A DNA stretch of 64,000 bases, taken from Thermoproteota archaeon (lineage in GTDB: Archaea > Korarchaeota > Korarchaeia > Korarchaeales > Korarchaeaceae). Each line of letters starts with the position of its first letter. Position 1 is the stretch's first letter. Both the position numbers and the translations under genes were made by a program. The stretch is from positions 288,001-352,000 of the forward strand of contig JALSOH010000006.1 in assembly GCA_026986575.1 (NCBI GenBank), given 5' to 3'. The notes beneath the pieces were generated by a model. The model was not told where the DNA came from. It saw only the letters and a list, made by a program, of their open reading frames with translations, and did not search any database. Of this stretch, positions 1-64,000 are shown piece after piece.

Positions 1-136
1 GCCTCTCGCCCGCCCTCCTGAACGAGACCGGCAGAACCTCACCTACTAATTCATCGCTCACAAGCTGTTCGACAAGTTCACTGGTGGGGTTGTAGGGCAC
101 ATCACCCCAGCTCTCAAATCCGGTCAGTAGGATCAT
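1..136 (-). CDS. pcp: Pyroglutamyl-peptidase I (5' part; runs off the window edge)
   Basis: Manual translation MILLTGFESWGDVPYNPTSELVEQLVSDELVGEVLPVSFRRAGER matches the C15 family N-terminus (LxTGFxxF/W..NP..LPV). GGGTGA RBS lies upstream. Confidence 0.85.
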   Translation of the reverse strand, partial: MILLTGFESWGDVPYNPTSELVEQLVSDELVGEVLPVSFRRAGER

Positions 137-147
137 GAGATCACCCT

Positions 148-213
148 AGTGGGCTCGGGTCGGCACTGCATCTTCATGGCTCCGCGCCCCTTCGCCACCT
201 CATCGCCCTCACT
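148..213 (-). ncRNA. Candidate box C/D sRNA
   Basis: Minus strand reads GCGATGA (C) - 15 nt - CGGA (D') - GCC - ATGAAGA (C') - 12 nt - CCGA (D), with complementary ends GGGC/GCCC and AGTG/CACT. GC-rich and intergenic. Confidence 0.45.
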
Positions 214-404
214 GCTGGGGAAGCGTAGGAAGAAAAAGGTCCCGTCAAGGGTCGGTCAACACTCTCCGTTCGTTTGGCTTGCCTACATTTCTCTACAACA
301 TGGGGGTTAAAACTAAAAAAGTGATTGGACCAAGGGCCTATGAAATGTATTAATTAACAATGAAGCACGCAAGACTAATAAAATTCCGGGTTTTCTTTCC
401 TCCT

Positions 405-1559
405 ATGCAGAGGCGCGAGTTCCTCAAGATAGCGATAGCGGGCGTCGCCGGATTCGTAGCGGGCTCTCTGGTAGGATTGCCGATCAGGAGGGAGAAGATA
501 ATTGGAGTCAGCGAGAAGGAGGTGACCTCTAAGATATCGGGAGTGTCTGCAAGGGTGGAGGCTCTGAAGGTATACAACTGGTCTTACTACATACAGGAGC
601 TCCTCTTGGACATATTCGCTAAGGAAGTGGGCATGGACAGGGACAAGCTGGTTTACGACGTGTTCGAGGATCCAGTGGAACCTTTCTCTAAGCTTCAAGC
701 TGGAGGAAGCGGATACGATCTTGTGGTCCTCCCGGACGCGGAGGCCGCCCTTGCGATAAGCAAGGGTTACGTCAGGAAGCTCGACAAGTCTCTGATACCA
801 AATCTGAAGTTCGTGGATCCGGACTTCCTGAACCCACCCTTTGATCCCGATAACGAGTACAGCGTGGTCTACATGTGGGGTATAACCGCCTACTCTTGGA
901 GGACCGACTTCGTGCCGGAGGGAGTGACGACCCTCAAGCAGATATTTGATCCAGAGTTTGGGTTCTTGGAGAAGCACAAGAAGAGGGTTATGATGCTGGA
1001 AGAGGCTACGGAGGTGGTCCTCTCAGCCAAGGCCTACTTGGGCAAGGATCCCTACGACTGGAGGGACAAGACCATGGAGGAGGTCAAGGAGGTACTGCTG
1101 AGGCAGAAGCCCTACCTAGCTGGCTACGGAGGGACCAGCGAATACTATGAGGGATTCGCAAACGGAAGTATAGATGTGGCACACGCCTATAACGGGGATA
1201 TAGCCCTGCTGAGGACTGAGGAGCATCCAGAACTGGCCGACAAGGTCAAGTTCGGCATACCTGAGGAAGGCGGGACCAGGTGGACGGACAACATGCTCAT
1301 ACCCAAGGACGCTCCTCACCCGGATGCGGCCCACCTCTTCATAAACTTCCTCTTGGACCCAGCCGTAGCAGCGGTTAACTCGCTCTATGTGAAGTACATG
1401 AGTCCCGTGAAGGATGCTAAGCCCCTGATAGAGAAGGTGCTCAGCGATCCCGAGATATACCCAATAGACATCAAGGATAGGACATGGTACGTTCCGCTCC
1501 TGACGGAGGAGGATCACACTAAGCTCATGGAGGTATGGGAGGAGGTTCAGAAGGCCTGA
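405..1559 (+). CDS. potD: Spermidine/putrescine ABC transporter substrate-binding protein (PotD/PotF family) with Tat signal
   Basis: Motifs LKVYNWSYYI, GGSGYDLV, YSVVYMWG, PEEGGTRWTDN, AHLFINFLL. N-terminal QRREFLK twin-arginine signal; start placed at ATG 405. Confidence 0.85.
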   Translation: MQRREFLKIAIAGVAGFVAGSLVGLPIRREKIIGVSEKEVTSKISGVSARVEALKVYNWSYYIQELLLDIFAKEVGMDRDKLVYDVFEDPVEPFSKLQAGGSGYDLVVLPDAEAALAISKGYVRKLDKSLIPNLKFVDPDFLNPPFDPDNEYSVVYMWGITAYSWRTDFVPEGVTTLKQIFDPEFGFLEKHKKRVMMLEEATEVVLSAKAYLGKDPYDWRDKTMEEVKEVLLRQKPYLAGYGGTSEYYEGFANGSIDVAHAYNGDIALLRTEEHPELADKVKFGIPEEGGTRWTDNMLIPKDAPHPDAAHLFINFLLDPAVAAVNSLYVKYMSPVKDAKPLIEKVLSDPEIYPIDIKDRTWYVPLLTEEDHTKLMEVWEEVQKA

Positions 1560-1842
1560 AAAATTGAAATGTGTATGGGGGGCTTAACTACCACGTGACC
1601 TTGAGTCGCGCGAGGTATCTTAATGACTATGACGGTGTCCCCTCTCATCTCCCATCCCCCAAACTCCTCAAGGGCCCCAAGAGTCGCTGAACTGTCAGGC
1701 GCCTAGACCGACAGCAGGCACCATTATGTTGAAGTGCCGGGGTACCTAGACTCTTGTGGCTTCCAGAAGCGCCCTCAGATGGACTCATGCCTAAAAAACA
1801 AAACGCTTATTACTCTCCACCCTGAGGGGGAGCTGAGGGCAA

Positions 1843-2268
1843 ATGGACGAAGTGGAGCAAATAGGGCTTAACTGGGATCGCTTCTCCCAGAGGATAAAGG
1901 AGGATCCCTATGAGTTCCTCGAGCTGGGTCCTGAGGAGCTCAGGAGGGTGATAATGGAGAACCTCACTCCCCTAGCCAAGTTCTTGGGGGTGAATGCGAT
2001 AATATACGAGTGCGGTAGGTGGTACGCTAGAATAGAGAGGATAGAGCTGGAGGATGAGGAGCCAGAGCTAAGCGAGGTCATGGATAAGGAATGCTATGTC
2101 TCCTTGGAAGACGAGAACGGATGTGATGTGGTGGTCTTGGCCATCAGGGAAGACGAGACCGGGGACGTGGAGGCGTTCGCTAGATCAGCTGGGGAGATAC
2201 TTGAGATAATATTCAACGGGAAGGCCTGTGAGAACCAGGACGTCCCGTGGGATGACTTCCAGTGGTGA
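1843..2268 (+). CDS. Hypothetical acidic protein
   Basis: 141 aa ORF with typical codon usage and an upstream purine-rich RBS; no recognised motif. Confidence 0.7.
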   Translation: MDEVEQIGLNWDRFSQRIKEDPYEFLELGPEELRRVIMENLTPLAKFLGVNAIIYECGRWYARIERIELEDEEPELSEVMDKECYVSLEDENGCDVVVLAIREDETGDVEAFARSAGEILEIIFNGKACENQDVPWDDFQW

Positions 2269-2301
2269 TAAGCGTATATTTTTCACCTTCTCCTCTACTC
2301 T

Positions 2302-3165
2302 ATGTCAGGATCATCTGAAGGAACTGTTGATAGACTTGAAGTTTACGTGCTGGCAGAAGAGCATGCTTCAGGCATGTTCTGGGCTCAACATGGCATATCT
2401 TTCCTGTTAAAGGTTCATTCCGGTGGGCAGGTTCACGAGATCCTTTTCGATACTGGAAACAGCTGGGAGCCTATCGAGCACAACCTCAGGTTACTGGGCG
2501 AGGATCTATCAAGGGTTAAGACGGTGGTGCTTTCACACAGGCACTATGACCACACGGGAGGTCTGAAGGGACTCCTGACCGATCTGAAAAGGGAGATCAC
2601 GATAATTTCGCATCCGGATCTCTTCAGACCGAACTTCGTCCTTCCCCTGAGGGAGATAGGTATACCCTTCACTAGAGAGGAGCTCAAGGGCTTAGGCGCG
2701 AGGTTCCTCTTGACTCGTGACCCTATAGAGGTGATATCCGGAGTTATGACGACTGGAGAAGTCCCCAGAATCTCTGAGGTAGAGAGGGAGATGACCATAG
2801 AGACCTACACGGTGGATGAGAATGGAAGATTGGTTAGGGATCCCATAATGGATGACGTGTCCCTCATTGTAAGGTTGAGAGGAGGATCCGTAGTGCTAAC
2901 CGGATGTTCCCACGCGGGAGTGGTGAACATAGTGAGGAGAGCATCCGAGATAGCCAATCCAGTGCGGACGGTGATAGGAGGCTTCCATCTCGTCAGTGCT
3001 TCGGAAGAGAGGATTGAGGCGACTGTTAAGGCCCTTCAAGAATTGGGCGTGGAGCAGGTAATTACCGGTCACTGCACAGGACTGGCAGCTGAGTGCGCGT
3101 TCAGGAGGGAATATGGAAGGGGTTTCGCACAACTGGCCGTGGGAAAGGTGCTCAAATTTCCATGA
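2302..3165 (+). CDS. MBL-fold metallo-hydrolase (MJ0301/COG1237-like)
   Basis: Motifs HGISFL, LFDTG, SHRHYDHTGG, TGCSHAG, GGFHL, GHCTG. Confidence 0.9.
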   Translation: MSGSSEGTVDRLEVYVLAEEHASGMFWAQHGISFLLKVHSGGQVHEILFDTGNSWEPIEHNLRLLGEDLSRVKTVVLSHRHYDHTGGLKGLLTDLKREITIISHPDLFRPNFVLPLREIGIPFTREELKGLGARFLLTRDPIEVISGVMTTGEVPRISEVEREMTIETYTVDENGRLVRDPIMDDVSLIVRLRGGSVVLTGCSHAGVVNIVRRASEIANPVRTVIGGFHLVSASEERIEATVKALQELGVEQVITGHCTGLAAECAFRREYGRGFAQLAVGKVLKFP

Positions 3166-3171
3166 ATGGAA

Positions 3172-3861
3172 TCAGAGAACATCGGATAAGTAGAACTCGA
3201 TCATATTTCCCTTCCTCCTCTCCCAGACGAGGCCGCTCCTCTCTAGGACATTGAGGTGCCACCTCAGGCTTCCTAAACTCATTCCTAGATCCCTAGACAT
3301 CTGCCTCAGGTAAGCACCGGGGTTAACCCTCAGGTACTCTATTATGGCCCTTCTCGCACTGCTCGATGCGACTCCACGATGCGGCGATATGATTACCTTG
3401 AGCTGGCACTCCTTCAATTCGCAGCACCCGGACTCCTCAACGAGCACCAGCTGACCCGTGAGGGTGGAGAAGAACCCCGCTACGAATCCCCTGAGGAAGT
3501 TGCACCCGCCCATCCCCCCTTGTTTCCTGACCTCCTCGGCCCCCTTAACCCTGAGGAGCGCACCTTCTGGCCCGATATCCAGTACATCAATCCTCTCAGC
3601 CATGTTCAGATAAGAATTCACCTCCTCAAGGGAGATCCACGGGCTGATCGATGGATCGGCCTTTTTTACCGCTTCTCCAACTCTCTCACCGAGTCTCAGT
3701 CCGAACATATAGACTAGGAGACCCCCTTCTGGGGTGGAGGTCTCCACCAGACTCATCAGCGAGGAACAGGCGCTCCTCAACAGATGACTGGAGGACGGGC
3801 CCAAGACCTCCTCAAGCACTTTTCCGATATGATTTCCTCTCCTCGACCTATCTAGACTCAT
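3172..3861 (-). CDS. V4R-domain / winged-HTH transcriptional regulator
   Basis: V4R-like CNFLRGFVAG..EESGCC..C segment; C-terminal wHTH (IIEYLRVNPG..LRWHLNVLERSGLV). Confidence 0.75.
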   Translation of the reverse strand: MSLDRSRRGNHIGKVLEEVLGPSSSHLLRSACSSLMSLVETSTPEGGLLVYMFGLRLGERVGEAVKKADPSISPWISLEEVNSYLNMAERIDVLDIGPEGALLRVKGAEEVRKQGGMGGCNFLRGFVAGFFSTLTGQLVLVEESGCCELKECQLKVIISPHRGVASSSARRAIIEYLRVNPGAYLRQMSRDLGMSLGSLRWHLNVLERSGLVWERRKGNMIEFYLSDVL

Positions 3862-3911
3862 TCGATCCTTACTATTACTTAATTACTTAAATGGGTTACT
3901 GACGAGGGAGT

Positions 3912-3961
3912 TCTAGGATTCCTAGACGCTTGTGCTATATCTGTTATTCAAATCATATGAT
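3912..3961. promoter_or_regulatory. Two palindromes in the divergent promoter region (candidate operators)
   Basis: TCTAGGA-T-TCCTAGA at 3912-3926 and ATCATATGAT at 3952-3961, between the divergent regulator and dsrE genes. Confidence 0.35.
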
Positions 3962-3972
3962 CAGCTCTCTAG

Positions 3973-4443
3973 GTGATATACTTGGTCAAGAGACTTATGA
4001 TCGTGGTCAGTAAGGGGACCTTAGACATGGCCTATCCTCCCCTTATATTGGCTCAGATCGGGGCGGCCATGGGCTTGGAGGTTGGTCTCTTCTTCACATT
4101 CTGGGGCTTTGACATAATAAGGAAAGACAGGGTTGATAATCTCAAGGTGACCCCGGTAGGAAATCCATCGATGGGAATGCCGAACATACTAGCCATACTC
4201 CCAGGAATGACTGCGATGGCAACTAACATGGTGAAGAAAAAGATAAAGGAGCTCAACATGCTCACCATAAGGGATATGATAAAGGAATGCAAGGACTTAG
4301 GAGTGAAGTTCTACGCCTGCTCAACTACAATGGAGATGTTCGGCCTGAAGAGGGAAGACCTGATAGATGAGGTGGATGATGTAGTCGGTGCGACGACTTT
4401 CATGAACATGGCCATGGAGGATGCTGTCGTGATGTTCGTGTAA
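3973..4443 (+). CDS. DsrE2-family sulfur-relay protein
   Basis: Motifs GTLDMAYPPLIL, FFTFWG, GVKFYACSTTME. Confidence 0.85.
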   Translation: MIYLVKRLMIVVSKGTLDMAYPPLILAQIGAAMGLEVGLFFTFWGFDIIRKDRVDNLKVTPVGNPSMGMPNILAILPGMTAMATNMVKKKIKELNMLTIRDMIKECKDLGVKFYACSTTMEMFGLKREDLIDEVDDVVGATTFMNMAMEDAVVMFV

Positions 4444-4485
4444 CTACCTTAAATACTCTTTTTTAAGGTGAATGGACCTCCGGCC

Positions 4486-5796
4486 TCATTCCATCCCATA
4501 CTTACTCATAGTCTGCTGCCTAGTGAGGAATCTTCTCTTGGTCAGCCTCCTGTACGCTAGCTCAATGGATGCAAAGGCTAGGACATTAATCCAGATCGTG
4601 TAGAAAACTCGCTGGTCTGTTTGCCACTGATAATACATTAGGAGGGAAAATATAGCTAGGACCACGACTAGGCTGAAGGCTACGAGGGATCTACTCGCTT
4701 TTGTCTCATCGATCAGCCTCAGGTGAGAAAGTATAGCGAACACATATACTAGGAGGAAGGTCGCACTGCAGATAGCTGCAATCCCCTCTATGTTGAAGAG
4801 CAACGCGAAGATAATCCCCAATCCGGCCGTTATGTAGAGACCCTCGGGAGCGGAGAACCAAGACTTCCTCTCAAACACGGGGGGTAACTCACCTTTCACG
4901 GCCAACGCGTAGGCTATGTTCGCGCCCCCGTACAGAGTAGCATTTATGGCCGATGAGGTAGAAAAGAGGGCGCCCACCGATATAAATGTGAAACCTAGGT
5001 TACCCAAGAACGGTCTGGCGGCCTCAGCAAGCGCGTACTCCTTAGCCTTGACCAACTCTTCCACCGGCAAGTTCCCTACAGCAACCACCGCTATGGACAC
5101 GTAAACCAAGGTTACTATCAGGAGGCTCAAGTATATAGCTCGGGAGACGTTCTTCTCAGGATCCTCTATGTCCTCGGACGCGTTAGTTATCAATCCAAAA
5201 CCAGTGTAGCTCAGGAAGAATATAGTGGCGGCGTACACGGCTCCCATGACATGCTCGGGATCGAGCTGTGGTGCTACATAATCCGGATTAATGGTCCACA
5301 ATCCTCCTAAGACAAATACCCCAAGAACGATGAGTTTGCCTAAGACAATGAGGGACTCGGCCCTCCCTACCGCCTTGGATCCGAAGAAATTTAGGACCAT
5401 GAAGACCGATATAACGACAACTTCAACTAATCCGAAGAGGAATTGATGCTGGACCTTGATCAGGGCGAGAAAATAACCTGCAAAAGCATTTGCGAACAGG
5501 GATAGTGAGACGACGTAACTCATCCACATGAGGAAGGCAAGAGTCCCAGTAATCTCATTATCTCCCATGCCCCGAAGGATGAACTCTATCGGGCCAGCAT
5601 TCGATATGAATTTCGAGCCCAGCTTGGCGTAGTTGTATGCCACCAAGTAGGCCGCCAGCGAGGATAGGATGAATGCTAGGGGAAGGTTTTTACCCGCTAT
5701 CTCAGCGCCAACTCCTAGGATAGAGAATATGCTGGCCCCTATTATTATACCAACCGCTATGGAAGTTGCTTCCCAGACCGATAATTTCCTCCCCAA
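4486..5796 (-). CDS. APC-family amino acid permease
   Basis: About 12 TM segments; GIIIGASIFS; SYTGFGLITNASE. Confidence 0.9.
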   Translation of the reverse strand: MGRKLSVWEATSIAVGIIIGASIFSILGVGAEIAGKNLPLAFILSSLAAYLVAYNYAKLGSKFISNAGPIEFILRGMGDNEITGTLAFLMWMSYVVSLSLFANAFAGYFLALIKVQHQFLFGLVEVVVISVFMVLNFFGSKAVGRAESLIVLGKLIVLGVFVLGGLWTINPDYVAPQLDPEHVMGAVYAATIFFLSYTGFGLITNASEDIEDPEKNVSRAIYLSLLIVTLVYVSIAVVAVGNLPVEELVKAKEYALAEAARPFLGNLGFTFISVGALFSTSSAINATLYGGANIAYALAVKGELPPVFERKSWFSAPEGLYITAGLGIIFALLFNIEGIAAICSATFLLVYVFAILSHLRLIDETKASRSLVAFSLVVVLAIFSLLMYYQWQTDQRVFYTIWINVLAFASIELAYRRLTKRRFLTRQQTMSKYGME

Positions 5797-5876
5797 AATC
5801 TCACCCTCATGGAGTTTGCAGTTACAGGAGATCGCTATCCCTTAAATCTTCGACCCCGTATATCAAAGGGATCACC

Positions 5877-6746
5877 ATGAATGGTCTCAAGCCGGAAACC
5901 TTAGAGGTTCTGCTCGAATTTCAGAGGAACGAGATAACAGAATACAACGTTTACCTGAGTTTGGCCCAAAGGGCGGATGAAGAGAACAGGAAGGTTCTGG
6001 AGAGGATAGCTAGGGACGAGCTCAGGCACTACTCAATCTTGAGGAAGTACACAGGCAGGGATGCGGAGCCTAACGCTAAGAAAGTCCTCCTTTACTCGTT
6101 GGTGGCCAAGATATTTGGCGTCACCTTCGCGATAAAGCTTATGGAGAGGGGAGAAGAATTGGCTCAGGAAGGATACGAAAAGATAATAGATGAAATTCCA
6201 GAGGCAGCAACTCTTCTCCAAGAGGAGGAAGATCATGAAAACCAGCTGATACAGCTCCTGAAGGAAGAAAGGGTAGAATACGTGGGATCCATGGTTCTAG
6301 GCCTCAACGATGCACTGGTTGAGCTTACCGGGGCCCTTGCTGGCCTCACTTTCGCATTGCAGAACGCAAAACTCATAGGCATCGCGGGTCTTGTCATGGG
6401 AGTGGCAGCCAGCCTATCCATGGCGGCCTCCGAGTACCTATCTAGGAGGTCGGAGAGGGCCGGAAATCCGATCAAGGGAGCCCTCTACACAGGAGCCGCT
6501 TACATAATCACCGTTGCTCTGATGGTGTCTCCCTTTCTTGCTCTTCCCGATCCCTACGTAGCATTGACTTCGATGCTCAGCATAGCGATAGTGATAATCG
6601 GGATATTCTCGTTCTTCGTATCTGTCGTGAAGGACCAATCTTTCAAGAGGATGTTCTTGGAAATGCTGGCCATAAGCTTGGGTGTAGCCCTAATCTCGTT
6701 CGCTGTTGGGTGGATGGCTAGGGCCGCGTTCGGAGTTGAGATATGA
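5877..6746 (+). CDS. Ferritin-like (rubrerythrin) + VIT1/CCC1 iron exporter (MbfA-like)
   Basis: N-terminal ExxH di-iron motifs (DELRH, EEEDH), then the VIT1 motifs VLGLNDALVE and SMAASEYLS. Start placed at ATG 5877. Confidence 0.85.
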   Translation: MNGLKPETLEVLLEFQRNEITEYNVYLSLAQRADEENRKVLERIARDELRHYSILRKYTGRDAEPNAKKVLLYSLVAKIFGVTFAIKLMERGEELAQEGYEKIIDEIPEAATLLQEEEDHENQLIQLLKEERVEYVGSMVLGLNDALVELTGALAGLTFALQNAKLIGIAGLVMGVAASLSMAASEYLSRRSERAGNPIKGALYTGAAYIITVALMVSPFLALPDPYVALTSMLSIAIVIIGIFSFFVSVVKDQSFKRMFLEMLAISLGVALISFAVGWMARAAFGVEI

Positions 6747-6828
6747 TGTGATATAAAATTTAACCACTTTTTGGCGCTAACGGTAGAGAAATAAAAATAA
6801 TATAACGGAAAAAGACAGATAGTAGAAA

Positions 6829-7980
6829 TTATTTCTCTCTAAGGAGCAAGTAGAACAGAGCCGCCACCGCCGCCAGCAGAGGTATTAGGGAGGCCGCCGT
6901 GATCGCGTACAGCTCTGGAAGATTAGCTAGGGTGTTGACATTAGTTGTGAGTAAGGCCTTCCTGAAGATCTCCGGTAGAGAGCTTACTATCTCTGGCTGA
7001 GCCACGAAATAGGGAAGCTGGCTATGCATGTTGAGCATCTCACCCACGAGCACCGTCGTTAGGGCCACGGGACCTCCGATCTTCGCCCAGCTGATCTGTG
7101 TTTCCGTGAGCTCCTTGGGCCTGAAGACTTGGTAAAGGACGATGAACTGCACCAGTACCAAGATCATCTTCACTATGAAGAGCCAGCCGAAGTCCCTCTC
7201 ACCGGGCTTACCTATCAGAAAACCGAATACATTGTAGAACTTGTATGGGGTTGTTATGAGGCTCACCGAGTACCACGCACCGAAGAACATCATCAGAGCC
7301 AGGGAAGCGAAGCCGTAATTGGCGAACCTGCTCACCAACTCTAGATATCTCTCCTTAAGGGAGCTCTCGGAGGCCTCGTACCTGATGACGTACACAGTTA
7401 CCATCATGAGAGAGCCAGCAGCTAGGGCCCCGAAAACGCTCTTCAGGTACAGTGGGAGAAACGTCGGATTCATCAGAGCCTCAACGACATCAAGGTAGGG
7501 TTTGGGCTCCAAGTGAAGCCCAGAAGGGACATTGAGGAAGGCGAACACGGCGCGGAAGCCGAAGGGTATAAGGTACCCGGAGAGGGCCATCAGGCCCCCG
7601 ACGGCCAGATGTATCTGCTGCGATGACCTGTCCCAGAGGTACCAGTAGAGCACTATGGTCAGGAACCTCAAGGCTATCATCAGGATAGCGAGTCCGAAGG
7701 GAACCCAAGTGAGGTGACCCGCCAGCCCTATGAATTGCGGGTAGAAGCTCAGCAGCATGACGGTGAAGGCCGTGCCGAAGACCCCTGCAATGGCATAGGT
7801 ACTCGCGTAGTACCTCATCAGGACCTTAGCTCTCTCCATTAGGAAGTCGTCGTCCTTCTTCCTTGCGAGCCACTCCATTAGAGGGATGAACGTGGCTATG
7901 GCCATGTCCAGATTGACGAGGACTATGTGCACACCGAATGATAGGGACAGGAGGGCGGATATCGGCAGGGGAGCCTGCAT
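6829..7980 (-). CDS. Cytochrome bd oxidase second subunit, CydA'-type
   Basis: Multi-TM protein directly downstream of cydA, with a CydA-like N-terminus (GVHIVLVN, GVFGT) rather than CydB features. Confidence 0.75.
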   Translation of the reverse strand: MQAPLPISALLSLSFGVHIVLVNLDMAIATFIPLMEWLARKKDDDFLMERAKVLMRYYASTYAIAGVFGTAFTVMLLSFYPQFIGLAGHLTWVPFGLAILMIALRFLTIVLYWYLWDRSSQQIHLAVGGLMALSGYLIPFGFRAVFAFLNVPSGLHLEPKPYLDVVEALMNPTFLPLYLKSVFGALAAGSLMMVTVYVIRYEASESSLKERYLELVSRFANYGFASLALMMFFGAWYSVSLITTPYKFYNVFGFLIGKPGERDFGWLFIVKMILVLVQFIVLYQVFRPKELTETQISWAKIGGPVALTTVLVGEMLNMHSQLPYFVAQPEIVSSLPEIFRKALLTTNVNTLANLPELYAITAASLIPLLAAVAALFYLLLREK

Positions 7981-7986
7981 TACCCA

Positions 7987-9585
7987 TCACCTCCTCCACA
8001 GGAACCAGTACACGGCCAGCACTAGCACAACGAGTATTAGCGATAGGTAGAGGGCTACTCCCATCAGGTGCCAGGCAGGCGGGGGATTGATCGTGAGCTC
8101 TGTCTGAACATCCATTATCCCGTAGATGGCCCACGGCTTTCTTCCCATCTCCCTGACCCCCCATCCGAGGAAGCTAGTGATCTGCGCGATGGCAGGAGAT
8201 ATCACAGCTATCCAGAGGACCCATGAGGGCCATTCCTCCTTTCTAAACGCGTAGAAGACGGCTAGCAGACCTATCAACCCTAAGAGGACGCCCAGTCCTA
8301 TTTTCGTATAGTACAGGTAGTGGATTATCAGGGGCGGTCTGTACTCGGCGGCGATTACATCATAGGACGGAAGCTTCGCATTGGGGTCTCCGTATGCCAG
8401 CAGGGGCATGAACTGCTCCACCAATTGCTTCATGCCTAGCATGCTGGGTAGGCTGGTTATCTGGGTGGTGGTGGCCTCCATGGCCGCGAACTTCTCCGGG
8501 TTATACTTGGCCACGGCAGCGCCCATGGCGTGGCCAGACCCGGTTCCCTGAATGGCTATCAGGATCAAGGCCACCACGGCGGCGAACTTCATGGCCCTCA
8601 GGAAGTATCTCCTGTCTCTGTCGTCCTTGGATGTCCTGAGAAGCCTCAGAGCGTAGCCGCCAAGAAGGGTGAATGCTGACACGGTGAGGGCAGCGCCCAA
8701 GGCATGGATGTACGTGGCTAGGTATCCCTTGGAGAGGAAGGTTATCATGAATATTCCGGCATTCTTTACCGTGTTCGCCACTATGGCATCGATCACCGTC
8801 TTTAGGGGCACGGATGAGAGGGACTGCAGGGCTTCGGGCTTGATGACGGCCGCGAGTGTGCTCTCACCTATCGTCTTACCGGCGAAGGCCTCCCTCATGA
8901 GCACCCTGACCAAGCCTGAGGGGAGAGTAACGGTTACCTGCTCTGGAGTGGCACTGATGACTTTGGCACCCACCGCTGCCAGCTTATTCACATCTAGGGC
9001 TTGGGCTATCTGGGCTGGCACGAAAAGGAGAACATCCGGAGGTGCCCAGCTGGAAGGACCTGCTAGCGGGTCGTAGTGGGCTATCACGTTGACTGGAGCT
9101 TGCATGAAAGAGTTGACGCTGAGTATCATGGCTCCCGAGTACCATGCACCCACGAAGGCCAGAATACCTATGATGAGGTGCGTCCTCGGGGATACCTTGT
9201 CCTCCGCATAGAAGTACATGTATATGAAGATCCCCTCCATGAGGAACGCGAATATCTCCATGTACAGCGGGAAGTATATGTACCTACCCGCTGCCTCCGT
9301 CAAGTTAGGCCATAGCAGGACGAGGCCGAACTCTGAGGCGGTTCCCGTGGCGGCCCCTACCGCGAAGACCGCCACGAAGGCCTTTGCTAAGGTCCTTGAG
9401 AGCCTCTTCCAATCATCATTACGGGTCCTGAGCCATATAGCTTCAGTGACCACTGCTAAAAAAGACAAGCCTAACACGTACTGCAGGATGAACCAGTGAA
9501 CCTCTATGCCTATCATTGAGAGCAGTCTTTCCCAGCCAGCTGGGTAACCGGAAAACCACTGCTGTATCAAGCCGAAGGGGTCCAT
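7987..9585 (-). CDS. cydA: Cytochrome bd quinol oxidase subunit I
   Basis: Motifs HWFIL, GAATGT..EFG, EIFAFLMEG, NSFMQ, PEKFAAME, GWGVREMGRKPW. Confidence 0.92.
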   Translation of the reverse strand: MDPFGLIQQWFSGYPAGWERLLSMIGIEVHWFILQYVLGLSFLAVVTEAIWLRTRNDDWKRLSRTLAKAFVAVFAVGAATGTASEFGLVLLWPNLTEAAGRYIYFPLYMEIFAFLMEGIFIYMYFYAEDKVSPRTHLIIGILAFVGAWYSGAMILSVNSFMQAPVNVIAHYDPLAGPSSWAPPDVLLFVPAQIAQALDVNKLAAVGAKVISATPEQVTVTLPSGLVRVLMREAFAGKTIGESTLAAVIKPEALQSLSSVPLKTVIDAIVANTVKNAGIFMITFLSKGYLATYIHALGAALTVSAFTLLGGYALRLLRTSKDDRDRRYFLRAMKFAAVVALILIAIQGTGSGHAMGAAVAKYNPEKFAAMEATTTQITSLPSMLGMKQLVEQFMPLLAYGDPNAKLPSYDVIAAEYRPPLIIHYLYYTKIGLGVLLGLIGLLAVFYAFRKEEWPSWVLWIAVISPAIAQITSFLGWGVREMGRKPWAIYGIMDVQTELTINPPPAWHLMGVALYLSLILVVLVLAVYWFLWRR

Positions 9586-10339
9586 CTAGATCCCCTTCGA
9601 GAAGCCTAACTTTTTTGGATTTAAAACTATTGGTTAGACGTATTAACCATCTAAATTCAGGATCATTTATGTAGATATGTCGACTTATTATGAAATAAAG
9701 TGCTTTATATGTAACAAAATTTATACACCGCTGAATAAAAGTAATCGGATTTTCTCATGTTGATAATCGAAGGTACCATCTGCATTAGGCGAAAACATTG
9801 CCTAAAATAATTCATGATAACGAATTCGGCAACCACTCCCATGGCCATCTTCTCTCACGCTATTTCCTGCAGTTCTCAGGTATCATCTCATCATTCACGA
9901 TGAATATCGTGACGTCCGTGGCTAACCTCGTAATGAAGGGAGATGAGGCTCCTGATAAGTATCACTGAGCAGGCTCCTATTAACCCCCTAAGGGTCCTAC
10001 CAGCTCGGTCACGTGCCATAGAGGACAGCCTACCGTCCCTCATAGCCCTCATGAAGGGCGCTGGGACCTATGTTCCTTAAAGTATGCCCTATTCCAGATG
10101 GCCATGTAAGGCTAGAGCTGCTCTAAGGACTCTCTCCAAAAGGGCTATATCAATCCCCTCCCCTAAGCAGGAACTGGTGGGCTGAAAGCACTGGCTGCTA
10201 GCGTGACTTCAGCAAACACTATACATGATGTCTATCAGCTTGTCTGGACTTTCTCTCCCAGAGTCAGCTCGAGCATAGCCTTAGGTGCCGTCACCAGCTC
10301 CACGGAGCAGCGAGGAATGTGAGGAAGATGAGATCCATC

Positions 10340-11209
10340 TCACTTTTTCATGCTCTCGTAGACTATGCGGTTTCTTGTCCTACCAACTCGCCATACCTCT
10401 ATCTCCACGATATCGCCATGTTTGAGGAGTCTTGGAGGATTGGAGAAGCCACCCACTCCTGAAGGAGTTCCAGTGGCTATGATGTCCCCTGGCTCTAGGG
10501 TCATCCCAGTGCTCAGTATGGTAATTATATCCCAAGGTTTGAATATCATCTGACTCGAGCTGGCATGCTGCCTCCTCTCCCCGTTAACCCATGTGGTCAC
10601 CCCTAGCTCCTCGAAGTCCACTGAAACGTCTATCCAAGGGCCTATTGGGGCAAATGTATCGATACTCTTACCCCTGACCCACTGACCATCCCTCCTCTGA
10701 AGATCCCTGGCCGTGACGTCGTTGAATACCATGTAACCCAGAATGGACTCCCTAGCCTCCCCCTCGTTGAGTCTGCGTCCACCCTTCTTCATGACGAAGG
10801 CTATCTCCCCTTCATAATCCACCTCCCTAACGTAGTCGTCAGGTACTATCACATCGTCGTAGGGGCCGTTTAGGGATGTGCGGGCCTTCATGAAGATAAC
10901 GGGCTCCTTTGGAGGTTCGAAACCAGTTTCAGCCGCATGCTCGGCATAATTCTTTCCCAGACAGATTATCTTGGGCGGAGAAGTGAGGGGCCTGAGGAGC
11001 TTCACCTCTTCCAGAGGTATGGTTCGATCCAGTGTCTTATCCTCAAGTTTAAGCACCTCATCTATGAGGGGGAGGTTTATTAATGCCTCCAGACTTGGAG
11101 GTAATTCCCTCCCTATCTTCTCAGAGATGACGTTAGAGGGGGCTATTTCACCATCCTGCTCCACACCGTAGTCCATGGTCCTGCCGTGGACGAACCTGAC
11201 CAGGCGCAT
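10340..11209 (-). CDS. Fumarylacetoacetate hydrolase family protein
   Basis: Motifs KIICLGKNYAEH, DYEGE, NDVTARDLQ, GKSIDTF, GDIIATGTPSGVG. Confidence 0.92.
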   Translation of the reverse strand: MRLVRFVHGRTMDYGVEQDGEIAPSNVISEKIGRELPPSLEALINLPLIDEVLKLEDKTLDRTIPLEEVKLLRPLTSPPKIICLGKNYAEHAAETGFEPPKEPVIFMKARTSLNGPYDDVIVPDDYVREVDYEGEIAFVMKKGGRRLNEGEARESILGYMVFNDVTARDLQRRDGQWVRGKSIDTFAPIGPWIDVSVDFEELGVTTWVNGERRQHASSSQMIFKPWDIITILSTGMTLEPGDIIATGTPSGVGGFSNPPRLLKHGDIVEIEVWRVGRTRNRIVYESMKK

Positions 11210-11287
11210 AGGTCCTTCGTGAAGTCCTTACTTAAAATCAGAGGACTAGTTTATTAGGTGGGTATAAACTATATATGGTGGGGTAAA

Positions 11288-11536
11288 ATGTCGGTTGTGG
11301 GTGTAGACGAGAGGGGCAGGATAACGCTTCCGAAGAGGTTGAGAGAGGGAGTCAAGAGGGTGGTAATAATACCAGTGGGCACCCACTTAGTCCTAATCCC
11401 CCTGAGAGGGGAGCCTGAGAAATACGCAGAGGGGTGGCTTGACACAGATAGGGATAGGAGGGAGTTAAAAGCGGAGGCTGAAAGGCTAGCTAGAGAGGAT
11501 GCGGTTAAGAGGGCCAAGAGGAGGAAGCAGCTGTGA
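11288..11536 (+). CDS. vapB: AbrB/MazE/SpoVT-type antitoxin (VapB)
   Basis: VDERGRITLPK motif; lies immediately upstream of a PIN gene. Confidence 0.85.
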   Translation: MSVVGVDERGRITLPKRLREGVKRVVIIPVGTHLVLIPLRGEPEKYAEGWLDTDRDRRELKAEAERLAREDAVKRAKRRKQL

Positions 11537-11572
11537 CCTCTCCTATCTATACCTCAACTCTTGGTGATTGCC

Positions 11573-11992
11573 ATGATAGTTGAAACTGATGTACTATACG
11601 CCTACGTGAAGAGAGAGGACTGGCTGAAACCAGTGGCCCGCAGGCTGATCAAGATGATTATAGGCGGCGAATTAGGGGAAGTCAAGGCATCTAGGGAGGT
11701 GCTTCATGAGATCTACTACGTCTCCTTAGAAGAGGGGGTGGCTTTGGATGAGATCTTGGAGCGGTTAACCCATCTCACCCTTATTGAGAACTTGAGGTTT
11801 GTGGAGACCACTTGGGAGGACGATCTAGCGGCTATCTCCTTGATGAGGCAGTATGGTCTTTCCTCTATTTTCGACGCTTACTACGCTGCCCTAGCTCTAA
11901 GGGAGGGCGAACCCCTAATCTCTACTGATAGAGCTTACGATAAGATACCTGGGATCAAGAGAGTAGATCCTAGGGACATCGTGAATCGGTAA
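11573..11992 (+). CDS. vapC: PIN-domain toxin (VapC)
   Basis: Motifs IVETDVL, EVLHEI, FDAYYAA, ISTDRAYD. Confidence 0.88.
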   Translation: MIVETDVLYAYVKREDWLKPVARRLIKMIIGGELGEVKASREVLHEIYYVSLEEGVALDEILERLTHLTLIENLRFVETTWEDDLAAISLMRQYGLSSIFDAYYAALALREGEPLISTDRAYDKIPGIKRVDPRDIVNR

Positions 11993-12030
11993 TCACTTCA
12001 TCAGTAATCAGACCGCTAAATTAGGAAAGT

Positions 12031-12813
12031 TTACAGTCTTCTGCTCAGGGAAACGACCTCCCTCAGCTCAACCACCACAGCATCGGGTATCATCATTTCC
12101 TCAGGGATGAATCCATACAGGATATCTTTCTTCATTAAATCTCTGAGGTATCCGCTTTTCAGAAGTAGATCTACCCTCTTGAATGGATCTACTTCCCTCA
12201 GATGGTTCAGTTCCCTAACCATCAGGAACGCAGCTAGGCCAGCGCCTTTAGCTCCAGCCACATCGTGACTTGGGGAATCCCCGGTGTGAAATGCGGCAGA
12301 GCAGCCGCATATCTCCATGGCTTTAGTGAACGCCTCGGGCCTTACTTTGAGGACCCCAAGCCTATCTGTGGTCAAGACAGCGTCAAACATATTTCTAATC
12401 CCCAGCTCACTCAGGATGGCTTCTTGGTACTTGGAAAGACCGCCGGTCATTAGGCAGACCTTGTGATCCCGTCTGAGCTCTTGGATAGCTTCCACAGAAT
12501 CGGGATAAACGCTAGTAGCACCACTCCTCACGGCCTCCAGCAGGAGTGACAGGGCGTCGAACTCACTCGTCCTCAAACCCAGTCGCCTTAGTGCTTCAGG
12601 GATTACGACATCCCAGTCGAAGGCATGCAGATAATCTCCATTCAGGATCTTCTCCCTCATGATCTCCCTCACTTTTTCTCTCAGAGCGAGAATAGCCTCA
12701 TCACCCGGAACACCTAGCCTCCTAGAGAGTAAGCGAGCAGGTCTACCTATGAGGTACTCTCTATATCCGGTCTTTATCACGGTATGGTCTAGGTCTAGGA
12801 AGGCGCATCTCAT
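12031..12813 (-). CDS. HAD-superfamily hydrolase
   Basis: Motif I DLDHT; motif IV GDSPSHDVAGAKGAG. Confidence 0.85.
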   Translation of the reverse strand: MRCAFLDLDHTVIKTGYREYLIGRPARLLSRRLGVPGDEAILALREKVREIMREKILNGDYLHAFDWDVVIPEALRRLGLRTSEFDALSLLLEAVRSGATSVYPDSVEAIQELRRDHKVCLMTGGLSKYQEAILSELGIRNMFDAVLTTDRLGVLKVRPEAFTKAMEICGCSAAFHTGDSPSHDVAGAKGAGLAAFLMVRELNHLREVDPFKRVDLLLKSGYLRDLMKKDILYGFIPEEMMIPDAVVVELREVVSLSRRL

Positions 12814-12933
12814 CCTAGTAAGTGGATTCGGAAATGGGAAAAAGTTAGCTGGCGAGCAGCTGAGGTCCTGAAATCGCGCGCCTGAGCTGATTAGGCCCCC
12901 TCTATCTCAGGGATCCATCCCTTCTTTCTCCAT

Positions 12934-13334
12934 CTAGCCCAGTATTACGGACATTATCCGCTCTAGCTCCTCCACTTGGCCGAGTAGCGATAGCAGGATC
13001 TCGTGATTCACCTCGGAATATGAGTGAACGAGGGGATTCCTCAATCCCGCTAGAGAAGATACCATCTCTCCATCTGCCCTGTCGAGGACTCCCATATTAA
13101 CTAAGAGTGGCCCTATCTCCCTGTACTTCGAGGGAACTGGACCTCCCTTCTTAGCGATTATGAAGCTCCCTACGTCAAGTATGGCCTCGATGGCCACTTG
13201 GAAGTCCCTCTCGGCTGAGTCCATACGAAGGGATTGCTGAAGTAACCCTCTCTACCCATCGATCTGATGATCTTCAGCTTGGACACAGCCGTCCTGAACC
13301 TGCTAATCCTCCCCACAAGCCCGGGACTAGGCAT
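12934..13334 (-). pseudogene. HEPN/HepT (DUF86) toxin, frameshifted
   Basis: The N-terminus MPSPGLVGRISRF..GYFSNPFV (ATG 13334) is out of frame with MDSAERDFQVAIE..GLRNPLVHSY. One base is missing near 13225. Confidence 0.8.
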
Positions 13335-13726
13335 TCGTTATCGCCCTCATCATGCCTTTAACCATTCTCTCGTAATAGGGCTTGAAGTCCAAGTACTCCA
13401 TTATGGCCCTTGCCTTATCCTCAGCCATGAGAGTCTCATCTCTCACCAGGATTGTGATGCCAGTCCTGAAGATCTCATACCTCGGGGGGCGGAGCCGTAC
13501 CCACATCAACTATGTGGATGGGTCTCCCTACGGCGGATTCCATTAGGGAGGAGAGCCTTCCTAGCTCCAAGGGTTCGGGCCTCACGAAGAATTTGATGGC
13601 GACATCCACATCACTATCCTCCCTCAACCTTCCCCCCACGGCTGATCCGAAGAGTATGGCGTAAATGACGTTATCCTCTACTGAGAGAACCCTTCTCAAT
13701 TCAATTACAATTTTCTCAACGCTCAT
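13327..13726 (-). pseudogene. Minimal nucleotidyltransferase (MNT) antitoxin, frameshifted
   Basis: Motif LFGS..G....SDVDVA. The frame breaks at a C6 run (13484-13489) and continues RYEIFRTG..YLDFKP in another frame. Confidence 0.82.
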
Positions 13727-13915
13727 CCACGATATCTAGGAGGGGCTAGATATAATCGCTCTGCCATATCTTGGGAATGAGATGAGGTCCACAAGGCACT
13801 CAGTGGGATTGATGATCTCAAGGAAATTCTCTTGATCAATTAGGCCGTTCTAACATAATCCCCAACACATCCAAAAAACAAAAAATAATGTGTTAATAGG
13901 TAACGGGATTCCGCT

Positions 13916-14260
13916 TCAACTTTGTTTGATGCTGATGATGTATTCAAGCTCGGACCCCTTGGGCCTTCCATAGGACGCTGTGGCCAGCCTGATCAAGCTG
14001 GCTGATGAGACCGGAATGAGCAAGGAGACTCTCCTGAAGGTGCCAGATGCTCTAGGAGAAATACAAGTTGGTCTTCTCGGTGAAACTGTGCAGTGAGCTC
14101 GCTTCTCGACTAGGAAAGCGATGTCCTCCTCAGAGAGCGCTGGCCTTGTTGGGGACGTAGACCCTCCTCCCTCTGTCTGGCGCGCTGAATTTCGGAGAGA
14201 AACTTGACGACCCTCGCTGATGTTACCTGATGCCTCAGTGGTAAAGTTGGGCGCTTCCAT
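13916..14260 (-). CDS. Dubious orphan ORF
   Basis: 114 aa, Ser/Thr/Pro-rich; the only long ORF in this interval; no motif recognised. Confidence 0.25.
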   Translation of the reverse strand: MEAPNFTTEASGNISEGRQVSLRNSARQTEGGGSTSPTRPALSEEDIAFLVEKRAHCTVSPRRPTCISPRASGTFRRVSLLIPVSSASLIRLATASYGRPKGSELEYIISIKQS

Positions 14261-14357
14261 TAAGCTGAAATTCAGTAAGATTCCTCTTCTTAGGCAATAG
14301 GTCTCCCACTAACTTTGAGACCGCATTAACAGCTTCATTTAAGGTCTAAGGGATCGA

Positions 14358-15341
14358 TCACCTAGATACGAGATCTCTCACGCTAGCACAGACTTCCCAA
14401 GTTTTCATCTTTCCTCCGACATCTGGAGTAGTGTATCCGAGTTCGCATGCTCTCCACACAGCCCTCTCTAGGTCCTCACCTACCTCCCTGTACCCAAGCC
14501 ATTTGAACATCATCGCTGCAGAGAGTAGGGTAGCCATCGGATTAGCTACTCCCCTGCCAGCTATGTCAGGGGCTGTCCCGTGAACTGGCTCGAATACAGC
14601 GTTCTCGTCCCCTATGTTCCCGCTGGGGTACATGCCCAACCCACCAATGTAAGCTGCTGCAAGGTCAGCTAAGATATCGCCGAACATGTTGGTAGTTATT
14701 ATGATATCGAAGGGTCTGTCCATGGCAAGTCTCATCGCCGCGGCATCCACGTACATCTCCCTGTACTCGAATCCCTCCTCCGCCGCTACGGAGGAGCACA
14801 CTTCTCTGAAAAGCCTGCAGCCTAGGAGGACGTTGGCCTTGTGAACCACGTAGACCCTCTCCTTCTCCGCCTCTCTTGCGTACCTATACCCATACTTGCA
14901 GATACGTTCACTCCCTCTCCTAGTAACTACTCTCAGATCCACAGCCGTCTCCCCGTTAGTCCAGCCTGCCCTGACGTACAGCCCCTCGGTGTTCTCCCTC
15001 ACTATTGTGACATCGAAGTCCTGAACGGCGTTAGGTACCGGATAGGACTTGGCCGGCCTCAAATTCACGTATAGGTCTAGCTCTTGTCTGATCGGTAGGA
15101 TAACCTCCCTCGCCGTCTCACCAACAGCCACCATCAGCGTCGCATCGGCCTTGCGAACTCCCTCGAACGTGTCCTCCGGGAGGGCAACCCCCCTCCTCCT
15201 CTTAGTCTCATCCCCTGCTTCGTAAACCTCCATATGCAAGGGTATCCCGTGTTTATCCGCTAGCGTCTCTAGAACTGGGGTCACTGCCTCCATTATCTCG
15301 GGACCTATTCCATCACCCGGTATCAGAGCTATCCTTGGCAT
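14358..15341 (-). CDS. leuB: 3-isopropylmalate dehydrogenase
   Basis: Motifs GDGIGPE, RENTEG, HKANV, NMFGDILAD, FEPVHGTAPDIAG; in the leu operon. Confidence 0.88.
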   Translation of the reverse strand: MPRIALIPGDGIGPEIMEAVTPVLETLADKHGIPLHMEVYEAGDETKRRRGVALPEDTFEGVRKADATLMVAVGETAREVILPIRQELDLYVNLRPAKSYPVPNAVQDFDVTIVRENTEGLYVRAGWTNGETAVDLRVVTRRGSERICKYGYRYAREAEKERVYVVHKANVLLGCRLFREVCSSVAAEEGFEYREMYVDAAAMRLAMDRPFDIIITTNMFGDILADLAAAYIGGLGMYPSGNIGDENAVFEPVHGTAPDIAGRGVANPMATLLSAAMMFKWLGYREVGEDLERAVWRACELGYTTPDVGGKMKTWEVCASVRDLVSR

Positions 15342-15825
15342 GGAATCTCCTCCTCAAGTAGGGAACTAGGCCTCCGGCCTCCAGTATCTCCATAAGGGAG
15401 TCCGGCATCCTCGTGCCCTTGAGCTCTCCCTTACCCGTAACCTTCACCACTCCCGATCTGAGGTCGACCTCCACCTCATCGCCGTCCTCCACAACCTCAC
15501 TTATGCCCGGGACCTCCATTACCGGCAACCCCACGTTGATCGCGTTCCTGAAGAAGATCCTAGCGAAGCTCTCCGCTAGCACGATCTTGACACCGGCGTA
15601 CTTGAGGGCTAGAGGAGCCTGCTCCCTGCTCGAGCCGTAGCCGAAATTCCTCCCTGCCACGATGATTTTCCTCTCCTTCACCTTCTCCCCGAACTCCGGA
15701 TCCAGATCCTCCATCGCGTGCTTCCTGAGTACCTCGGGATCCGCCCCATGCTTCAGGTAGCGGGCAGGGATTATCACATCCGTATCGACATCGTCGCCAT
15801 ACTTGATCACTCTACCCCTTATCAA
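15313..15825 (-). CDS. leuD: 3-isopropylmalate dehydratase small subunit
   Basis: Motifs [33 protein letters not shown]. Confidence 0.9.
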
Positions 15826-17072
15826 GAAACCACCTCCCTCGGGTCGGTCACTCGCCCGGTAAGGGCGCTGGCAGCGACTGTGCTTGGGCTAGCTAGGTAG
15901 ACGCGCGAATCGGGGTGTCCCATCCTGCCCCTGAAGTTCCTGTTGGATGAGGAGATACCAACCTCGTTTGGCCCTAGCACGCCCAGATGGGCGCCTAGGC
16001 AGGGACCGCAGCTCGGAGGTCCTATCGCTGCCCCGCTCTCGACCAAAGCGTCTATGAGCCCAATTCTCAACGCCTCCCTGTACACCCTCTGACTCCCCGG
16101 TATCACGATCAGCCTGACCCTCTCGCTCACCCTTCTGCCCCTCAGGATTCTGACGGCCGCCTTCAAATCGCTTAGCCTTCCCCCAGTGCAAGAGCCTATG
16201 AAGGCCTGGTCTATCTCCTCATCAACCTCCCCTGCCGCCCTCACATTCGCAGGAGAGTGAGGAGCGGCCACCAAGGGTTCTAGGGAACTCACATCGAAGA
16301 TAAGCTCGTCCTCGAAGCTCCCTTTATCGGAGTACTCTGGTCTGGGCGGCTTTGAAGTCCTTCCCTCTAGGTAGCGGAAGGTGACCTCGTCCGGGGAGAT
16401 GAATCCCGTCTTCGCGCCGGCCTCGACCGACATGTTGGTGAGCACGAACCTCTCGTCCATCTCCAGCTCCCTCACAGCTGGCCCATCGAACTCCAGCACT
16501 TTGTATATGGCCCCATCGGTTCCTATCATCGATATCACCTCAAGGATAAGGTCCTTGGCGTGCACGAGAGGGGGGAAGGATCCCTCGCCCCTTATCAGGA
16601 TGGTAGGGGGCACCTTGAACCAGAGCCTGCCGAGGGCCATTGCTGCAGCCATCTCCGTCGCTCCTATCCCGACCGCAAACGCCCCTAAAGCTCCCGATGT
16701 GGGGGTGTGAGAGTCGGTGCCCACTACCACGTCGCCTGGAACGACATGTCCTTCCTCCGGCATGACGATGTGGCATATCCCTCCTCTCCCCACCTCGTAG
16801 TACGCGCCGAAGTTGAACCTCCTGTGAAACTCCCTCAACCTCATGCTCAGCACCGCAGACTCTATGTCCTTCGCCGGCACGAAGTGGTCCTGTATGGCCA
16901 CCACCCTCTCTGGATACTTCACCTCGACACCTATCTCGTTCAACGCGTCCTCGACCAGCGCACCCATGGGATCATGGGTCATGTAGACATCAATCTCAGC
17001 CTCTACTATGTCGCCCGCACTCACGTCCTTACCCGAGGCCCTCGCCAGTATCTTCTCAATTGCCGTTTTCAA
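15822..17072 (-). CDS. leuC: 3-isopropylmalate dehydratase large subunit
   Basis: Motifs GICH, DSHT, IGSCTGGR, CGPCLG, NRNFRGRMG. Confidence 0.9.
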   Translation of the reverse strand: MKTAIEKILARASGKDVSAGDIVEAEIDVYMTHDPMGALVEDALNEIGVEVKYPERVVAIQDHFVPAKDIESAVLSMRLREFHRRFNFGAYYEVGRGGICHIVMPEEGHVVPGDVVVGTDSHTPTSGALGAFAVGIGATEMAAAMALGRLWFKVPPTILIRGEGSFPPLVHAKDLILEVISMIGTDGAIYKVLEFDGPAVRELEMDERFVLTNMSVEAGAKTGFISPDEVTFRYLEGRTSKPPRPEYSDKGSFEDELIFDVSSLEPLVAAPHSPANVRAAGEVDEEIDQAFIGSCTGGRLSDLKAAVRILRGRRVSERVRLIVIPGSQRVYREALRIGLIDALVESGAAIGPPSCGPCLGAHLGVLGPNEVGISSSNRNFRGRMGHPDSRVYLASPSTVAASALTGRVTDPREVVS

Positions 17073-18639
17073 GGGTCATCACCTTGTTCAGGGCATCGAC
17101 CAGCGCCTCTATGCTGGCATCAACTATATCATCGCTGAGCCCGAATCCCTCGGCCGCCACTCCGTTCGATTCCACCCTGACGTAGACCTCGCCCACAGCT
17201 TCAGTTCCCCTGCTGACAGCGTTGAGCTTGAACCTAATCAGCCTGAACTCGGGCATCCCCTCTATGGACTTGAGGGCGTTGGCTATGGCATCGACGGGAC
17301 CCACGCCCCAGCCGGCGCTCCTCCTCTCCTCACCCCTGAGCCTGACCCTCACCCAAGCGGAGGGAGTTATGCTGCTCCCTGTGACCACGGTCCACTCGGG
17401 CACCTCCATCAGCCTGGCGCCGGGCCTCCCACCTACGACCTCAGCAACTATCTTGGAGAACCTTCTCTCGGTCACCTTGACGCCCTTATCCCCTAGCTCC
17501 TTCACCCTCTGGACTATAAGGTCCAGTTCTTCCTTGCTCACATCATAGCCGAGCTGCTTGACTGCCTGTTCCACTGCATGCCTCCCCGTGTGCTTCCCCA
17601 GCACGATGCGCCTCCTCATCCCCACGACCTCCGGGCTGAGCGGCTCGTAGGTCCCAGGATGGCCGAGAACCCCGTGCACGTGTATGCCTGACTCGTGGGA
17701 GAAAGCGTTGTCCCCTATGATGGGGGCGTTTGGAGGCACCTGTATGCCAGTGAACTTCTCCACAAGCTCCGATACGGATCTGAGCTTCGATAGGTCCACA
17801 CCAGTCTCCACCCCATAGAGGAACTTCAGGGCCGTGACGAACTGCTCTAGAGAGGCGTTTCCGGCCCTCTCCCCTATCCCGTTAATGGTTACATGCGCCT
17901 GCTGGGCGCCCGCCTCCACCCCAGCCAAGGAATTGGCCACCGCCAGCCCGAAGTCGTTGTGGCAGTGGACGCTCACAGGTATGCCGAGCTCGTCAACAAC
18001 CCTCCCGACCAAGGCCCTCATGGCCGGAGGCGACATCACTCCTACGGTATCGGGTATGTCGACCCTGTCGGCCCCAGCCTCCTCCACGGCCTTGAACACC
18101 TCGATTAGGAAGTCCACCTCCGTCCTAGTCGCGTCCTCCGCGGAGAACTCTACCTTTACGCCCCTTGACTTCGCGTACTCCACTGCTCGGACGGCCCTCT
18201 CTAGCACCTCCTCCTTGCTCATTCTAAGTTTGTACTCCCTGTGCAGGGGGGAGGTGGCTATGAAGATATGGACCGAGTCGACGCCCGCATCCACGGCTAT
18301 GTCTATATCCTTGGGAGTTGACCTAGCCAGCGCGCAGATCTCGGCCTTGGTGCTGCCCTCTATCTCCTTGACAGCCTTCGCTATCTCCCTGACGGACTGG
18401 GTCTCTCCCTTGGAGGTGATTGGGAAGCCCGCCTCTATCACATCCACGCCCAGCTCGTCCAAGGTCATTGCAATCTCTATCTTCTCCTCCGGCGTGAGTG
18501 AGACCCCAGGTGTCTGCTCACCGTCCCTCAAAGTGGTATCAAAAACCCTCGCTCTATCGGGGAGCCTCAGCGCTCCCCTAACCGAGGAGTTGATATCGGA
18601 AACGTAGGCTACTCTAGTTCCAAGGGACCACCTGCCCAT
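17056..18639 (-). CDS. leuA: 2-isopropylmalate synthase (LeuA/CimA family, with regulatory domain)
   Basis: Motifs DTTLRDGEQTPG, HCHNDFG, GERAGNA, HESGIH, GPVDA. Confidence 0.88.
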   Translation of the reverse strand: MGRWSLGTRVAYVSDINSSVRGALRLPDRARVFDTTLRDGEQTPGVSLTPEEKIEIAMTLDELGVDVIEAGFPITSKGETQSVREIAKAVKEIEGSTKAEICALARSTPKDIDIAVDAGVDSVHIFIATSPLHREYKLRMSKEEVLERAVRAVEYAKSRGVKVEFSAEDATRTEVDFLIEVFKAVEEAGADRVDIPDTVGVMSPPAMRALVGRVVDELGIPVSVHCHNDFGLAVANSLAGVEAGAQQAHVTINGIGERAGNASLEQFVTALKFLYGVETGVDLSKLRSVSELVEKFTGIQVPPNAPIIGDNAFSHESGIHVHGVLGHPGTYEPLSPEVVGMRRRIVLGKHTGRHAVEQAVKQLGYDVSKEELDLIVQRVKELGDKGVKVTERRFSKIVAEVVGGRPGARLMEVPEWTVVTGSSITPSAWVRVRLRGEERRSAGWGVGPVDAIANALKSIEGMPEFRLIRFKLNAVSRGTEAVGEVYVRVESNGVAAEGFGLSDDIVDASIEALVDALNKVMTLENGN

Positions 18640-18725
18640 CGCTAAGTAGGTCCAATTAAAAAGGTATACTCATTCGGCGCTGAGCATCGACACCGTTATT
18701 ATCTCTCCCCACCTATACACGCGCC

Positions 18726-19577
18726 ATGAGATTCAAGAGCGCCGAGCATCCCGAGATGGAGGGTGGTAAGCAGTATCACATCCAGATATCTGGGGAGGAG
18801 GCTGAGAGGTACGCGTTACTCCCGGGCGATCCGGATAGGGTCCCCAAGATATCGAGGCAGTGGGACTGGTTCGAGGAGGTAGCTAGGCACAGGCAGTACG
18901 TGGTCCACAGGGGGGCCTACAAGGGTGTGAGGCTGCTGGCGATATCGACGGGCATAGGAGCCCCGGCCACGGCTATAGCGGTGGAGGAGCTGGCTAGGGT
19001 GGGAGTGGACACCTTCATAAGGGTAGGGAGTACAGGTGCAATACAGCCCGAGATAGAGCTTGGGGATCTGGTGATCACATCGGCTGCCGTTAGAATGGAG
19101 GGAACAAGCGATCAGTACGTGCTGAAGGGCTACCCGGCTCACGCCAGCTACGAGGTCCTCCTGGCCCTGATAGAGGCGGCCGATTCCTTGGGGTACAGGT
19201 ACCATGTGGGTATCACGGCCACGACGGACAGCTTCTACACGGGCCAAGGGAGGCATGGTTTCAACGGGTATGAGCAAAGCTGGCATAAGAACCTGATAGG
19301 AGATCTCAGAGCCGCTAGGGTCCTCAACTTCGAGATGGAGTCCTCAGCCCTCTTCGTCCTAGCCTCCCTCTTCGGTCTCAGGGCCGGAGCTGTCCACGCC
19401 GTCTTCGCCCAGAGGAACAGGAACGAGTTCGACGTGAGAGGCGAGGAGGAGGCGATAAGGGTGGCGAATGAGGCCATCAAGATACTTAGTGAGTGGGACT
19501 CACTCAAGGAAGGTGAGGGGAAGGGGTACCTGACCCCATCGCTCCTGAGAGAATGGTCGAGGAAAAAGGAGAGATGA
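18726..19577 (+). CDS. udp: Uridine phosphorylase
   Basis: Motifs QYHI, LPGDPDRV, STGIGAP, RVGSTGAIQ, FYTGQGR, NFEMES. Confidence 0.92.
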   Translation: MRFKSAEHPEMEGGKQYHIQISGEEAERYALLPGDPDRVPKISRQWDWFEEVARHRQYVVHRGAYKGVRLLAISTGIGAPATAIAVEELARVGVDTFIRVGSTGAIQPEIELGDLVITSAAVRMEGTSDQYVLKGYPAHASYEVLLALIEAADSLGYRYHVGITATTDSFYTGQGRHGFNGYEQSWHKNLIGDLRAARVLNFEMESSALFVLASLFGLRAGAVHAVFAQRNRNEFDVRGEEEAIRVANEAIKILSEWDSLKEGEGKGYLTPSLLREWSRKKER

Positions 19578-19596
19578 GTAGGGGCCACGGTCAGTA

Positions 19597-21837
19597 TCAG
19601 TAGACGTAGGACTCCTCCCTCCTCTCCTCTGGAGTGGTGGCTGCCCTTAGGGTCTTCTTGACCTCCTCGTAGTACTTGAGCATATCGTCAGTGAGGCTGG
19701 GCTTCACCTTGGTGAGAGCCTGCTCGAAGTGTCTCATCTCCACCCTCTCCACATCGATGTCCTCCCTCAGGGCAGCCATTGCAGCTTCCCTCACAAGAGC
19801 TGCGAGGTCGGCTCCACTGAATCTCTCCGTTGCCAGTGCTATCTTCCAGAGATCCACATCGTCTGAGAGAGGCATCTCCCTCGTCAGGACTTTGAGTATC
19901 TCGAACCTAGTGTTGAGGTCAGGTGGTCCAACGTAGACAAGCCTCTCTAGCCTCCCAGGTCTGAGAACCGCTGGATCCACGAGATCAGGCCTGTTCGTCG
20001 CTCCTATCACGACAACATCCCTCAGCGGCTGTATTCCATCGATTTCAGTGAGCATCTGGCTCACCACCCTCTCCGTCACTCCGGAATCGAAGCTGGTACC
20101 CCTTCTCGGGAAGAGGGAATCTATCTCATCGATGAATATGATGGCCGGAGCCACCTGTCTCGCCTTCCTGAAGATCTGCCTCACGGCCTTCTCGCTCTCT
20201 CCAACCCACTTGCTCAGGAGCTCAGGACCCTTCACGCTTATGAAGTTCGCCTCGCTCTCATTAGCGACGGCCTTAGCCAGCAACGTTTTACCGCAGCCCG
20301 GTGGTCCATAAAGCAGCACTCCCTTGGGCGGCTCAATCCCTAGCCTCCTGAAGGCGTCGGGGTTCTTCAAAGGCAGCTCCACGACCTCCCTGAGCTCCCT
20401 CTTTACCTCCTCCAATCCGCCTATATCGTCCCATGAAATGTCCGGGACCTCTATCGAGATCTCCCTAAGAGCGGAGGGCTGTACCAGCTTCAGAGCCTCC
20501 ATGAAGTCGTCCTTCGTGACCTGAAGTTCCTCCAGAATTTCTATGGGGATTGTCTCGGCGTCCAGATCTATCTTGGGGAGGACCCTCCTCAGGGCAGCCA
20601 TTGCAGCTTCCCTCACAAGGGCCGCGAGGTCGGCGCCCACGAACCCGTGGGTTATGTCAGCCAGCTCGTCCAAGTCCACATCGTCAGCGAGGGGAACGTT
20701 CCTCGTGTGTATCTGCAGTATCTCCTTCCTGCCCTCCCTGTCCGGCACTCCTATCTCTATCTCCCTGTCGAACCTGCCGGGCCTCCTCAGTGCTGGATCG
20801 AGGGCCTCGGGCCTGTTCGTGGCTCCTATAACTATTACCTCTCCCCTTCCCTTCAGGCCGTCCATGAGGGCGAGGAGCTGGGCCACGACACGCCTCTCTA
20901 CCTCTCCGGTGACCTCATTCCTGTTCGGCGCAATGGAGTCAATCTCATCTATGAATATTATCGAGGGGGCGTTCTTCTCAGCCTCCTCGAATATCTCCCT
21001 GAGCCTCTTCTCGCTCTCACCGTAGTACTTGGACATTATCTCGGGGCCTGAGATGCTTATGAAGTGGGCGTTGCTCTCATTAGCGACGGCCTTAGCCAGC
21101 AACGTTTTACCGCAGCCCGGTGGTCCGTAAAGCAGCACTCCCTTGGGCGGCTCAATCCCGAGGTGCCTGAAGAGCTCGGGATGCTTGAGCGGGAGCTCCA
21201 CCATCTCCCTTATCCTCTGTATCTCCTCCTTCAGCCCTCCTATGTCCTCGTATGTTACGGTGGGCACTATTATCTTGGAGAGCTCCACGGGCCTCTCTCT
21301 GACCTCTATGACGGTGTTCGCCCCGACCTTCCCGAAGGTGCCGGGCGTGACGCTGACCACCACTAAGGGGATGAACCTCTGGAATATGGGGATGAGGACG
21401 ATATCGCCCTTGGTAACCACGAAGTCATAGAGCCTCCTCTTTACCCAGTTGTGAAAATCCGGCGCCACCCTTATCATGTGGTCTTGTGGGGCTAATACTA
21501 CCTTGCTGGCCTCTCCAACCTCCACAGGTCTTACTCTGACCTTCTCCCCGGTCCTCACACCCGCGTTCCCCTTGATGATCTTGTCCATCCTGATGTACCT
21601 AGTGCCCACATCCATGCTCACGGACGGCATGACCCTAGCGTGAGTCACTCTAGAACCGTAGATCCTCACGTAATCGCCGCTGGTCAGGTTGAGCTGCTTC
21701 ATCACCTCGGGATCTATTCTCACTATCCCCCTGCCGAAGTCCGCCTGCTTCACCACATCCGCCACTATGAGCGTTACATCCTTTACCTCCTTGTCGTCCC
21801 TCTTATCTCCCTTCTTAGGGGGCTGTTTCCTCCCCAA
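19597..21837 (-). CDS. cdc48: CDC48/VCP-family AAA+ ATPase (paralogue 1)
   Basis: N-domain plus two AAA modules with [13 protein letters not shown] and LRRPGRFD. Confidence 0.95.
20254..21159. repeat. 87-bp near-identical direct repeat inside cdc48-1 (D2 vs D1 Walker A regions)
   Basis: 20254-20340 matches 21073-21159 with one mismatch. Confidence 0.9.
20701..21084. repeat. Inverted dispersed repeat shared with cdc48-2 (about 62138-62521)
   Basis: 20701-20799 is the exact reverse complement of 62423-62521; about 20942-21084 matches 62138-62280 with one mismatch. Confidence 0.9.
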
Positions 21838-21943
21838 CGATCACACCTCGAATCCATCTTCCGCGGAAGGGTTTATTAATTTTGCATAAGGGCGGCAGCC
21901 GCCCATGAGAACGGATATATTTAGGTGGTGAGCGCTCACAGGG

Positions 21944-23605
21944 ATGGAACTGAAGGCAGACCTCCTGCTGGATGGTCAGTACTTGAACGTCTACACGGGC
22001 GAACTTCTCGACGGACCCGTGGCCATTCTAGGAGATCGGATCCTCTGCGTCGGGGAGAGGATCGAGGCCAAAAAGGTGGAGAGAGTAGATGGGATAATCA
22101 TTCCTGGATTTAAAGACGGCCATATCCACATAGAGAGCAGCAAACTCCCTCCCGGGGAGTTCGCTCGGCTGGTAGTACCTAGGGGCACCACCTCGGTCTT
22201 CGCGGATCCCCATGAGATAGTGAATGTCGCCGGAAAGGCTGGCTTCAAGTTCATGCTCGAGGAATCTAGCAAGACCCCACTAAGGGTCCACCTGATGGTT
22301 CCCTCATGCGTTCCTGCCTCCCCTCTCGAGGAATCTCCCTTCCAGCTCGACGCTACTGCTGTCGCGGAACTCTTGGACGAGGGAGCCGGGTTAGGGGAAG
22401 TGATGAACTTCCCCGGAGTGATCTCTGGTGAGGAGGATCTTCTCCGTAAGTTGGAAGAGGCGAGGAGGAGGCGGATGCCGATCGACGGGCATGCGCCCCT
22501 CCTCATGGGTGAGGAACTCTGTCTCTACCTCTTCAGGGGCATAGAGTCCGATCACGAGTCTACTACCGAGGAGGAGGTCTTGGATAAGGCCAGAAAGGGC
22601 ATGTATGTAATGGTGAGGGAGGGAACCGCATCCAAGGACATGAGAATAATTAAGGGGCTCCTCAGAGTCCATAAGAGGAGGATCCTACTAGTATCAGATG
22701 ACAGGAGTGCGTCTGACCTTATGAGGGAGGGACATGTGGATCATCTCCTCAGGAGGGCCGTTGAGGAGGGCCTCGACCCCGTCGAAGCGGTTCAGGCTGT
22801 GACGATAAATGTGGCTGAGAGGTTCGGCATAAGAGAGCTGGACGGCATCGCTCCTGGCAGGCTCGCTGACCTGGTAGTGGTGAGAGATCTCAAGAGGTTC
22901 GAGGCCCTCAGGGTCTACATAGGGGGCAAGCTCGTGGCCTCCAACGGTGAACCTCTATTCAGCGCGGTGAGGGTCAGGAGGATAGGTACGATGAAGCTCC
23001 CTCCCCTCTCACCTAGGGACCTCGCCCTGAAGGTCCAGGGAAGGAGGGCTAGGGTTAGGATCATAGAGCTTACGGGCTCTCTCCTCACCGAGGAGGGCGA
23101 GGAGTGGCTCCCCATCGAGGAAGGTATGGTCAGGGCATGTGGAGAGGTCCAGCATTTGGCGGTAGTGGAGAGGCATGGGAAGACGGGGCACATCGGGAGG
23201 GGATTCGTGAGGGGCTTCGGAATGAGTGGAGCGATAGCCTCCACGATCGCACACGATAGCCACAACCTGATAATGGCTGGCAGCGACCTGAAGGACATGG
23301 TCGTGGCGGCCCGCGAGCTGGAGCGTGTCGGGGGCGGTCAGGTGGTTGTCTCGAACGGCAAATCGATCTCCATCCTTCCACTTCCCGTGGGAGGCCTCAT
23401 GTCTGACAGGCCAGCAGAGGAGGTGGCTTCGCTGGAGGAGGAGCTGAATAGGGCATACAGGTCCCTCGGAGGTACTAGGGAGGATCCTTTCATGGAACTC
23501 TCCTTCTTGGCTCTCTCGGTGATCCCAAAGCTAAAGCTGACCCCAAAGGGACTGGTCGATGTAAACAGGCAGGAGATAGTTTCCCCTCTCTTGGAGGTGA
23601 TTTGA
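21944..23605 (+). CDS. ade: Adenine deaminase
   Basis: Motifs DGHIHIESS, DPHEI, EVMNFPGV, DGHAP, DHE, SDD, AHDSHN. Confidence 0.92.
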   Translation: MELKADLLLDGQYLNVYTGELLDGPVAILGDRILCVGERIEAKKVERVDGIIIPGFKDGHIHIESSKLPPGEFARLVVPRGTTSVFADPHEIVNVAGKAGFKFMLEESSKTPLRVHLMVPSCVPASPLEESPFQLDATAVAELLDEGAGLGEVMNFPGVISGEEDLLRKLEEARRRRMPIDGHAPLLMGEELCLYLFRGIESDHESTTEEEVLDKARKGMYVMVREGTASKDMRIIKGLLRVHKRRILLVSDDRSASDLMREGHVDHLLRRAVEEGLDPVEAVQAVTINVAERFGIRELDGIAPGRLADLVVVRDLKRFEALRVYIGGKLVASNGEPLFSAVRVRRIGTMKLPPLSPRDLALKVQGRRARVRIIELTGSLLTEEGEEWLPIEEGMVRACGEVQHLAVVERHGKTGHIGRGFVRGFGMSGAIASTIAHDSHNLIMAGSDLKDMVVAARELERVGGGQVVVSNGKSISILPLPVGGLMSDRPAEEVASLEEELNRAYRSLGGTREDPFMELSFLALSVIPKLKLTPKGLVDVNRQEIVSPLLEVI

Positions 23606-24292
23606 TTGGAGATAGGAGTGGAGGTTCCCCCTTCCTCGAAACCGAGGTTTCTCAGGAGAGTTTCCTCCCTTATAGGGAAGGCGGATTTCATTTCCATACC
23701 TGATTCTCCCTTCGGAAAGCCAGCACCCTCCTCCTTGGCCTTGGCAGTCCTGCTCAGGGGTATAGGGGTGGATGCGGTCCCCAACTACAGGCTGATGGAC
23801 AGGAACGAGCTTGCCCTGCTCTCAGAGATGATGGGTCTAGCTGAGCTGGGTATTGAGAGGGTCCTTTTGGTGGGAGGAGACCCCCCCAGCATAGGCAGGC
23901 CCACGGGCCTCGACGCCGTGAGGGCGATAACCCTCGTTAGGGAGTGGGGGGTGAGGGTGAAGCTGGGTGTGGCCACCTCCCTCAAGCCAAGGGAGAGGCT
24001 CAGAGCTAAGCTGGAAGCAGGGGCAGATTTCGTTGTCACACAGCCAATACAGAGGGTGGAGGACCTCTATCCCATAGCAGACTTCATCGGGGACACGCCT
24101 CTCTACACCATGCTGATGCTCACCTTGGCGGAGATGGAGGAGTCCGTGCTCAGGGCCATGGACATAGAAGAGGTGCTGGATGTGGACTATAAGGTACTCA
24201 TGGACAGGTTGGAGGAATCAGGACTGGTCAAGGGAGTTATAATCAGCTCACCAAGGAACCACTCGAGAATCTTGGAGGTCTTGGGAGGTTAG
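23606..24292 (+). CDS. metF: Methylenetetrahydrofolate reductase-like (MetF) flavoprotein
   Basis: Motifs EVPP, DRN, LLVGGDPP, KLEAGADFVVTQP. Confidence 0.8.
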   Translation: MEIGVEVPPSSKPRFLRRVSSLIGKADFISIPDSPFGKPAPSSLALAVLLRGIGVDAVPNYRLMDRNELALLSEMMGLAELGIERVLLVGGDPPSIGRPTGLDAVRAITLVREWGVRVKLGVATSLKPRERLRAKLEAGADFVVTQPIQRVEDLYPIADFIGDTPLYTMLMLTLAEMEESVLRAMDIEEVLDVDYKVLMDRLEESGLVKGVIISSPRNHSRILEVLGG

Positions 24293-24295
24293 CGC

Positions 24296-25189
24296 ATGCA
24301 TCTGGGAGGCAAGCTGGGGGAGAACCCTCCCCTGATGATAGGATCTGTCTTCTACAGGGGGGACAGAAGGGTTAAAGATCACGAGAGAGGAGTATTCGAC
24401 GAGGAGGCTGAGGAGAGGCTCATAGAATCTGATTTGAGGACGGCACGCCAGCTGAACTTTCCATACGCCTTGGATGTCATTATAACTAGTAAAGGTGCTG
24501 CGGAACCCTACCTTAAGTTCGTCTCACGATTTAATGTACCCATCCTCGTCGACGGGATAGATCCAGAGGTTAGGGCACACGCCTATAGGATTGCAGGCGA
24601 GTTGGGCCTGTCGGATATAGCGATAGCAAATGCCATATACCCGGACAGCACTGAGGAGGAGTTGAACGCCATAAAGACCTCTGGTATCAAGAAGGCTGTT
24701 CTGGTGGCCTTTGATCCGAAAAACGCACTGGAAAGCCTCAAACCCGAGGTGAAGCTATCAATCCTAGAGGAGAAACTCGTACCTAAGGCCGAGGAGGCGG
24801 GAGTAGTGGAGTTCCTAGTGGATGTGGTCGTGCTGGATCCCGCCTCACTGGCCTCTGTGGCCGAGTCCATGAGCTTCCTTAGATCCAAGGGGTACGTGGT
24901 AGGTTGTGCTCCAGCCAACGCTTTAGCCTTCCTAAGCAAGAGGAGATATGGGGATGAGGCCTATACCATGCTGACGGCTGCCCTCTCATACCTTAGGATG
25001 AGAGGCGCCGACTTCATGATCTTCGGACCGGCTGGCAGGTTCAGGGGTGTTGCGAGAGGGCTCGCATTTCTCGAGTCCATGCTGGCCATGGAAGCCCAAG
25101 TGCCGAGGAGTAAACTGAGGGAGCACCCCTTCTCCGTGCTCAGGGAGCTGCAGAGGGTGTTTCAAGAGACATCCAAGGGGGAGGTATGA
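24296..25189 (+). CDS. mtrH: MtrH-family methylpterin:corrinoid methyltransferase
   Basis: Motifs GGKLGENPPLMIGSVFY, FD...AE.LI, GCAPANA, GADFMIFGP. Confidence 0.85.
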   Translation: MHLGGKLGENPPLMIGSVFYRGDRRVKDHERGVFDEEAEERLIESDLRTARQLNFPYALDVIITSKGAAEPYLKFVSRFNVPILVDGIDPEVRAHAYRIAGELGLSDIAIANAIYPDSTEEELNAIKTSGIKKAVLVAFDPKNALESLKPEVKLSILEEKLVPKAEEAGVVEFLVDVVVLDPASLASVAESMSFLRSKGYVVGCAPANALAFLSKRRYGDEAYTMLTAALSYLRMRGADFMIFGPAGRFRGVARGLAFLESMLAMEAQVPRSKLREHPFSVLRELQRVFQETSKGEV

Positions 25190-25209
25190 CACGCGTAAAA
25201 GTTAAATTA

Positions 25210-25226
25210 GTCTAACATTATTAGAC
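25210..25226. promoter_or_regulatory. Palindromic operator candidate
   Basis: GTCTAA-N5-TTAGAC, between a TATA-like element and the GGTGA RBS of the 201-aa gene. Confidence 0.4.
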
Positions 25227-25239
25227 ACGGTGATCATGC

Positions 25240-25845
25240 ATGCCCTTGACCACATTTGAAGAGGAGATATACCTGCGCGCCCTCACCGGTAGGTTGGTCG
25301 GGAAGGCTCTATCCGACCTAGGACTCAACAAGGTCGCCGTAGTGGCCTCCAAGAATATCATATGCTCCAGCATAGCGGCAGCCACCGAAGCCACCTTCCT
25401 GACCCTGAGCGGGGGCGTTACCTATCACTTTATGGTGGAACAAGGGAAGGAGAGGGAGCTAGCCAAGAGGCTGAAGGAGTTTGCCGCCCAGGCAGTACTG
25501 CTCCAGTTCGGAGGAGAGACCCCGTTCGATGAAACGAAGAAGAGTTTCGTCGATCTCCTAAAGGCCATGGCCGAGGAGGATGTGCCCGGTAGCTTGGTCG
25601 TCCATGTGAGGATATTCGCTGCTGGCGGCCTGAAGGAGGCCTTGGAGCACGAGGAAGTGAAGAAGTACCTAGAAACTAAAGAGGTCTTCGTCTACACGGT
25701 TGGATTCGACGAGGGCAAGGTCTACGTGAACAAAGTGACTATTCCTTCCCTCGAGCTGACGAGACTGGCAGAGTATCAGGTGACCCTCGAGCATGCCGAT
25801 CTACTGAACAGGAGCCTCAAAGACAGAAAGGTGACCTTCTCCTGA
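25240..25845 (+). CDS. Hypothetical alpha/beta protein
   Basis: 201 aa with a GGTGA RBS and genome-typical codons; no family recognised. Confidence 0.75.
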   Translation: MPLTTFEEEIYLRALTGRLVGKALSDLGLNKVAVVASKNIICSSIAAATEATFLTLSGGVTYHFMVEQGKERELAKRLKEFAAQAVLLQFGGETPFDETKKSFVDLLKAMAEEDVPGSLVVHVRIFAAGGLKEALEHEEVKKYLETKEVFVYTVGFDEGKVYVNKVTIPSLELTRLAEYQVTLEHADLLNRSLKDRKVTFS

Positions 25846-25909
25846 TAGTTCTGTTCCCTTCATCCCCTTAATCTTTTTTTGATGAGTCAGCGTTAAATTC
25901 AATCCACTT

Positions 25910-26914
25910 CTAGGGCTTCACTATGTAGACGACTAGAAAGAGGCTTCCCGAGAGGAAGTACAGGGCTACATCCCTGTTGAACGGCCAAGAGAGGGTAGCC
26001 AGTAACAGTAAAATTAGGGCCGAGTAGTTGAACCTCTTCGCGTTCCTAATCCCAAGGAGAACGGGGACCATCATTGGGGCATGCGCATATATGTGGAGAC
26101 CTACAAAACCCAATAGGAGGATGTGCAGTAGACCCAACGTGTTCACGGGCATGAACCACGACAAGATCAGCAGGGGAATGAGGAGGAGGTAGCCAGAGAT
26201 GAGGTAGCGGTGAGCCGGCAGGGCCTCCCTCACCCTGACGGACCTCAACCCGCGAAGCGCCAAATCCAGCCTAGCTGCCCCTAAGTAGGAGAGCATGCTC
26301 GTCCACATCAGGTGCCTGCTTGGATCAAATCCACAGAGCACGAGTGCGTGAAGTGCGATCATCGGGATGGCGAGGGGTAAGCTGGCCCGGTATCTGTAGG
26401 TCTTAGGGAGAGCGTGAAGGGTTACCGCGTATATGAGGGGCACCGGGTAAGCCCACTCCACAGCTGTGATCCAAGCTTCCATTCCTTGGTGGCTACTTAG
26501 TACCGTGGAGAGGAGGGAGAGGAAAGAATACAGTTCCAGCAGATAGACCAGGGACTTTTTCCTCGATGGGATGAGGAAGAAGAGACCAGTGAGGGAGACG
26601 AAGGCAATCAGAGCGGTTCCCCATCCCAGCAGCGAGCCGAGCGGAAGGAGAAGCAGCGAGAGGGAGTGAAGAAGGGCTGCTAGAACCGAACCTCGCTTCC
26701 TCGTCACCGAGGTCCAGAACGAGATGTTGACGCCGGCGGCGAACGAGATTACGCCCATCCCCATGAAGTGCATATGGACTTGGTACCACCTCAGCGGGAG
26801 GGAGAGCAACCCTATGCCGATGTAGGTGAAACTACCTACCACGGCTAGGGCGCTCAGCTTCCTCGCCAGCTTGAGGTAGGATAGGGCGTCTAGGTCACCA
26901 GCTATTTGGATCAC
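25910..26914 (-). CDS. His-rich polytopic membrane protein (possibly NnrS-like)
   Basis: Multiple TM segments with intramembrane His (VHMHFMGMG, LHALP, LHILLLGFVGLHIYAH); downstream of fprA. Confidence 0.6.
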   Translation of the reverse strand: MIQIAGDLDALSYLKLARKLSALAVVGSFTYIGIGLLSLPLRWYQVHMHFMGMGVISFAAGVNISFWTSVTRKRGSVLAALLHSLSLLLLPLGSLLGWGTALIAFVSLTGLFFLIPSRKKSLVYLLELYSFLSLLSTVLSSHQGMEAWITAVEWAYPVPLIYAVTLHALPKTYRYRASLPLAIPMIALHALVLCGFDPSRHLMWTSMLSYLGAARLDLALRGLRSVRVREALPAHRYLISGYLLLIPLLILSWFMPVNTLGLLHILLLGFVGLHIYAHAPMMVPVLLGIRNAKRFNYSALILLLLATLSWPFNRDVALYFLSGSLFLVVYIVKP

Positions 26915-26923
26915 CTATAGCGC

Positions 26924-28117
26924 TCACAGGAGCTTCAAAGCCTCCTCTCCAAGCCTCCTACCCAGCTCCCTGGCCCTGTTTAGATCGCTCTCCTTGGGTT
27001 TACCCTTGAACGCCAGCTCATCCACCACGGGTATGCTTAGAGCCTCTAGTTCCTTCTTGACGGCCCTAGTACCGCCTCCTCCCCACCCGAAGGACCCGAG
27101 CACCGCCGCCACTTTGTTCTTGGGCCTGTACTCCCTGAGGAGGTCCAAGTAAAAGGTGATGCCTGGGAAGGGATGGCCGTTGTGCGTAGAGGTAGCCACG
27201 AGTATCGCGGCAGCCTCTAGGGTGTGGGCGAGCAGGTCGTCTGGATCGGTCTCCGCGCTGTCCACCAAAGCTACCTCGAGGCCGGTATCCCTCAATCCCT
27301 CAGCTGCCGCCTCGGCCGCCCTTGCTGTATTCTCGTACTGGCTTCCCACCACTACCAGAGCCCTCTTGAGCGGCTTCCAGGAGGTCCACCTCTCGTATAT
27401 GCTCAGCAGCTCCTTAATTTCCCTGTGGAGAGCCCCGTGGGATGGGGCTATTATCTTAGGATTCAGCTCTCTAACCTTAGCAACAGCCTTCGCTGCCATG
27501 GCGTGGTAGGGCATAAGTATGGAGGCATAGTAATCCAGTAACTCGAAGGAGTCGGGCGCTTCATCGTAGAAGACCTTATCGCTAGCACCGTGAGAACCGA
27601 ACAGGTCGCATGTGAACAGGATGGAGTCCTCCACTAGGTAGGTGAGCATTGTATCGGGCCAGTGGACCATGGGAGACAGGACGAAGCGCAGGGTCTTGTT
27701 CCCCAAGCTAATCTCATCCCCATCCCTCACCTCCCTTGCCCTGTCCATGGGGAAGTCGGCGAGCGCCTCACCTATGCTGAGGGCCTGCTTAGTTCCTAGG
27801 AGAACCGCCTCCTTCGCTCTCCTCATGACCTCTGCTAGAGTACCGGAGTGGTCCGGCTCTGTGTGCTGAGTGATCACATACCTTAGATCCTCGACCCTGA
27901 CCACGCTCTCAAGGGCCTCGAAAAACTCCTTAGAGAACCTGAAGTCGGCTCCGTCTATGAGGGCAGTCCCCTCACTCCCCTCCACCACATAGAAATTGTA
28001 TGATGTTCCGTTGGGGATGGGCCAGAAGTTCTCGAACCTTGGAAGTTTCGTGTTCAGGATCCTGACGAGGGTAACCCCCTCCGCTATCTCCTTCTTGAAC
28101 CAGCTCATGGGACTCAC
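26924..28117 (-). CDS. fprA: Flavodiiron protein (FprA type A flavoprotein)
   Basis: Motifs GTSYN, HTEPDHSG, HWPD, CDLFGSH, PSHG; C-terminal flavodoxin domain (GSFGWGG). Confidence 0.92.
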   Translation of the reverse strand: MSPMSWFKKEIAEGVTLVRILNTKLPRFENFWPIPNGTSYNFYVVEGSEGTALIDGADFRFSKEFFEALESVVRVEDLRYVITQHTEPDHSGTLAEVMRRAKEAVLLGTKQALSIGEALADFPMDRAREVRDGDEISLGNKTLRFVLSPMVHWPDTMLTYLVEDSILFTCDLFGSHGASDKVFYDEAPDSFELLDYYASILMPYHAMAAKAVAKVRELNPKIIAPSHGALHREIKELLSIYERWTSWKPLKRALVVVGSQYENTARAAEAAAEGLRDTGLEVALVDSAETDPDDLLAHTLEAAAILVATSTHNGHPFPGITFYLDLLREYRPKNKVAAVLGSFGWGGGGTRAVKKELEALSIPVVDELAFKGKPKESDLNRARELGRRLGEEALKLL

Positions 28118-28167
28118 GCGCCTTGAGGCGGAGAATTCATAAAAATGTTGGTCGCATAAGGGCCAGT

Positions 28168-28866
28168 ATGTTCATAAAAGACAAGCTTGGCTCAGGTAGG
28201 TTCCTCGAGAGGCCCAATCGTTTCTTAGCAGTCTTAGACACGCTAGAGGGGAGGAGAAGATGCCATGTAAGGGATCCAGGAAGACTCACCGAATTGTTCG
28301 TGTGGGGTGCTCCGGTCGTCTTCCTAGAGAGATCTAATCCGGGGAGAAAAACCGATTGCGAGGTCCTCCTAGTGTGGGACGGCAGGGTGTGGACAGTCGT
28401 CAATTCCGGCCTTCATTCGGAGCTAGCTACCGAACTGCTAGCTTCGGGATTTCTACCGGAGCTCCAAGGCTTCGCCTCTGTGAGGAGGGAAGTGAATTAC
28501 GGGGATAGCAGGGTGGATTTCATGCTGGAATATCCGGGGAGGGTCCTCTATCTCGAGGTGAAGGGGTGCACGCTAGTCAGGGACGGCATGGCCCTGTTCC
28601 CGGATGCCCCCACCGAGAGAGGGAGGAGGCACGTGCTGAACCTGATCCGAGCTGTCGATGAGGGACATAGCGCGGCCGTTCTCTTCCTCGTGATGCGGCC
28701 GGACGCTGAATTTCTCATCCCAAACGCTAGGACCGATCCCAAGTTCGCTGAAGCCCTCAGAGAGGCCGAAAATAGGGGAGTGAGGATGCTCGCCGTCACC
28801 TTCCGTTACTTCGCTAGGAGAATCGAGCCCCTCGCCCGTATACCCGTGATTACCTCTCCTCAGTAA
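28168..28866 (+). CDS. sfsA: Sugar fermentation stimulation protein SfsA
   Basis: Motifs RPNRF, GRLTEL, SRVDF, EVKGCTL, FPDAPTERGRRH. Confidence 0.92.
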   Translation: MFIKDKLGSGRFLERPNRFLAVLDTLEGRRRCHVRDPGRLTELFVWGAPVVFLERSNPGRKTDCEVLLVWDGRVWTVVNSGLHSELATELLASGFLPELQGFASVRREVNYGDSRVDFMLEYPGRVLYLEVKGCTLVRDGMALFPDAPTERGRRHVLNLIRAVDEGHSAAVLFLVMRPDAEFLIPNARTDPKFAEALREAENRGVRMLAVTFRYFARRIEPLARIPVITSPQ

Positions 28867-31203
28867 GATCCTCCTAACGCCCCAGTAGACGAGGGCGAGG
28901 GAGAGAAGAGTCAGCGCGATGAAGGGATCAGAGCAGGGGTCCGCCGGTCCCATCGGATCGCACTTGAAAAGGGGCCCACTTATCAGCTTGGGAGTGACCC
29001 AAGACAGAACCGGGATGGAGGCAGCCAGCTCCATCAGGGCCAGGCCGGGCCCCCCGCCCATCATCGACACCATAAAGAGGGGTATTAGGGACCAATAGGG
29101 CCTTCCACCGGCAATTAAAAGGAAGACCCCGGCGGAAATGACCGAAACCTCTCTCTCGTTTCTCCAGATGAAGATGGGTATAAAGGCAGCAATGAGGCCT
29201 GCTAAAAGGGAGTATTCACCGAGTATGGGTCTCAACAACCCTCCAGTCACGTCAGAGGGCCAGTGGATCGATCCCGGGATGAGCATGGGCGGGATCAGTC
29301 CAGCTAGTACCCCTAGCGAGTAGATACGACCGTTCATCGAGATGACCAACGGGGCCGCGGTCAGGGTAAGCGGATTCACGGCACCCGAGATCCCTAACAG
29401 GACCGACGAGGGCAAGCGTCTTCCTCTTCTGGCCAGCATCATCGAATCCATAGCAAGAGCTACTGCCAGAATCGTCCAGTCGGATGAGGAGAGGAGCAGC
29501 ACGGCTAGGAGAGGTGCGTAAGTGAGGCCTCCACTCCCCTCGTAGAGGTCTAGGAGGATTATCAGGGAGGAGAGCATGACGATCATCCCGTAGGCCGCTC
29601 CCCTGATCCAGAGCTCGGATGAAGACTCGGTGAGGAAATGAGTGAGCACGTTAGAGAGGCCGATATCGTCCAGTCCGAGGAGCGCAGCTGGGCTGGTGGG
29701 CATGAAGGCCATGTAGTAGAGGACGAGGGAGGAGAACGCTGCCGTGAGGATTCCAAGGGAGAGGGAGAGACTCCTCGTATCCATGGCTAGGAGCGGTCTT
29801 AGGAAGGACAGTTCCTCAGGTAACTTCAGTCCTTCACCGAGCAGCGCTCTCGAGATATTCCTCCATTCCTCGCTGAGGTATCTGTTAACCTCACCTTCCC
29901 AGAGGGACAGGTAGGCCATGACCACTGAGAACGAGACAGCTACGGTTGAGGACAGCTGTACCGCGTAGAAGCTGTAGAGGGTCCTGTTTCCTTTCAAGAA
30001 GATGGCAGTATACCCCATTACGATGGAGCCGACGAACAGGATGGGTATATACTCCCTCCTCCTCTCTAGGAGGGCCGGAAGCAGGATGAAGGAGAACGCG
30101 AACACGAACGCGTAGGACACTAGGTTCACTCTGGCTATGAGATCGGGATTGTAATGAAGGGCCATCGGCGCTAGGTTGAAGAACCACGCCCATGGGGGGG
30201 AAGGGGTTGGGCCGCTTCCCCTGCTCGTTGTGTGCCATGCCACGGCGTTCAGGTTTTCAGTGATCCACCTCTCCACCCCTAGGTAGGAGATTACTGGGAG
30301 GGAAATTAGGATGTACGTTAAGGCGGGCGCTAGAACCTTAACTGAGGAAGGAAGGACCCTCTCCCTCCTGTATATCCTGAGATAGAGGTAGACGGCTAAT
30401 ACTACGAACAGTCCGCTGAATTTTACGGAGAACGCGAGCCAGCCAGCGATGGAGGCCGCCAGCGGCCTATCGTACACCACGAACAGGAGGGCTAGGGTTG
30501 TGAAGAAGGCTAGGTGTATGTCGAGCATGGCCACCATGCTCATGGAGACGAACATGGGATCGAGCACCAGGGAGAGGGATGCCACGACCCCCCACAGGGG
30601 ATTGAGTAACCTGCTTCCTATCAAGTAAACTAGGATAACCATGATGAAGCCTTCAATTAAACCTGGTAGCCTCCAACTCATCGGCTCATCGCCGAACAGG
30701 ATCATCGAGGCCATTATCAGGTACTTTCCCAATGGGGGATGCTCTAAGTTCAGGTAGTCATAGATGCCCTTCTTCGAAGGATACTCGAAGCCCGGTCTCA
30801 CCTTTATGGCTCCCCCACATCCCTCAAGCTTTGATAGGTTGGATTCTGGCACTCTCACCCAGAGAAGAGGTACTTTGTCCCCCGTCTCCGTGTAGTTGGC
30901 CCTCACCACACTCCCGTCCAGCTCGGAGAGGCACCTCTCCACATCGCTCATATGCTCCTCCAAGAACTCGCTGGATGTGAAGACGAGGGTCGCGTAAGCG
31001 TAACCCTCCCTCACGTACTTTGCGTTAACGCCGAATACCTCTTTAAGTAGGTTTCTTGCCGAGGTGGCGTACCACACCTCATCGCTTACGTAGTAATCAT
31101 CTCCCCTGTACTTACCTGACGATATCTCCCAGTAAGCGTAGCTTACGTAGGCCGTAGCCATGAGGAGGGTCAGCAGCAGACCTATCAGGAATGATCTCCT
31201 CAT
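28573..31203 (-). CDS. GT-C (GT39/PMT-like) lipid-phosphate-mannose protein glycosyltransferase
   Basis: Motifs SDEVWY, EHPPLGKY, WRLP, AMLD, SVKFSG; many TM segments. Confidence 0.85.
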   Translation of the reverse strand: MRRSFLIGLLLTLLMATAYVSYAYWEISSGKYRGDDYYVSDEVWYATSARNLLKEVFGVNAKYVREGYAYATLVFTSSEFLEEHMSDVERCLSELDGSVVRANYTETGDKVPLLWVRVPESNLSKLEGCGGAIKVRPGFEYPSKKGIYDYLNLEHPPLGKYLIMASMILFGDEPMSWRLPGLIEGFIMVILVYLIGSRLLNPLWGVVASLSLVLDPMFVSMSMVAMLDIHLAFFTTLALLFVVYDRPLAASIAGWLAFSVKFSGLFVVLAVYLYLRIYRRERVLPSSVKVLAPALTYILISLPVISYLGVERWITENLNAVAWHTTSRGSGPTPSPPWAWFFNLAPMALHYNPDLIARVNLVSYAFVFAFSFILLPALLERRREYIPILFVGSIVMGYTAIFLKGNRTLYSFYAVQLSSTVAVSFSVVMAYLSLWEGEVNRYLSEEWRNISRALLGEGLKLPEELSFLRPLLAMDTRSLSLSLGILTAAFSSLVLYYMAFMPTSPAALLGLDDIGLSNVLTHFLTESSSELWIRGAAYGMIVMLSSLIILLDLYEGSGGLTYAPLLAVLLLSSSDWTILAVALAMDSMMLARRGRRLPSSVLLGISGAVNPLTLTAAPLVISMNGRIYSLGVLAGLIPPMLIPGSIHWPSDVTGGLLRPILGEYSLLAGLIAAFIPIFIWRNEREVSVISAGVFLLIAGGRPYWSLIPLFMVSMMGGGPGLALMELAASIPVLSWVTPKLISGPLFKCDPMGPADPCSDPFIALTLLSLALVYWGVRRILLRRGNHGYTGEGLDSPSEVTEGDGEHPHSPIFGLSEGFSELGIGPSVWDEKFSVRPHHEEENGRAMSLIDSSDQVQHVPPPSLGGGIREQGHAVPD

Positions 31204-31204
31204 C

Positions 31205-32251
31205 TCACCACCACACCATGCTCTTGCTGAGGACATAGTTCACGAGGAACCCGACCAAGATGCCCACGAACTGGGAAGCCAAGGACTCTATCCCAAGGAA
31301 CCTGTGGAGGGATACCGAGACGCCGTACTGGGTGAATATGCCGGCCAGGTTGGCGGCATGATACCTCAGAACGCTCTGAATTAACCCGCTCCTTCTCCTC
31401 CTCCTAAATGTCCAGACATCGTTGAGCAGGAAGTTGCTCAGAAGAGATACCTCTATGGCGACGGCAGATGCGACCTCGTGTATCAGCCTGAGACCGTACC
31501 TCAGGATCCAGAGGACCGTCAAGTTTACTACCGTGCCAACGGCCCCCACTATTGCGAATCTGACTATGGGGGGGCTGAGCTCCATTACGTGCAACAAGTA
31601 GCTCAGTATTACGCCGCCTCCCAGCTTCGAAGAACCCCTCCCCCTCAAGCCAAAGGTATAGGGGACTTCACACACCTTGGAGTAGTTTCCCTTCACCAGC
31701 ACCTCTAGGAGGATCTTGAAGCCCTTAGGGTCCAGCTCCCCAAAGATCTCCTCTACAACAGATCTCCTGAACATGAAGTAACCGGAAGAAGGATCTCTTA
31801 TACCTCTGACCTTGGGAAGGAAGATCCAGGCGAGCAGTATTGATCCCTTAGAGATCATCCTCCTTATCAGCCCCCACCCAGTCACGGACCCTCCTTCCAC
31901 GTACCTAGAGGCTATTACTATGTCACAACCCTCCATCACCTTCCTGTACAGTTCGGGAAGCAGTTCAGGCGGGTGTTGGAGATCGGCATCCATCACCGCC
32001 ACTACCTCCCCCTCGGCCAGCTCCAGTCCCTCGACCACGGCCGAGGAGAGCCCCATCTTCCCAGGCCTCACCTTGACCTTGATGGGATACTTGGAGGAGA
32101 GCTCTCTTGCTAGGTCGGCCGTCCCGTCTGGGGAGTTATCGTCAACTATCACTATCTCATAATCCACACCGGCCAGTGCCCCATCTATTCGACTCACCAG
32201 CTCCTCTAAGTTATCCCTCTCATTGTAGGTGGGGATGATTATGCTGATCAA
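31205..32251 (-). CDS. Dolichol-phosphate mannosyltransferase (GT2) fused to GtrA
   Basis: Motifs IIPTYNE, VDDNSPDGT, MDADLQHPP, GFKILLE; C-terminal GtrA (RFAIVGAVGT). Confidence 0.9.
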   Translation of the reverse strand: MISIIIPTYNERDNLEELVSRIDGALAGVDYEIVIVDDNSPDGTADLARELSSKYPIKVKVRPGKMGLSSAVVEGLELAEGEVVAVMDADLQHPPELLPELYRKVMEGCDIVIASRYVEGGSVTGWGLIRRMISKGSILLAWIFLPKVRGIRDPSSGYFMFRRSVVEEIFGELDPKGFKILLEVLVKGNYSKVCEVPYTFGLRGRGSSKLGGGVILSYLLHVMELSPPIVRFAIVGAVGTVVNLTVLWILRYGLRLIHEVASAVAIEVSLLSNFLLNDVWTFRRRRRSGLIQSVLRYHAANLAGIFTQYGVSVSLHRFLGIESLASQFVGILVGFLVNYVLSKSMVWW

Positions 32252-32301
32252 GGCTGGTGCCTCCTTTGGGGTCAGGAAGGCCTGCGTAAAAAATTTCCTC
32301 G

Positions 32302-33339
32302 TCAGAGAAGGTTCCAGTACTTGGATAATACGCTCTTAGCATCGTCTACGGCCAGTCTGGCTCTTCGAATAATGTAGTCGTCCTCATTCGGAGCCCTGCC
32401 TTCGATCTCCTCTGGGTCGAAGTCTATATCTAGGGATGCAAATCCTCTAACTATAGCCAGCCACCCCCAGTTCCTCACATCCTCGTTGTAACCGCTTATG
32501 AGAAGTTCCACCCTGTGATCAGCCGGAAGTGAGGACGCCCACCTCCCCAACCTCCAGAGCCCCCTCAAATCCAGTCCCAACTGTGTGAGGGGGTCCAGAA
32601 AGTGTGGATCGCTTCCCCCATGGGCTATGAGTAGCTTGGGCGCGAAAGACTCAACGATGGGCTTCACCAGCTCCTCGAAAGCCATCTCATAGGAGGAGGG
32701 TCCCGCCCCAGGAGGTAGGGGGATGTTGACCGTATATCCCTCTCCCCTTCCCCTCCCCACCTGTCTCGCGAACCCCACGCCCGGATATATTGTGGTCGGG
32801 TCTTGGTGAATGCTCACGTAAAGGACCGTGTCGTCCTCGTAGAATATGTCCATGGTGCCGTTCCCGTGATGGGCATCGTGGTCGAATATCGCCACGGACT
32901 CAACACCGTTCCTCCGGGCCCATTTGGCCGCAATAGCGATGTCATTCAGCAAGCAGAAGCCCCCACCATATCTGGCGCTGGCATGATGGGCACCGCCGAA
33001 TCCCGCAGCTCTTCTCTCCCTCAAAGCTAGCCTGACAGTGGACATGGAGGAGTGGACCATGCTGAGCGCAGCCTCCCACATCCCCTTGAATGCTGGCGTA
33101 TCTAGGGAGACCATACCATGCCCGGTCTGACTCCTGACCCTGAGGAAGTTCAGGTACTCGTCGTCGTGAACTGCCCTCAGGTCCTCGATGGTCGGTGGTT
33201 CGCCGATGTACCCCACCAGCTCGAAGGGCTCTCCTCTCTCTTGGAGGAACCTGATGAAGATGGGGAACCTGTCTCCTCTGAATGGATGACCCGGACCGAA
33301 GTCGTATGAGGATATGGAATCGTCGTAGACGAACTTCAT
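32302..33339 (-). CDS. Histone deacetylase/AcuC family protein
   Basis: Motifs GHPF, GGAHHA, GFCLLND, DHDAHHGNGT, DPL. Confidence 0.9.
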   Translation of the reverse strand: MKFVYDDSISSYDFGPGHPFRGDRFPIFIRFLQERGEPFELVGYIGEPPTIEDLRAVHDDEYLNFLRVRSQTGHGMVSLDTPAFKGMWEAALSMVHSSMSTVRLALRERRAAGFGGAHHASARYGGGFCLLNDIAIAAKWARRNGVESVAIFDHDAHHGNGTMDIFYEDDTVLYVSIHQDPTTIYPGVGFARQVGRGRGEGYTVNIPLPPGAGPSSYEMAFEELVKPIVESFAPKLLIAHGGSDPHFLDPLTQLGLDLRGLWRLGRWASSLPADHRVELLISGYNEDVRNWGWLAIVRGFASLDIDFDPEEIEGRAPNEDDYIIRRARLAVDDAKSVLSKYWNLL

Positions 33340-33442
33340 CTGGGAATGGACTTGGGTGAATCCCTTAACCTTAACTTACCTACCTATACTCCCTGTCCCA
33401 GTGCGGCGCGGAAGATATAAAGCGTCGCTACACTTACTCTGG

Positions 33443-34234
33443 ATGAAGGTAGCCAGCTGGAGGGAAATAGCTAAAGCGATGGACAGGGTAAATGTGGTGC
33501 TGGAGGTCGTCGACTCTAGGGATCCTTGGACGACCAGAAGCCGGAAACTCGAGGAGATGGCTAAGAAAAGGGGAAAGAATATCATCGTAGCGATAAACAA
33601 GTCAGACTTGGTTCCTAGGGAGATACTAGAACAGTGGGTGAGGATATTCGATGAGGAGGACTTGAAAGCAGCCTATGTTAGCGCGAGAGAGAGACTGGGC
33701 ACCATGAGGTTGAGGAGGTTCATCAAGAGGGAAGCCCCCGAGCTGCCAGCAAAGGTGCTCATAGCAGGCTTCCCGAAGGTGGGAAAGAGCTCAATAATAA
33801 ATGTCCTTAAGGGGAGGAGCTCCGCCTCAACCAGTCCTGTGCCTGGCAATCCCGGGTACACGCGCCACTTTCAGCTCTACAGGATAGACAGGAACCTGTA
33901 TATACTGGACTCCCCAGGTATCCTCCCAGTGGAGGGCGGTCCGCTTGAAATGGCCATAAGGGGGTATCCTCCCGAGGAACTGAAGAATCCCGTGGAAGTC
34001 GCCGTGTCCCTCTTGGAGAGAGCCCTCAGATCTAATCCCGGGATTGTGAAGAGGACCTATGGTATCGAGGAGACGGATCCCATCGAGATACTGGAGCAGT
34101 TAGCAGAGAAGAGAGGCTGGAGGTTCAAAGATGGGGAACCAAACGTGGAGGAGGCAGCTAGGCAAGTGATCAGGGATTATCATAGGTATAAGCTCATCTT
34201 CTACGTCACTCCCAAGGATCTAGGGCTCATCTAA
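33443..34234 (+). CDS. Circularly permuted GTPase (RbgA/YlqF family)
   Basis: Permuted motif order NKSD, VSA, GFPKVGKSS, PGYT, DSPG. Confidence 0.9.
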   Translation: MKVASWREIAKAMDRVNVVLEVVDSRDPWTTRSRKLEEMAKKRGKNIIVAINKSDLVPREILEQWVRIFDEEDLKAAYVSARERLGTMRLRRFIKREAPELPAKVLIAGFPKVGKSSIINVLKGRSSASTSPVPGNPGYTRHFQLYRIDRNLYILDSPGILPVEGGPLEMAIRGYPPEELKNPVEVAVSLLERALRSNPGIVKRTYGIEETDPIEILEQLAEKRGWRFKDGEPNVEEAARQVIRDYHRYKLIFYVTPKDLGLI

Positions 34235-34661
34235 GCCTGTAAAGGGGGTTCCATATCAGGTAGACCCTCCCCCATTCGATCTTTCCCAAGATCTCTAGAG
34301 CCTCTTTGAGGTCCTCACCTAGCAGGTAGAGGTGGGTCTCATCAGCCTTCCTGTCCGAGCAGCCGAATCCCCTAACGACTGGGACACCCACCTCCCCGAG
34401 GATTCTAGATAAGGACCCTTCCTTAGCGTCGGGCAATGCCAAGGCGCATGGAACGTCCATGACCTCTGTCAAGTAGTCCACATGCCACTTAAGGATCTTC
34501 CCTTTCCTGAAGTGCCTCCCTATCCTAGCTCCTAGGCCACCAGGTCCCGCTGCTGAGCCGACGTACGCGAGAACGCCAGCTGGAAACTCGAAGGCCCCCA
34601 ACCTTCCCACTTCAAGGATGGCGCCGGGAGAGATTATCAGGAGGATGTAAGCTCCCTTAAC
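34227..34661 (-). CDS. GIY-YIG nuclease family protein (DUF123)
   Basis: Motifs KGAYILLI, YVGSA, RIGRH, WHVDYL, GFGCSD. The conserved N-terminus lies upstream of the first canonical start (GTG 34610). Confidence 0.8.
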   Translation of the reverse strand, partial: VKGAYILLIISPGAILEVGRLGAFEFPAGVLAYVGSAAGPGGLGARIGRHFRKGKILKWHVDYLTEVMDVPCALALPDAKEGSLSRILGEVGVPVVRGFGCSDRKADETHLYLLGEDLKEALEILGKIEWGRVYLIWNPLYRLR

Positions 34662-34666
34662 TCCCC

Positions 34667-35443
34667 TTAGCGGATCAGGTCCATCAAGCTCCTCAAAACG
34701 TACTTGGGTCGAGGTACCACCCCCTCGTACTCCTTCACCACCCCGGTGAGGACCAAAGCTGAATCCATTCCCGCCCTCAAGGCCCCTAGAATGTCTGTCT
34801 CCGGTCTGTCTCCGATCACTAGGGGATGGGACGCCCCTACGCTTCGGGAGGCGAGGAGGAACATGAGGGGATTCGGTTTACCCACTACAACATCCGGTTT
34901 CCTGCCACAAGCCCCGGAGATTGCTGAAACCATGGAGCCAGCTCCAGGAATCGGTCCATCTGATGTGGGAAGGGTGCGATCGTCGTTAGTAGCTAGGAAG
35001 AGCCTCCCTCTCAATATGTTCCTCAAGGCCCTCGTTAGCTTCTGGTAATTGAAGGACCTGTCCATTCCCACGCACACGTCACCATCATCCGAGATGTCCA
35101 CGCCCCTCTCCCTTAACTCCCCCTTTAAGCCCTCCTCCCCGACCACGTAACACCTCCCCACCCCTATCGAGGGGATTATGTCGGCAAGCGTGCTAGCGCT
35201 AGTTACCACGTGCCCTTCTCCAACCCATCCTAAGCCTGCATCCCTCAGAAGGGAGGCTATCACGCGTCTGTGACGGGTGGAGTTGTTGGTTACGAACCTG
35301 ATTTCAATCGTAGAGGAGAGCTCGTTGAGGGCCTCCACGGCGCCTCTTATTGGCTTTCCATCAAGCCAGACGACGCCGTCTATATCCACGAGCAGCAGAT
35401 CATATCTACCAACGTCCGGTCTTTGTCCTGACATCGAGAACAC
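34667..35443 (-). CDS. HAD-IIA hydrolase (NagD-like)
   Basis: Motifs DIDGV, VTNNS, GKP, GDRPETDI. Confidence 0.9.
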   Translation of the reverse strand: MFSMSGQRPDVGRYDLLLVDIDGVVWLDGKPIRGAVEALNELSSTIEIRFVTNNSTRHRRVIASLLRDAGLGWVGEGHVVTSASTLADIIPSIGVGRCYVVGEEGLKGELRERGVDISDDGDVCVGMDRSFNYQKLTRALRNILRGRLFLATNDDRTLPTSDGPIPGAGSMVSAISGACGRKPDVVVGKPNPLMFLLASRSVGASHPLVIGDRPETDILGALRAGMDSALVLTGVVKEYEGVVPRPKYVLRSLMDLIR

Positions 35444-35972
35444 CCAGCTTCTCTAGGCACTTGTCACAGGGTCTCCAGTCCTTTCTGTCAACGTCCCATA
35501 CAGAGAGGCTGAAGTTCATGACGCAGCCCGGAGTGGGACAGTGGTCCAAGCCTAGGAGATGACCTAGCTCATGGGAGGCCTCCTTAAGAGTTCTCAGGAG
35601 GAAAAGGGCCCTGTTCTCCCTCTCACCGTAAAACTCCGGCTTGAGTCTGGGGAGGTAGATGGACCCGAACCTTCCCCCAAGCTCAGCCTGACCAAAGATG
35701 AAGTTGGTCCCTTTGGCGTACGCATCTTCATCCACTACAGCAAGTACTTTCTCATCCGATGCCCATCTGTCTATCTGCCACAGGTACTCTAGGAACTTCT
35801 CGCTCCTCAGCTGCTGGGTGTTGTGGTCGTACAACGTCGGGGGAATTTTAATCTCGGTGTAATCGATTTCCACATCAATTGGATAGGCCTGAGGCAGCTT
35901 CTCGGCGAGGAATTCCAGTATCCAATGGTATATGAAGCCAGCTGGAACAACCACGAGCTTCCCTAGCAGCAT
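35406..35972 (-). CDS. amzA: Archaemetzincin zinc metalloprotease
   Basis: HELGHLLGLDHCPTPGCVM..S..D..CDKC; NFIFG. Confidence 0.9.
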   Translation of the reverse strand: MLLGKLVVVPAGFIYHWILEFLAEKLPQAYPIDVEIDYTEIKIPPTLYDHNTQQLRSEKFLEYLWQIDRWASDEKVLAVVDEDAYAKGTNFIFGQAELGGRFGSIYLPRLKPEFYGERENRALFLLRTLKEASHELGHLLGLDHCPTPGCVMNFSLSVWDVDRKDWRPCDKCLEKLGVLDVRTKTGRW

Positions 35973-36008
35973 GCTTTACCTCCGCTACAGTGCCGCCAGA
36001 CTATATAA

Positions 36009-36302
36009 CTAGAGCATCTCCTGAACCACCTTCAGGAAGTAAGGATCGCTCTCGTGAACGACCCTCCTAACCTTTATCCTCCTCCCCTTCAAGGTTACCT
36101 CGTAATCGACCATGGCGTAAATTCCCCGAGGTGTGATCCAGCTTCCCTTGTGATACGACATGGGGGCCTTGATCTCCACGTGGTAGCCCTCCTCTGAATA
36201 GAACTGCTCTGGCCACCTCTGCTCGTCCCTTAGATGAACCAGTCTCAACCCGGGTTCCCACCTAACGTCGTTAACTCTTTTTACCTCTCTGACCTTGAAC
36301 AT
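36009..36302 (-). CDS. Hypothetical protein
   Basis: 97 aa ORF within a same-strand gene run. Confidence 0.6.
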   Translation of the reverse strand: MFKVREVKRVNDVRWEPGLRLVHLRDEQRWPEQFYSEEGYHVEIKAPMSYHKGSWITPRGIYAMVDYEVTLKGRRIKVRRVVHESDPYFLKVVQEML

Positions 36303-36376
36303 CCACCCGACCCGGGTGGTCGTTCACCTAAACTCTTAAAATGGGGTGCTGATGCCTGTTATTTCTCCTTATTACC

Positions 36377-37033
36377 TCAGTAATAGAGGTCATAGCTGAT
36401 GGTGTAGGCGGGCCTGAACCTCCTGCCCAGACCCCATATCAATCCCACGACGAAGCCGCCAGCATGGGCCAGCACATCCACATTGGCTGAGAAACCACCG
36501 AAGATCACGAAGAGCGCTATGAATATGGTGGAGGAACTAAGCTTCCCAGTCACCCTATATTCCATGGCCACCATGTATCCTAAGAGGCCCATTATAGCTC
36601 CCGAGGCTCCCACTCCCACCGTGCGGGGATCGAGGAAGGCTGATAGGAGGTTCCCAACCACGCCCGAGATGAAGTACATGAGGAGGTACTTGACCTTACC
36701 TAAGGATAGCTCAACCACTTTACCTAGTATGTAAAGGGCGTACATGTTCAGCCCTAGATGGAGGATGTTGGCGTGGAGGAACATCGACGTGATGAGTGTG
36801 TAGTACCTACCGTGCATCAAGTAGAGGCCCGAACTGCCGAAGTAGAGGAGCACATATCTGTTCGCCTCGAGGAGTTCGGGAGATGTCATGGCGTAGAGCC
36901 CGAGATTGATCGAGATCAGGGCCGAGGTCACCTCAGGAATGCTGGAATACATTTTAAAGAGGATGAACGAGAAGAGGGTGACGCCAATGCCCAGAAGGAT
37001 CTCAGTCAGGAGTTCCATCATCTTTTCGATCAC
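36377..37033 (-). CDS. Rhomboid intramembrane serine protease
   Basis: Motifs FLHANILHLGLN, GASG, AHAGG. Confidence 0.92.
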   Translation of the reverse strand: MIEKMMELLTEILLGIGVTLFSFILFKMYSSIPEVTSALISINLGLYAMTSPELLEANRYVLLYFGSSGLYLMHGRYYTLITSMFLHANILHLGLNMYALYILGKVVELSLGKVKYLLMYFISGVVGNLLSAFLDPRTVGVGASGAIMGLLGYMVAMEYRVTGKLSSSTIFIALFVIFGGFSANVDVLAHAGGFVVGLIWGLGRRFRPAYTISYDLYY

Positions 37034-38148
37034 CGTAGCATGTACTTCAGTGCCTCGGCGAGGGCCGACGCAGCTGATCCTATATTCAGGGAAGCTAATT
37101 TAAGAATTTTAGGTAAACGACTGATTTTGAGTGGTGCTGACTGCCTGTCCACGTGAAAGTCCTTTTCCACGAGGCCCTCCTCACGAACTAGGGTGAAGAG
37201 CGTGTCAATCTGTCGGTCATTCAGGTATTCCAGATACTTCCTCACGGCCCATCCCAAGGAGATCTCACGCCTATTGTGCTCCCACCACCTCGACTCGTAG
37301 CACCTCAGTGCCCTCTTCAAGTCGTCCAAGTCCTCGAGACAGCTGGCCAGATTCTTGGCTCCCCTAACAGCTAAGAGGACTCCCCCCCTACTAACAGGCT
37401 TTATTTGGCCGGCTGCATCTCCCACCAGCGCCACATTATCTACCCAGAATCTCTTTCTCGGACCTACCGGGATCACCCCTCCCTCGTACCCGATCGCCGG
37501 ATCTCCCGAAGTCTCTTGGATCCATGTGAGCAGAGGGTCCTCGACCCTTCCCAGTGCCCCCACTTTCCTCCCTCCCTTCCAAGGCTGGATCCAGCTGAAT
37601 CTGCTACCCTTCCTCACTTTCACATGGTAACCATCCATCTCCCCACCCTCCACTATCTTGTGAACCCCTACCTCAAACCCCATGGGTGGAAAGCCGAGCT
37701 CATCGGCAACAGAGGAGAGGGCCCCATCCGCCCCCACCAGCAGGTTGTACTCGATGACCATATCGCCTACAAGAGCCTCGTTCCTCGATCTTAGTCCCTT
37801 GAATCCTGCCGAGAGGAAACCCCTAGCTCCCTCTGAGAGCGCCGCCTCCCAAGTCTCCCTGTCCATCCGGGCTCTGTCGACGACCGTGGCTAGGTGCCTC
37901 CGCACCTCTATTTCATTACCTCCGGGGGATACGAAGGTCGCCCAGTTTACTTCCCCGATGACCCATTCCTCGGAGAATAGTATGAGCTCGCTTACGGCGT
38001 CTGGACCCAGTATACCTGAGCAGTGGTGCGGATGCCCTATAACTCTTCTTCTCTCAACCACGACAACGGAGAAGCCCTTTTTCGACAGTAGATATGCGAG
38101 TGTAGAGCCAGAGATGCCTCCTCCAACTATGAGCACCTCGGTACGCAT
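37030..38148 (-). CDS. Geranylgeranyl reductase-family FAD oxidoreductase
   Basis: Motifs GGGISG, CSG, GADG, GDAAGQIKP..GG. Confidence 0.85.
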   Translation of the reverse strand: MRTEVLIVGGGISGSTLAYLLSKKGFSVVVVERRRVIGHPHHCSGILGPDAVSELILFSEEWVIGEVNWATFVSPGGNEIEVRRHLATVVDRARMDRETWEAALSEGARGFLSAGFKGLRSRNEALVGDMVIEYNLLVGADGALSSVADELGFPPMGFEVGVHKIVEGGEMDGYHVKVRKGSRFSWIQPWKGGRKVGALGRVEDPLLTWIQETSGDPAIGYEGGVIPVGPRKRFWVDNVALVGDAAGQIKPVSRGGVLLAVRGAKNLASCLEDLDDLKRALRCYESRWWEHNRREISLGWAVRKYLEYLNDRQIDTLFTLVREEGLVEKDFHVDRQSAPLKISRLPKILKLASLNIGSAASALAEALKYMLR

Positions 38149-38408
38149 CAGGAGACCTCTGGAAGCTCTATCCTCCCCTCAGAGATCAGTTTTCCCTCGA
38201 CTATGACGGCCGGGACCTTTCTTATACCTAGTTCCAGTATGTAACTCTGCCCCTCCGGCTCCAAGGCAGAGACCTCTCTGATCTTCAGGCCCCTGCGACG
38301 GGCCCACTCCTTCAGTTGGCGGGCAGCATCCAAGGAGGATTCACATATAGGTGACACCAGAACAATTATTTCCCTTTCTTCCTTTGCTCTATCAACTTCT
38401 TCCTCCAA
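38148..38408 (-). CDS. Thioredoxin/glutaredoxin-like small protein (CxxS)
   Basis: SPICESS; GIRKVPAVIVEG. Confidence 0.7.
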   Translation of the reverse strand: MEEEVDRAKEEREIIVLVSPICESSLDAARQLKEWARRRGLKIREVSALEPEGQSYILELGIRKVPAVIVEGKLISEGRIELPEVS

Positions 38409-39160
38409 TTCCTATCCCTCAGGACGTACTTGTATGGCTTCCCGTTGCCTACCCTCTCCACAAGCTCCTCCTTTTCCAAGTCCTTTATGTACCTCCTCAC
38501 GGTCACTTCGGCCAGCCCGAGCTCCGAAGCTATGGCTATGGTCCTCATGGGTTTGGCTGCCTTCTCGAGGACCTCGAGCACCCTATATCTCCCCGTAGCT
38601 CTAGGCATCATCACATTCTTGAGCGATTCGACCTCCTCCCTGCAGAGATCCTTCTCCGCCTTAGCCAGCGCAAGCTGGTACATGAGGGTAGCGAACAGGC
38701 CCAATGTTCTCTCGGCAACACCGTTACCGGCGGAGGGACCCAGCGCCTTGGGGGCCCACTTGAGATAATCGTTCAGCACCTTACTCATCGCATCTATCAG
38801 TGAGGAGAACATGGCCTCCATGGAGTCCCTGGCGGCCTGTGTGAGCAACCTCACCTCAGCTTCGTCCAACTCCCTAATATCCCCAGCCTTTATGAGAAAT
38901 TCGACGTCCTGCTGGAACTGATTGGCGAATCTATCCCTATTCATCCTGAAATGATCGGTCAATTTGTCGGTAAGGAGGCTGGGAATGTGATTCACCGCCT
39001 CCAAGCTCTTCTTAAAGGATGAGATGAGTTCGTAGAGGGGGCCCTCGTTTAGGGGGAACGTTTTGTTTAGTCGGTCCAAGTGATTGATGACTCTGGTCCT
39101 CATTTCCGGCGAGAGACTGTTTAAAAGATCCTTGAAGTCGTCTCGTAAATTCCCGGCCAA
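38366..39160 (-). CDS. Helical protein with C-terminal winged HTH
   Basis: IASELGLAEVTVRRYIKDLEKEELVER..GKPYKY. Confidence 0.75.
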   Translation of the reverse strand: MAGNLRDDFKDLLNSLSPEMRTRVINHLDRLNKTFPLNEGPLYELISSFKKSLEAVNHIPSLLTDKLTDHFRMNRDRFANQFQQDVEFLIKAGDIRELDEAEVRLLTQAARDSMEAMFSSLIDAMSKVLNDYLKWAPKALGPSAGNGVAERTLGLFATLMYQLALAKAEKDLCREEVESLKNVMMPRATGRYRVLEVLEKAAKPMRTIAIASELGLAEVTVRRYIKDLEKEELVERVGNGKPYKYVLRDRNWRKKLIEQRKKGK

Positions 39161-39215
39161 TTTGGAATCCCCTCTATCGATGCTGGGGTTGAACTAAAAA
39201 CCTAATTTTCATACT

Positions 39216-40028
39216 TCACTCTACATTTAAAGGTCTCACTAAAAAATCCACACGTATTTTGTACACTCTAGGAGCATAGCTGGAGACAATGCGGTGACCT
39301 ACGGAGGTGGCCTCTAAACCTAGGGAAGTAGCCTCCTTCCTGAACATCTCTTCGGCCTCCGAGAGGGCCTCATCTCCCCCCCAGTAGTAAAAGTGAACGA
39401 CACCTCTCCCTCCCCTGAGCGCCCGGAGGGCGTGACCGATGAAGGCGTAAGCTCCCTTAGGCAGGGGCATGACCACCCTGTTGAATTTGCCGTACATGGC
39501 GGGCGTGACGTAAGCCACATCCCCCTCAACGGGGAAGACGAGGTGCCCTACCCTGTTGAGGATAACATTCTCTTGGAAGTACTTGACAGCTGTCGGGTTC
39601 AACTCGATCCCGACCACTTGGGCCCTCCTGCGCTTGGCGATGGCGATCGCGTAGGGGCCGGCTCCCGCAAACATCACCAGCACCAGCTCCCCATCCCTCA
39701 CGCTTTCCGCCACCAGCTGCCTCTCGGTCGATTCCCTGGGGGAGAAGTACACCCTACGGGGATCAAGCTTTATCCTGTATCCGTGTTCCTTGTGGATGAC
39801 CTCAGTCTCCTCGCTGCCGGCCAAGAGCTTCAGGGGCCTCACCCTGAACTCACCCTCTCTAGCCCCCGCTTTCAACAAAACGGACTTGACGTGGGGATGG
39901 CGACTCATCACCTCCTTAGCTGCCTCCTTCGGGTCCATGTCGTCGGGTACTTCTACGATGGCCACGGCTCCCGTTTCCCTAGAGCCTATGAGATCGTAAG
40001 GTATCCTAAGTCCCTTTTTCTTATCCAA
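39216..40028 (-). CDS. trm5: tRNA G37 methyltransferase, Trm5/Taw family
   Basis: Motifs HKEHG, YFSPR..ER, MFAGAGPY, ELNP, VMPLPK. Confidence 0.85.
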   Translation of the reverse strand: MDKKKGLRIPYDLIGSRETGAVAIVEVPDDMDPKEAAKEVMSRHPHVKSVLLKAGAREGEFRVRPLKLLAGSEETEVIHKEHGYRIKLDPRRVYFSPRESTERQLVAESVRDGELVLVMFAGAGPYAIAIAKRRRAQVVGIELNPTAVKYFQENVILNRVGHLVFPVEGDVAYVTPAMYGKFNRVVMPLPKGAYAFIGHALRALRGGRGVVHFYYWGGDEALSEAEEMFRKEATSLGLEATSVGHRIVSSYAPRVYKIRVDFLVRPLNVE

Positions 40029-40782
40029 GACCGTACACCTTCATGGCGTTTCCGGTTGTTATCTCTGCCAAATCCTCTACATCAACCCCCTTCATTTCGG
40101 CCACGAACTTTGCTGAGATCCTGATGTTCGCAGGTTCGTTCCTCTCCTTGGGGTTGGGAGCGAGCACAGGTGAGTCGGACTCCAGCACCATGTGATCCAC
40201 TGGAGTGGCCCTAGCCACCTTCTGAACGTTGTTGGATCTTACCACGTTGGTGGGGACACTGATAATCCATCCCCTCTCCACCGCAAACCTGACATCCTCC
40301 GGGGTCCCTCCAAACGCATGTAGGATGATCCTCTCAGCCCCTTCCTCATCTAACACTCTTAGAACGGGTCTTTGGGCCCACAGGCTGTGAATTACCAATG
40401 GTTTGTCCAGTTCTTTGGCGAGCCTTATGAAGAGCCTAAACACCTCCTTCTGCTTCTCTTTCGGGGGACCACCGGACCTTAGAATTCTGTAATCCAGTCC
40501 CACCTCTCCTACCGCAACTATCTCATTGGCGTGGGCCCTTATCAGGTCCATGGTAATCTCCACCTCCTCCTCGTCCCCGTACTCAGCGACATCTAATCCA
40601 ATAGACACCTTCACCAGCTGATGTCCCCTGAACAATCTTAGAGCCTTCTCCGCATCTTCTGGGTAAATGGGAGAGGTCACTATGCCCACTAGTCCAGCTT
40701 CTCTCGCCCTCTCAATCACTTCATCTCTATCCCCGTCGAAGGCCTCCTCCTCGAGGTGACAGTGGGCGTCAAATAACCTCAT
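40021..40782 (-). CDS. tatD: TatD-family nuclease
   Basis: Motifs DAHCHL, GEVGLDY, VIHS, LESDSP, NEP. Confidence 0.9.
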   Translation of the reverse strand: MRLFDAHCHLEEEAFDGDRDEVIERAREAGLVGIVTSPIYPEDAEKALRLFRGHQLVKVSIGLDVAEYGDEEEVEITMDLIRAHANEIVAVGEVGLDYRILRSGGPPKEKQKEVFRLFIRLAKELDKPLVIHSLWAQRPVLRVLDEEGAERIILHAFGGTPEDVRFAVERGWIISVPTNVVRSNNVQKVARATPVDHMVLESDSPVLAPNPKERNEPANIRISAKFVAEMKGVDVEDLAEITTGNAMKVYGLG

Positions 40783-41666
40783 CACACTACCTCCCTCTCG
40801 AGCCTCTCCTTCAGCCTGCAGAAGGCGCAAACCCTGCCCGATGTCGGGTAACCGCACTTCTCGCACAAATTAATCTTGCGTGGTGGGGGTTCAGCCATCT
40901 TCGCAAGCTCCCTCAAACTGCTCACGAAATTGACTAGGGATGAGGGCCACTTCTTCCTGACCTGATTAAGTAGGGGTTTGATTTCGGCCTGCTTATCCCT
41001 TCCCTCGTAAGGACACTTGGTGACGCAGGTTGGAAGACCCTTCATCTTCACGTAGTTCAAGGCGTCGGAATCACTGACCCAGAAGAGGGGCTTTACCTTT
41101 CCAGCCATCTTGTACTCAGGCATAGGCTTGGTGACGGAATCGTACTGGTAGAAGAGGTAATCTAGGGAATGAGTGATGAGGTTGTTGAACCCGAAGTAGG
41201 CCATGTCATCCAAGTTATGGCCTGTAGCGACGTAATCGTACCCCCTCTCCACAGCGTACCTATTCAACAGGTACCTGTTGACCACCCCGCAGACGAAACA
41301 GGCGGCCCTAGGATCAGGAGGGACCTTTATCCCCCATTCTCTCAAATCTATGACAACCCCTTCCATCCTCAGCTCCTCGGTTAGAGATTTGAAGACCTCG
41401 AGGCAATCGGGGGCCAAGCCAGTGTACACTATCGCAGCCCCCAGCTTGAGCCGGTACTTGGGTGCGACTAGGCTGGATGCATGCAGGGCTGCCACGGAAT
41501 CCTTTCCGCCTGACACCCCGAACAGGAGGGAACTACCTTTCCCGACCCTCCTCAACACGCGGTCAACTCTTTTCAGGAAATACCTTTCGAAGTGCTCCTC
41601 GCAAACCCAATCACCTAAATTCTCCACGAATATGGTACCTTCACGCTGGCAGTAGTGGCATTTCAT
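40782..41666 (-). CDS. tRNA 2-thiolation protein (TtuA/Ncs6 family)
   Basis: Terminal zinc fingers; SGGKDS PP-loop; CFVC, GHNLDD, CPY. Confidence 0.88.
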   Translation of the reverse strand: MKCHYCQREGTIFVENLGDWVCEEHFERYFLKRVDRVLRRVGKGSSLLFGVSGGKDSVAALHASSLVAPKYRLKLGAAIVYTGLAPDCLEVFKSLTEELRMEGVVIDLREWGIKVPPDPRAACFVCGVVNRYLLNRYAVERGYDYVATGHNLDDMAYFGFNNLITHSLDYLFYQYDSVTKPMPEYKMAGKVKPLFWVSDSDALNYVKMKGLPTCVTKCPYEGRDKQAEIKPLLNQVRKKWPSSLVNFVSSLRELAKMAEPPPRKINLCEKCGYPTSGRVCAFCRLKERLEREVV

Positions 41667-41725
41667 CGCTAACACCGGACAAACTATTTATATAACTTCC
41701 TCGATTTAAAGGGAGGAGGATCTGG

Positions 41726-41860
41726 GGGGCCGTGGCCCAGCCTGGCTCTCCCCCCATGATTGGGGGAACGCCCTGGAAAGGTAGGGCGGCGGGCTCCAGT
41801 CATTGGAGCACTGAGGGGGAGACCCGTAGGACGTGGGTTCAAGTCCCACCGGCCCCACCA
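41726..41860 (+). tRNA. trnW: tRNA-Trp(CCA) with two introns (41743-41778 at 17/17a; 41800-41821 at 37/38) and encoded CCA end
   Basis: Acceptor GGGGCCG/CGGCCCC, D stem GCCC/GGGC, anticodon stem GCGGG/CCCGT with loop CT-CCA-G|A, T arm GTGGG-TTCAAGT-CCCAC. Both introns fit bulge-helix-bulge geometry; spliced length is 77 nt. Confidence 0.93.
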
Positions 41861-41879
41861 CCTCCGTTCTACAGGGGGC

Positions 41880-43331
41880 GTGGTCCCGACGAACATTGCG
41901 GCTGTTAGATCCTTGGACAGGGATGTGAGGGATGCGGTCAAACACACCTTGAACTCACTGGGCCTATTCTGGGAGGAGGTGGATGAACCAGATCCCCTGA
42001 AGCACTCCGTGGCCATATTCCCCGAGGCCACCGAATTCGTCCCCGTAACTATCCCCTCGATATTCGTGGGCGAGACGGCTCTCTCCTACTACGGGGGAGA
42101 TAAGACGGAAGTGAAGAAATCCCCACCTGAGCCTGCAGGCTTCATGGTAGTGGACAGGATAAAGATACCCTACTTCGGAGCCAAGTATGATCTAGAAGGC
42201 GAGAGATTGCTCAGACAGGCCCCTCTCTACTCCAAGGATTCGCACCTCCTCTTGGGATACGACCTCTTCAGGAATGTGAGCTACTTCCTAAAGGGGGCCG
42301 AGTCCTCCTTGGGCATGAAGAGGATAAGGACCAGCGACAGGCGCTTCAACCCCAAGGTCCTGGAGGACCTTAGAGGGGTCCCCGTATCCACCCCTATAGT
42401 TGATATGCATGCTAAGTTCCTCCTCTTCTCCATCCTCCTCCTCCACAAAAGGGAGAGACTCCCTCTCATAATGAAACAAATCCCCCCTTCTGGCTATAAG
42501 GGGGGAATGTCCGTCTCCATTCCCATATACAGGACGGGGCGTTCCGGCCTGAAGTTCGACCTGAGAAGGGTGCTTCGAAGAACGGAATCTTGGATAGAGA
42601 GGTTGATTAAGGGAACCGAGGACCTCACGTTCTTCGTGGGAAGGGGAGAGGACTACACTCCGACTAAGATCAGGGACCTGCTCGTATCGATGGAGGAGAG
42701 CGGTCATGAGGTGGGCCTCTTGGCCTCAGTCAGGGCCTCCATAGATCACATGTCGATGGCCGAGGAGTACGAGGAGGTGGCCACCCTCATAAAGAGGGGG
42801 GGCATAGGGATCAGGTTCAAGGGTATAGCCTCTACTCTAATGGACGCTTGGAAGTCGGCGGTGTACGTCGAGGCGGGATACGTACTTGCAGGCGAGATCG
42901 CTGGGGTATTCGGGTTCCCAATAGGCATCGGATGCCCATTCAAGCCTAACGGCCTTGTCTGGAACATCCCACTCGTGGGGAGGGTCTCTGATAGAGGGTC
43001 AGCTTCGAGAGCAGCGGAGTTTGTGGCCAATTGGGGATGTATGGTGGCAGTCGATGCTATTGACGAGTTATCCATCCTCTCTCTCCTCAGAAACGCTCGC
43101 GAGAGAGGAATATGGGTCGCCCCGCCCAGCACCCTAGTTGAGAGGTTCAGGGCGGTGAGCGACGTGAAGGGGACCTTCAGGTACGATAGGAAGTACTTGG
43201 AGGGTAAGATAGTGCCCTATGGTAATGTGAAAGACCTTCAACTCAGGGTGATAAATCCCGAGGGCAAGGACTCCGTCATGAGGATTGATCTGGAGGCTGG
43301 GAAATCGCACGAGATCAGAATCCCCGTATAG
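41880..43331 (+). CDS. Degenerate polysaccharide-deacetylase-like protein
   Basis: Motifs P.VD, TFFV, GHEVGLL, GIRF, GFPIGIGCPF. Start placed at GTG 41880, just after the tRNA. Confidence 0.65.
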   Translation: MVPTNIAAVRSLDRDVRDAVKHTLNSLGLFWEEVDEPDPLKHSVAIFPEATEFVPVTIPSIFVGETALSYYGGDKTEVKKSPPEPAGFMVVDRIKIPYFGAKYDLEGERLLRQAPLYSKDSHLLLGYDLFRNVSYFLKGAESSLGMKRIRTSDRRFNPKVLEDLRGVPVSTPIVDMHAKFLLFSILLLHKRERLPLIMKQIPPSGYKGGMSVSIPIYRTGRSGLKFDLRRVLRRTESWIERLIKGTEDLTFFVGRGEDYTPTKIRDLLVSMEESGHEVGLLASVRASIDHMSMAEEYEEVATLIKRGGIGIRFKGIASTLMDAWKSAVYVEAGYVLAGEIAGVFGFPIGIGCPFKPNGLVWNIPLVGRVSDRGSASRAAEFVANWGCMVAVDAIDELSILSLLRNARERGIWVAPPSTLVERFRAVSDVKGTFRYDRKYLEGKIVPYGNVKDLQLRVINPEGKDSVMRIDLEAGKSHEIRIPV

Positions 43332-44181
43332 CCTCTTTAGAAAGCCTGTGGGCTAGTATGAGGGGTAGGGGCTGCTTTCCTTCCCTCCAGAACTTCTTGG
43401 ATATTTCTATACTGCTCTCCAAGTCTATTAGGTGACCCGGGGAGACGAATGCTCTCCCCACAACGGCACCGACCACCCTGCCTTGGAGGAGGACGCGGTC
43501 CCCCTCCAATCTCCCCACCAGCTTAGACTTCGCAACTCCGATGGAGGACTTTCCCAGAAGCAACCCTAGATGTGAAGCCTCCCCTAGCATCCTCGGATGG
43601 GAAAGACCGTGTCCATCCACAAATATCACATCAAAATCACATTTGAGGGCGGAGGGGAGCATACCCCTCAACTCCCTGAAGGCTAGGTAGGTTGGCACAT
43701 AAGGTATTTGGGGTATGAATCTCTCGTAAGCCACCCCGACGATCTCCAATTTGGAATCAACCGAGACACAGGTTGCGACAGCCTCCTCGCTCCCATAACT
43801 GACATCGACACCGGCAGCCACTTCCACTTCTTTCAGGGATCTTAGATCCAGCCTCGAGGAGAGCATTAGCTGAGCCTCCGCCATCAGCCGGAAGACGGGC
43901 CAGGCCCTAATATCGTGGAAGAACTTCCTCTCCCTGAGACGTTCGAGTCCTCCCTCCTCCCTGATTCTCTTCAAGGCTCCTGGAAGTGGTTTACCGTCTG
44001 AGGACACAGCCCTCCACCAGGGAACATGAGGTGCGAGGTTAGACAACCTCAGGCACTCATTTCTCACAGCGAGAGCGGCCCTGACATCCCCAAGGGCTGA
44101 GGCTATGTCACCGAATGAAGATACCCTACCCGGGGGGATGCTCTGCAAGGCCTCAGCAAGTATCTCTTGGAAGCGCGTCAG
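43315..44181 (-). CDS. nfi: Alkyltransferase-like (ATL) domain fused to endonuclease V
   Basis: IPPGRVSSFGDIA..VPWWRAV (no catalytic Cys), then GVDVSY, YVPTYLAFRE, VDGHG..HPR, GVAK. The ORF track start is TTG 44148; CTG 44181 fits better. Confidence 0.88.
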   Translation of the reverse strand: MTRFQEILAEALQSIPPGRVSSFGDIASALGDVRAALAVRNECLRLSNLAPHVPWWRAVSSDGKPLPGALKRIREEGGLERLRERKFFHDIRAWPVFRLMAEAQLMLSSRLDLRSLKEVEVAAGVDVSYGSEEAVATCVSVDSKLEIVGVAYERFIPQIPYVPTYLAFRELRGMLPSALKCDFDVIFVDGHGLSHPRMLGEASHLGLLLGKSSIGVAKSKLVGRLEGDRVLLQGRVVGAVVGRAFVSPGHLIDLESSIEISKKFWREGKQPLPLILAHRLSKEAIRGF

Positions 44182-44228
44182 CCTGATCCCTCACCACCGT
44201 TTTAAATAACGAACCCAAAGTTAAAGGG

Positions 44229-46139
44229 ATGATCACAGACCCACTCGGCTCCATGAAATCAGCTCTAGCTGGTGAAGTGAATAAAGCCCTCTCAGAGATG
44301 GAGGTGGAGGAGTCCTTCTCCTCCCTCCAAGTGGCTCGATCCCCTAAGGATACCGATGTCTATGGACTACCGGTCGGATTTAAAATAGCTAGATACTTGA
44401 AGAGGAAGCCGGAGGAAGCGGCGCTTTTAGTGGCTGAGAGGATAGATGCCTCCAGCATACCGTATACTGAGGAAGTGAGGGTTGAAAATGGATACCTTAA
44501 CGTGAGGATTTCTCGTGAGGTCCTCTTCAAGGATGTCCTCTACCTGGCGTCTAGGGAGGAGCTGGGCAGGGGGGAGAGGAAGGGAGAGAGGCTCATGGTG
44601 GAGCACACCAGCGTAAACCCAGTGCATCCCCTACACGTAGGCAGCGGGAGGAACGCTATAATAGGCGACTCCTTCGCCCGAATATTGGACTTCCTAGGCT
44701 GGGATGTTAGGAGGCACTATCTAGTGAACGATTGTAACCTGCAAGTCGCGATACTAGCAGCTGGCAGGTCCAAGATGAGGCATCTCAAACCGAAGGGGAA
44801 GCTGGATCACTGGTTCGGTCTAATATACGCCATGGCTAATGCGGTACTGGAGATAAACAGGATCAAGAGAGGTGAATCCGAGGAGGGGAATCTGAAGGAG
44901 TGGGAGGAGACCATAGAAAGGGTTAGAGCCCAAGATCCTGAGATAGCCGGGGGACTAGCCGAGCTTGACGACCGCTACGTCATGGATCTCCTGAAGAGGT
45001 ATCAGTCCGGGGACCCCGATGCGAGGGAGGTCTTCAGGGAAGTTGCGGAGTCGGTCCTTAGAGGTTTTCTCCAGACCTTGGGCAGGATGGGCATAGCCTA
45101 CGATCAGTTCGACTGGGAGAGCGAGCTCATATGGAAGAGTTGGGTGAGGAAATCCCTAGAGAAGCTAGAATCCTCCGGTTATCTGGGTAGGGACGGTGAA
45201 GCGATATACGTTGATCTCGGGAGGGCGATCAGGGAGAGAGAGGATGTCAGGAGGATATTCGGGCTGACGGAAGACGAGATAAGGAAATTAGAGGAGGAAG
45301 GCAGGCTGGAGGAGGTGGTTCCTGTGAGGTTCTACCTCACCAGATCGGACGGTACGTGGCTGTATACGGGAACGGATGTAGCTTACTCTCTCTTTAAGGT
45401 GGAGGCTACCGATGTCAGGAGGTGCTATAACGTGATCGCCACTGAGCAGACCTTAGAGCAGAAGGAGGTGAGGGCGAGCCTCGCCCTGATGGGCTACGAT
45501 CCGGACTTCCTTGTACACTTCGCTTACGAGATGGTCAACTTGGTCGGGGTGAGGATGTCTGGAAGGAAGGCCCTCTATATAACGTTAGACGATCTCTTGA
45601 ACGAGGCGAAGGCCAAGGTGATGAAGATACTTGAGGAGAGGGGGATGAGCAGGGATCCGGAGATAGAGGAGATAGCAGAGAGAGTAGCTGTAGGCGCCCT
45701 GAAGTATGCCTTGATCAATGTCTCCCCGACCAAGGTGGTCCAGTTTAGATGGGAGAGGGTCCTAGACTTCGAGACGAACAGTGGGCCCTTCGTCCAGTAC
45801 TCCTACACTAGGGCCCATAACATCCTGAAAAAGGCAGGAGAGATCCCTGAATCCTTCGATCCGTCCGAATTATCGTCCGATCTGGAGGTATCCCTAGTTT
45901 ACATGCTGGCAGAGTTCCCGGAGAAGGTGAGGAGTGCTTACCAGCTTCTAAGACCGGATCTGATCTCCCAATACGCTAATGAGCTGGCCTCGAACTTCAA
46001 TAAGTTCTACGAGACCCATCCGGTTATCAACGCTCCTAAGGGAACGAGGGAAGCTAGGATGTGGCTCGTCATGGGAGTGAGAGGTGTCCTAGGGAAGGCG
46101 CTAGACCTCATTGGCGTGCCAAGGCTGGAGAGGATGTAA
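44229..46139 (+). CDS. argS: Arginyl-tRNA synthetase
   Basis: EHTSVNPVHPLHVGSGRN (HIGH), MSGRK, NSGPFVQYSYTRA. Confidence 0.95.
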   Translation: MITDPLGSMKSALAGEVNKALSEMEVEESFSSLQVARSPKDTDVYGLPVGFKIARYLKRKPEEAALLVAERIDASSIPYTEEVRVENGYLNVRISREVLFKDVLYLASREELGRGERKGERLMVEHTSVNPVHPLHVGSGRNAIIGDSFARILDFLGWDVRRHYLVNDCNLQVAILAAGRSKMRHLKPKGKLDHWFGLIYAMANAVLEINRIKRGESEEGNLKEWEETIERVRAQDPEIAGGLAELDDRYVMDLLKRYQSGDPDAREVFREVAESVLRGFLQTLGRMGIAYDQFDWESELIWKSWVRKSLEKLESSGYLGRDGEAIYVDLGRAIREREDVRRIFGLTEDEIRKLEEEGRLEEVVPVRFYLTRSDGTWLYTGTDVAYSLFKVEATDVRRCYNVIATEQTLEQKEVRASLALMGYDPDFLVHFAYEMVNLVGVRMSGRKALYITLDDLLNEAKAKVMKILEERGMSRDPEIEEIAERVAVGALKYALINVSPTKVVQFRWERVLDFETNSGPFVQYSYTRAHNILKKAGEIPESFDPSELSSDLEVSLVYMLAEFPEKVRSAYQLLRPDLISQYANELASNFNKFYETHPVINAPKGTREARMWLVMGVRGVLGKALDLIGVPRLERM

Positions 46140-46146
46140 AACACCC

Positions 46147-46839
46147 TCATCCCCTAGTTCTCTTCATCTCATTGGTCTTGGCGTACTCGCACACGTCCCT
46201 GAGGGGGCACTCCTCGCACTTAGGGTTCTTCGGACGGCAGTACACCCTTCCCAACTTTATCAGGAGGAGATGCGCCCTCAAGTAATCTTCTGGATCGAAC
46301 AACCTCATCAGCGACCCTCTTATCTCCTCGTAATCGTCACTATTTGCTAGACCCAGTCTGACTGCCACCCTAGTGATGTGTCTGTCCACCGCCATGGTGG
46401 GTTTCCTCCCAGTTACGCTGAGTAACACATCAGCGGTCTTGGGTCCGACACCAGGAAGGCTGATCAGCTCCCTCCTAGCCTCCTCAAGATCCTTCTCCAG
46501 TATTCTCTCTAGTCTGCCACCGCTTAGGAGGGAGGCAACCCTTTTGATGACCCTCGCTTTCTGTCTATAAAGGCCCGCTGGTCTCAGGGCATCCTCCAGC
46601 TCCCTCAAGCTGAGTTTCTCTATCCTCTCAGGATCTATCCTACCAAGAATCTCCTTCAATCTCTTCATGGCCTTCGCAGTGTTCTTATCGTTGGTGTTCT
46701 GGGAGACTATGGTCGTTACCAGCACCTCAAATGGGTTTCTGGACTTGCTGGCCATAAGGGAGACGAACTCCTCCTCTCTGAAGTCTAAAGCTTCCTCCAG
46801 CCTTCTCAGGATCGCCTTCCCATCCACACGCTCGATCAA
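46147..46839 (-). CDS. nth: Endonuclease III
   Basis: Motifs SQNTND, LPGVGPKTA, VDRH; FeS motif C-x6-C-x2-C-x5-C. Confidence 0.93.
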   Translation of the reverse strand: MIERVDGKAILRRLEEALDFREEEFVSLMASKSRNPFEVLVTTIVSQNTNDKNTAKAMKRLKEILGRIDPERIEKLSLRELEDALRPAGLYRQKARVIKRVASLLSGGRLERILEKDLEEARRELISLPGVGPKTADVLLSVTGRKPTMAVDRHITRVAVRLGLANSDDYEEIRGSLMRLFDPEDYLRAHLLLIKLGRVYCRPKNPKCEECPLRDVCEYAKTNEMKRTRG

Positions 46840-47219
46840 CTCAACTCCTCCTTCAGCTTGGAAGCGAACCTCTTCTCATTAACTATGAAGCGGTGATGCT
46901 CTCCCTCACCTATGAGCTTCCCCTTCCAGTAGACTTCGACCCTGAAGACCAGCTTCCTCTCATCTACGTCAACGAGGATCGCCTTCACCTTGACCTCACC
47001 ACCGACTGGAGCAGGAGCCCTGTGGAACACGCACACGTACGTGCCCACGGTGGTGTAACCTTTCTCCAAGTAAGGCTCCACGGTTCTGTGGCACGAGATC
47101 TCCATAAGAGCTATCATGCTGGGGGTGGAGAGGACCCCGATCCCTAAATGGCCCGCGGCCATGTTCTCCTCAACTAGGTAAGTGAACTCGCCAGTAAGGC
47201 CGGGCCTCACACCTGACAT
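46836..47219 (-). CDS. FlK-like hot-dog thioesterase
   Basis: Motifs STPSMIALME, TVG..V.H.AP, GEHHRFIV. Confidence 0.88.
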   Translation of the reverse strand: MSGVRPGLTGEFTYLVEENMAAGHLGIGVLSTPSMIALMEISCHRTVEPYLEKGYTTVGTYVCVFHRAPAPVGGEVKVKAILVDVDERKLVFRVEVYWKGKLIGEGEHHRFIVNEKRFASKLKEELS

Positions 47220-47223
47220 CGCT

Positions 47224-48648
47224 TCACCTCCTCAGGAGCGGAATCATCATTATGAGGGTGGACACCAAGAGGATGAACAGGGTAGGCGGGAGCCCGAATA
47301 TAGGTGTAATCAAAGACTTCCTCGCACCGTGCAGCAGGGCCCAGTACAGACCTATCAGGAATCCGGAGGCGAGAGATGCTGCCGCGGCGTAGCCCATTAC
47401 CCTGCTCCTCCTACCGTAGAACCATCCGATCAGGGTGACTGGGGCTAGAGGAAGTAGCAGCGCCGATGCAAGCACGGATAGATCTACTATGAAGCCTATC
47501 TTCAGGTAGGCCACGTAGCTCAGGACGAGCAGCAGGGCGAGGATGGAGATCCTACCTAAATTTACCGCTGTCCTGTCCTCTCCTCCTAGGTAATGCTGGT
47601 ATACGTCCCTTGAGGCGGTGGAGGAGAGGGCTAGGACTATCGCATCCATGGTGGTTATCGCGGCGGCCACGATGGAGGTGAAGACGAAGACGGCAAGGGG
47701 GAGGGGGGCGTAGCCGAGAAGCGAGGGAGTGACCTGATCGCCCACCTTGATGACGGGGAGGCGCCCGACTTCGGTCAGGGCTCTGCTTGCGATCCCAATT
47801 ACCGTTACTATGACCGTGTATGAGAGGCCGAATAGGGTGAAAAGGGTGATGAGTCTCCTCAGGGCCCTCTCGTCCTTGGGTGTGTACAGCTTCTGGACCA
47901 CTTGGGGGTTGGTCACTGCAAAGAAAGCCCAAGGAATAGAGTAGGACACGAAGACTAGGGGAGACCATTTCATACCTAGGAGACCCTTCTCAGCCATTCT
48001 GGCTGTGCCGCTCGCTATGTCCGATCCACCCCACAGGAAGAGCCATACCACGAATCCGATGGCGGCAAGTATCATCCACAGGCCTTGGTACAGGTCGGTA
48101 GAAGCAAGGCTCCACATCCCAGACAGCCCCGTCCATATCAGAGCTGCAACCACTCCCAACAGGATACCGAGCCAGTAGAGACCGGGGGCCATTCCCTCAA
48201 CCATTCTGCCGACGGCTATGAGCTGGGCCGAGGCGTAGGGTATTAGGGCTAGGAGGTACATGGCTGCCACGATGAGAGAGAGTGGCTTCAGGCCGTACAG
48301 GTCTGAGATCATCTCAGCTGGGCTCACCCAGTTCCTTTCCTTGGCTAACTTCCAGACCTTGGGTGCGACGTAGCTTAGGAGGAACATGGTGGATAGGAGG
48401 TAGGTTATCTCGAACCCGAAAGCTCCCACTCCTGTCGCGTATGTGAGCCCGACCAGTCCCACCATCATGAAAGCTGAGTAGGTGGTCGCTGCGTAGGATA
48501 TAGCAGCTAGTATGCCGCCCAGCCTATGGCCCGCCACGTAGTAATCGCTCGTGGTCTTTATTCCCACCCTCCTAGATAGGAGGGCTATAATCGTCCCCAC
48601 CAGCAGGTAGAGGGTCAGGGTGATCACCGCTGCGGCCAGCTCCTCCAT
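47224..48648 (-). CDS. Sodium:solute symporter (SSS family)
   Basis: Motifs DYYVAGH, ATTYSAF, TDLYQG, AAAITTMD. Confidence 0.9.
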   Translation of the reverse strand: MEELAAAVITLTLYLLVGTIIALLSRRVGIKTTSDYYVAGHRLGGILAAISYAATTYSAFMMVGLVGLTYATGVGAFGFEITYLLSTMFLLSYVAPKVWKLAKERNWVSPAEMISDLYGLKPLSLIVAAMYLLALIPYASAQLIAVGRMVEGMAPGLYWLGILLGVVAALIWTGLSGMWSLASTDLYQGLWMILAAIGFVVWLFLWGGSDIASGTARMAEKGLLGMKWSPLVFVSYSIPWAFFAVTNPQVVQKLYTPKDERALRRLITLFTLFGLSYTVIVTVIGIASRALTEVGRLPVIKVGDQVTPSLLGYAPLPLAVFVFTSIVAAAITTMDAIVLALSSTASRDVYQHYLGGEDRTAVNLGRISILALLLVLSYVAYLKIGFIVDLSVLASALLLPLAPVTLIGWFYGRRSRVMGYAAAASLASGFLIGLYWALLHGARKSLITPIFGLPPTLFILLVSTLIMMIPLLRR

Positions 48649-48818
48649 GAGACATCCCCCCTAAGGTAGATCAAGGTGACTGCGAAGTGAACCAGCGTGA
48701 GAGCCAGCCAGAACGCGTACAGCGAGAGATCCCTGCATTCCCTGAGTACGAGGTAAGGCACCATGTAGGATAAGGTTAAGACAAGCAAGCTCCACGCCAG
48801 ATAGGCCTTGTCCCTCAT
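48624..48818 (-). CDS. Small two-TM accessory protein of the SSS transporter
   Basis: 64 aa with two hydrophobic helices; overlaps the SSS start. Confidence 0.7.
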   Translation of the reverse strand: MRDKAYLAWSLLVLTLSYMVPYLVLRECRDLSLYAFWLALTLVHFAVTLIYLRGDVSWRSWPQR

Positions 48819-49072
48819 ACCAACTCCCTCAGGTACTCATAAAACCTAAGCAAACCCTCCCTACCCACCGGTTCGTAGTCGACGTTCTCTATCACCCTTA
48901 CATGGTTGATACATGGTTGAAGGATACCTTAAACTCTTCCAGCACCCTCGCATGGATCTCGGCCATCCTGTTCAATTCATCGCATCCACAGCTCCTGAGT
49001 AGCCTGTTCACGATCAGAGCCCTGACCTTTATGCCCATCCCCACCCTTTCCCCAGAAGCTGACGAGCCTCAT
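48815..49072 (-). pseudogene. arsA: ArsA/GET3-family ATPase remnant (large internal deletion plus 11-bp duplication)
   Basis: MRLVSFWGKGG is joined directly to MGIKVRALIVNRL..YEPVGREGL..LV*. Tandem TACATGGTTGA x2 at 48899-48920 breaks the frame. Confidence 0.8.
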
Positions 49073-49124
49073 CTGGAATGAGGGTGCCTTACAAGATTTA
49101 ACAGATAATAATAAAAATTAGGAT

Positions 49125-49838
49125 TTAGAGACCCAGATAGGCCTTCTTTATCCTCTCACTACCCTCCAACTCTTCCTTAGGACCCGACAGGACTATTCTC
49201 CCCTGCTCTATCACGTAGCCATAGTCCGCTATCTCTAGGGACATGTGCACATTCTGCTCAACTAGAAAGACGGTGAGCTTCTCGTCGTCCCTTAGCTTCC
49301 TGACCACATTCATTATCTCGCCAACCAGCTTGGGTGCTAGCCCTAAGGAGGGCTCGTCCATGAGCAGAATCTTCGGATCCGCCATGAGGGCCCTCCCGAT
49401 GGCGAGCATCTGCTGCTCTCCGCCACTCAGAGTACCGGCCAGCTGGTCTCTCCTCTCCCTCAACCTCGGAAACAGGCTGTACACCAAATCCAAGCTACTG
49501 TTGAACTTATCCCTCGCTCTCTTGGTGTAAGCGCCCAGCTCAAGGTTCTCGAAGACCGTGAGCTCGGGCCAGAGCCTCCTGCCCTCAGGAACCATCACTA
49601 TCCCCAACTCGACCCTCTTGTGTGCCGGGAGCTTGGTCACATCCTCGCCCCCCAGCAGGATCTGGCCCTTCCAGGGCGGAAGAATGCCACTGGTGACCCT
49701 GAGCGTGGTGGTTTTCCCTGCACCGTTGCTCCCTAGCATGACTGTTATGATACCCTCGTCGGCCTGCAGGTTTATGTCCCAGAGGACTTGAGTCTCACCA
49801 TATCCAGCATCTATGTCCTTTAACTCAAGAAGAGCCAT
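49125..49838 (-). CDS. livF: Branched-chain amino acid ABC transporter ATPase
   Basis: Motifs GSNGAGKTT, VPEGR, LSGGEQQM, DEPSLGLAP. Confidence 0.93.
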   Translation of the reverse strand: MALLELKDIDAGYGETQVLWDINLQADEGIITVMLGSNGAGKTTTLRVTSGILPPWKGQILLGGEDVTKLPAHKRVELGIVMVPEGRRLWPELTVFENLELGAYTKRARDKFNSSLDLVYSLFPRLRERRDQLAGTLSGGEQQMLAIGRALMADPKILLMDEPSLGLAPKLVGEIMNVVRKLRDDEKLTVFLVEQNVHMSLEIADYGYVIEQGRIVLSGPKEELEGSERIKKAYLGL

Positions 49839-50610
49839 CTCCCTCGCCCCCTTTCCTCCTAACAAACCTCAACGCGTATCTAGGATCCCCTAGGTAGGCG
49901 GTTATCACCTCCGGGTTGTTGGCAACCTCCTCAGGGGTACCTTCGGCAATCTTCCAGCCGAAATGCAGTACCACTATCCTATCTGCGATGTTCATCACTG
50001 CATGCATCACATGCTCTATCATTATGATGCTCAGGTCCCTCTCCTCCTTTACCTTCTTTATGATCTCAAGGGCCTCCTCTACCTCCTTAGGGTTCAGACC
50101 AGCCAGCACCTCGTCGAGCAGAAGCAGCTCCGGTTCAGCGGAGAGGGCCCTAGCCAGCTCCAGCATCTTCTTCTGCCTGAGCGTCAGCTTCACGGCGAAC
50201 TCCTCGGCCTTCTCTGCTAAACCTACCAGCTCCAAGGACTGATAAGCGATTTCCTTAGCCTCTCCTATGGTTATCTGGTGGGCTCTCTTCCCGAAGAGCG
50301 CCCCTACCATGGCGTTTTCCAGTACTGTCATGTCATTGAACGGCTTCACTATCTGGTGGGTCTTAGCTATCCCCTTCCTGGTGATGACGTGGGGTGGCTT
50401 GCCCGTTATGTCCTCCCCCTTGAATATGACTCTACCCTCGTCTGGCTTGTAGACACCGGTTATGACGTTGAAGAGCGTGGTCTTCCCGGCTCCGTTAGGA
50501 CCTATGAGTCCTAAGATCTCCCCCCTCTTCATAGAGAAGGTGACCTTGCTGTTGGCGACTAATCCACCGAACCTCTTCGTGACATTCTCAACAACCAAAA
50601 TATCCTCCAT
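49825..50610 (-). CDS. livG: Branched-chain amino acid ABC transporter ATPase
   Basis: Motifs KRFGGL, GPNGAGKTT, AYLG. Confidence 0.93.
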   Translation of the reverse strand: MEDILVVENVTKRFGGLVANSKVTFSMKRGEILGLIGPNGAGKTTLFNVITGVYKPDEGRVIFKGEDITGKPPHVITRKGIAKTHQIVKPFNDMTVLENAMVGALFGKRAHQITIGEAKEIAYQSLELVGLAEKAEEFAVKLTLRQKKMLELARALSAEPELLLLDEVLAGLNPKEVEEALEIIKKVKEERDLSIIMIEHVMHAVMNIADRIVVLHFGWKIAEGTPEEVANNPEVITAYLGDPRYALRFVRRKGGEGDGSS

Positions 50611-50624
50611 TCCATCCCCTCCTC

Positions 50625-51638
50625 CTACTCCAGAAGGTCTCTCAACCTCACTCCCTTCACTTTATACTTCCTAAGGAGCCCTATGAGTCCCTCAGGGAAG
50701 AATAGGACCACTATAGCCACTATGATTCCCAAGATGATCAGGTTCACGCCCGGGTAGTGCACTAATAGGAGGTCGTAGAGCTCGAAGTATATCAATGAAC
50801 CCACAACGGGTCCCAATACAGTTCCCAGCCCCCCTATAACTATCATGACTATCATGTCTATGCTGTGTCCCAAGTTGAAAAGGGTCTCGTCCACGCCTCC
50901 ACCATTGAGCGAGAATAGAGCACCCACCATTCCCGCGAAGAACCCAGCTAGGGTGAAGGCTATTATCTTGAACATAGTGGTGGGAACTCCCAATACCTCG
51001 GCAGCATCTTCATCCTCCTTTATAGCCGTCAGTCCCACGCCGAAAGGCGACTTCCTGATGTAGTAGTTCACGGCCAGCAGGATGATCAGGGTCAGGAACA
51101 TGGCGTTGAACACCACATCCTTCTCCACTATCTTGTCAGCTGGCAGGATTATCTGGGCTCCGAAGAACTGCTCCGGATTAAGCTCAGGCACTATGGCCTT
51201 CATCAGATAGAGGGCTGTGAAGTCCAATCCTATGGTAGCGATGGCGAAGAAGGCGCCTCTGAGCCTTAGCACCGCAGCTCCAACACTGGCAGCTATGACA
51301 GCTGCGAAGAGGCCAGCGAGCACGGCGACCAAGAATGCTCCGAGACCGAAGCCCATATTCTGGAGTTGGGCTAAGGGTTTGACGAAGTACACTAAGAGCA
51401 CGTAGGCGTAGCCTCCCAGTCCCAAGAACACAGCATGTCCGAAGCTCACGTAGCCAGCGAATCCCATGATTATGTTTAGCGAAAGAGCGATACCCATGAA
51501 GTACATGATGGTCATCAACGTGTCTAGGGTACTCATTCCCAGTATCCTTGCGATGAGTATCCCGAGCACCACGAACACGATCACTATGAGTGTGGGGCTC
51601 TTGAGGTAGTGGGATAGAGTGCTCTCCTTACCGGTCAT
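50625..51638 (-). CDS. livM: Branched-chain amino acid ABC permease
   Basis: Motifs GFAGYVSFGH, LRLRG.FFAIAT, EDEDAAEVLGV. Confidence 0.9.
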   Translation of the reverse strand: MTGKESTLSHYLKSPTLIVIVFVVLGILIARILGMSTLDTLMTIMYFMGIALSLNIIMGFAGYVSFGHAVFLGLGGYAYVLLVYFVKPLAQLQNMGFGLGAFLVAVLAGLFAAVIAASVGAAVLRLRGAFFAIATIGLDFTALYLMKAIVPELNPEQFFGAQIILPADKIVEKDVVFNAMFLTLIILLAVNYYIRKSPFGVGLTAIKEDEDAAEVLGVPTTMFKIIAFTLAGFFAGMVGALFSLNGGGVDETLFNLGHSIDMIVMIVIGGLGTVLGPVVGSLIYFELYDLLLVHYPGVNLIILGIIVAIVVLFFPEGLIGLLRKYKVKGVRLRDLLE

Positions 51639-51639
51639 C

Positions 51640-52566
51640 TCACCTCTTCCTCCCGAATATTCCCTCGGGCTTGAACAGCAGGATCAGTATGAGGACTATG
51701 AAAGCTGTGGACAGGGCTACCGGGTCACTGATCCTCGGATTGAATATGGATACCACGACTTTAGACAGGCCATAAATTATTCCTATTATGATGCCGGCGA
51801 CCAAAGATCCAACCACGCTACCGAGTCCTCCGAGTACCACGACTACGAAGCCGAGAGGAGCGTATTTGTACGCTATCTCCGGGGTCACTGATGCCTCGAA
51901 TAGGAGGACCATGAACCCTGAGAAGACAGTTAAACCTATCCCCAAGACTGTGGTAAGCAGCTTTATCTTCACGGGATTGATCCCGACTAGAGAGGCTGCT
52001 TGAGCGTCCTGCATGACCGCCCTTATGGACTTGCCAAGTATTGTCCTGTCTAAAAAGAGGTAGACGATTGTAACGCTTATCAGAGCGAGAGCATCTGCAA
52101 GCAGGATGTTTGTTCTGATAGTCGTTCCCAGAACCCTTATGAAGGGAAGGCCTATGCTCCAGAGACCGAAACCCCTAGGTTCGCTCCCGAAGATGTAATA
52201 ATAGAAATTGAGTAAGGCTATGCTCAACGCGAACATGGCCAGCAGGGTAGACATCTCTATCTTCAGCGTTATCTTCTCTACCTTGCCCACCAGCTTGTGG
52301 AGAAGCGCCCAATAAATCAGGAATCCGGCGGCTAGTCCCACTAGTAAGGCCACTAAACCGCCTATCAAGGGGCTTATGCCGTATTGCGAGAACAGGACTA
52401 TCGCCACATAAGATCCCATCAGTATTGCCTCTCCCTGAGCCAAGTTCACTACTTTCATGACCCCCCACAGTAGGGTGAGTCCCACGGCAGCGAATCCTAG
52501 GATTATGCCCCACAGGAAACCGTTAACCAGGTTAATCGCAAGGATCGACACATCCATAACGACCAC
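51640..52566 (-). CDS. livH: Branched-chain amino acid ABC permease
   Basis: Motifs GLTLLWGVMKVVNLAQGE, GKSIRAV.QD, VVLGGLGS. Confidence 0.9.
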   Translation of the reverse strand: MVVMDVSILAINLVNGFLWGIILGFAAVGLTLLWGVMKVVNLAQGEAILMGSYVAIVLFSQYGISPLIGGLVALLVGLAAGFLIYWALLHKLVGKVEKITLKIEMSTLLAMFALSIALLNFYYYIFGSEPRGFGLWSIGLPFIRVLGTTIRTNILLADALALISVTIVYLFLDRTILGKSIRAVMQDAQAASLVGINPVKIKLLTTVLGIGLTVFSGFMVLLFEASVTPEIAYKYAPLGFVVVVLGGLGSVVGSLVAGIIIGIIYGLSKVVVSIFNPRISDPVALSTAFIVLILILLFKPEGIFGRKR

Positions 52567-52597
52567 CCAAAAATAAGGGGGAAGAGGGGAAGAAGAC

Positions 52598-53974
52598 TTA
52601 CCTCTTGTACCAGTTCTCGGCTGGGTATATTGGGCTAGCCTGAGCCGCCTCCGGCGGATAAACTATCTTCTTCTCACCGGCCTGCCACTGCACGACCACC
52701 ATCTGGTGGCCCACCTGCAGTCCGGTGGCTGGATCTATCTTGAGCCTTCCGAAGAAGGTCATCATGTCCACTTTGTTGAAGGCCGCCCTGACGGCGTCAG
52801 AGTCTAGGCTCCCAGCGACTTCTATCGCCCTAGCTAGGTGCAGTATGGCGGCAGTAGCCTCAGCAGCATGGTAGTCCGGCATGCCTCCTCCAGAGATCTC
52901 CTTGTACATCTGTATGTACTCCTCATTGGTGGGCCCGAACCACTCTATTCCGAGCTTCTTGGCAGCCTCAGGACTGTACTTGACTCCTATCTCCCACTGG
53001 GCAGGATACATCACGCCATTGGCTGCTTCTTTCAACTGTTCCTTGAATTGAGCTAACGCGGGTGCTACTATGATGCCTATACCCTTCAGCTTCCATCCGA
53101 GCTGCCAGGCCTGCTGCACTAGCGCAGTTCCATCGGCGAAGTGACCACCGCCGAGGAGTACATCAGCGCCAGCGGCCATGGCTTCGTTTATTATGGATCC
53201 GAACTCGGTGGCTCCCTTCTCATAGGGCTTCTCGTAGACTAACTTGAGGCCTTTCTTTTGAATTTCATCCTTAGCTCCCTTGGCTACGGTTGCGGCAAAT
53301 GCAGCATTCTCATATATTAGAGCTATCTTGGCATTCGGATCCTTCTCGGCTATGAGATCGACCACGCTCCTCAGGTAGGTGGTAGCGGGACTCAAGGTCT
53401 GTACCACGTACTTGTAACCCTGTTGGAAGATGGAGTCGCTCGCACCTCCGTGGCTTACCATGACTATCTTGTTCTGCTCTGCAACTGGAGCGGCAGCCTT
53501 AGTCAGACCGGATGAGTACGGGGCTAGCAGGAAGTTCACCTTATCCTCAGTTATCAGCTTACTGTAGAGCTCCGGTACTCTCTGGCTGCTGCTTTCGTCG
53601 TCATAGTACTTCAGTTCAACCTTGTAAACCTTGTCTCCAACCTTTATTCCTCCATGCACCTCGTTCAGCCACTTTATAGCGACCTTAAATCCGTTCAGAG
53701 CGTACTCTCCCTCATGGGCGAATTTGCCCTTCAGGGAGATCGTGGTACCTATGTAGATAGTGCCAGCGAATCCCATTGGTTTCTGAGTGGTGGTTGGGGT
53801 GGTGGCCTGGGCTGCAGGGGTAATTGTCTTGGTGACCGTGACAACCTTGCTTTTGGTGACAGTAGTTGTGACCACCTGTCCGGGTGAAGACATCGCGATT
53901 GCGGCGCCCACGATAAGGCCTATTACTAAGAACGCTATCGCGGTCACATACTTGGAAACTCCATACCTCTTCAT
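52598..53974 (-). CDS. livK: Branched-chain amino acid ABC substrate-binding protein
   Basis: N-terminal TM, Thr-rich linker, YDDES, APYSS, TFFGRLK. Confidence 0.85.
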   Translation of the reverse strand: MKRYGVSKYVTAIAFLVIGLIVGAAIAMSSPGQVVTTTVTKSKVVTVTKTITPAAQATTPTTTQKPMGFAGTIYIGTTISLKGKFAHEGEYALNGFKVAIKWLNEVHGGIKVGDKVYKVELKYYDDESSSQRVPELYSKLITEDKVNFLLAPYSSGLTKAAAPVAEQNKIVMVSHGGASDSIFQQGYKYVVQTLSPATTYLRSVVDLIAEKDPNAKIALIYENAAFAATVAKGAKDEIQKKGLKLVYEKPYEKGATEFGSIINEAMAAGADVLLGGGHFADGTALVQQAWQLGWKLKGIGIIVAPALAQFKEQLKEAANGVMYPAQWEIGVKYSPEAAKKLGIEWFGPTNEEYIQMYKEISGGGMPDYHAAEATAAILHLARAIEVAGSLDSDAVRAAFNKVDMMTFFGRLKIDPATGLQVGHQMVVVQWQAGEKKIVYPPEAAQASPIYPAENWYKR

Positions 53975-54329
53975 GGGAAGTACCTCCCTTTTCACACAAG
54001 ACGTGCGGGAAGGGTGCTATTACGTGCTCTGGAACGCTTACTTATAAATACTGCCTTATCGTGAACATTAATTAAGATGATTAACTCGTTCTTTTGTAAG
54101 AAAAAATAACATTTCTACTCATTCAATTAAAAACTCTTAATTTCCCAGTTGCACAATACCGGTTGTCAAGCCTCACTAAACCTGCCGTCAACCGGCTTAT
54201 TTCCTAGGAGCGAGATGAAGTATTTTACCTCATTGAGACCAGTATAATAGAACACTTTAAAGAATGATCATACGTGATCCCCACCAACGCTTAATAGAAT
54301 CTATACGCATCACGGGCTGGTAGGCTGCC

Positions 54330-55697
54330 ATGAAGATAGCTATGATCTTGGCTGGTGGTTTCGGAACTAGACTCTGGCCGCTCAGCCGGAAAGAATATCC
54401 AAAACAGTTTGCTAAGGTTCTAGGTGATCTTTCCACCTATCAGCAGGCCCTCAAACGGGCCACCATCGTGGCCGATGATGTAATGATAGTCACGTCTGAG
54501 ATGTACAAGTATCAAGTGATAGGTCAGGCTAGGGAGATGGACATAGATCTGGACGAGGAGAAGGTCATTTTAGAGCCTGATAGGAAGGATACGGCGCCCG
54601 CTATCTACTACGGACTCATGAGAGCTATGGACCTGTTCGGCTCCTCCATCGATGTGACGGTCTTCCCGTCAGATCACATGATCCTGAATGAGTCGGAGTT
54701 GTTTAGAGCACTCTCTTCGTCCCTCAAGTCCGCGGAGCATGGAAGGATATCCCTCATCTCCGTTCCTCCATCGAAGCCCGAACCCGGGTTCGGTTACATA
54801 AAAGCTGGGAGGGAACTCGATGAGGGAGTTTACGAGGTAGAGAAGTTCGTCGAGAAGCCAGGGGTTGAGCGAGCGAAGGAGATGTTGAAGGAGGGGAACT
54901 GGTTCTGGAGCACCATGATCATGTCTTTCAAAGCCCATATCATGGTGAAGGTCATTGAAGAGAATCTACCTGGGGTTTCGGAGCCCTTCAAAAGATTTGA
55001 TGATCCAAAGGAAGCATACAGGAACGTTCAGAAGGTAGATGTTAGCTCGGGCGCGCTGGCCAAGGTGCCGCACCTGCTATCCATCGTTCCCACTAAGAAT
55101 TTAGGATGGAGCGACCTAGGAAGCTTTGAGTCGATATACGAACTTCTTGATAAGGATGACAAGGGAAACGCCATAAACGGACGTGTGAAGCATGCTAGAT
55201 CTGATGGAAATCTGGTACTGTCGAAGAGATTGGTTGCCTTGGTCGGAGTCCGGGACATGATTGTGGTGGACGACGAGGACGCCATTCTCGTAATGCCCAA
55301 GGGAAGAGGCCAAGAGCTCAGGGAACTCGTCGAAGCCATGCTCAAGGAGAATGTGCCTGAGGTGCTGAGACACAGAGTGACCTACGAGCCATGGGGAACT
55401 AAGACGACTCTCCTCAGGGGGGAGGGTTATGAGGTGAGCAGGCTGAGGATTTATCCGGGGAAGGGGTTCGGACCTAGAAAGCACTATCACAGGAGCATCT
55501 ACTGGCAGGTGCTCACCGGAACTGCCAGAGTCATGGTCAACGGGGAGAAGAGGATAATAACAAGGGGAAAGGGAGCAGAGGTACCTGTGGGGTACTCGTA
55601 CACGCTGGAGAATCCTGGGAAGATCCCCTTAGACATAATAGAGATTGCCACAGGAGAGTACTTGGGGAGCGACGACGTGGACGAATCAGGTTTTTAA
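54330..55697 (+). CDS. manC: Mannose-1-phosphate guanylyltransferase / mannose-6-phosphate isomerase
   Basis: LAGGFGTRLWPLSR..PKQF, FVEKP, WSDLGS; C-terminal cupin. Confidence 0.9.
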   Translation: MKIAMILAGGFGTRLWPLSRKEYPKQFAKVLGDLSTYQQALKRATIVADDVMIVTSEMYKYQVIGQAREMDIDLDEEKVILEPDRKDTAPAIYYGLMRAMDLFGSSIDVTVFPSDHMILNESELFRALSSSLKSAEHGRISLISVPPSKPEPGFGYIKAGRELDEGVYEVEKFVEKPGVERAKEMLKEGNWFWSTMIMSFKAHIMVKVIEENLPGVSEPFKRFDDPKEAYRNVQKVDVSSGALAKVPHLLSIVPTKNLGWSDLGSFESIYELLDKDDKGNAINGRVKHARSDGNLVLSKRLVALVGVRDMIVVDDEDAILVMPKGRGQELRELVEAMLKENVPEVLRHRVTYEPWGTKTTLLRGEGYEVSRLRIYPGKGFGPRKHYHRSIYWQVLTGTARVMVNGEKRIITRGKGAEVPVGYSYTLENPGKIPLDIIEIATGEYLGSDDVDESGF

Positions 55698-55721
55698 CCT
55701 TGACTTTGGGGAAGAGGAGGA

Positions 55722-56924
55722 ATGGCCTCAGAGGATGAGCCAAGGAACGTAAGGGATATCTTGGTAGAGATGAAGGATGCATCTGAGTTCGCCTTGAGCC
55801 TCGCATACGCCTCTCTAATGTACCAAGACAGGGAGTTGGCTGAGGAGGTCTTGGGTCTGGAATCTGAGCTCGATGAACTGAGATATAACCTCTTCAAGAC
55901 GACGATCGTCGCCGGCAGATCTCCTAAGGAGGCTGAGGAGCTCGCTGCCCTGTTGGATATAGGCATAGCTGTGGACGAGATATCGGATGCAATGGCTGAC
56001 CTTGTGAGACTGGTCCTCAAAGGATATCCCGTCCATCCCGCCTTAAGCTGGATGCTCTACACCGCAGAGGAGATCATAGGACTCGTGAGGATCGAGGAAG
56101 CGTCTCCTTTAATATCCATGAGGGGAGAGGACCTGTACGATCCCGCGAACATGGCCGGCTGCGAGGTACTCGCTGTCAAGAAGAAGGGAAGATGGATATT
56201 TGATGTTCCTCCCGACTTGGAGCTTGAAGTAGGGGACCTACTTCTGCTGGAAGGCACAAAGGACAGCATAGAGACGGCTAGGGCTTTGGCTCGGGGAGAG
56301 AACTCCAAGCCTGTGGTACCAGAGAAACCATTGGAGAAGGTCGATGAGGCCTCTAAAGAGATAGCTGAGAGGCTGAACAGTATGAAAAGCCTATCGGAAC
56401 TCGCAATATATCTCGCCTATGCCTCCATCCTCTATAACAATCCGGCTATGGCTTCTGAAGTATCTAGGCTGGAAGACGAGCTCGATGAACTGGAAGACGA
56501 GCTCTTCGCTAAGGTGATCACGGACCTCCTCCCTAGCTCGCGGCCCGAGGAAGTTATACCACTGATAAGGGCAGCATCAGCATCTGAAAGGTTGGGAGAT
56601 GCGGCCTCTAGGATGGCCCTAATAGTGGAGAGAGGAGTTCCAGCTCATCCGGTCTTGGAGATCGTAGTGGAGGAAAGCGAGGATACTGTGGTGAGGGTAG
56701 CACTGAGGGAGGACAGCGAGGCCGTGGGATGGAAGATAGGGGATCTAGACCTAGAGGAGAAGACAGGCATGTGGATACTTGCGATAAAGAGGGGAGTTAG
56801 GTGGATATACGCACCTAAGGACGAGGAGATCCTAAGAGAGGGCGATATCCTAATCCTGACCGGCCCGAAAGAGGGTGTGGAGGACGCAATAAAAGTGTTA
56901 GGAGGGGAACTGCTGGAGGATTGA
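55722..56924 (+). CDS. Tandem PhoU + TrkA-C domain protein
   Basis: Two repeats of EMK..SE....LAYAS followed by a TrkA-C segment (AIKRG..WI..P..GD). Confidence 0.85.
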   Translation: MASEDEPRNVRDILVEMKDASEFALSLAYASLMYQDRELAEEVLGLESELDELRYNLFKTTIVAGRSPKEAEELAALLDIGIAVDEISDAMADLVRLVLKGYPVHPALSWMLYTAEEIIGLVRIEEASPLISMRGEDLYDPANMAGCEVLAVKKKGRWIFDVPPDLELEVGDLLLLEGTKDSIETARALARGENSKPVVPEKPLEKVDEASKEIAERLNSMKSLSELAIYLAYASILYNNPAMASEVSRLEDELDELEDELFAKVITDLLPSSRPEEVIPLIRAASASERLGDAASRMALIVERGVPAHPVLEIVVEESEDTVVRVALREDSEAVGWKIGDLDLEEKTGMWILAIKRGVRWIYAPKDEEILREGDILILTGPKEGVEDAIKVLGGELLED

Positions 56925-56936
56925 AGATCAGATTCC

Positions 56937-57818
56937 CTAGGAGCCCTTTTTCTTTCTTATCTCCTCTATCAGCCTAGGGACCACCTCATAAAGATCCGCC
57001 ACAACAAAGTAGTCGCTCACCTCTGATATGGGAGCATCAGGATCTGTATTTACCGATATGACCGTTTCTGCGTCTCTGAAACCGACCACATGCTGTATCT
57101 GGCCAGAGATACCCAAAGCTAGGTAGATCCTCGGCTTCACTCTCACACCGGTCATTCCAACGTGCCTCTCCTCCGGCAGCCACTTAAAGTCCGCAGAGAT
57201 GGGCCTGGTGCACGCGATCTCCGCGCCTAGAAGGGATGCTAACTCCCTTATCATCTCTAGATCTTCCTTCTTCTTGAGGCCCCTGCCAACGGACACGATT
57301 ATCTCAGCCTTTGAGAGGTCGACCTCCGCCTCCCTCTCCCTCCTCTCGAGTAAATTGATCCTCGGGGAACAATCTACCTTCAGCTCCTCTACTGCCAAGG
57401 GGTCTCCACCCTCGGAAATAGGCTCAAATGCATCTAGGTCCACAGTGATGACGGCAGGGAGAGGAACCTTCAGCTTCTCAATGCCTCTCCCGCTGAACAC
57501 CATCCTCGATATTACCAACTGACCACTTAGCTCGAGCTCTTGGGCATCTGAAAGGTAAGAAATCCTTTTGCGAGCTGCTACCCTAGCTCCTATCTCCTTG
57601 AAGTCCCTCGTTGAGGGAAGAAGCATCAGGTCGAATTCCCTTTCACTCAAGGCGCTGGTCCAGCAGTCGTTAAGAGTCAGATCAGCAACTACAAGCTTGT
57701 CAACTGGTACAGAGACCCTGTCAGTACTTACAGCCTCAATGACCTCGGGGGACAGGGACTTAGCGGCACTAACCAGCTTGGGCAAATTGGACGGGTCGGA
57801 GGCCACAATTACCTTCAT
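56937..57818 (-). CDS. etfA: Electron transfer flavoprotein alpha subunit
   Basis: Motifs VSVGRG, VGMTG, GISGQIQH, NTDPDAPI. Confidence 0.92.
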   Translation of the reverse strand: MKVIVASDPSNLPKLVSAAKSLSPEVIEAVSTDRVSVPVDKLVVADLTLNDCWTSALSEREFDLMLLPSTRDFKEIGARVAARKRISYLSDAQELELSGQLVISRMVFSGRGIEKLKVPLPAVITVDLDAFEPISEGGDPLAVEELKVDCSPRINLLERREREAEVDLSKAEIIVSVGRGLKKKEDLEMIRELASLLGAEIACTRPISADFKWLPEERHVGMTGVRVKPRIYLALGISGQIQHVVGFRDAETVISVNTDPDAPISEVSDYFVVADLYEVVPRLIEEIRKKKGS

Positions 57819-58585
57819 CAGATCACCCCCTTCTCCTCTAGGACTTTCACTATTCTATCTACCACCTCGTCCACGCTTCCCTCGATCTTCTCCTTCTTCC
57901 TCTCCCTCACGTAAGCCTTAATCTCTACCAGCTCGATGGGTGGAAACTTTAGATCAAGTTCGGAGGCATCTACCGAGCTCCTCTCCTTCTTGCTGGCCTT
58001 CATTATCTGGAGGACCGTCGGGATCCTAGGCTCGTTGATCTCCGAAGTTACTGAGATGACCGCAGGGAGCGGAACTTCCGCGACCTCGAAGCCCCCTTCC
58101 AAGTATCTCTCAACAACTAACTTGTTCTCCTTCACCTCTAGCCTCCCCACGAATGTCGCCACCGGAAGGGATAGCATCTCGGCGATCATCGCTGGCAGGG
58201 CACAGCTGTACTGATCGGAGGAGCCTTCCCCGCACACCACGAGGTCGGGTTTGATCCCATCCACCTCCAGAGCTTTTACTATGGCTTGAGCTGTCCTGTA
58301 GGGGTTATGTCCTTTAACGGCATCTCCCTCCACGAGTAGAGCTCTATCTGCCCCCATAGCGAGGGCCTCCTTCAAGATAGCCTCATCGAAGGGCCCTGTA
58401 ACAACAACAGCCAGTGTAACTCTTCCACCAAGCTCCTCCTTTATCTTGACGGCCTCTTCGATCGCGTTCCTGTCTATATCACTTATCTTCACGGGGGCCT
58501 GATCCACTAGGAGGCGATCTCCCTCCGCAGGCATCTGGGTCTCATCGTAAACCAACTTGACGCATGCCACGACCTCCAAGGGCAT
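57818..58585 (-). CDS. etfB: Electron transfer flavoprotein beta subunit
   Basis: Motifs CVK.V, AIEEAV, ALAMGAD, INEPR. Confidence 0.92.
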   Translation of the reverse strand: MPLEVVACVKLVYDETQMPAEGDRLLVDQAPVKISDIDRNAIEEAVKIKEELGGRVTLAVVVTGPFDEAILKEALAMGADRALLVEGDAVKGHNPYRTAQAIVKALEVDGIKPDLVVCGEGSSDQYSCALPAMIAEMLSLPVATFVGRLEVKENKLVVERYLEGGFEVAEVPLPAVISVTSEINEPRIPTVLQIMKASKKERSSVDASELDLKFPPIELVEIKAYVRERKKEKIEGSVDEVVDRIVKVLEEKGVI

Positions 58586-58602
58586 CCCCGAACTCCAGCT
58601 GG

Positions 58603-58650
58603 GTTTATTTTTTAAACATAAGATAGTTTATTTTTTTAAACATAAGATAG
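58603..58650. repeat. Tandem duplication of a 23/24-bp AT-rich promoter/terminator element
   Basis: GTTTATTTTTT(T)AAACATAAGATA occurs twice; the T run is 6 in one copy and 7 in the other. Confidence 0.85.
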
Positions 58651-58673
58651 GGTGAGATCTTTAATCGAATGGT

Positions 58674-59675
58674 TCAGGAGGGAAGGACCCTCCACAACTC
58701 ATCCATCACCGGCTCACTGACATCCTCCACCATACCGTTGGTTCTAACGAGCCTCATCCCTTCCTCTCTCTCCGTTAACCTGCCTATTATGGAGGCCTCT
58801 ACTCCTCCCCTCCTGAGCTCACTGACCAGCTTGTCTGCCTTCTCTTCGCTCACGGATATGAGGAGGCTCCCAGAGCTTATCAACCTCAAAGGATCTACCT
58901 CCAGCGCTTCGCACACAGCGAGCGTTTCTTCCCTCAGGGGTATGCTCTCCTCATATATTACGAACCCGTTTCCTGAGGCCAGAGCCATCTCTTGGACTCC
59001 CCCGATCAGTCCACCCTCTGTAGGATCGTGCATCGCCCTAGCAAAGTTGGCAGCTAACATGGCATCCCTCACAACGCTTATCTCCCTTATGAACCGAGAT
59101 GCTCTGTCTAGAATATGGGAATCCACGCCCTTCTCCTCTAGGAGATCTCTCAGCTCGGTAGCTAGGATGGCGGTCCCTTCCAATGCAGCGGCTTTGGTCA
59201 GGACGAGGGAGTCGCCCTCCTTGGCATCCCTTGTGTTGAGAACAATCCCGCCGGTTCCCATGGCCGTAGTCACCACTATGTTAAATGGAAGCCCGGGGGT
59301 GATTTCTGTATGGCCTCCGATCACCACGGCACCTATCTCCCTAGCCGCTTCCCCTACCTGATCTACTAGCTCAGAGATCTCGCTATCATTCACGCCATCC
59401 CTGAAGAGCAGAACTATGAGCAGCCACTTAGGCCTCAGACCTCTCGTCGCTATGTCGTTGGATGCCACATACACAGAGAGCCAGCCAGCTAGCTTACCGC
59501 CTCCTGTCACAGGATCTGAGTGTACAGCCAGCAGAGGTTCTTTCACCTCAAGTATAGCAGCATCTTCTCCCAAGGAAGGGCCTAGCAGGACCCCGTCACC
59601 TTCGATCGGTAGTTTCCCTACGATGCTTCTGAAAAGGAAGTCTGGGGGGAGTTTTCCCCTATGTTTCACAACCAT
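58674..59675 (-). CDS. AIR synthase-like (PurM/HypE/ThiL superfamily) protein
   Basis: Motifs GEDAA, SDP, ND, GGHTE, MHDPTEGG. Confidence 0.88.
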   Translation of the reverse strand: MVVKHRGKLPPDFLFRSIVGKLPIEGDGVLLGPSLGEDAAILEVKEPLLAVHSDPVTGGGKLAGWLSVYVASNDIATRGLRPKWLLIVLLFRDGVNDSEISELVDQVGEAAREIGAVVIGGHTEITPGLPFNIVVTTAMGTGGIVLNTRDAKEGDSLVLTKAAALEGTAILATELRDLLEEKGVDSHILDRASRFIREISVVRDAMLAANFARAMHDPTEGGLIGGVQEMALASGNGFVIYEESIPLREETLAVCEALEVDPLRLISSGSLLISVSEEKADKLVSELRRGGVEASIIGRLTEREEGMRLVRTNGMVEDVSEPVMDELWRVLPS

Positions 59676-60205
59676 TCCCCTAACGCCCTCCTGATGACGG
59701 GGGCGAGCAGGTAGGAGAAAACTATTCCCGATACTGCTTGGAATGTGTTACCTGGCACCTCCTGAAGGGCTCCTCCCAAGCCGTAGAGGTACCATTCCAC
59801 TACAAAGTAACCAGCTACCATCTCAGCGCCAGCAACTGCTAAGATGAGCAACGAAGTCACCTTGCCCTTCCCCTTGGCAATGCCCGCTAGGAATCCCTCT
59901 ACACCCTTTATCACCAAAGTAAACGGTGCCCAGTGACCGTATCCACTCAACAGGTCCGCTAAGGCCGAGCCTATTCCGCCCGAGAGGGATCCCACCACGG
60001 GTCCGAAAAGGATCCCCGAGAGCATTACGATGGTATCTCCTAGGTTAATGTAACCTTGAGTCGCTGGTGTGGGGACTTGGATCACCATCGTGGCTACTGC
60101 CGCCAGAGCAGCCATGACACCAACGATTGCAACGCCCCTAGATGAAGCGATGCTCGGAGAGACCCTAGCACCGACCTCTTCCCCCATGGTCAAGTTCTCA
60201 CCCAA
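59666..60205 (-). CDS. ECF transporter S component
   Basis: Motifs GYINLGD, GGIGSALAD, WAPFT.VIK. Confidence 0.88.
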   Translation of the reverse strand: MGENLTMGEEVGARVSPSIASSRGVAIVGVMAALAAVATMVIQVPTPATQGYINLGDTIVMLSGILFGPVVGSLSGGIGSALADLLSGYGHWAPFTLVIKGVEGFLAGIAKGKGKVTSLLILAVAGAEMVAGYFVVEWYLYGLGGALQEVPGNTFQAVSGIVFSYLLAPVIRRALGEWL

Positions 60206-60314
60206 AGGGCCCGTTTCATGTTTCAGTTAAACCGGTTATTGAACGTTGTAGTTCTTCGGCACATCCAAATAAATGCTTAAATAATTCCTTATATACTGAT
60301 TTACCGGATGGGAA

Positions 60315-60830
60315 ATGAGAGCCGAAGACATAATCGAGGCCCTATCAGGTGAGACTAGGAGGAGAATAGTGTCTATGCTAACAAGGAAACCTCTAACCCT
60401 TAAGGAGATAGCTGATATGCTAGGTATAACCCCACCTGCTGCCTTAAAACACATGAGAGAACTTGAATCCTTGGGTATAGTTGAATCTTACTCGGTCAAC
60501 ATGGGGCCTGGGAGGCCTAGGAAGTACTACAAGATATCACGTTCAATACGCCTAGTCGTGACTTTGACGGAAGACTCCCTCCAGATCAGGGCACTGGAGA
60601 TAGAGCCTACTTCAACCTCTCCATCTAAGGACATAAGGGAGAGATTCGACGAAATCAGATCAAGGCTGGAGAGTTTAGGCAACCTCAACTCCTTTAGCGA
60701 GACGGTGACGAGGACATCTAACTTGATACAAGATATAGATACCCTATTGCTGGAACTTGAGTCTGTAGAGTCTCATCTTCTCTGGATGAGGGAGGAGATC
60801 CTCCGGAATCTGAAGAGATTTTCACGCTGA
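60315..60830 (+). CDS. ArsR-family HTH regulator (HSR1/Phr-like heat-shock repressor)
   Basis: ALSGETRRRI..A.LKHM..LE..G.V..GRPRKYY plus a coiled coil; upstream of hsp20-cdc48. Confidence 0.85.
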   Translation: MRAEDIIEALSGETRRRIVSMLTRKPLTLKEIADMLGITPPAALKHMRELESLGIVESYSVNMGPGRPRKYYKISRSIRLVVTLTEDSLQIRALEIEPTSTSPSKDIRERFDEIRSRLESLGNLNSFSETVTRTSNLIQDIDTLLLELESVESHLLWMREEILRNLKRFSR

Positions 60831-60885
60831 GTTTGGAAAAGTTTTTATATTATTTTAACTCACTGGATAATAGGAGGTCGAGAGT

Positions 60886-63634
<2,749 letters not shown>

Positions 63635-63681
63635 CCACTCTTTTTTAGGAAACCTTTTTACTTTCCCCTTCAGGAAGCCTT

Positions 63682-64000
63682 ATGCCGATCAGGATCGGGA
63701 TTAATGGATTCGGGAGGATAGGGAGGCAGGTATTCAAGATAGGACAGAGGAACCCGAACTTGGAATTCGTGGCGGTGAACGACATAGCTGATCCCAAGAC
63801 GTTAGCCCACCTGTTAAAGTACGACTCCGTCTTCGGCAGGTATCCCGGGACCGTCGTGGCTGAGGGATCCAGTATACTCGTAAATAGCAAGGAGATCAAG
63901 GTGTTCAGCGTCAGGGACCCGGCGAAGATCCCTTGGGAAGAACTGGGCGTTGATGTGGTGGTAGAGGCCACAGGACTCTTCAGGTCTAGAAGCGATGCAG
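63682..64000 (+). CDS. gap: Class I (bacterial-type) glyceraldehyde-3-phosphate dehydrogenase, 5' part
   Basis: Manual translation MPIRIGINGFGRIGR..VAVND..LAHLLKYDSVFG..IPWEELGVDVVVEATGLF. Confidence 0.9.
   Translation, partial: MPIRIGINGFGRIGRQVFKIGQRNPNLEFVAVNDIADPKTLAHLLKYDSVFGRYPGTVVAEGSSILVNSKEIKVFSVRDPAKIPWEELGVDVVVEATGLFRSRSDA

What the first reader, a model, noticed from the sequence alone, without database searches (positions are those of the whole stretch)
41743..41822. Box C/D methylation guide apparently split across two introns of one tRNA-Trp, forming a fold that competes with splicing
Seen in sequence: intron 2 contains UUGGAGC-A-CUGA. UUGGAGC (41803-09) is complementary to the tRNA's own G31-G37 (GCUCCAG), and the 5th nt upstream of box D pairs exactly with C34. 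Intron 2 has no box C. Intron 1 has UCUCCCCC-CAU-GAUUG: UCUCCCCC (41747-54) pairs over 8 bp with GGGGGAGA (41815-22) just after box D. This leaves a 3-nt bulge, then G.A, A.G and U.U pairs, which is K-turn geometry with one box C deviation (AUGAUUG). The same C run and G run are needed for the intron-1 hairpin and the intron-2 BHB helix (CUCC/GGGG), so the two folds are mutually exclusive. Established: euryarchaeal tRNA-Trp 37/38 introns encode a complete C/D guide for Cm34. Inference: here the guide is bipartite, assembled from two introns in the pre-tRNA or in trans after excision, and could order methylation before splicing. Caveats: the guide duplex is short (7-8 bp), and I cannot confirm this is unreported.
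Basis: partly seen in the sequence, partly recalled or inferred. Interest (0 to 1): 0.9.

Follow-up and report, generated by a model that had tools for sequence, protein, structure and literature searches.

The report
Methylation guide split across two tRNA introns
A tryptophan tRNA gene carries the two halves of a box C/D methylation-guide motif in two separate introns, an arrangement kept across a whole family of uncultured archaea and apparently not yet described.

Summary
Window 41726-41860 (+) is a tRNA-Trp(CCA) gene with two introns: a D-loop intron at 41743-41778 and a 37/38 intron at 41800-41821. ARAGORN and Rfam both miss it.

Intron 2 holds a stretch complementary to G31-G37, one spacer base, box D (CUGA) and a G-run. 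Intron 1 holds the matching C-run, a 3-nt bulge and a box C-like AUGAUUG.

I found the layout in 33 of 36 genomes of the family (the gene was not found in the other three) and in metagenome contigs, 33 distinct sequences in all. Every sequence keeps these features:
- the GA dinucleotides of both boxes;
- the 3-nt bulge;
- at least 5 bp of inter-intron stem.

The register that puts C34 five bases upstream of box D is fixed in the 28 aligned sequences. The stem covaries: own partners average 6.3 bp against 4.4 bp for permuted partners (0 of 20,000 permutations reach the observed total).

In 47 tRNA-Trp loci from other archaeal lineages, the same guide and box D are followed by their box C inside the same intron. 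The split is therefore derived.

Best reading (about 0.6): a K-turn assembled from both introns on the unspliced pre-tRNA guides Cm34. This fold excludes both splicing motifs. No RNA or biochemical data exist.

Novelty: new variant of a known kind.

The parts
41726..41860 (+). tRNA-Trp(CCA) gene with two introns and an encoded CCA (41858-60). Exons are 41726-41742, 41779-41799 and 41822-41860.
   Evidence: Parsed by hand. ARAGORN and Rfam at gathering score miss it. A permissive Rfam scan gives only a sub-threshold tRNA-like (tmRNA clan) hit at 41680-41860. Orthologs were found in 33 of 36 family genomes.
41687..41695 (+). TTTATATAA, a likely archaeal TATA box 31-39 nt upstream of the gene.
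   Evidence: Read. A similar A/T-rich box lies at the same distance in orthologs (sequences printed). The archaeal TATA consensus is recalled, not tested. The bacterial promoter and terminator scan finds nothing.
41743..41778 (+). Intron 1 (36 nt), in the D-loop between positions 17 and 17a. Its splicing motif has helix H (41737-40 with 41773-76), bulges CCU and AAA, and helix h' (41744-46 with 41770-72). Its inner hairpin pairs 41749-54 with 41762-67.
   Evidence: Helix H pairs in 28 of 28 sequences. One pair changes on both sides (C-G to U-A in 5 rows). Helix h' also shows a double change. A shorter intron at the same site, without the inner hairpin, occurs in another family (L035, L139).
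41747..41754 (+). S1: the intron-1 strand (UCUCCCCC) of the inter-intron stem, which would be the canonical stem of the K-turn.
   Evidence: Exact complement of 41815-22. The inner 5 bp pair in 28 of 28 sequences and 3 pairs show double changes. Own-versus-permuted partner test.
41755..41757 (+). 3-nt bulge (CAU) of the proposed K-turn.
   Evidence: The length is exactly 3 nt in all 33 distinct sequences, because the helix count was anchored on it.
41756..41762 (+). Box C-like motif AUGAUUG. G41758 and A41759 would form the sheared pairs with box D.
   Evidence: R-U-G-A is invariant in 28 of 28 sequences and U5 is kept in 27 of 28. Position 6 is never G in this family. The boxes in the same-intron layout of other lineages have G at position 6 in only 12 of 47.
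41793..41799 (+). Target strand G31-G37 of the anticodon arm. C34 is 41796.
   Evidence: These columns are invariant in A1.
41800..41821 (+). Intron 2 (22 nt) at the canonical 37/38 position. Its splicing helix pairs C32-C35 (41794-97) with 41816-19. The bulges are A36-G37-U41800 and A41820-G41821-A38.
   Evidence: The helix pairs in 99% of cells. The position follows from the tRNA parse.
41803..41809 (+). Guide UUGGAGC, complementary to G31-G37.
   Evidence: Six pairs are invariant in 26-28 of 28 sequences. The seventh is G-C in 12, G.U in 8 and unpaired in 6. In genus g3 the duplex extends into the intron to 9-10 bp with compensatory changes. Blind RNAalifold recovers this hairpin.
41811..41814 (+). 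Box D (CUGA).
   Evidence: The GA is invariant in 28 of 28 sequences. The forms are CUGA, AUGA or UUGA in 24 and UCGA or UAGA in 4. The one-base spacing to the guide never varies, so the fifth base upstream always pairs with C34.
41815..41822 (+). S2: the strand GGGGGAGA that pairs with S1. Bases 41816-19 double as the intron-2 splicing helix, and 41822 is exon base A38.

Best explanation
The pre-tRNA-Trp of this archaeal family carries one box C/D-type kink-turn whose two strands lie in different introns.

On the unspliced transcript, the C-run of the D-loop intron pairs with the G-run at the end of the 37/38 intron. This pairing brings three things together: a 3-nt bulge, the G-A of the box C-like motif and the G-A of box D.

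Directly upstream of box D, the intron-2 guide forms a short hairpin with the anticodon loop. C34 then sits opposite the fifth base from box D.

Inferred steps: L7Ae binds the K-turn, Nop5-fibrillarin docks, and C34 is 2'-O-methylated in cis.

This fold uses the strands needed for both bulge-helix-bulge motifs, and box C is lost once intron 1 is removed. Methylation would therefore have to come before either splicing event, and the RNA must refold before the endonuclease can cut.

Shown here: the sequence elements, their conservation, their covariation and the competition between the two folds. Inferred: protein binding, methylation, cis action and the order of events.
For: 1. Geometry. There is an exact 8-bp stem, a 3-nt bulge, GA in both boxes, and C34 at the fifth position from box D.

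2. Conservation.
- The layout is present in 33 of 36 family genomes.
- In 28 aligned distinct sequences, R-U-G-A of box C and GA of box D are invariant, and the guide-to-D spacing is invariant.
- The inner 5 bp of the stem pair in 28 of 28.
- The flanking intron sequence varies freely.

3. Covariation of the inter-intron stem.
- One pair is C-G in 9 sequences and G-C in 9.
- One pair is C-G in 24 and U-A in 4.
- One pair is C-G in 18, U.G in 9 and U-A in 1.
- Overall pairing is 90.7%, against 44-60% when the partner strand is slid.
- Anchored on the K-turn, 15 distinct stem types average 6.27 bp with their own partner and 4.38 bp with permuted partners. 0 of 20,000 permutations reach the observed total.
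- Metagenome lineage L157 has an extra G-C pair next to the K-turn. It pairs over 6 bp with its own partner and 0 bp with all 14 other types, in either direction.

4. The missing box.
- In 47 of 49 tRNA-like loci from other archaeal lineages, the same guide and box D are followed within 48 nt by an R-U-G-A-N box in the same intron. The 2 exceptions do not look like tRNAs.
- The same single-intron layout occurs in another family of this phylum (L146).
- Those boxes share this family's deviations. Position 6 is G in only 12 of 47, and box D is AUGA in 23, CUGA in 18 and UUGA in 6.

5. Thermodynamics.
- For the window's pre-tRNA at 80 C, the unconstrained minimum-energy fold already contains the inter-intron stem and the guide hairpin.
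- The fold competent for both splicing events is predicted to be 11 kcal/mol (37 C) or 6 kcal/mol (80 C) less stable than the C/D fold.
- Across 28 orthologs, the guide hairpin is in the MFE in 23 of 28, the stem in 17 of 28 at 80 C, and the splicing helices in 0 of 28.

6. Machinery. The genome encodes Nop5 and fibrillarin side by side and two L7Ae-family proteins.

7. No other guide. No separate guide in the right register with a box C or C' next to it was seen in a simple genome scan.

8. Not a generic intron trait. The 4 other intron-bearing tRNAs detected in this genome have no such motifs.
Against: - There is no RNA-level or biochemical evidence of any kind.
- Blind RNAalifold pairs the C-run with intron 1's own G-run, not with intron 2. 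At 37 C the inter-intron stem is in the MFE of only 3 of 28 orthologs.
- The C-run has two partners of similar sequence. The G-run also has to pair with CUCC for splicing. The inner 5 bp are therefore confounded, and the clean signal rests on the outer pairs and on L157.
- Relatedness was not modelled in the permutation tests.
- The stem is only 5 bp in 13 of 28 aligned sequences.
- The guide duplex is 5-7 bp in most genera. This is below the roughly 9 bp used as a prediction criterion in PMC6009581 (passage seen).
- Box C departs from RUGAUGA at positions 6-7.
- No C'/D' motif was found. The title and abstract of PMC1635284 (search listing) stress the two-motif architecture of archaeal C/D RNPs.
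- The stem crosses the D stem and the anticodon stem, so much of the tRNA body must be unfolded in this conformer.
- My scan for a separate trans guide was simple and could miss a degenerate one.
Confidence: 0.6

Rival explanations
1. A two-piece guide acting in trans. After splicing, the excised introns anneal through the same stem. They form a bipartite C/D RNP that methylates other pre-tRNA-Trp or mature tRNA-Trp molecules.
For: The same boxes and stem would serve. Review passages say the Haloferax intron guide was later shown to act in trans (PMC7994747, PMC11408192).
Against: - Excised intron 2 keeps only 7 bases of the stem strand in this genome, and only 5 bp can form in 13 of 28 sequences. 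That is weak for an intermolecular duplex in a thermophile.
- Excised intron 1 can close its own hairpin on the same C-run.
- In genus g3 the guide duplex extends 2-3 bp into the 5' end of intron 2 with compensatory changes. The substrate there must therefore still hold intron 2.
Confidence: 0.12
2. The K-turn forms and binds L7Ae, but its role is structural or regulatory. It would act as a folding chaperone or a timer that holds back splicing, and the guide-like hairpin would be an inherited remnant that no longer directs methylation.
For: The guide fold and the splicing folds exclude each other and both are conserved. The guide duplex is short, and there is no second C'/D' motif.
Against: The guide-to-box-D spacing that places C34 at the fifth position is invariant in 28 of 28 sequences, and GGAGC is invariant. 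A mere remnant would be expected to drift. Genus g3 has lengthened the duplex with compensatory changes.
Confidence: 0.12
3. There is no inter-intron K-turn. Intron 2's guide plus box D is a decaying relic of an ancestral complete guide. Intron 1's UGAU loop is conserved for an unrelated reason. The complementarity arises only because a C-run that pairs with one G-run will also match another.
For: Intron 1's own hairpin covaries too and is what RNAalifold predicts. The inner 5 bp of the stem are confounded with two other pairings.
Against: - The outer stem pairs lie outside both other helices and still change on both sides (C-G 9 versus G-C 9).
- L157's extra C after box D is not needed for splicing, yet it matches an extra G in intron 1.
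- The bulge length and the abutment of both GA motifs on the stem are exact in 33 of 33 sequences.
- The intron-1 loop motif has the same form as the partner box found beside box D in 47 other lineages.
Confidence: 0.13
4. Chance resemblance in one gene.
For: Each motif alone is short.
Against: The arrangement is kept in 33 distinct sequences from four genera plus metagenome lineages, while the surrounding intron sequence diverges.
Confidence: 0.03

Closest known systems
Intron-encoded box C/D guide of euryarchaeal pre-tRNA-Trp (Haloferax volcanii, Pyrococcus). Known to me from review passages (PMC7994747, PMC11408192, PMC4090602). The primary papers PMC92551 and PMC275556 are not held.
   Same: - The gene is the same (tRNA-Trp) and the host intron is at the same 37/38 position.
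- The target is the same (C34, by the fifth-base rule).
- The guide pairs with the anticodon loop of its own precursor.
- The guide fold and the splicing fold are alternatives.
   Different: - In the known case one intron holds a complete guide (boxes C, D', C', D) and two targets (C34 and U39). The median intron length is given as 65 nt.
- Here intron 2 is 22 nt, with only a guide, box D and one stem strand. Box C and the other stem strand are in a D-loop intron.
- There is no second motif, and position 39 is C.
Compact single-intron units (guide, box D, hairpin or short loop, R-U-G-A-N box) in tRNA-Trp genes of many other archaeal lineages. These were seen here's census and in family f4 of the same phylum (L146).
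   Same: - Same guide core and same register.
- Same box D variants.
- Same box C variant with a non-G sixth base.
- A single K-turn and a short cis hairpin with the anticodon loop.
   Different: In those units the K-turn's canonical stem is a hairpin inside one intron. Here the stem is formed by strands about 60 nt apart that belong to two introns, with 21 nt of exon between them.
Rearranged RNA genes in archaea: split and permuted tRNAs (PMC3218864) and a C/D sRNA with box D upstream of box C in Nanoarchaeum (PMC3491384; passages).
   Same: A functional RNA unit whose parts are not collinear or contiguous in the gene.
   Different: Those cases concern separate transcripts or circular permutation of one RNA. 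None places the two strands of one K-turn in two introns of one precursor.

Membership tests
Archaeal box C/D methylation guide | Box C matching RUGAUGA (consensus recalled) | tested here: inconclusive
   AUGAUUG matches 5 of 7 positions. R-U-G-A is invariant in 28 of 28 sequences and U5 is kept in 27 of 28. Position 6 is never G in this family. The same deviation is common in tRNA-Trp intron boxes of other lineages, where position 6 is G in 12 of 47.
Archaeal box C/D methylation guide | Box D CUGA | tested here: met
   CUGA at 41811-14. The family has NUGA in 24 of 28 and UCGA or UAGA in 4 of 28. The GA is invariant.
Archaeal box C/D methylation guide | K-turn geometry: a Watson-Crick stem 5' of box C and 3' of box D, a 3-nt bulge, and tandem G.A pairs | tested here: met
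   Met at the sequence level. The stem is 5-8 bp, the bulge is exactly 3 nt, and both GA motifs abut the stem in 33 of 33 distinct sequences. The three-dimensional fold was not tested.
Archaeal box C/D methylation guide | Antisense element of about 9 or more bp ending next to box D (criterion quoted from PMC6009581) | tested here: not met
   The duplex is 7 bp here (one G.U) and 5-7 bp in genera g1, g2 and g5. It reaches 9-10 bp only in g3. The compact units of other lineages are equally short (listing).
Archaeal box C/D methylation guide | Fifth base upstream of box D faces a nucleotide known to be 2'-O-methylated | tested here: met
   G41806 pairs with C34. The spacing is invariant in 28 of 28 sequences. 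Cm34 of archaeal tRNA-Trp is reported in review passages.
Archaeal box C/D methylation guide | Second (C'/D') motif giving a two-fold symmetric RNP | tested here: not met
   No D'-like or C'-like pair lies between box C and the guide (read). Several compact single-intron units elsewhere also have a single K-turn (listing).
Archaeal box C/D methylation guide | Boxes C and D carried by one contiguous small RNA or one intron | tested here: not met
   The boxes lie in two introns separated by exon 2. This is the point of novelty.
Archaeal box C/D methylation guide | L7Ae, Nop5 and fibrillarin encoded by the genome | tested here: met
   Fibrillarin scores 292 bits, Nop 218 bits (the two genes are adjacent), and Ribosomal_L7Ae 105 and 69 bits.
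Archaeal box C/D methylation guide | RNP assembly and methylation of the target | not testable with these tools
Archaeal bulge-helix-bulge tRNA introns | 4-bp helix flanked by two 3-nt bulges that hold the splice sites | tested here: met
   Intron 2 pairs CUCC with GGGG, with bulges AGU and AGA (99% of cells paired). Intron 1 pairs CCAG with CUGG, with bulges CCU and AAA, and has one compensatory pair (5 rows). The outer helix of intron 1 is weak, so this is a relaxed motif.

The most novel reading that the evidence does not exclude
A guide RNP that exists as one molecule only on the doubly unspliced precursor, working as a built-in checkpoint.

The pre-tRNA first folds into a non-tRNA shape. 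In that shape a K-turn made from both introns recruits L7Ae, Nop5 and fibrillarin to methylate C34. Only release of that RNP lets the two splicing motifs form. Modification would therefore license splicing, and the order of the two events would be hard-wired in the RNA.

It would also be a natural case of one K-turn divided between two introns. It probably arose when the box C half of an ancestral single-intron unit came to lie in a D-loop intron.
Probability: 0.35. Interest if true: 0.85.

Novelty: new variant of a known kind. Interest (0 to 1): 0.74.

Why it matters
Intron-borne guides in tRNA-Trp are the textbook case of an intron that serves its own host RNA. Whether they act in cis or in trans has been debated.

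In this family the guide motif is complete only while both introns are still in place. That makes the question directly testable.
- Mutating one intron should abolish a modification directed by the other.
- The same RNA offers two conserved, mutually exclusive folds, one for modification and one for splicing.

The finding also shows that a K-turn protein-binding site can be assembled from distant segments of a precursor. Searches that require boxes C and D in one short RNA will miss such guides. Standard tRNA finders miss this gene as well.

Tried and rejected
- ARAGORN and Rfam at gathering score on the window found no tRNA here. A permissive Rfam scan of 41680-41900 gave only sub-threshold hits and no C/D family.
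- My first hand parse was off by one base. It was corrected.
- My first two regular-expression scans for canonical C/D sRNAs found none. A third, somewhat looser scan found 3 and a stem-based scan found 20 candidates, several of them convincing. I did not make a full sRNA catalogue.
- A loose search for GGAGC-NN-TGA sites mostly hit coding DNA and a CRISPR array. It was replaced by a register-aware scan.
- I considered a kissing interaction between AUGA in the intron-1 loop and UCAU at the start of intron 2. I rejected it because the intron-2 bases vary freely among orthologs.
- I considered intron 1's hairpin forming a K-turn or K-loop on its own. I rejected it because most orthologs have no second GA in the loop.
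- I considered whether the guide helix could itself serve as a splicing helix. I rejected it because the 3' cut would fall in the wrong place (reasoned).
- The pattern GGGCTCCAG on five genomes was too unspecific to find tRNA-Trp.
- tRNA-Trp was not found in G018, G023 and G035, which are 70%, 91% and 71% complete. This does not show that the gene is absent.
- The summary lines are void because my 3'-exon locator was too strict. The count was redone. One distance (1 nt, L087) is a spurious early match; the real box there lies further on.
- Sequencing runs: no RNA holder was listed.
- Literature: five full-text searches and passages in PMC6009581, PMC7994747, PMC3218864, PMC11408192, PMC8450103, PMC4090602, PMC3491384 and PMC3695527 showed no guide divided between introns.
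- The primary papers PMC92551 and PMC275556 are not held, and supplements are closed. An earlier description, for example in supplementary tRNA tables for this lineage, cannot be excluded.
- Structure prediction, complex prediction and protein searches were not relevant and were not used.
Full report
**What is there.**
Window 41726-41860 (+) is a tRNA-Trp(CCA) gene. ARAGORN and Rfam at gathering score do not report it. A permissive Rfam scan gives only a sub-threshold tRNA-like hit across 41680-41860.

The gene has three exons: 41726-41742, 41779-41799 and 41822-41860, with the CCA encoded. It has two introns.

Intron 2 (41800-41821, 22 nt) sits at the canonical 37/38 site. Its bulge-helix-bulge motif pairs C32-C35 with GGGG 41816-19.

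Intron 1 (41743-41778, 36 nt) interrupts the D-loop. A compensatory change fixed its ends. D-stem base 13 is C in most orthologs and pairs with G of the intron tail CUGG. In 5 aligned rows it is U and the tail reads CUAG. This gives helix H (41737-40 with 41773-76), bulges CCU and AAA, helix h' (41744-46 with 41770-72), and a normal mature D-loop.

An A/T-rich TATA-like box lies at 41687-95 (the archaeal consensus is recalled).

**Check of the observation.**
- UUGGAGC 41803-09 pairs with G31-G37.
- A41810 is the spacer and CUGA is at 41811-14.
- The fifth base upstream of box D pairs with C34 (41796).
- UCUCCCCC 41747-54 is the exact complement of GGGGGAGA 41815-22.
- CAU is left as a 3-nt bulge before the GAU of AUGAUUG.

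Two small corrections apply. AUGAUUG differs from RUGAUGA at two positions, not one. The last base of the G-run strand (41822) is exon base A38.

**Relatives.**
The window lies in an assembly (G000) of a small phylum in the genome set, with 43 species genomes. The record titles of near relatives read Thermoproteota or Crenarchaeota MAGs.

A DNA search found orthologous genes in 33 of 36 genomes of the family, G000 included. The gene was not found in G018, G023 and G035, which are 70%, 91% and 71% complete.

These give 28 distinct sequences, aligned as A1. One metagenome scan added 20 contigs. Of these, 18 yielded the full region, 7 differed from all A1 sequences, and 5 were new distinct sequences, making 33 distinct in all.

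**Conservation.**
In A1 the following are invariant or nearly so:
- R-U-G-A of the intron-1 box in 28 of 28 sequences, and the following U in 27 of 28;
- GGAGC of the guide;
- the single spacer base position;
- GA of box D.

Box D reads CUGA, AUGA or UUGA in 24 sequences and UCGA or UAGA in 4.

The rest of both introns varies in sequence and length. The register that puts C34 at the fifth position never changes.

**The inter-intron stem.**
I counted pairs on A1 for the stem plus the guide hairpin.
- 90.7% of cells are paired, against 44-60% when the 3' partners are slid by 1-3 columns.
- 5 pairs show changes on both sides.
- Within the stem, the inner 5 bp pair in 28 of 28 sequences.
- One pair is C-G in 9, G-C in 9 and unpaired in 8.
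- One pair is C-G in 24 and U-A in 4.
- One pair is C-G in 18, U.G in 9 and U-A in 1.

I then anchored on the K-turn itself (3-nt bulge before the box C GA, stem starting right after the box D GA). The contiguous helix is 5-8 bp in all 33 distinct sequences.

The 15 distinct stem types average 6.27 bp with their own partner and 4.38 bp with permuted partners. 0 of 20,000 permutations reach the observed total.

The metagenome lineage L157 has an added G on the intron-1 strand and an added C on the intron-2 strand, next to the K-turn. It forms 6 bp with its own partner and 0 bp with any of the other 14 types, in either direction.

Caveats:
- Relatedness is not modelled in these tests.
- The inner 5 bp are confounded. 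The C-run also pairs with intron 1's own G-run, and the intron-2 G-run must pair with CUCC for splicing.
- The clean signal comes from the outer pairs and from L157's extra pair, which lie outside both other helices.

**The guide hairpin.**
Six pairs (G31-A36 with the guide) never vary. The seventh is G-C in 12, G.U in 8 and unpaired in 6.

In genus g3, intron 2 is about twice as long (34-46 nt). There the duplex extends 2-3 pairs into the first bases of the intron, with compensatory changes, giving 9-10 bp. In that genus at least, the substrate of the guide must still contain intron 2.

**Two exclusive folds.**
The splicing-competent structure is also conserved and covaries: 91.7% of cells are paired and 5 pairs show double changes. 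The two structures cannot coexist, for three reasons read from the coordinates.
- The stem uses the G-run of intron 2's 4-bp helix.
- The guide hairpin uses that helix's other strand.
- The stem crosses the D stem, the anticodon stem and intron 1's H and h' helices.

Constrained folding of the window's pre-tRNA:

| Temperature | Unconstrained | C/D fold | Both splicing motifs formed |
|---|---|---|---|
| 37 C | -73.6 kcal/mol | -69.6 | -58.3 |
| 80 C | -25.1 kcal/mol | -23.0 | -17.3 |

At 80 C the unconstrained fold already contains the stem and the guide hairpin.

Over the 28 orthologs:
- the guide hairpin is in the unconstrained MFE in 23 of 28, at both temperatures;
- the stem is in the MFE in 3 of 28 at 37 C and 17 of 28 at 80 C;
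- the splicing helices are in the MFE in 0 of 28.

Against my reading, blind RNAalifold recovers the guide hairpin and intron 1's own hairpin but not the inter-intron stem.

**What other archaea do.**
The pattern 'anticodon loop, short loop, GGAGC, two bases, TGA' occurs in 109 of 401 sampled genomes.

I fetched 55 loci from outside the phylum.
- 49 have a T-loop motif downstream.
- 47 of those have an R-U-G-A-N box within 48 nt after box D in the same intron, usually closed by a hairpin or short loop.
- The two without it (L090, L132) do not look like tRNAs.

In those boxes the sixth base is G in only 12 of 47. Box D is AUGA in 23, CUGA in 18 and UUGA in 6. These are the same variants as in the family studied here.

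Within the phylum:
- family f4 has this single-intron layout and no D-loop intron (L146);
- family f2 has one 56-nt intron with a C-like box just 5' of the anticodon-complementary stretch, and no D-loop intron (L078, L082);
- family f3 has a short D-loop intron without any box and no 37/38 intron (L035, L139).

The split layout is therefore derived and confined to family f1 among the genomes searched. The box-bearing hairpin in the D-loop intron occurs together with a 37/38 intron that lacks its own box C.

**Supporting checks in the genome.**
- Nop5 and fibrillarin are adjacent, and two L7Ae-family genes are present.
- A register-aware scan for a separate guide for C34 found 33 sites with 8 or more contiguous pairs (G.U allowed). 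None has a box C or C' beside it by eye. This is a simple scan, not proof of absence.
- Canonical-looking C/D sRNAs in this genome have G+C-rich terminal stems of 6-8 bp, like the stem proposed here.
- The four other intron-bearing tRNAs found by the Rfam model have ordinary 37/38 introns without such motifs.

**Mechanism proposed.**
Shown: the sequence elements of one K-turn lie in two introns, they are conserved, their stem co-evolves, and the resulting fold excludes both splicing motifs.

Inferred:
- L7Ae binds the K-turn on the unspliced precursor.
- Nop5-fibrillarin methylates C34 in cis.
- The RNA then refolds and both introns are removed.

Removing intron 1 destroys box C. Forming intron 2's splicing motif destroys the stem and the guide duplex. 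Methylation would therefore have to come first.

Passages in PMC3695527 report that in Methanopyrus modifications precede intron removal and a D-loop intron is removed after the canonical one. Such an order has precedent.

Points against function:
- the short duplex (5-7 bp in three of four genera);
- no second C'/D' motif;
- deviations in box C;
- extensive unfolding of the tRNA body in this conformer;
- no experimental data.

**Novelty.**
Five full-text searches and passages of eight papers mention only complete guides inside a single tRNA-Trp intron (and one tRNA-Met intron), chiefly in Euryarchaeota. They also mention one sRNA with inverted box order.

I found no description of a guide motif divided between two introns. 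The two primary papers on the tRNA-Trp intron are not held, and supplements are closed. Prior mention therefore cannot be excluded.

I rate this a new variant of a known kind.

Noticed in passing
L026 (G031) and L028 (G034), tRNA-Trp T-loop: Two genomes of genus g2 have a third intron in the T-loop of the same tRNA-Trp gene. The L028 copy contains a perfect GUGAUGA inside an inverted repeat.
   Followed up: no
L078 (G036) and L082 (G037), family f2: tRNA-Trp has no D-loop intron. It has a single 56-nt 37/38 intron in which a CUGA/CCGA and a GAUGAAGA box lie upstream of an 11-nt anticodon-complementary stretch, with no clear box D after it. A 10-bp hairpin with the anticodon loop is kept. This may be a rearranged or decaying guide.
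   Followed up: partly
L027 (G033) and L029 (G030), 5' end of tRNA-Trp: The first base of the acceptor stem is A or U opposite C72, so pair 1:72 is mismatched in the gene. No CCA is encoded. This may point to 5'-end repair or an unusual start.
   Followed up: no
L035 (G038) and L139 (G039), family f3: tRNA-Trp has an 18-nt D-loop intron at the same site as intron 1, plus a T-loop intron, but none at 37/38.
   Followed up: partly
55 loci from outside the phylum (L036, L083-L135, L137): Very compact tRNA-Trp introns are widespread. Some are under 40 nt and consist only of a guide, box D, a few bases and a box C-like motif. The box C-like motif mostly lacks G at position 6. These single-K-turn units may deserve their own study.
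   Followed up: partly
G000:C4:126484-126591 (-), outside the window: An intron-bearing tRNA with anticodon UAU. PMC8450103 (passage) notes tRNA-Ile(UAU) replacing tRNA-Ile2 in Korarchaeum and Nanoarchaeum.
   Followed up: no
G000:C6:439766-441739, outside the window: A CRISPR array with 25 repeat copies at spacings of 73-98 nt turned up as repeated pattern hits.
   Followed up: no
window 43315-44148 (-): An ORF combining an Endonuclease V domain with an N-terminal 6-O-methylguanine methyltransferase DNA-binding domain. ArgRS lies at 44229-46139 (+) and a TatD-family DNase at 40021-40866 (-).
   Followed up: no
window 41760-43331 (+): A 523-aa ORF from a TTG start overlaps the tRNA gene and has no Pfam match. 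If there is a real gene, it probably starts further downstream.
   Followed up: no
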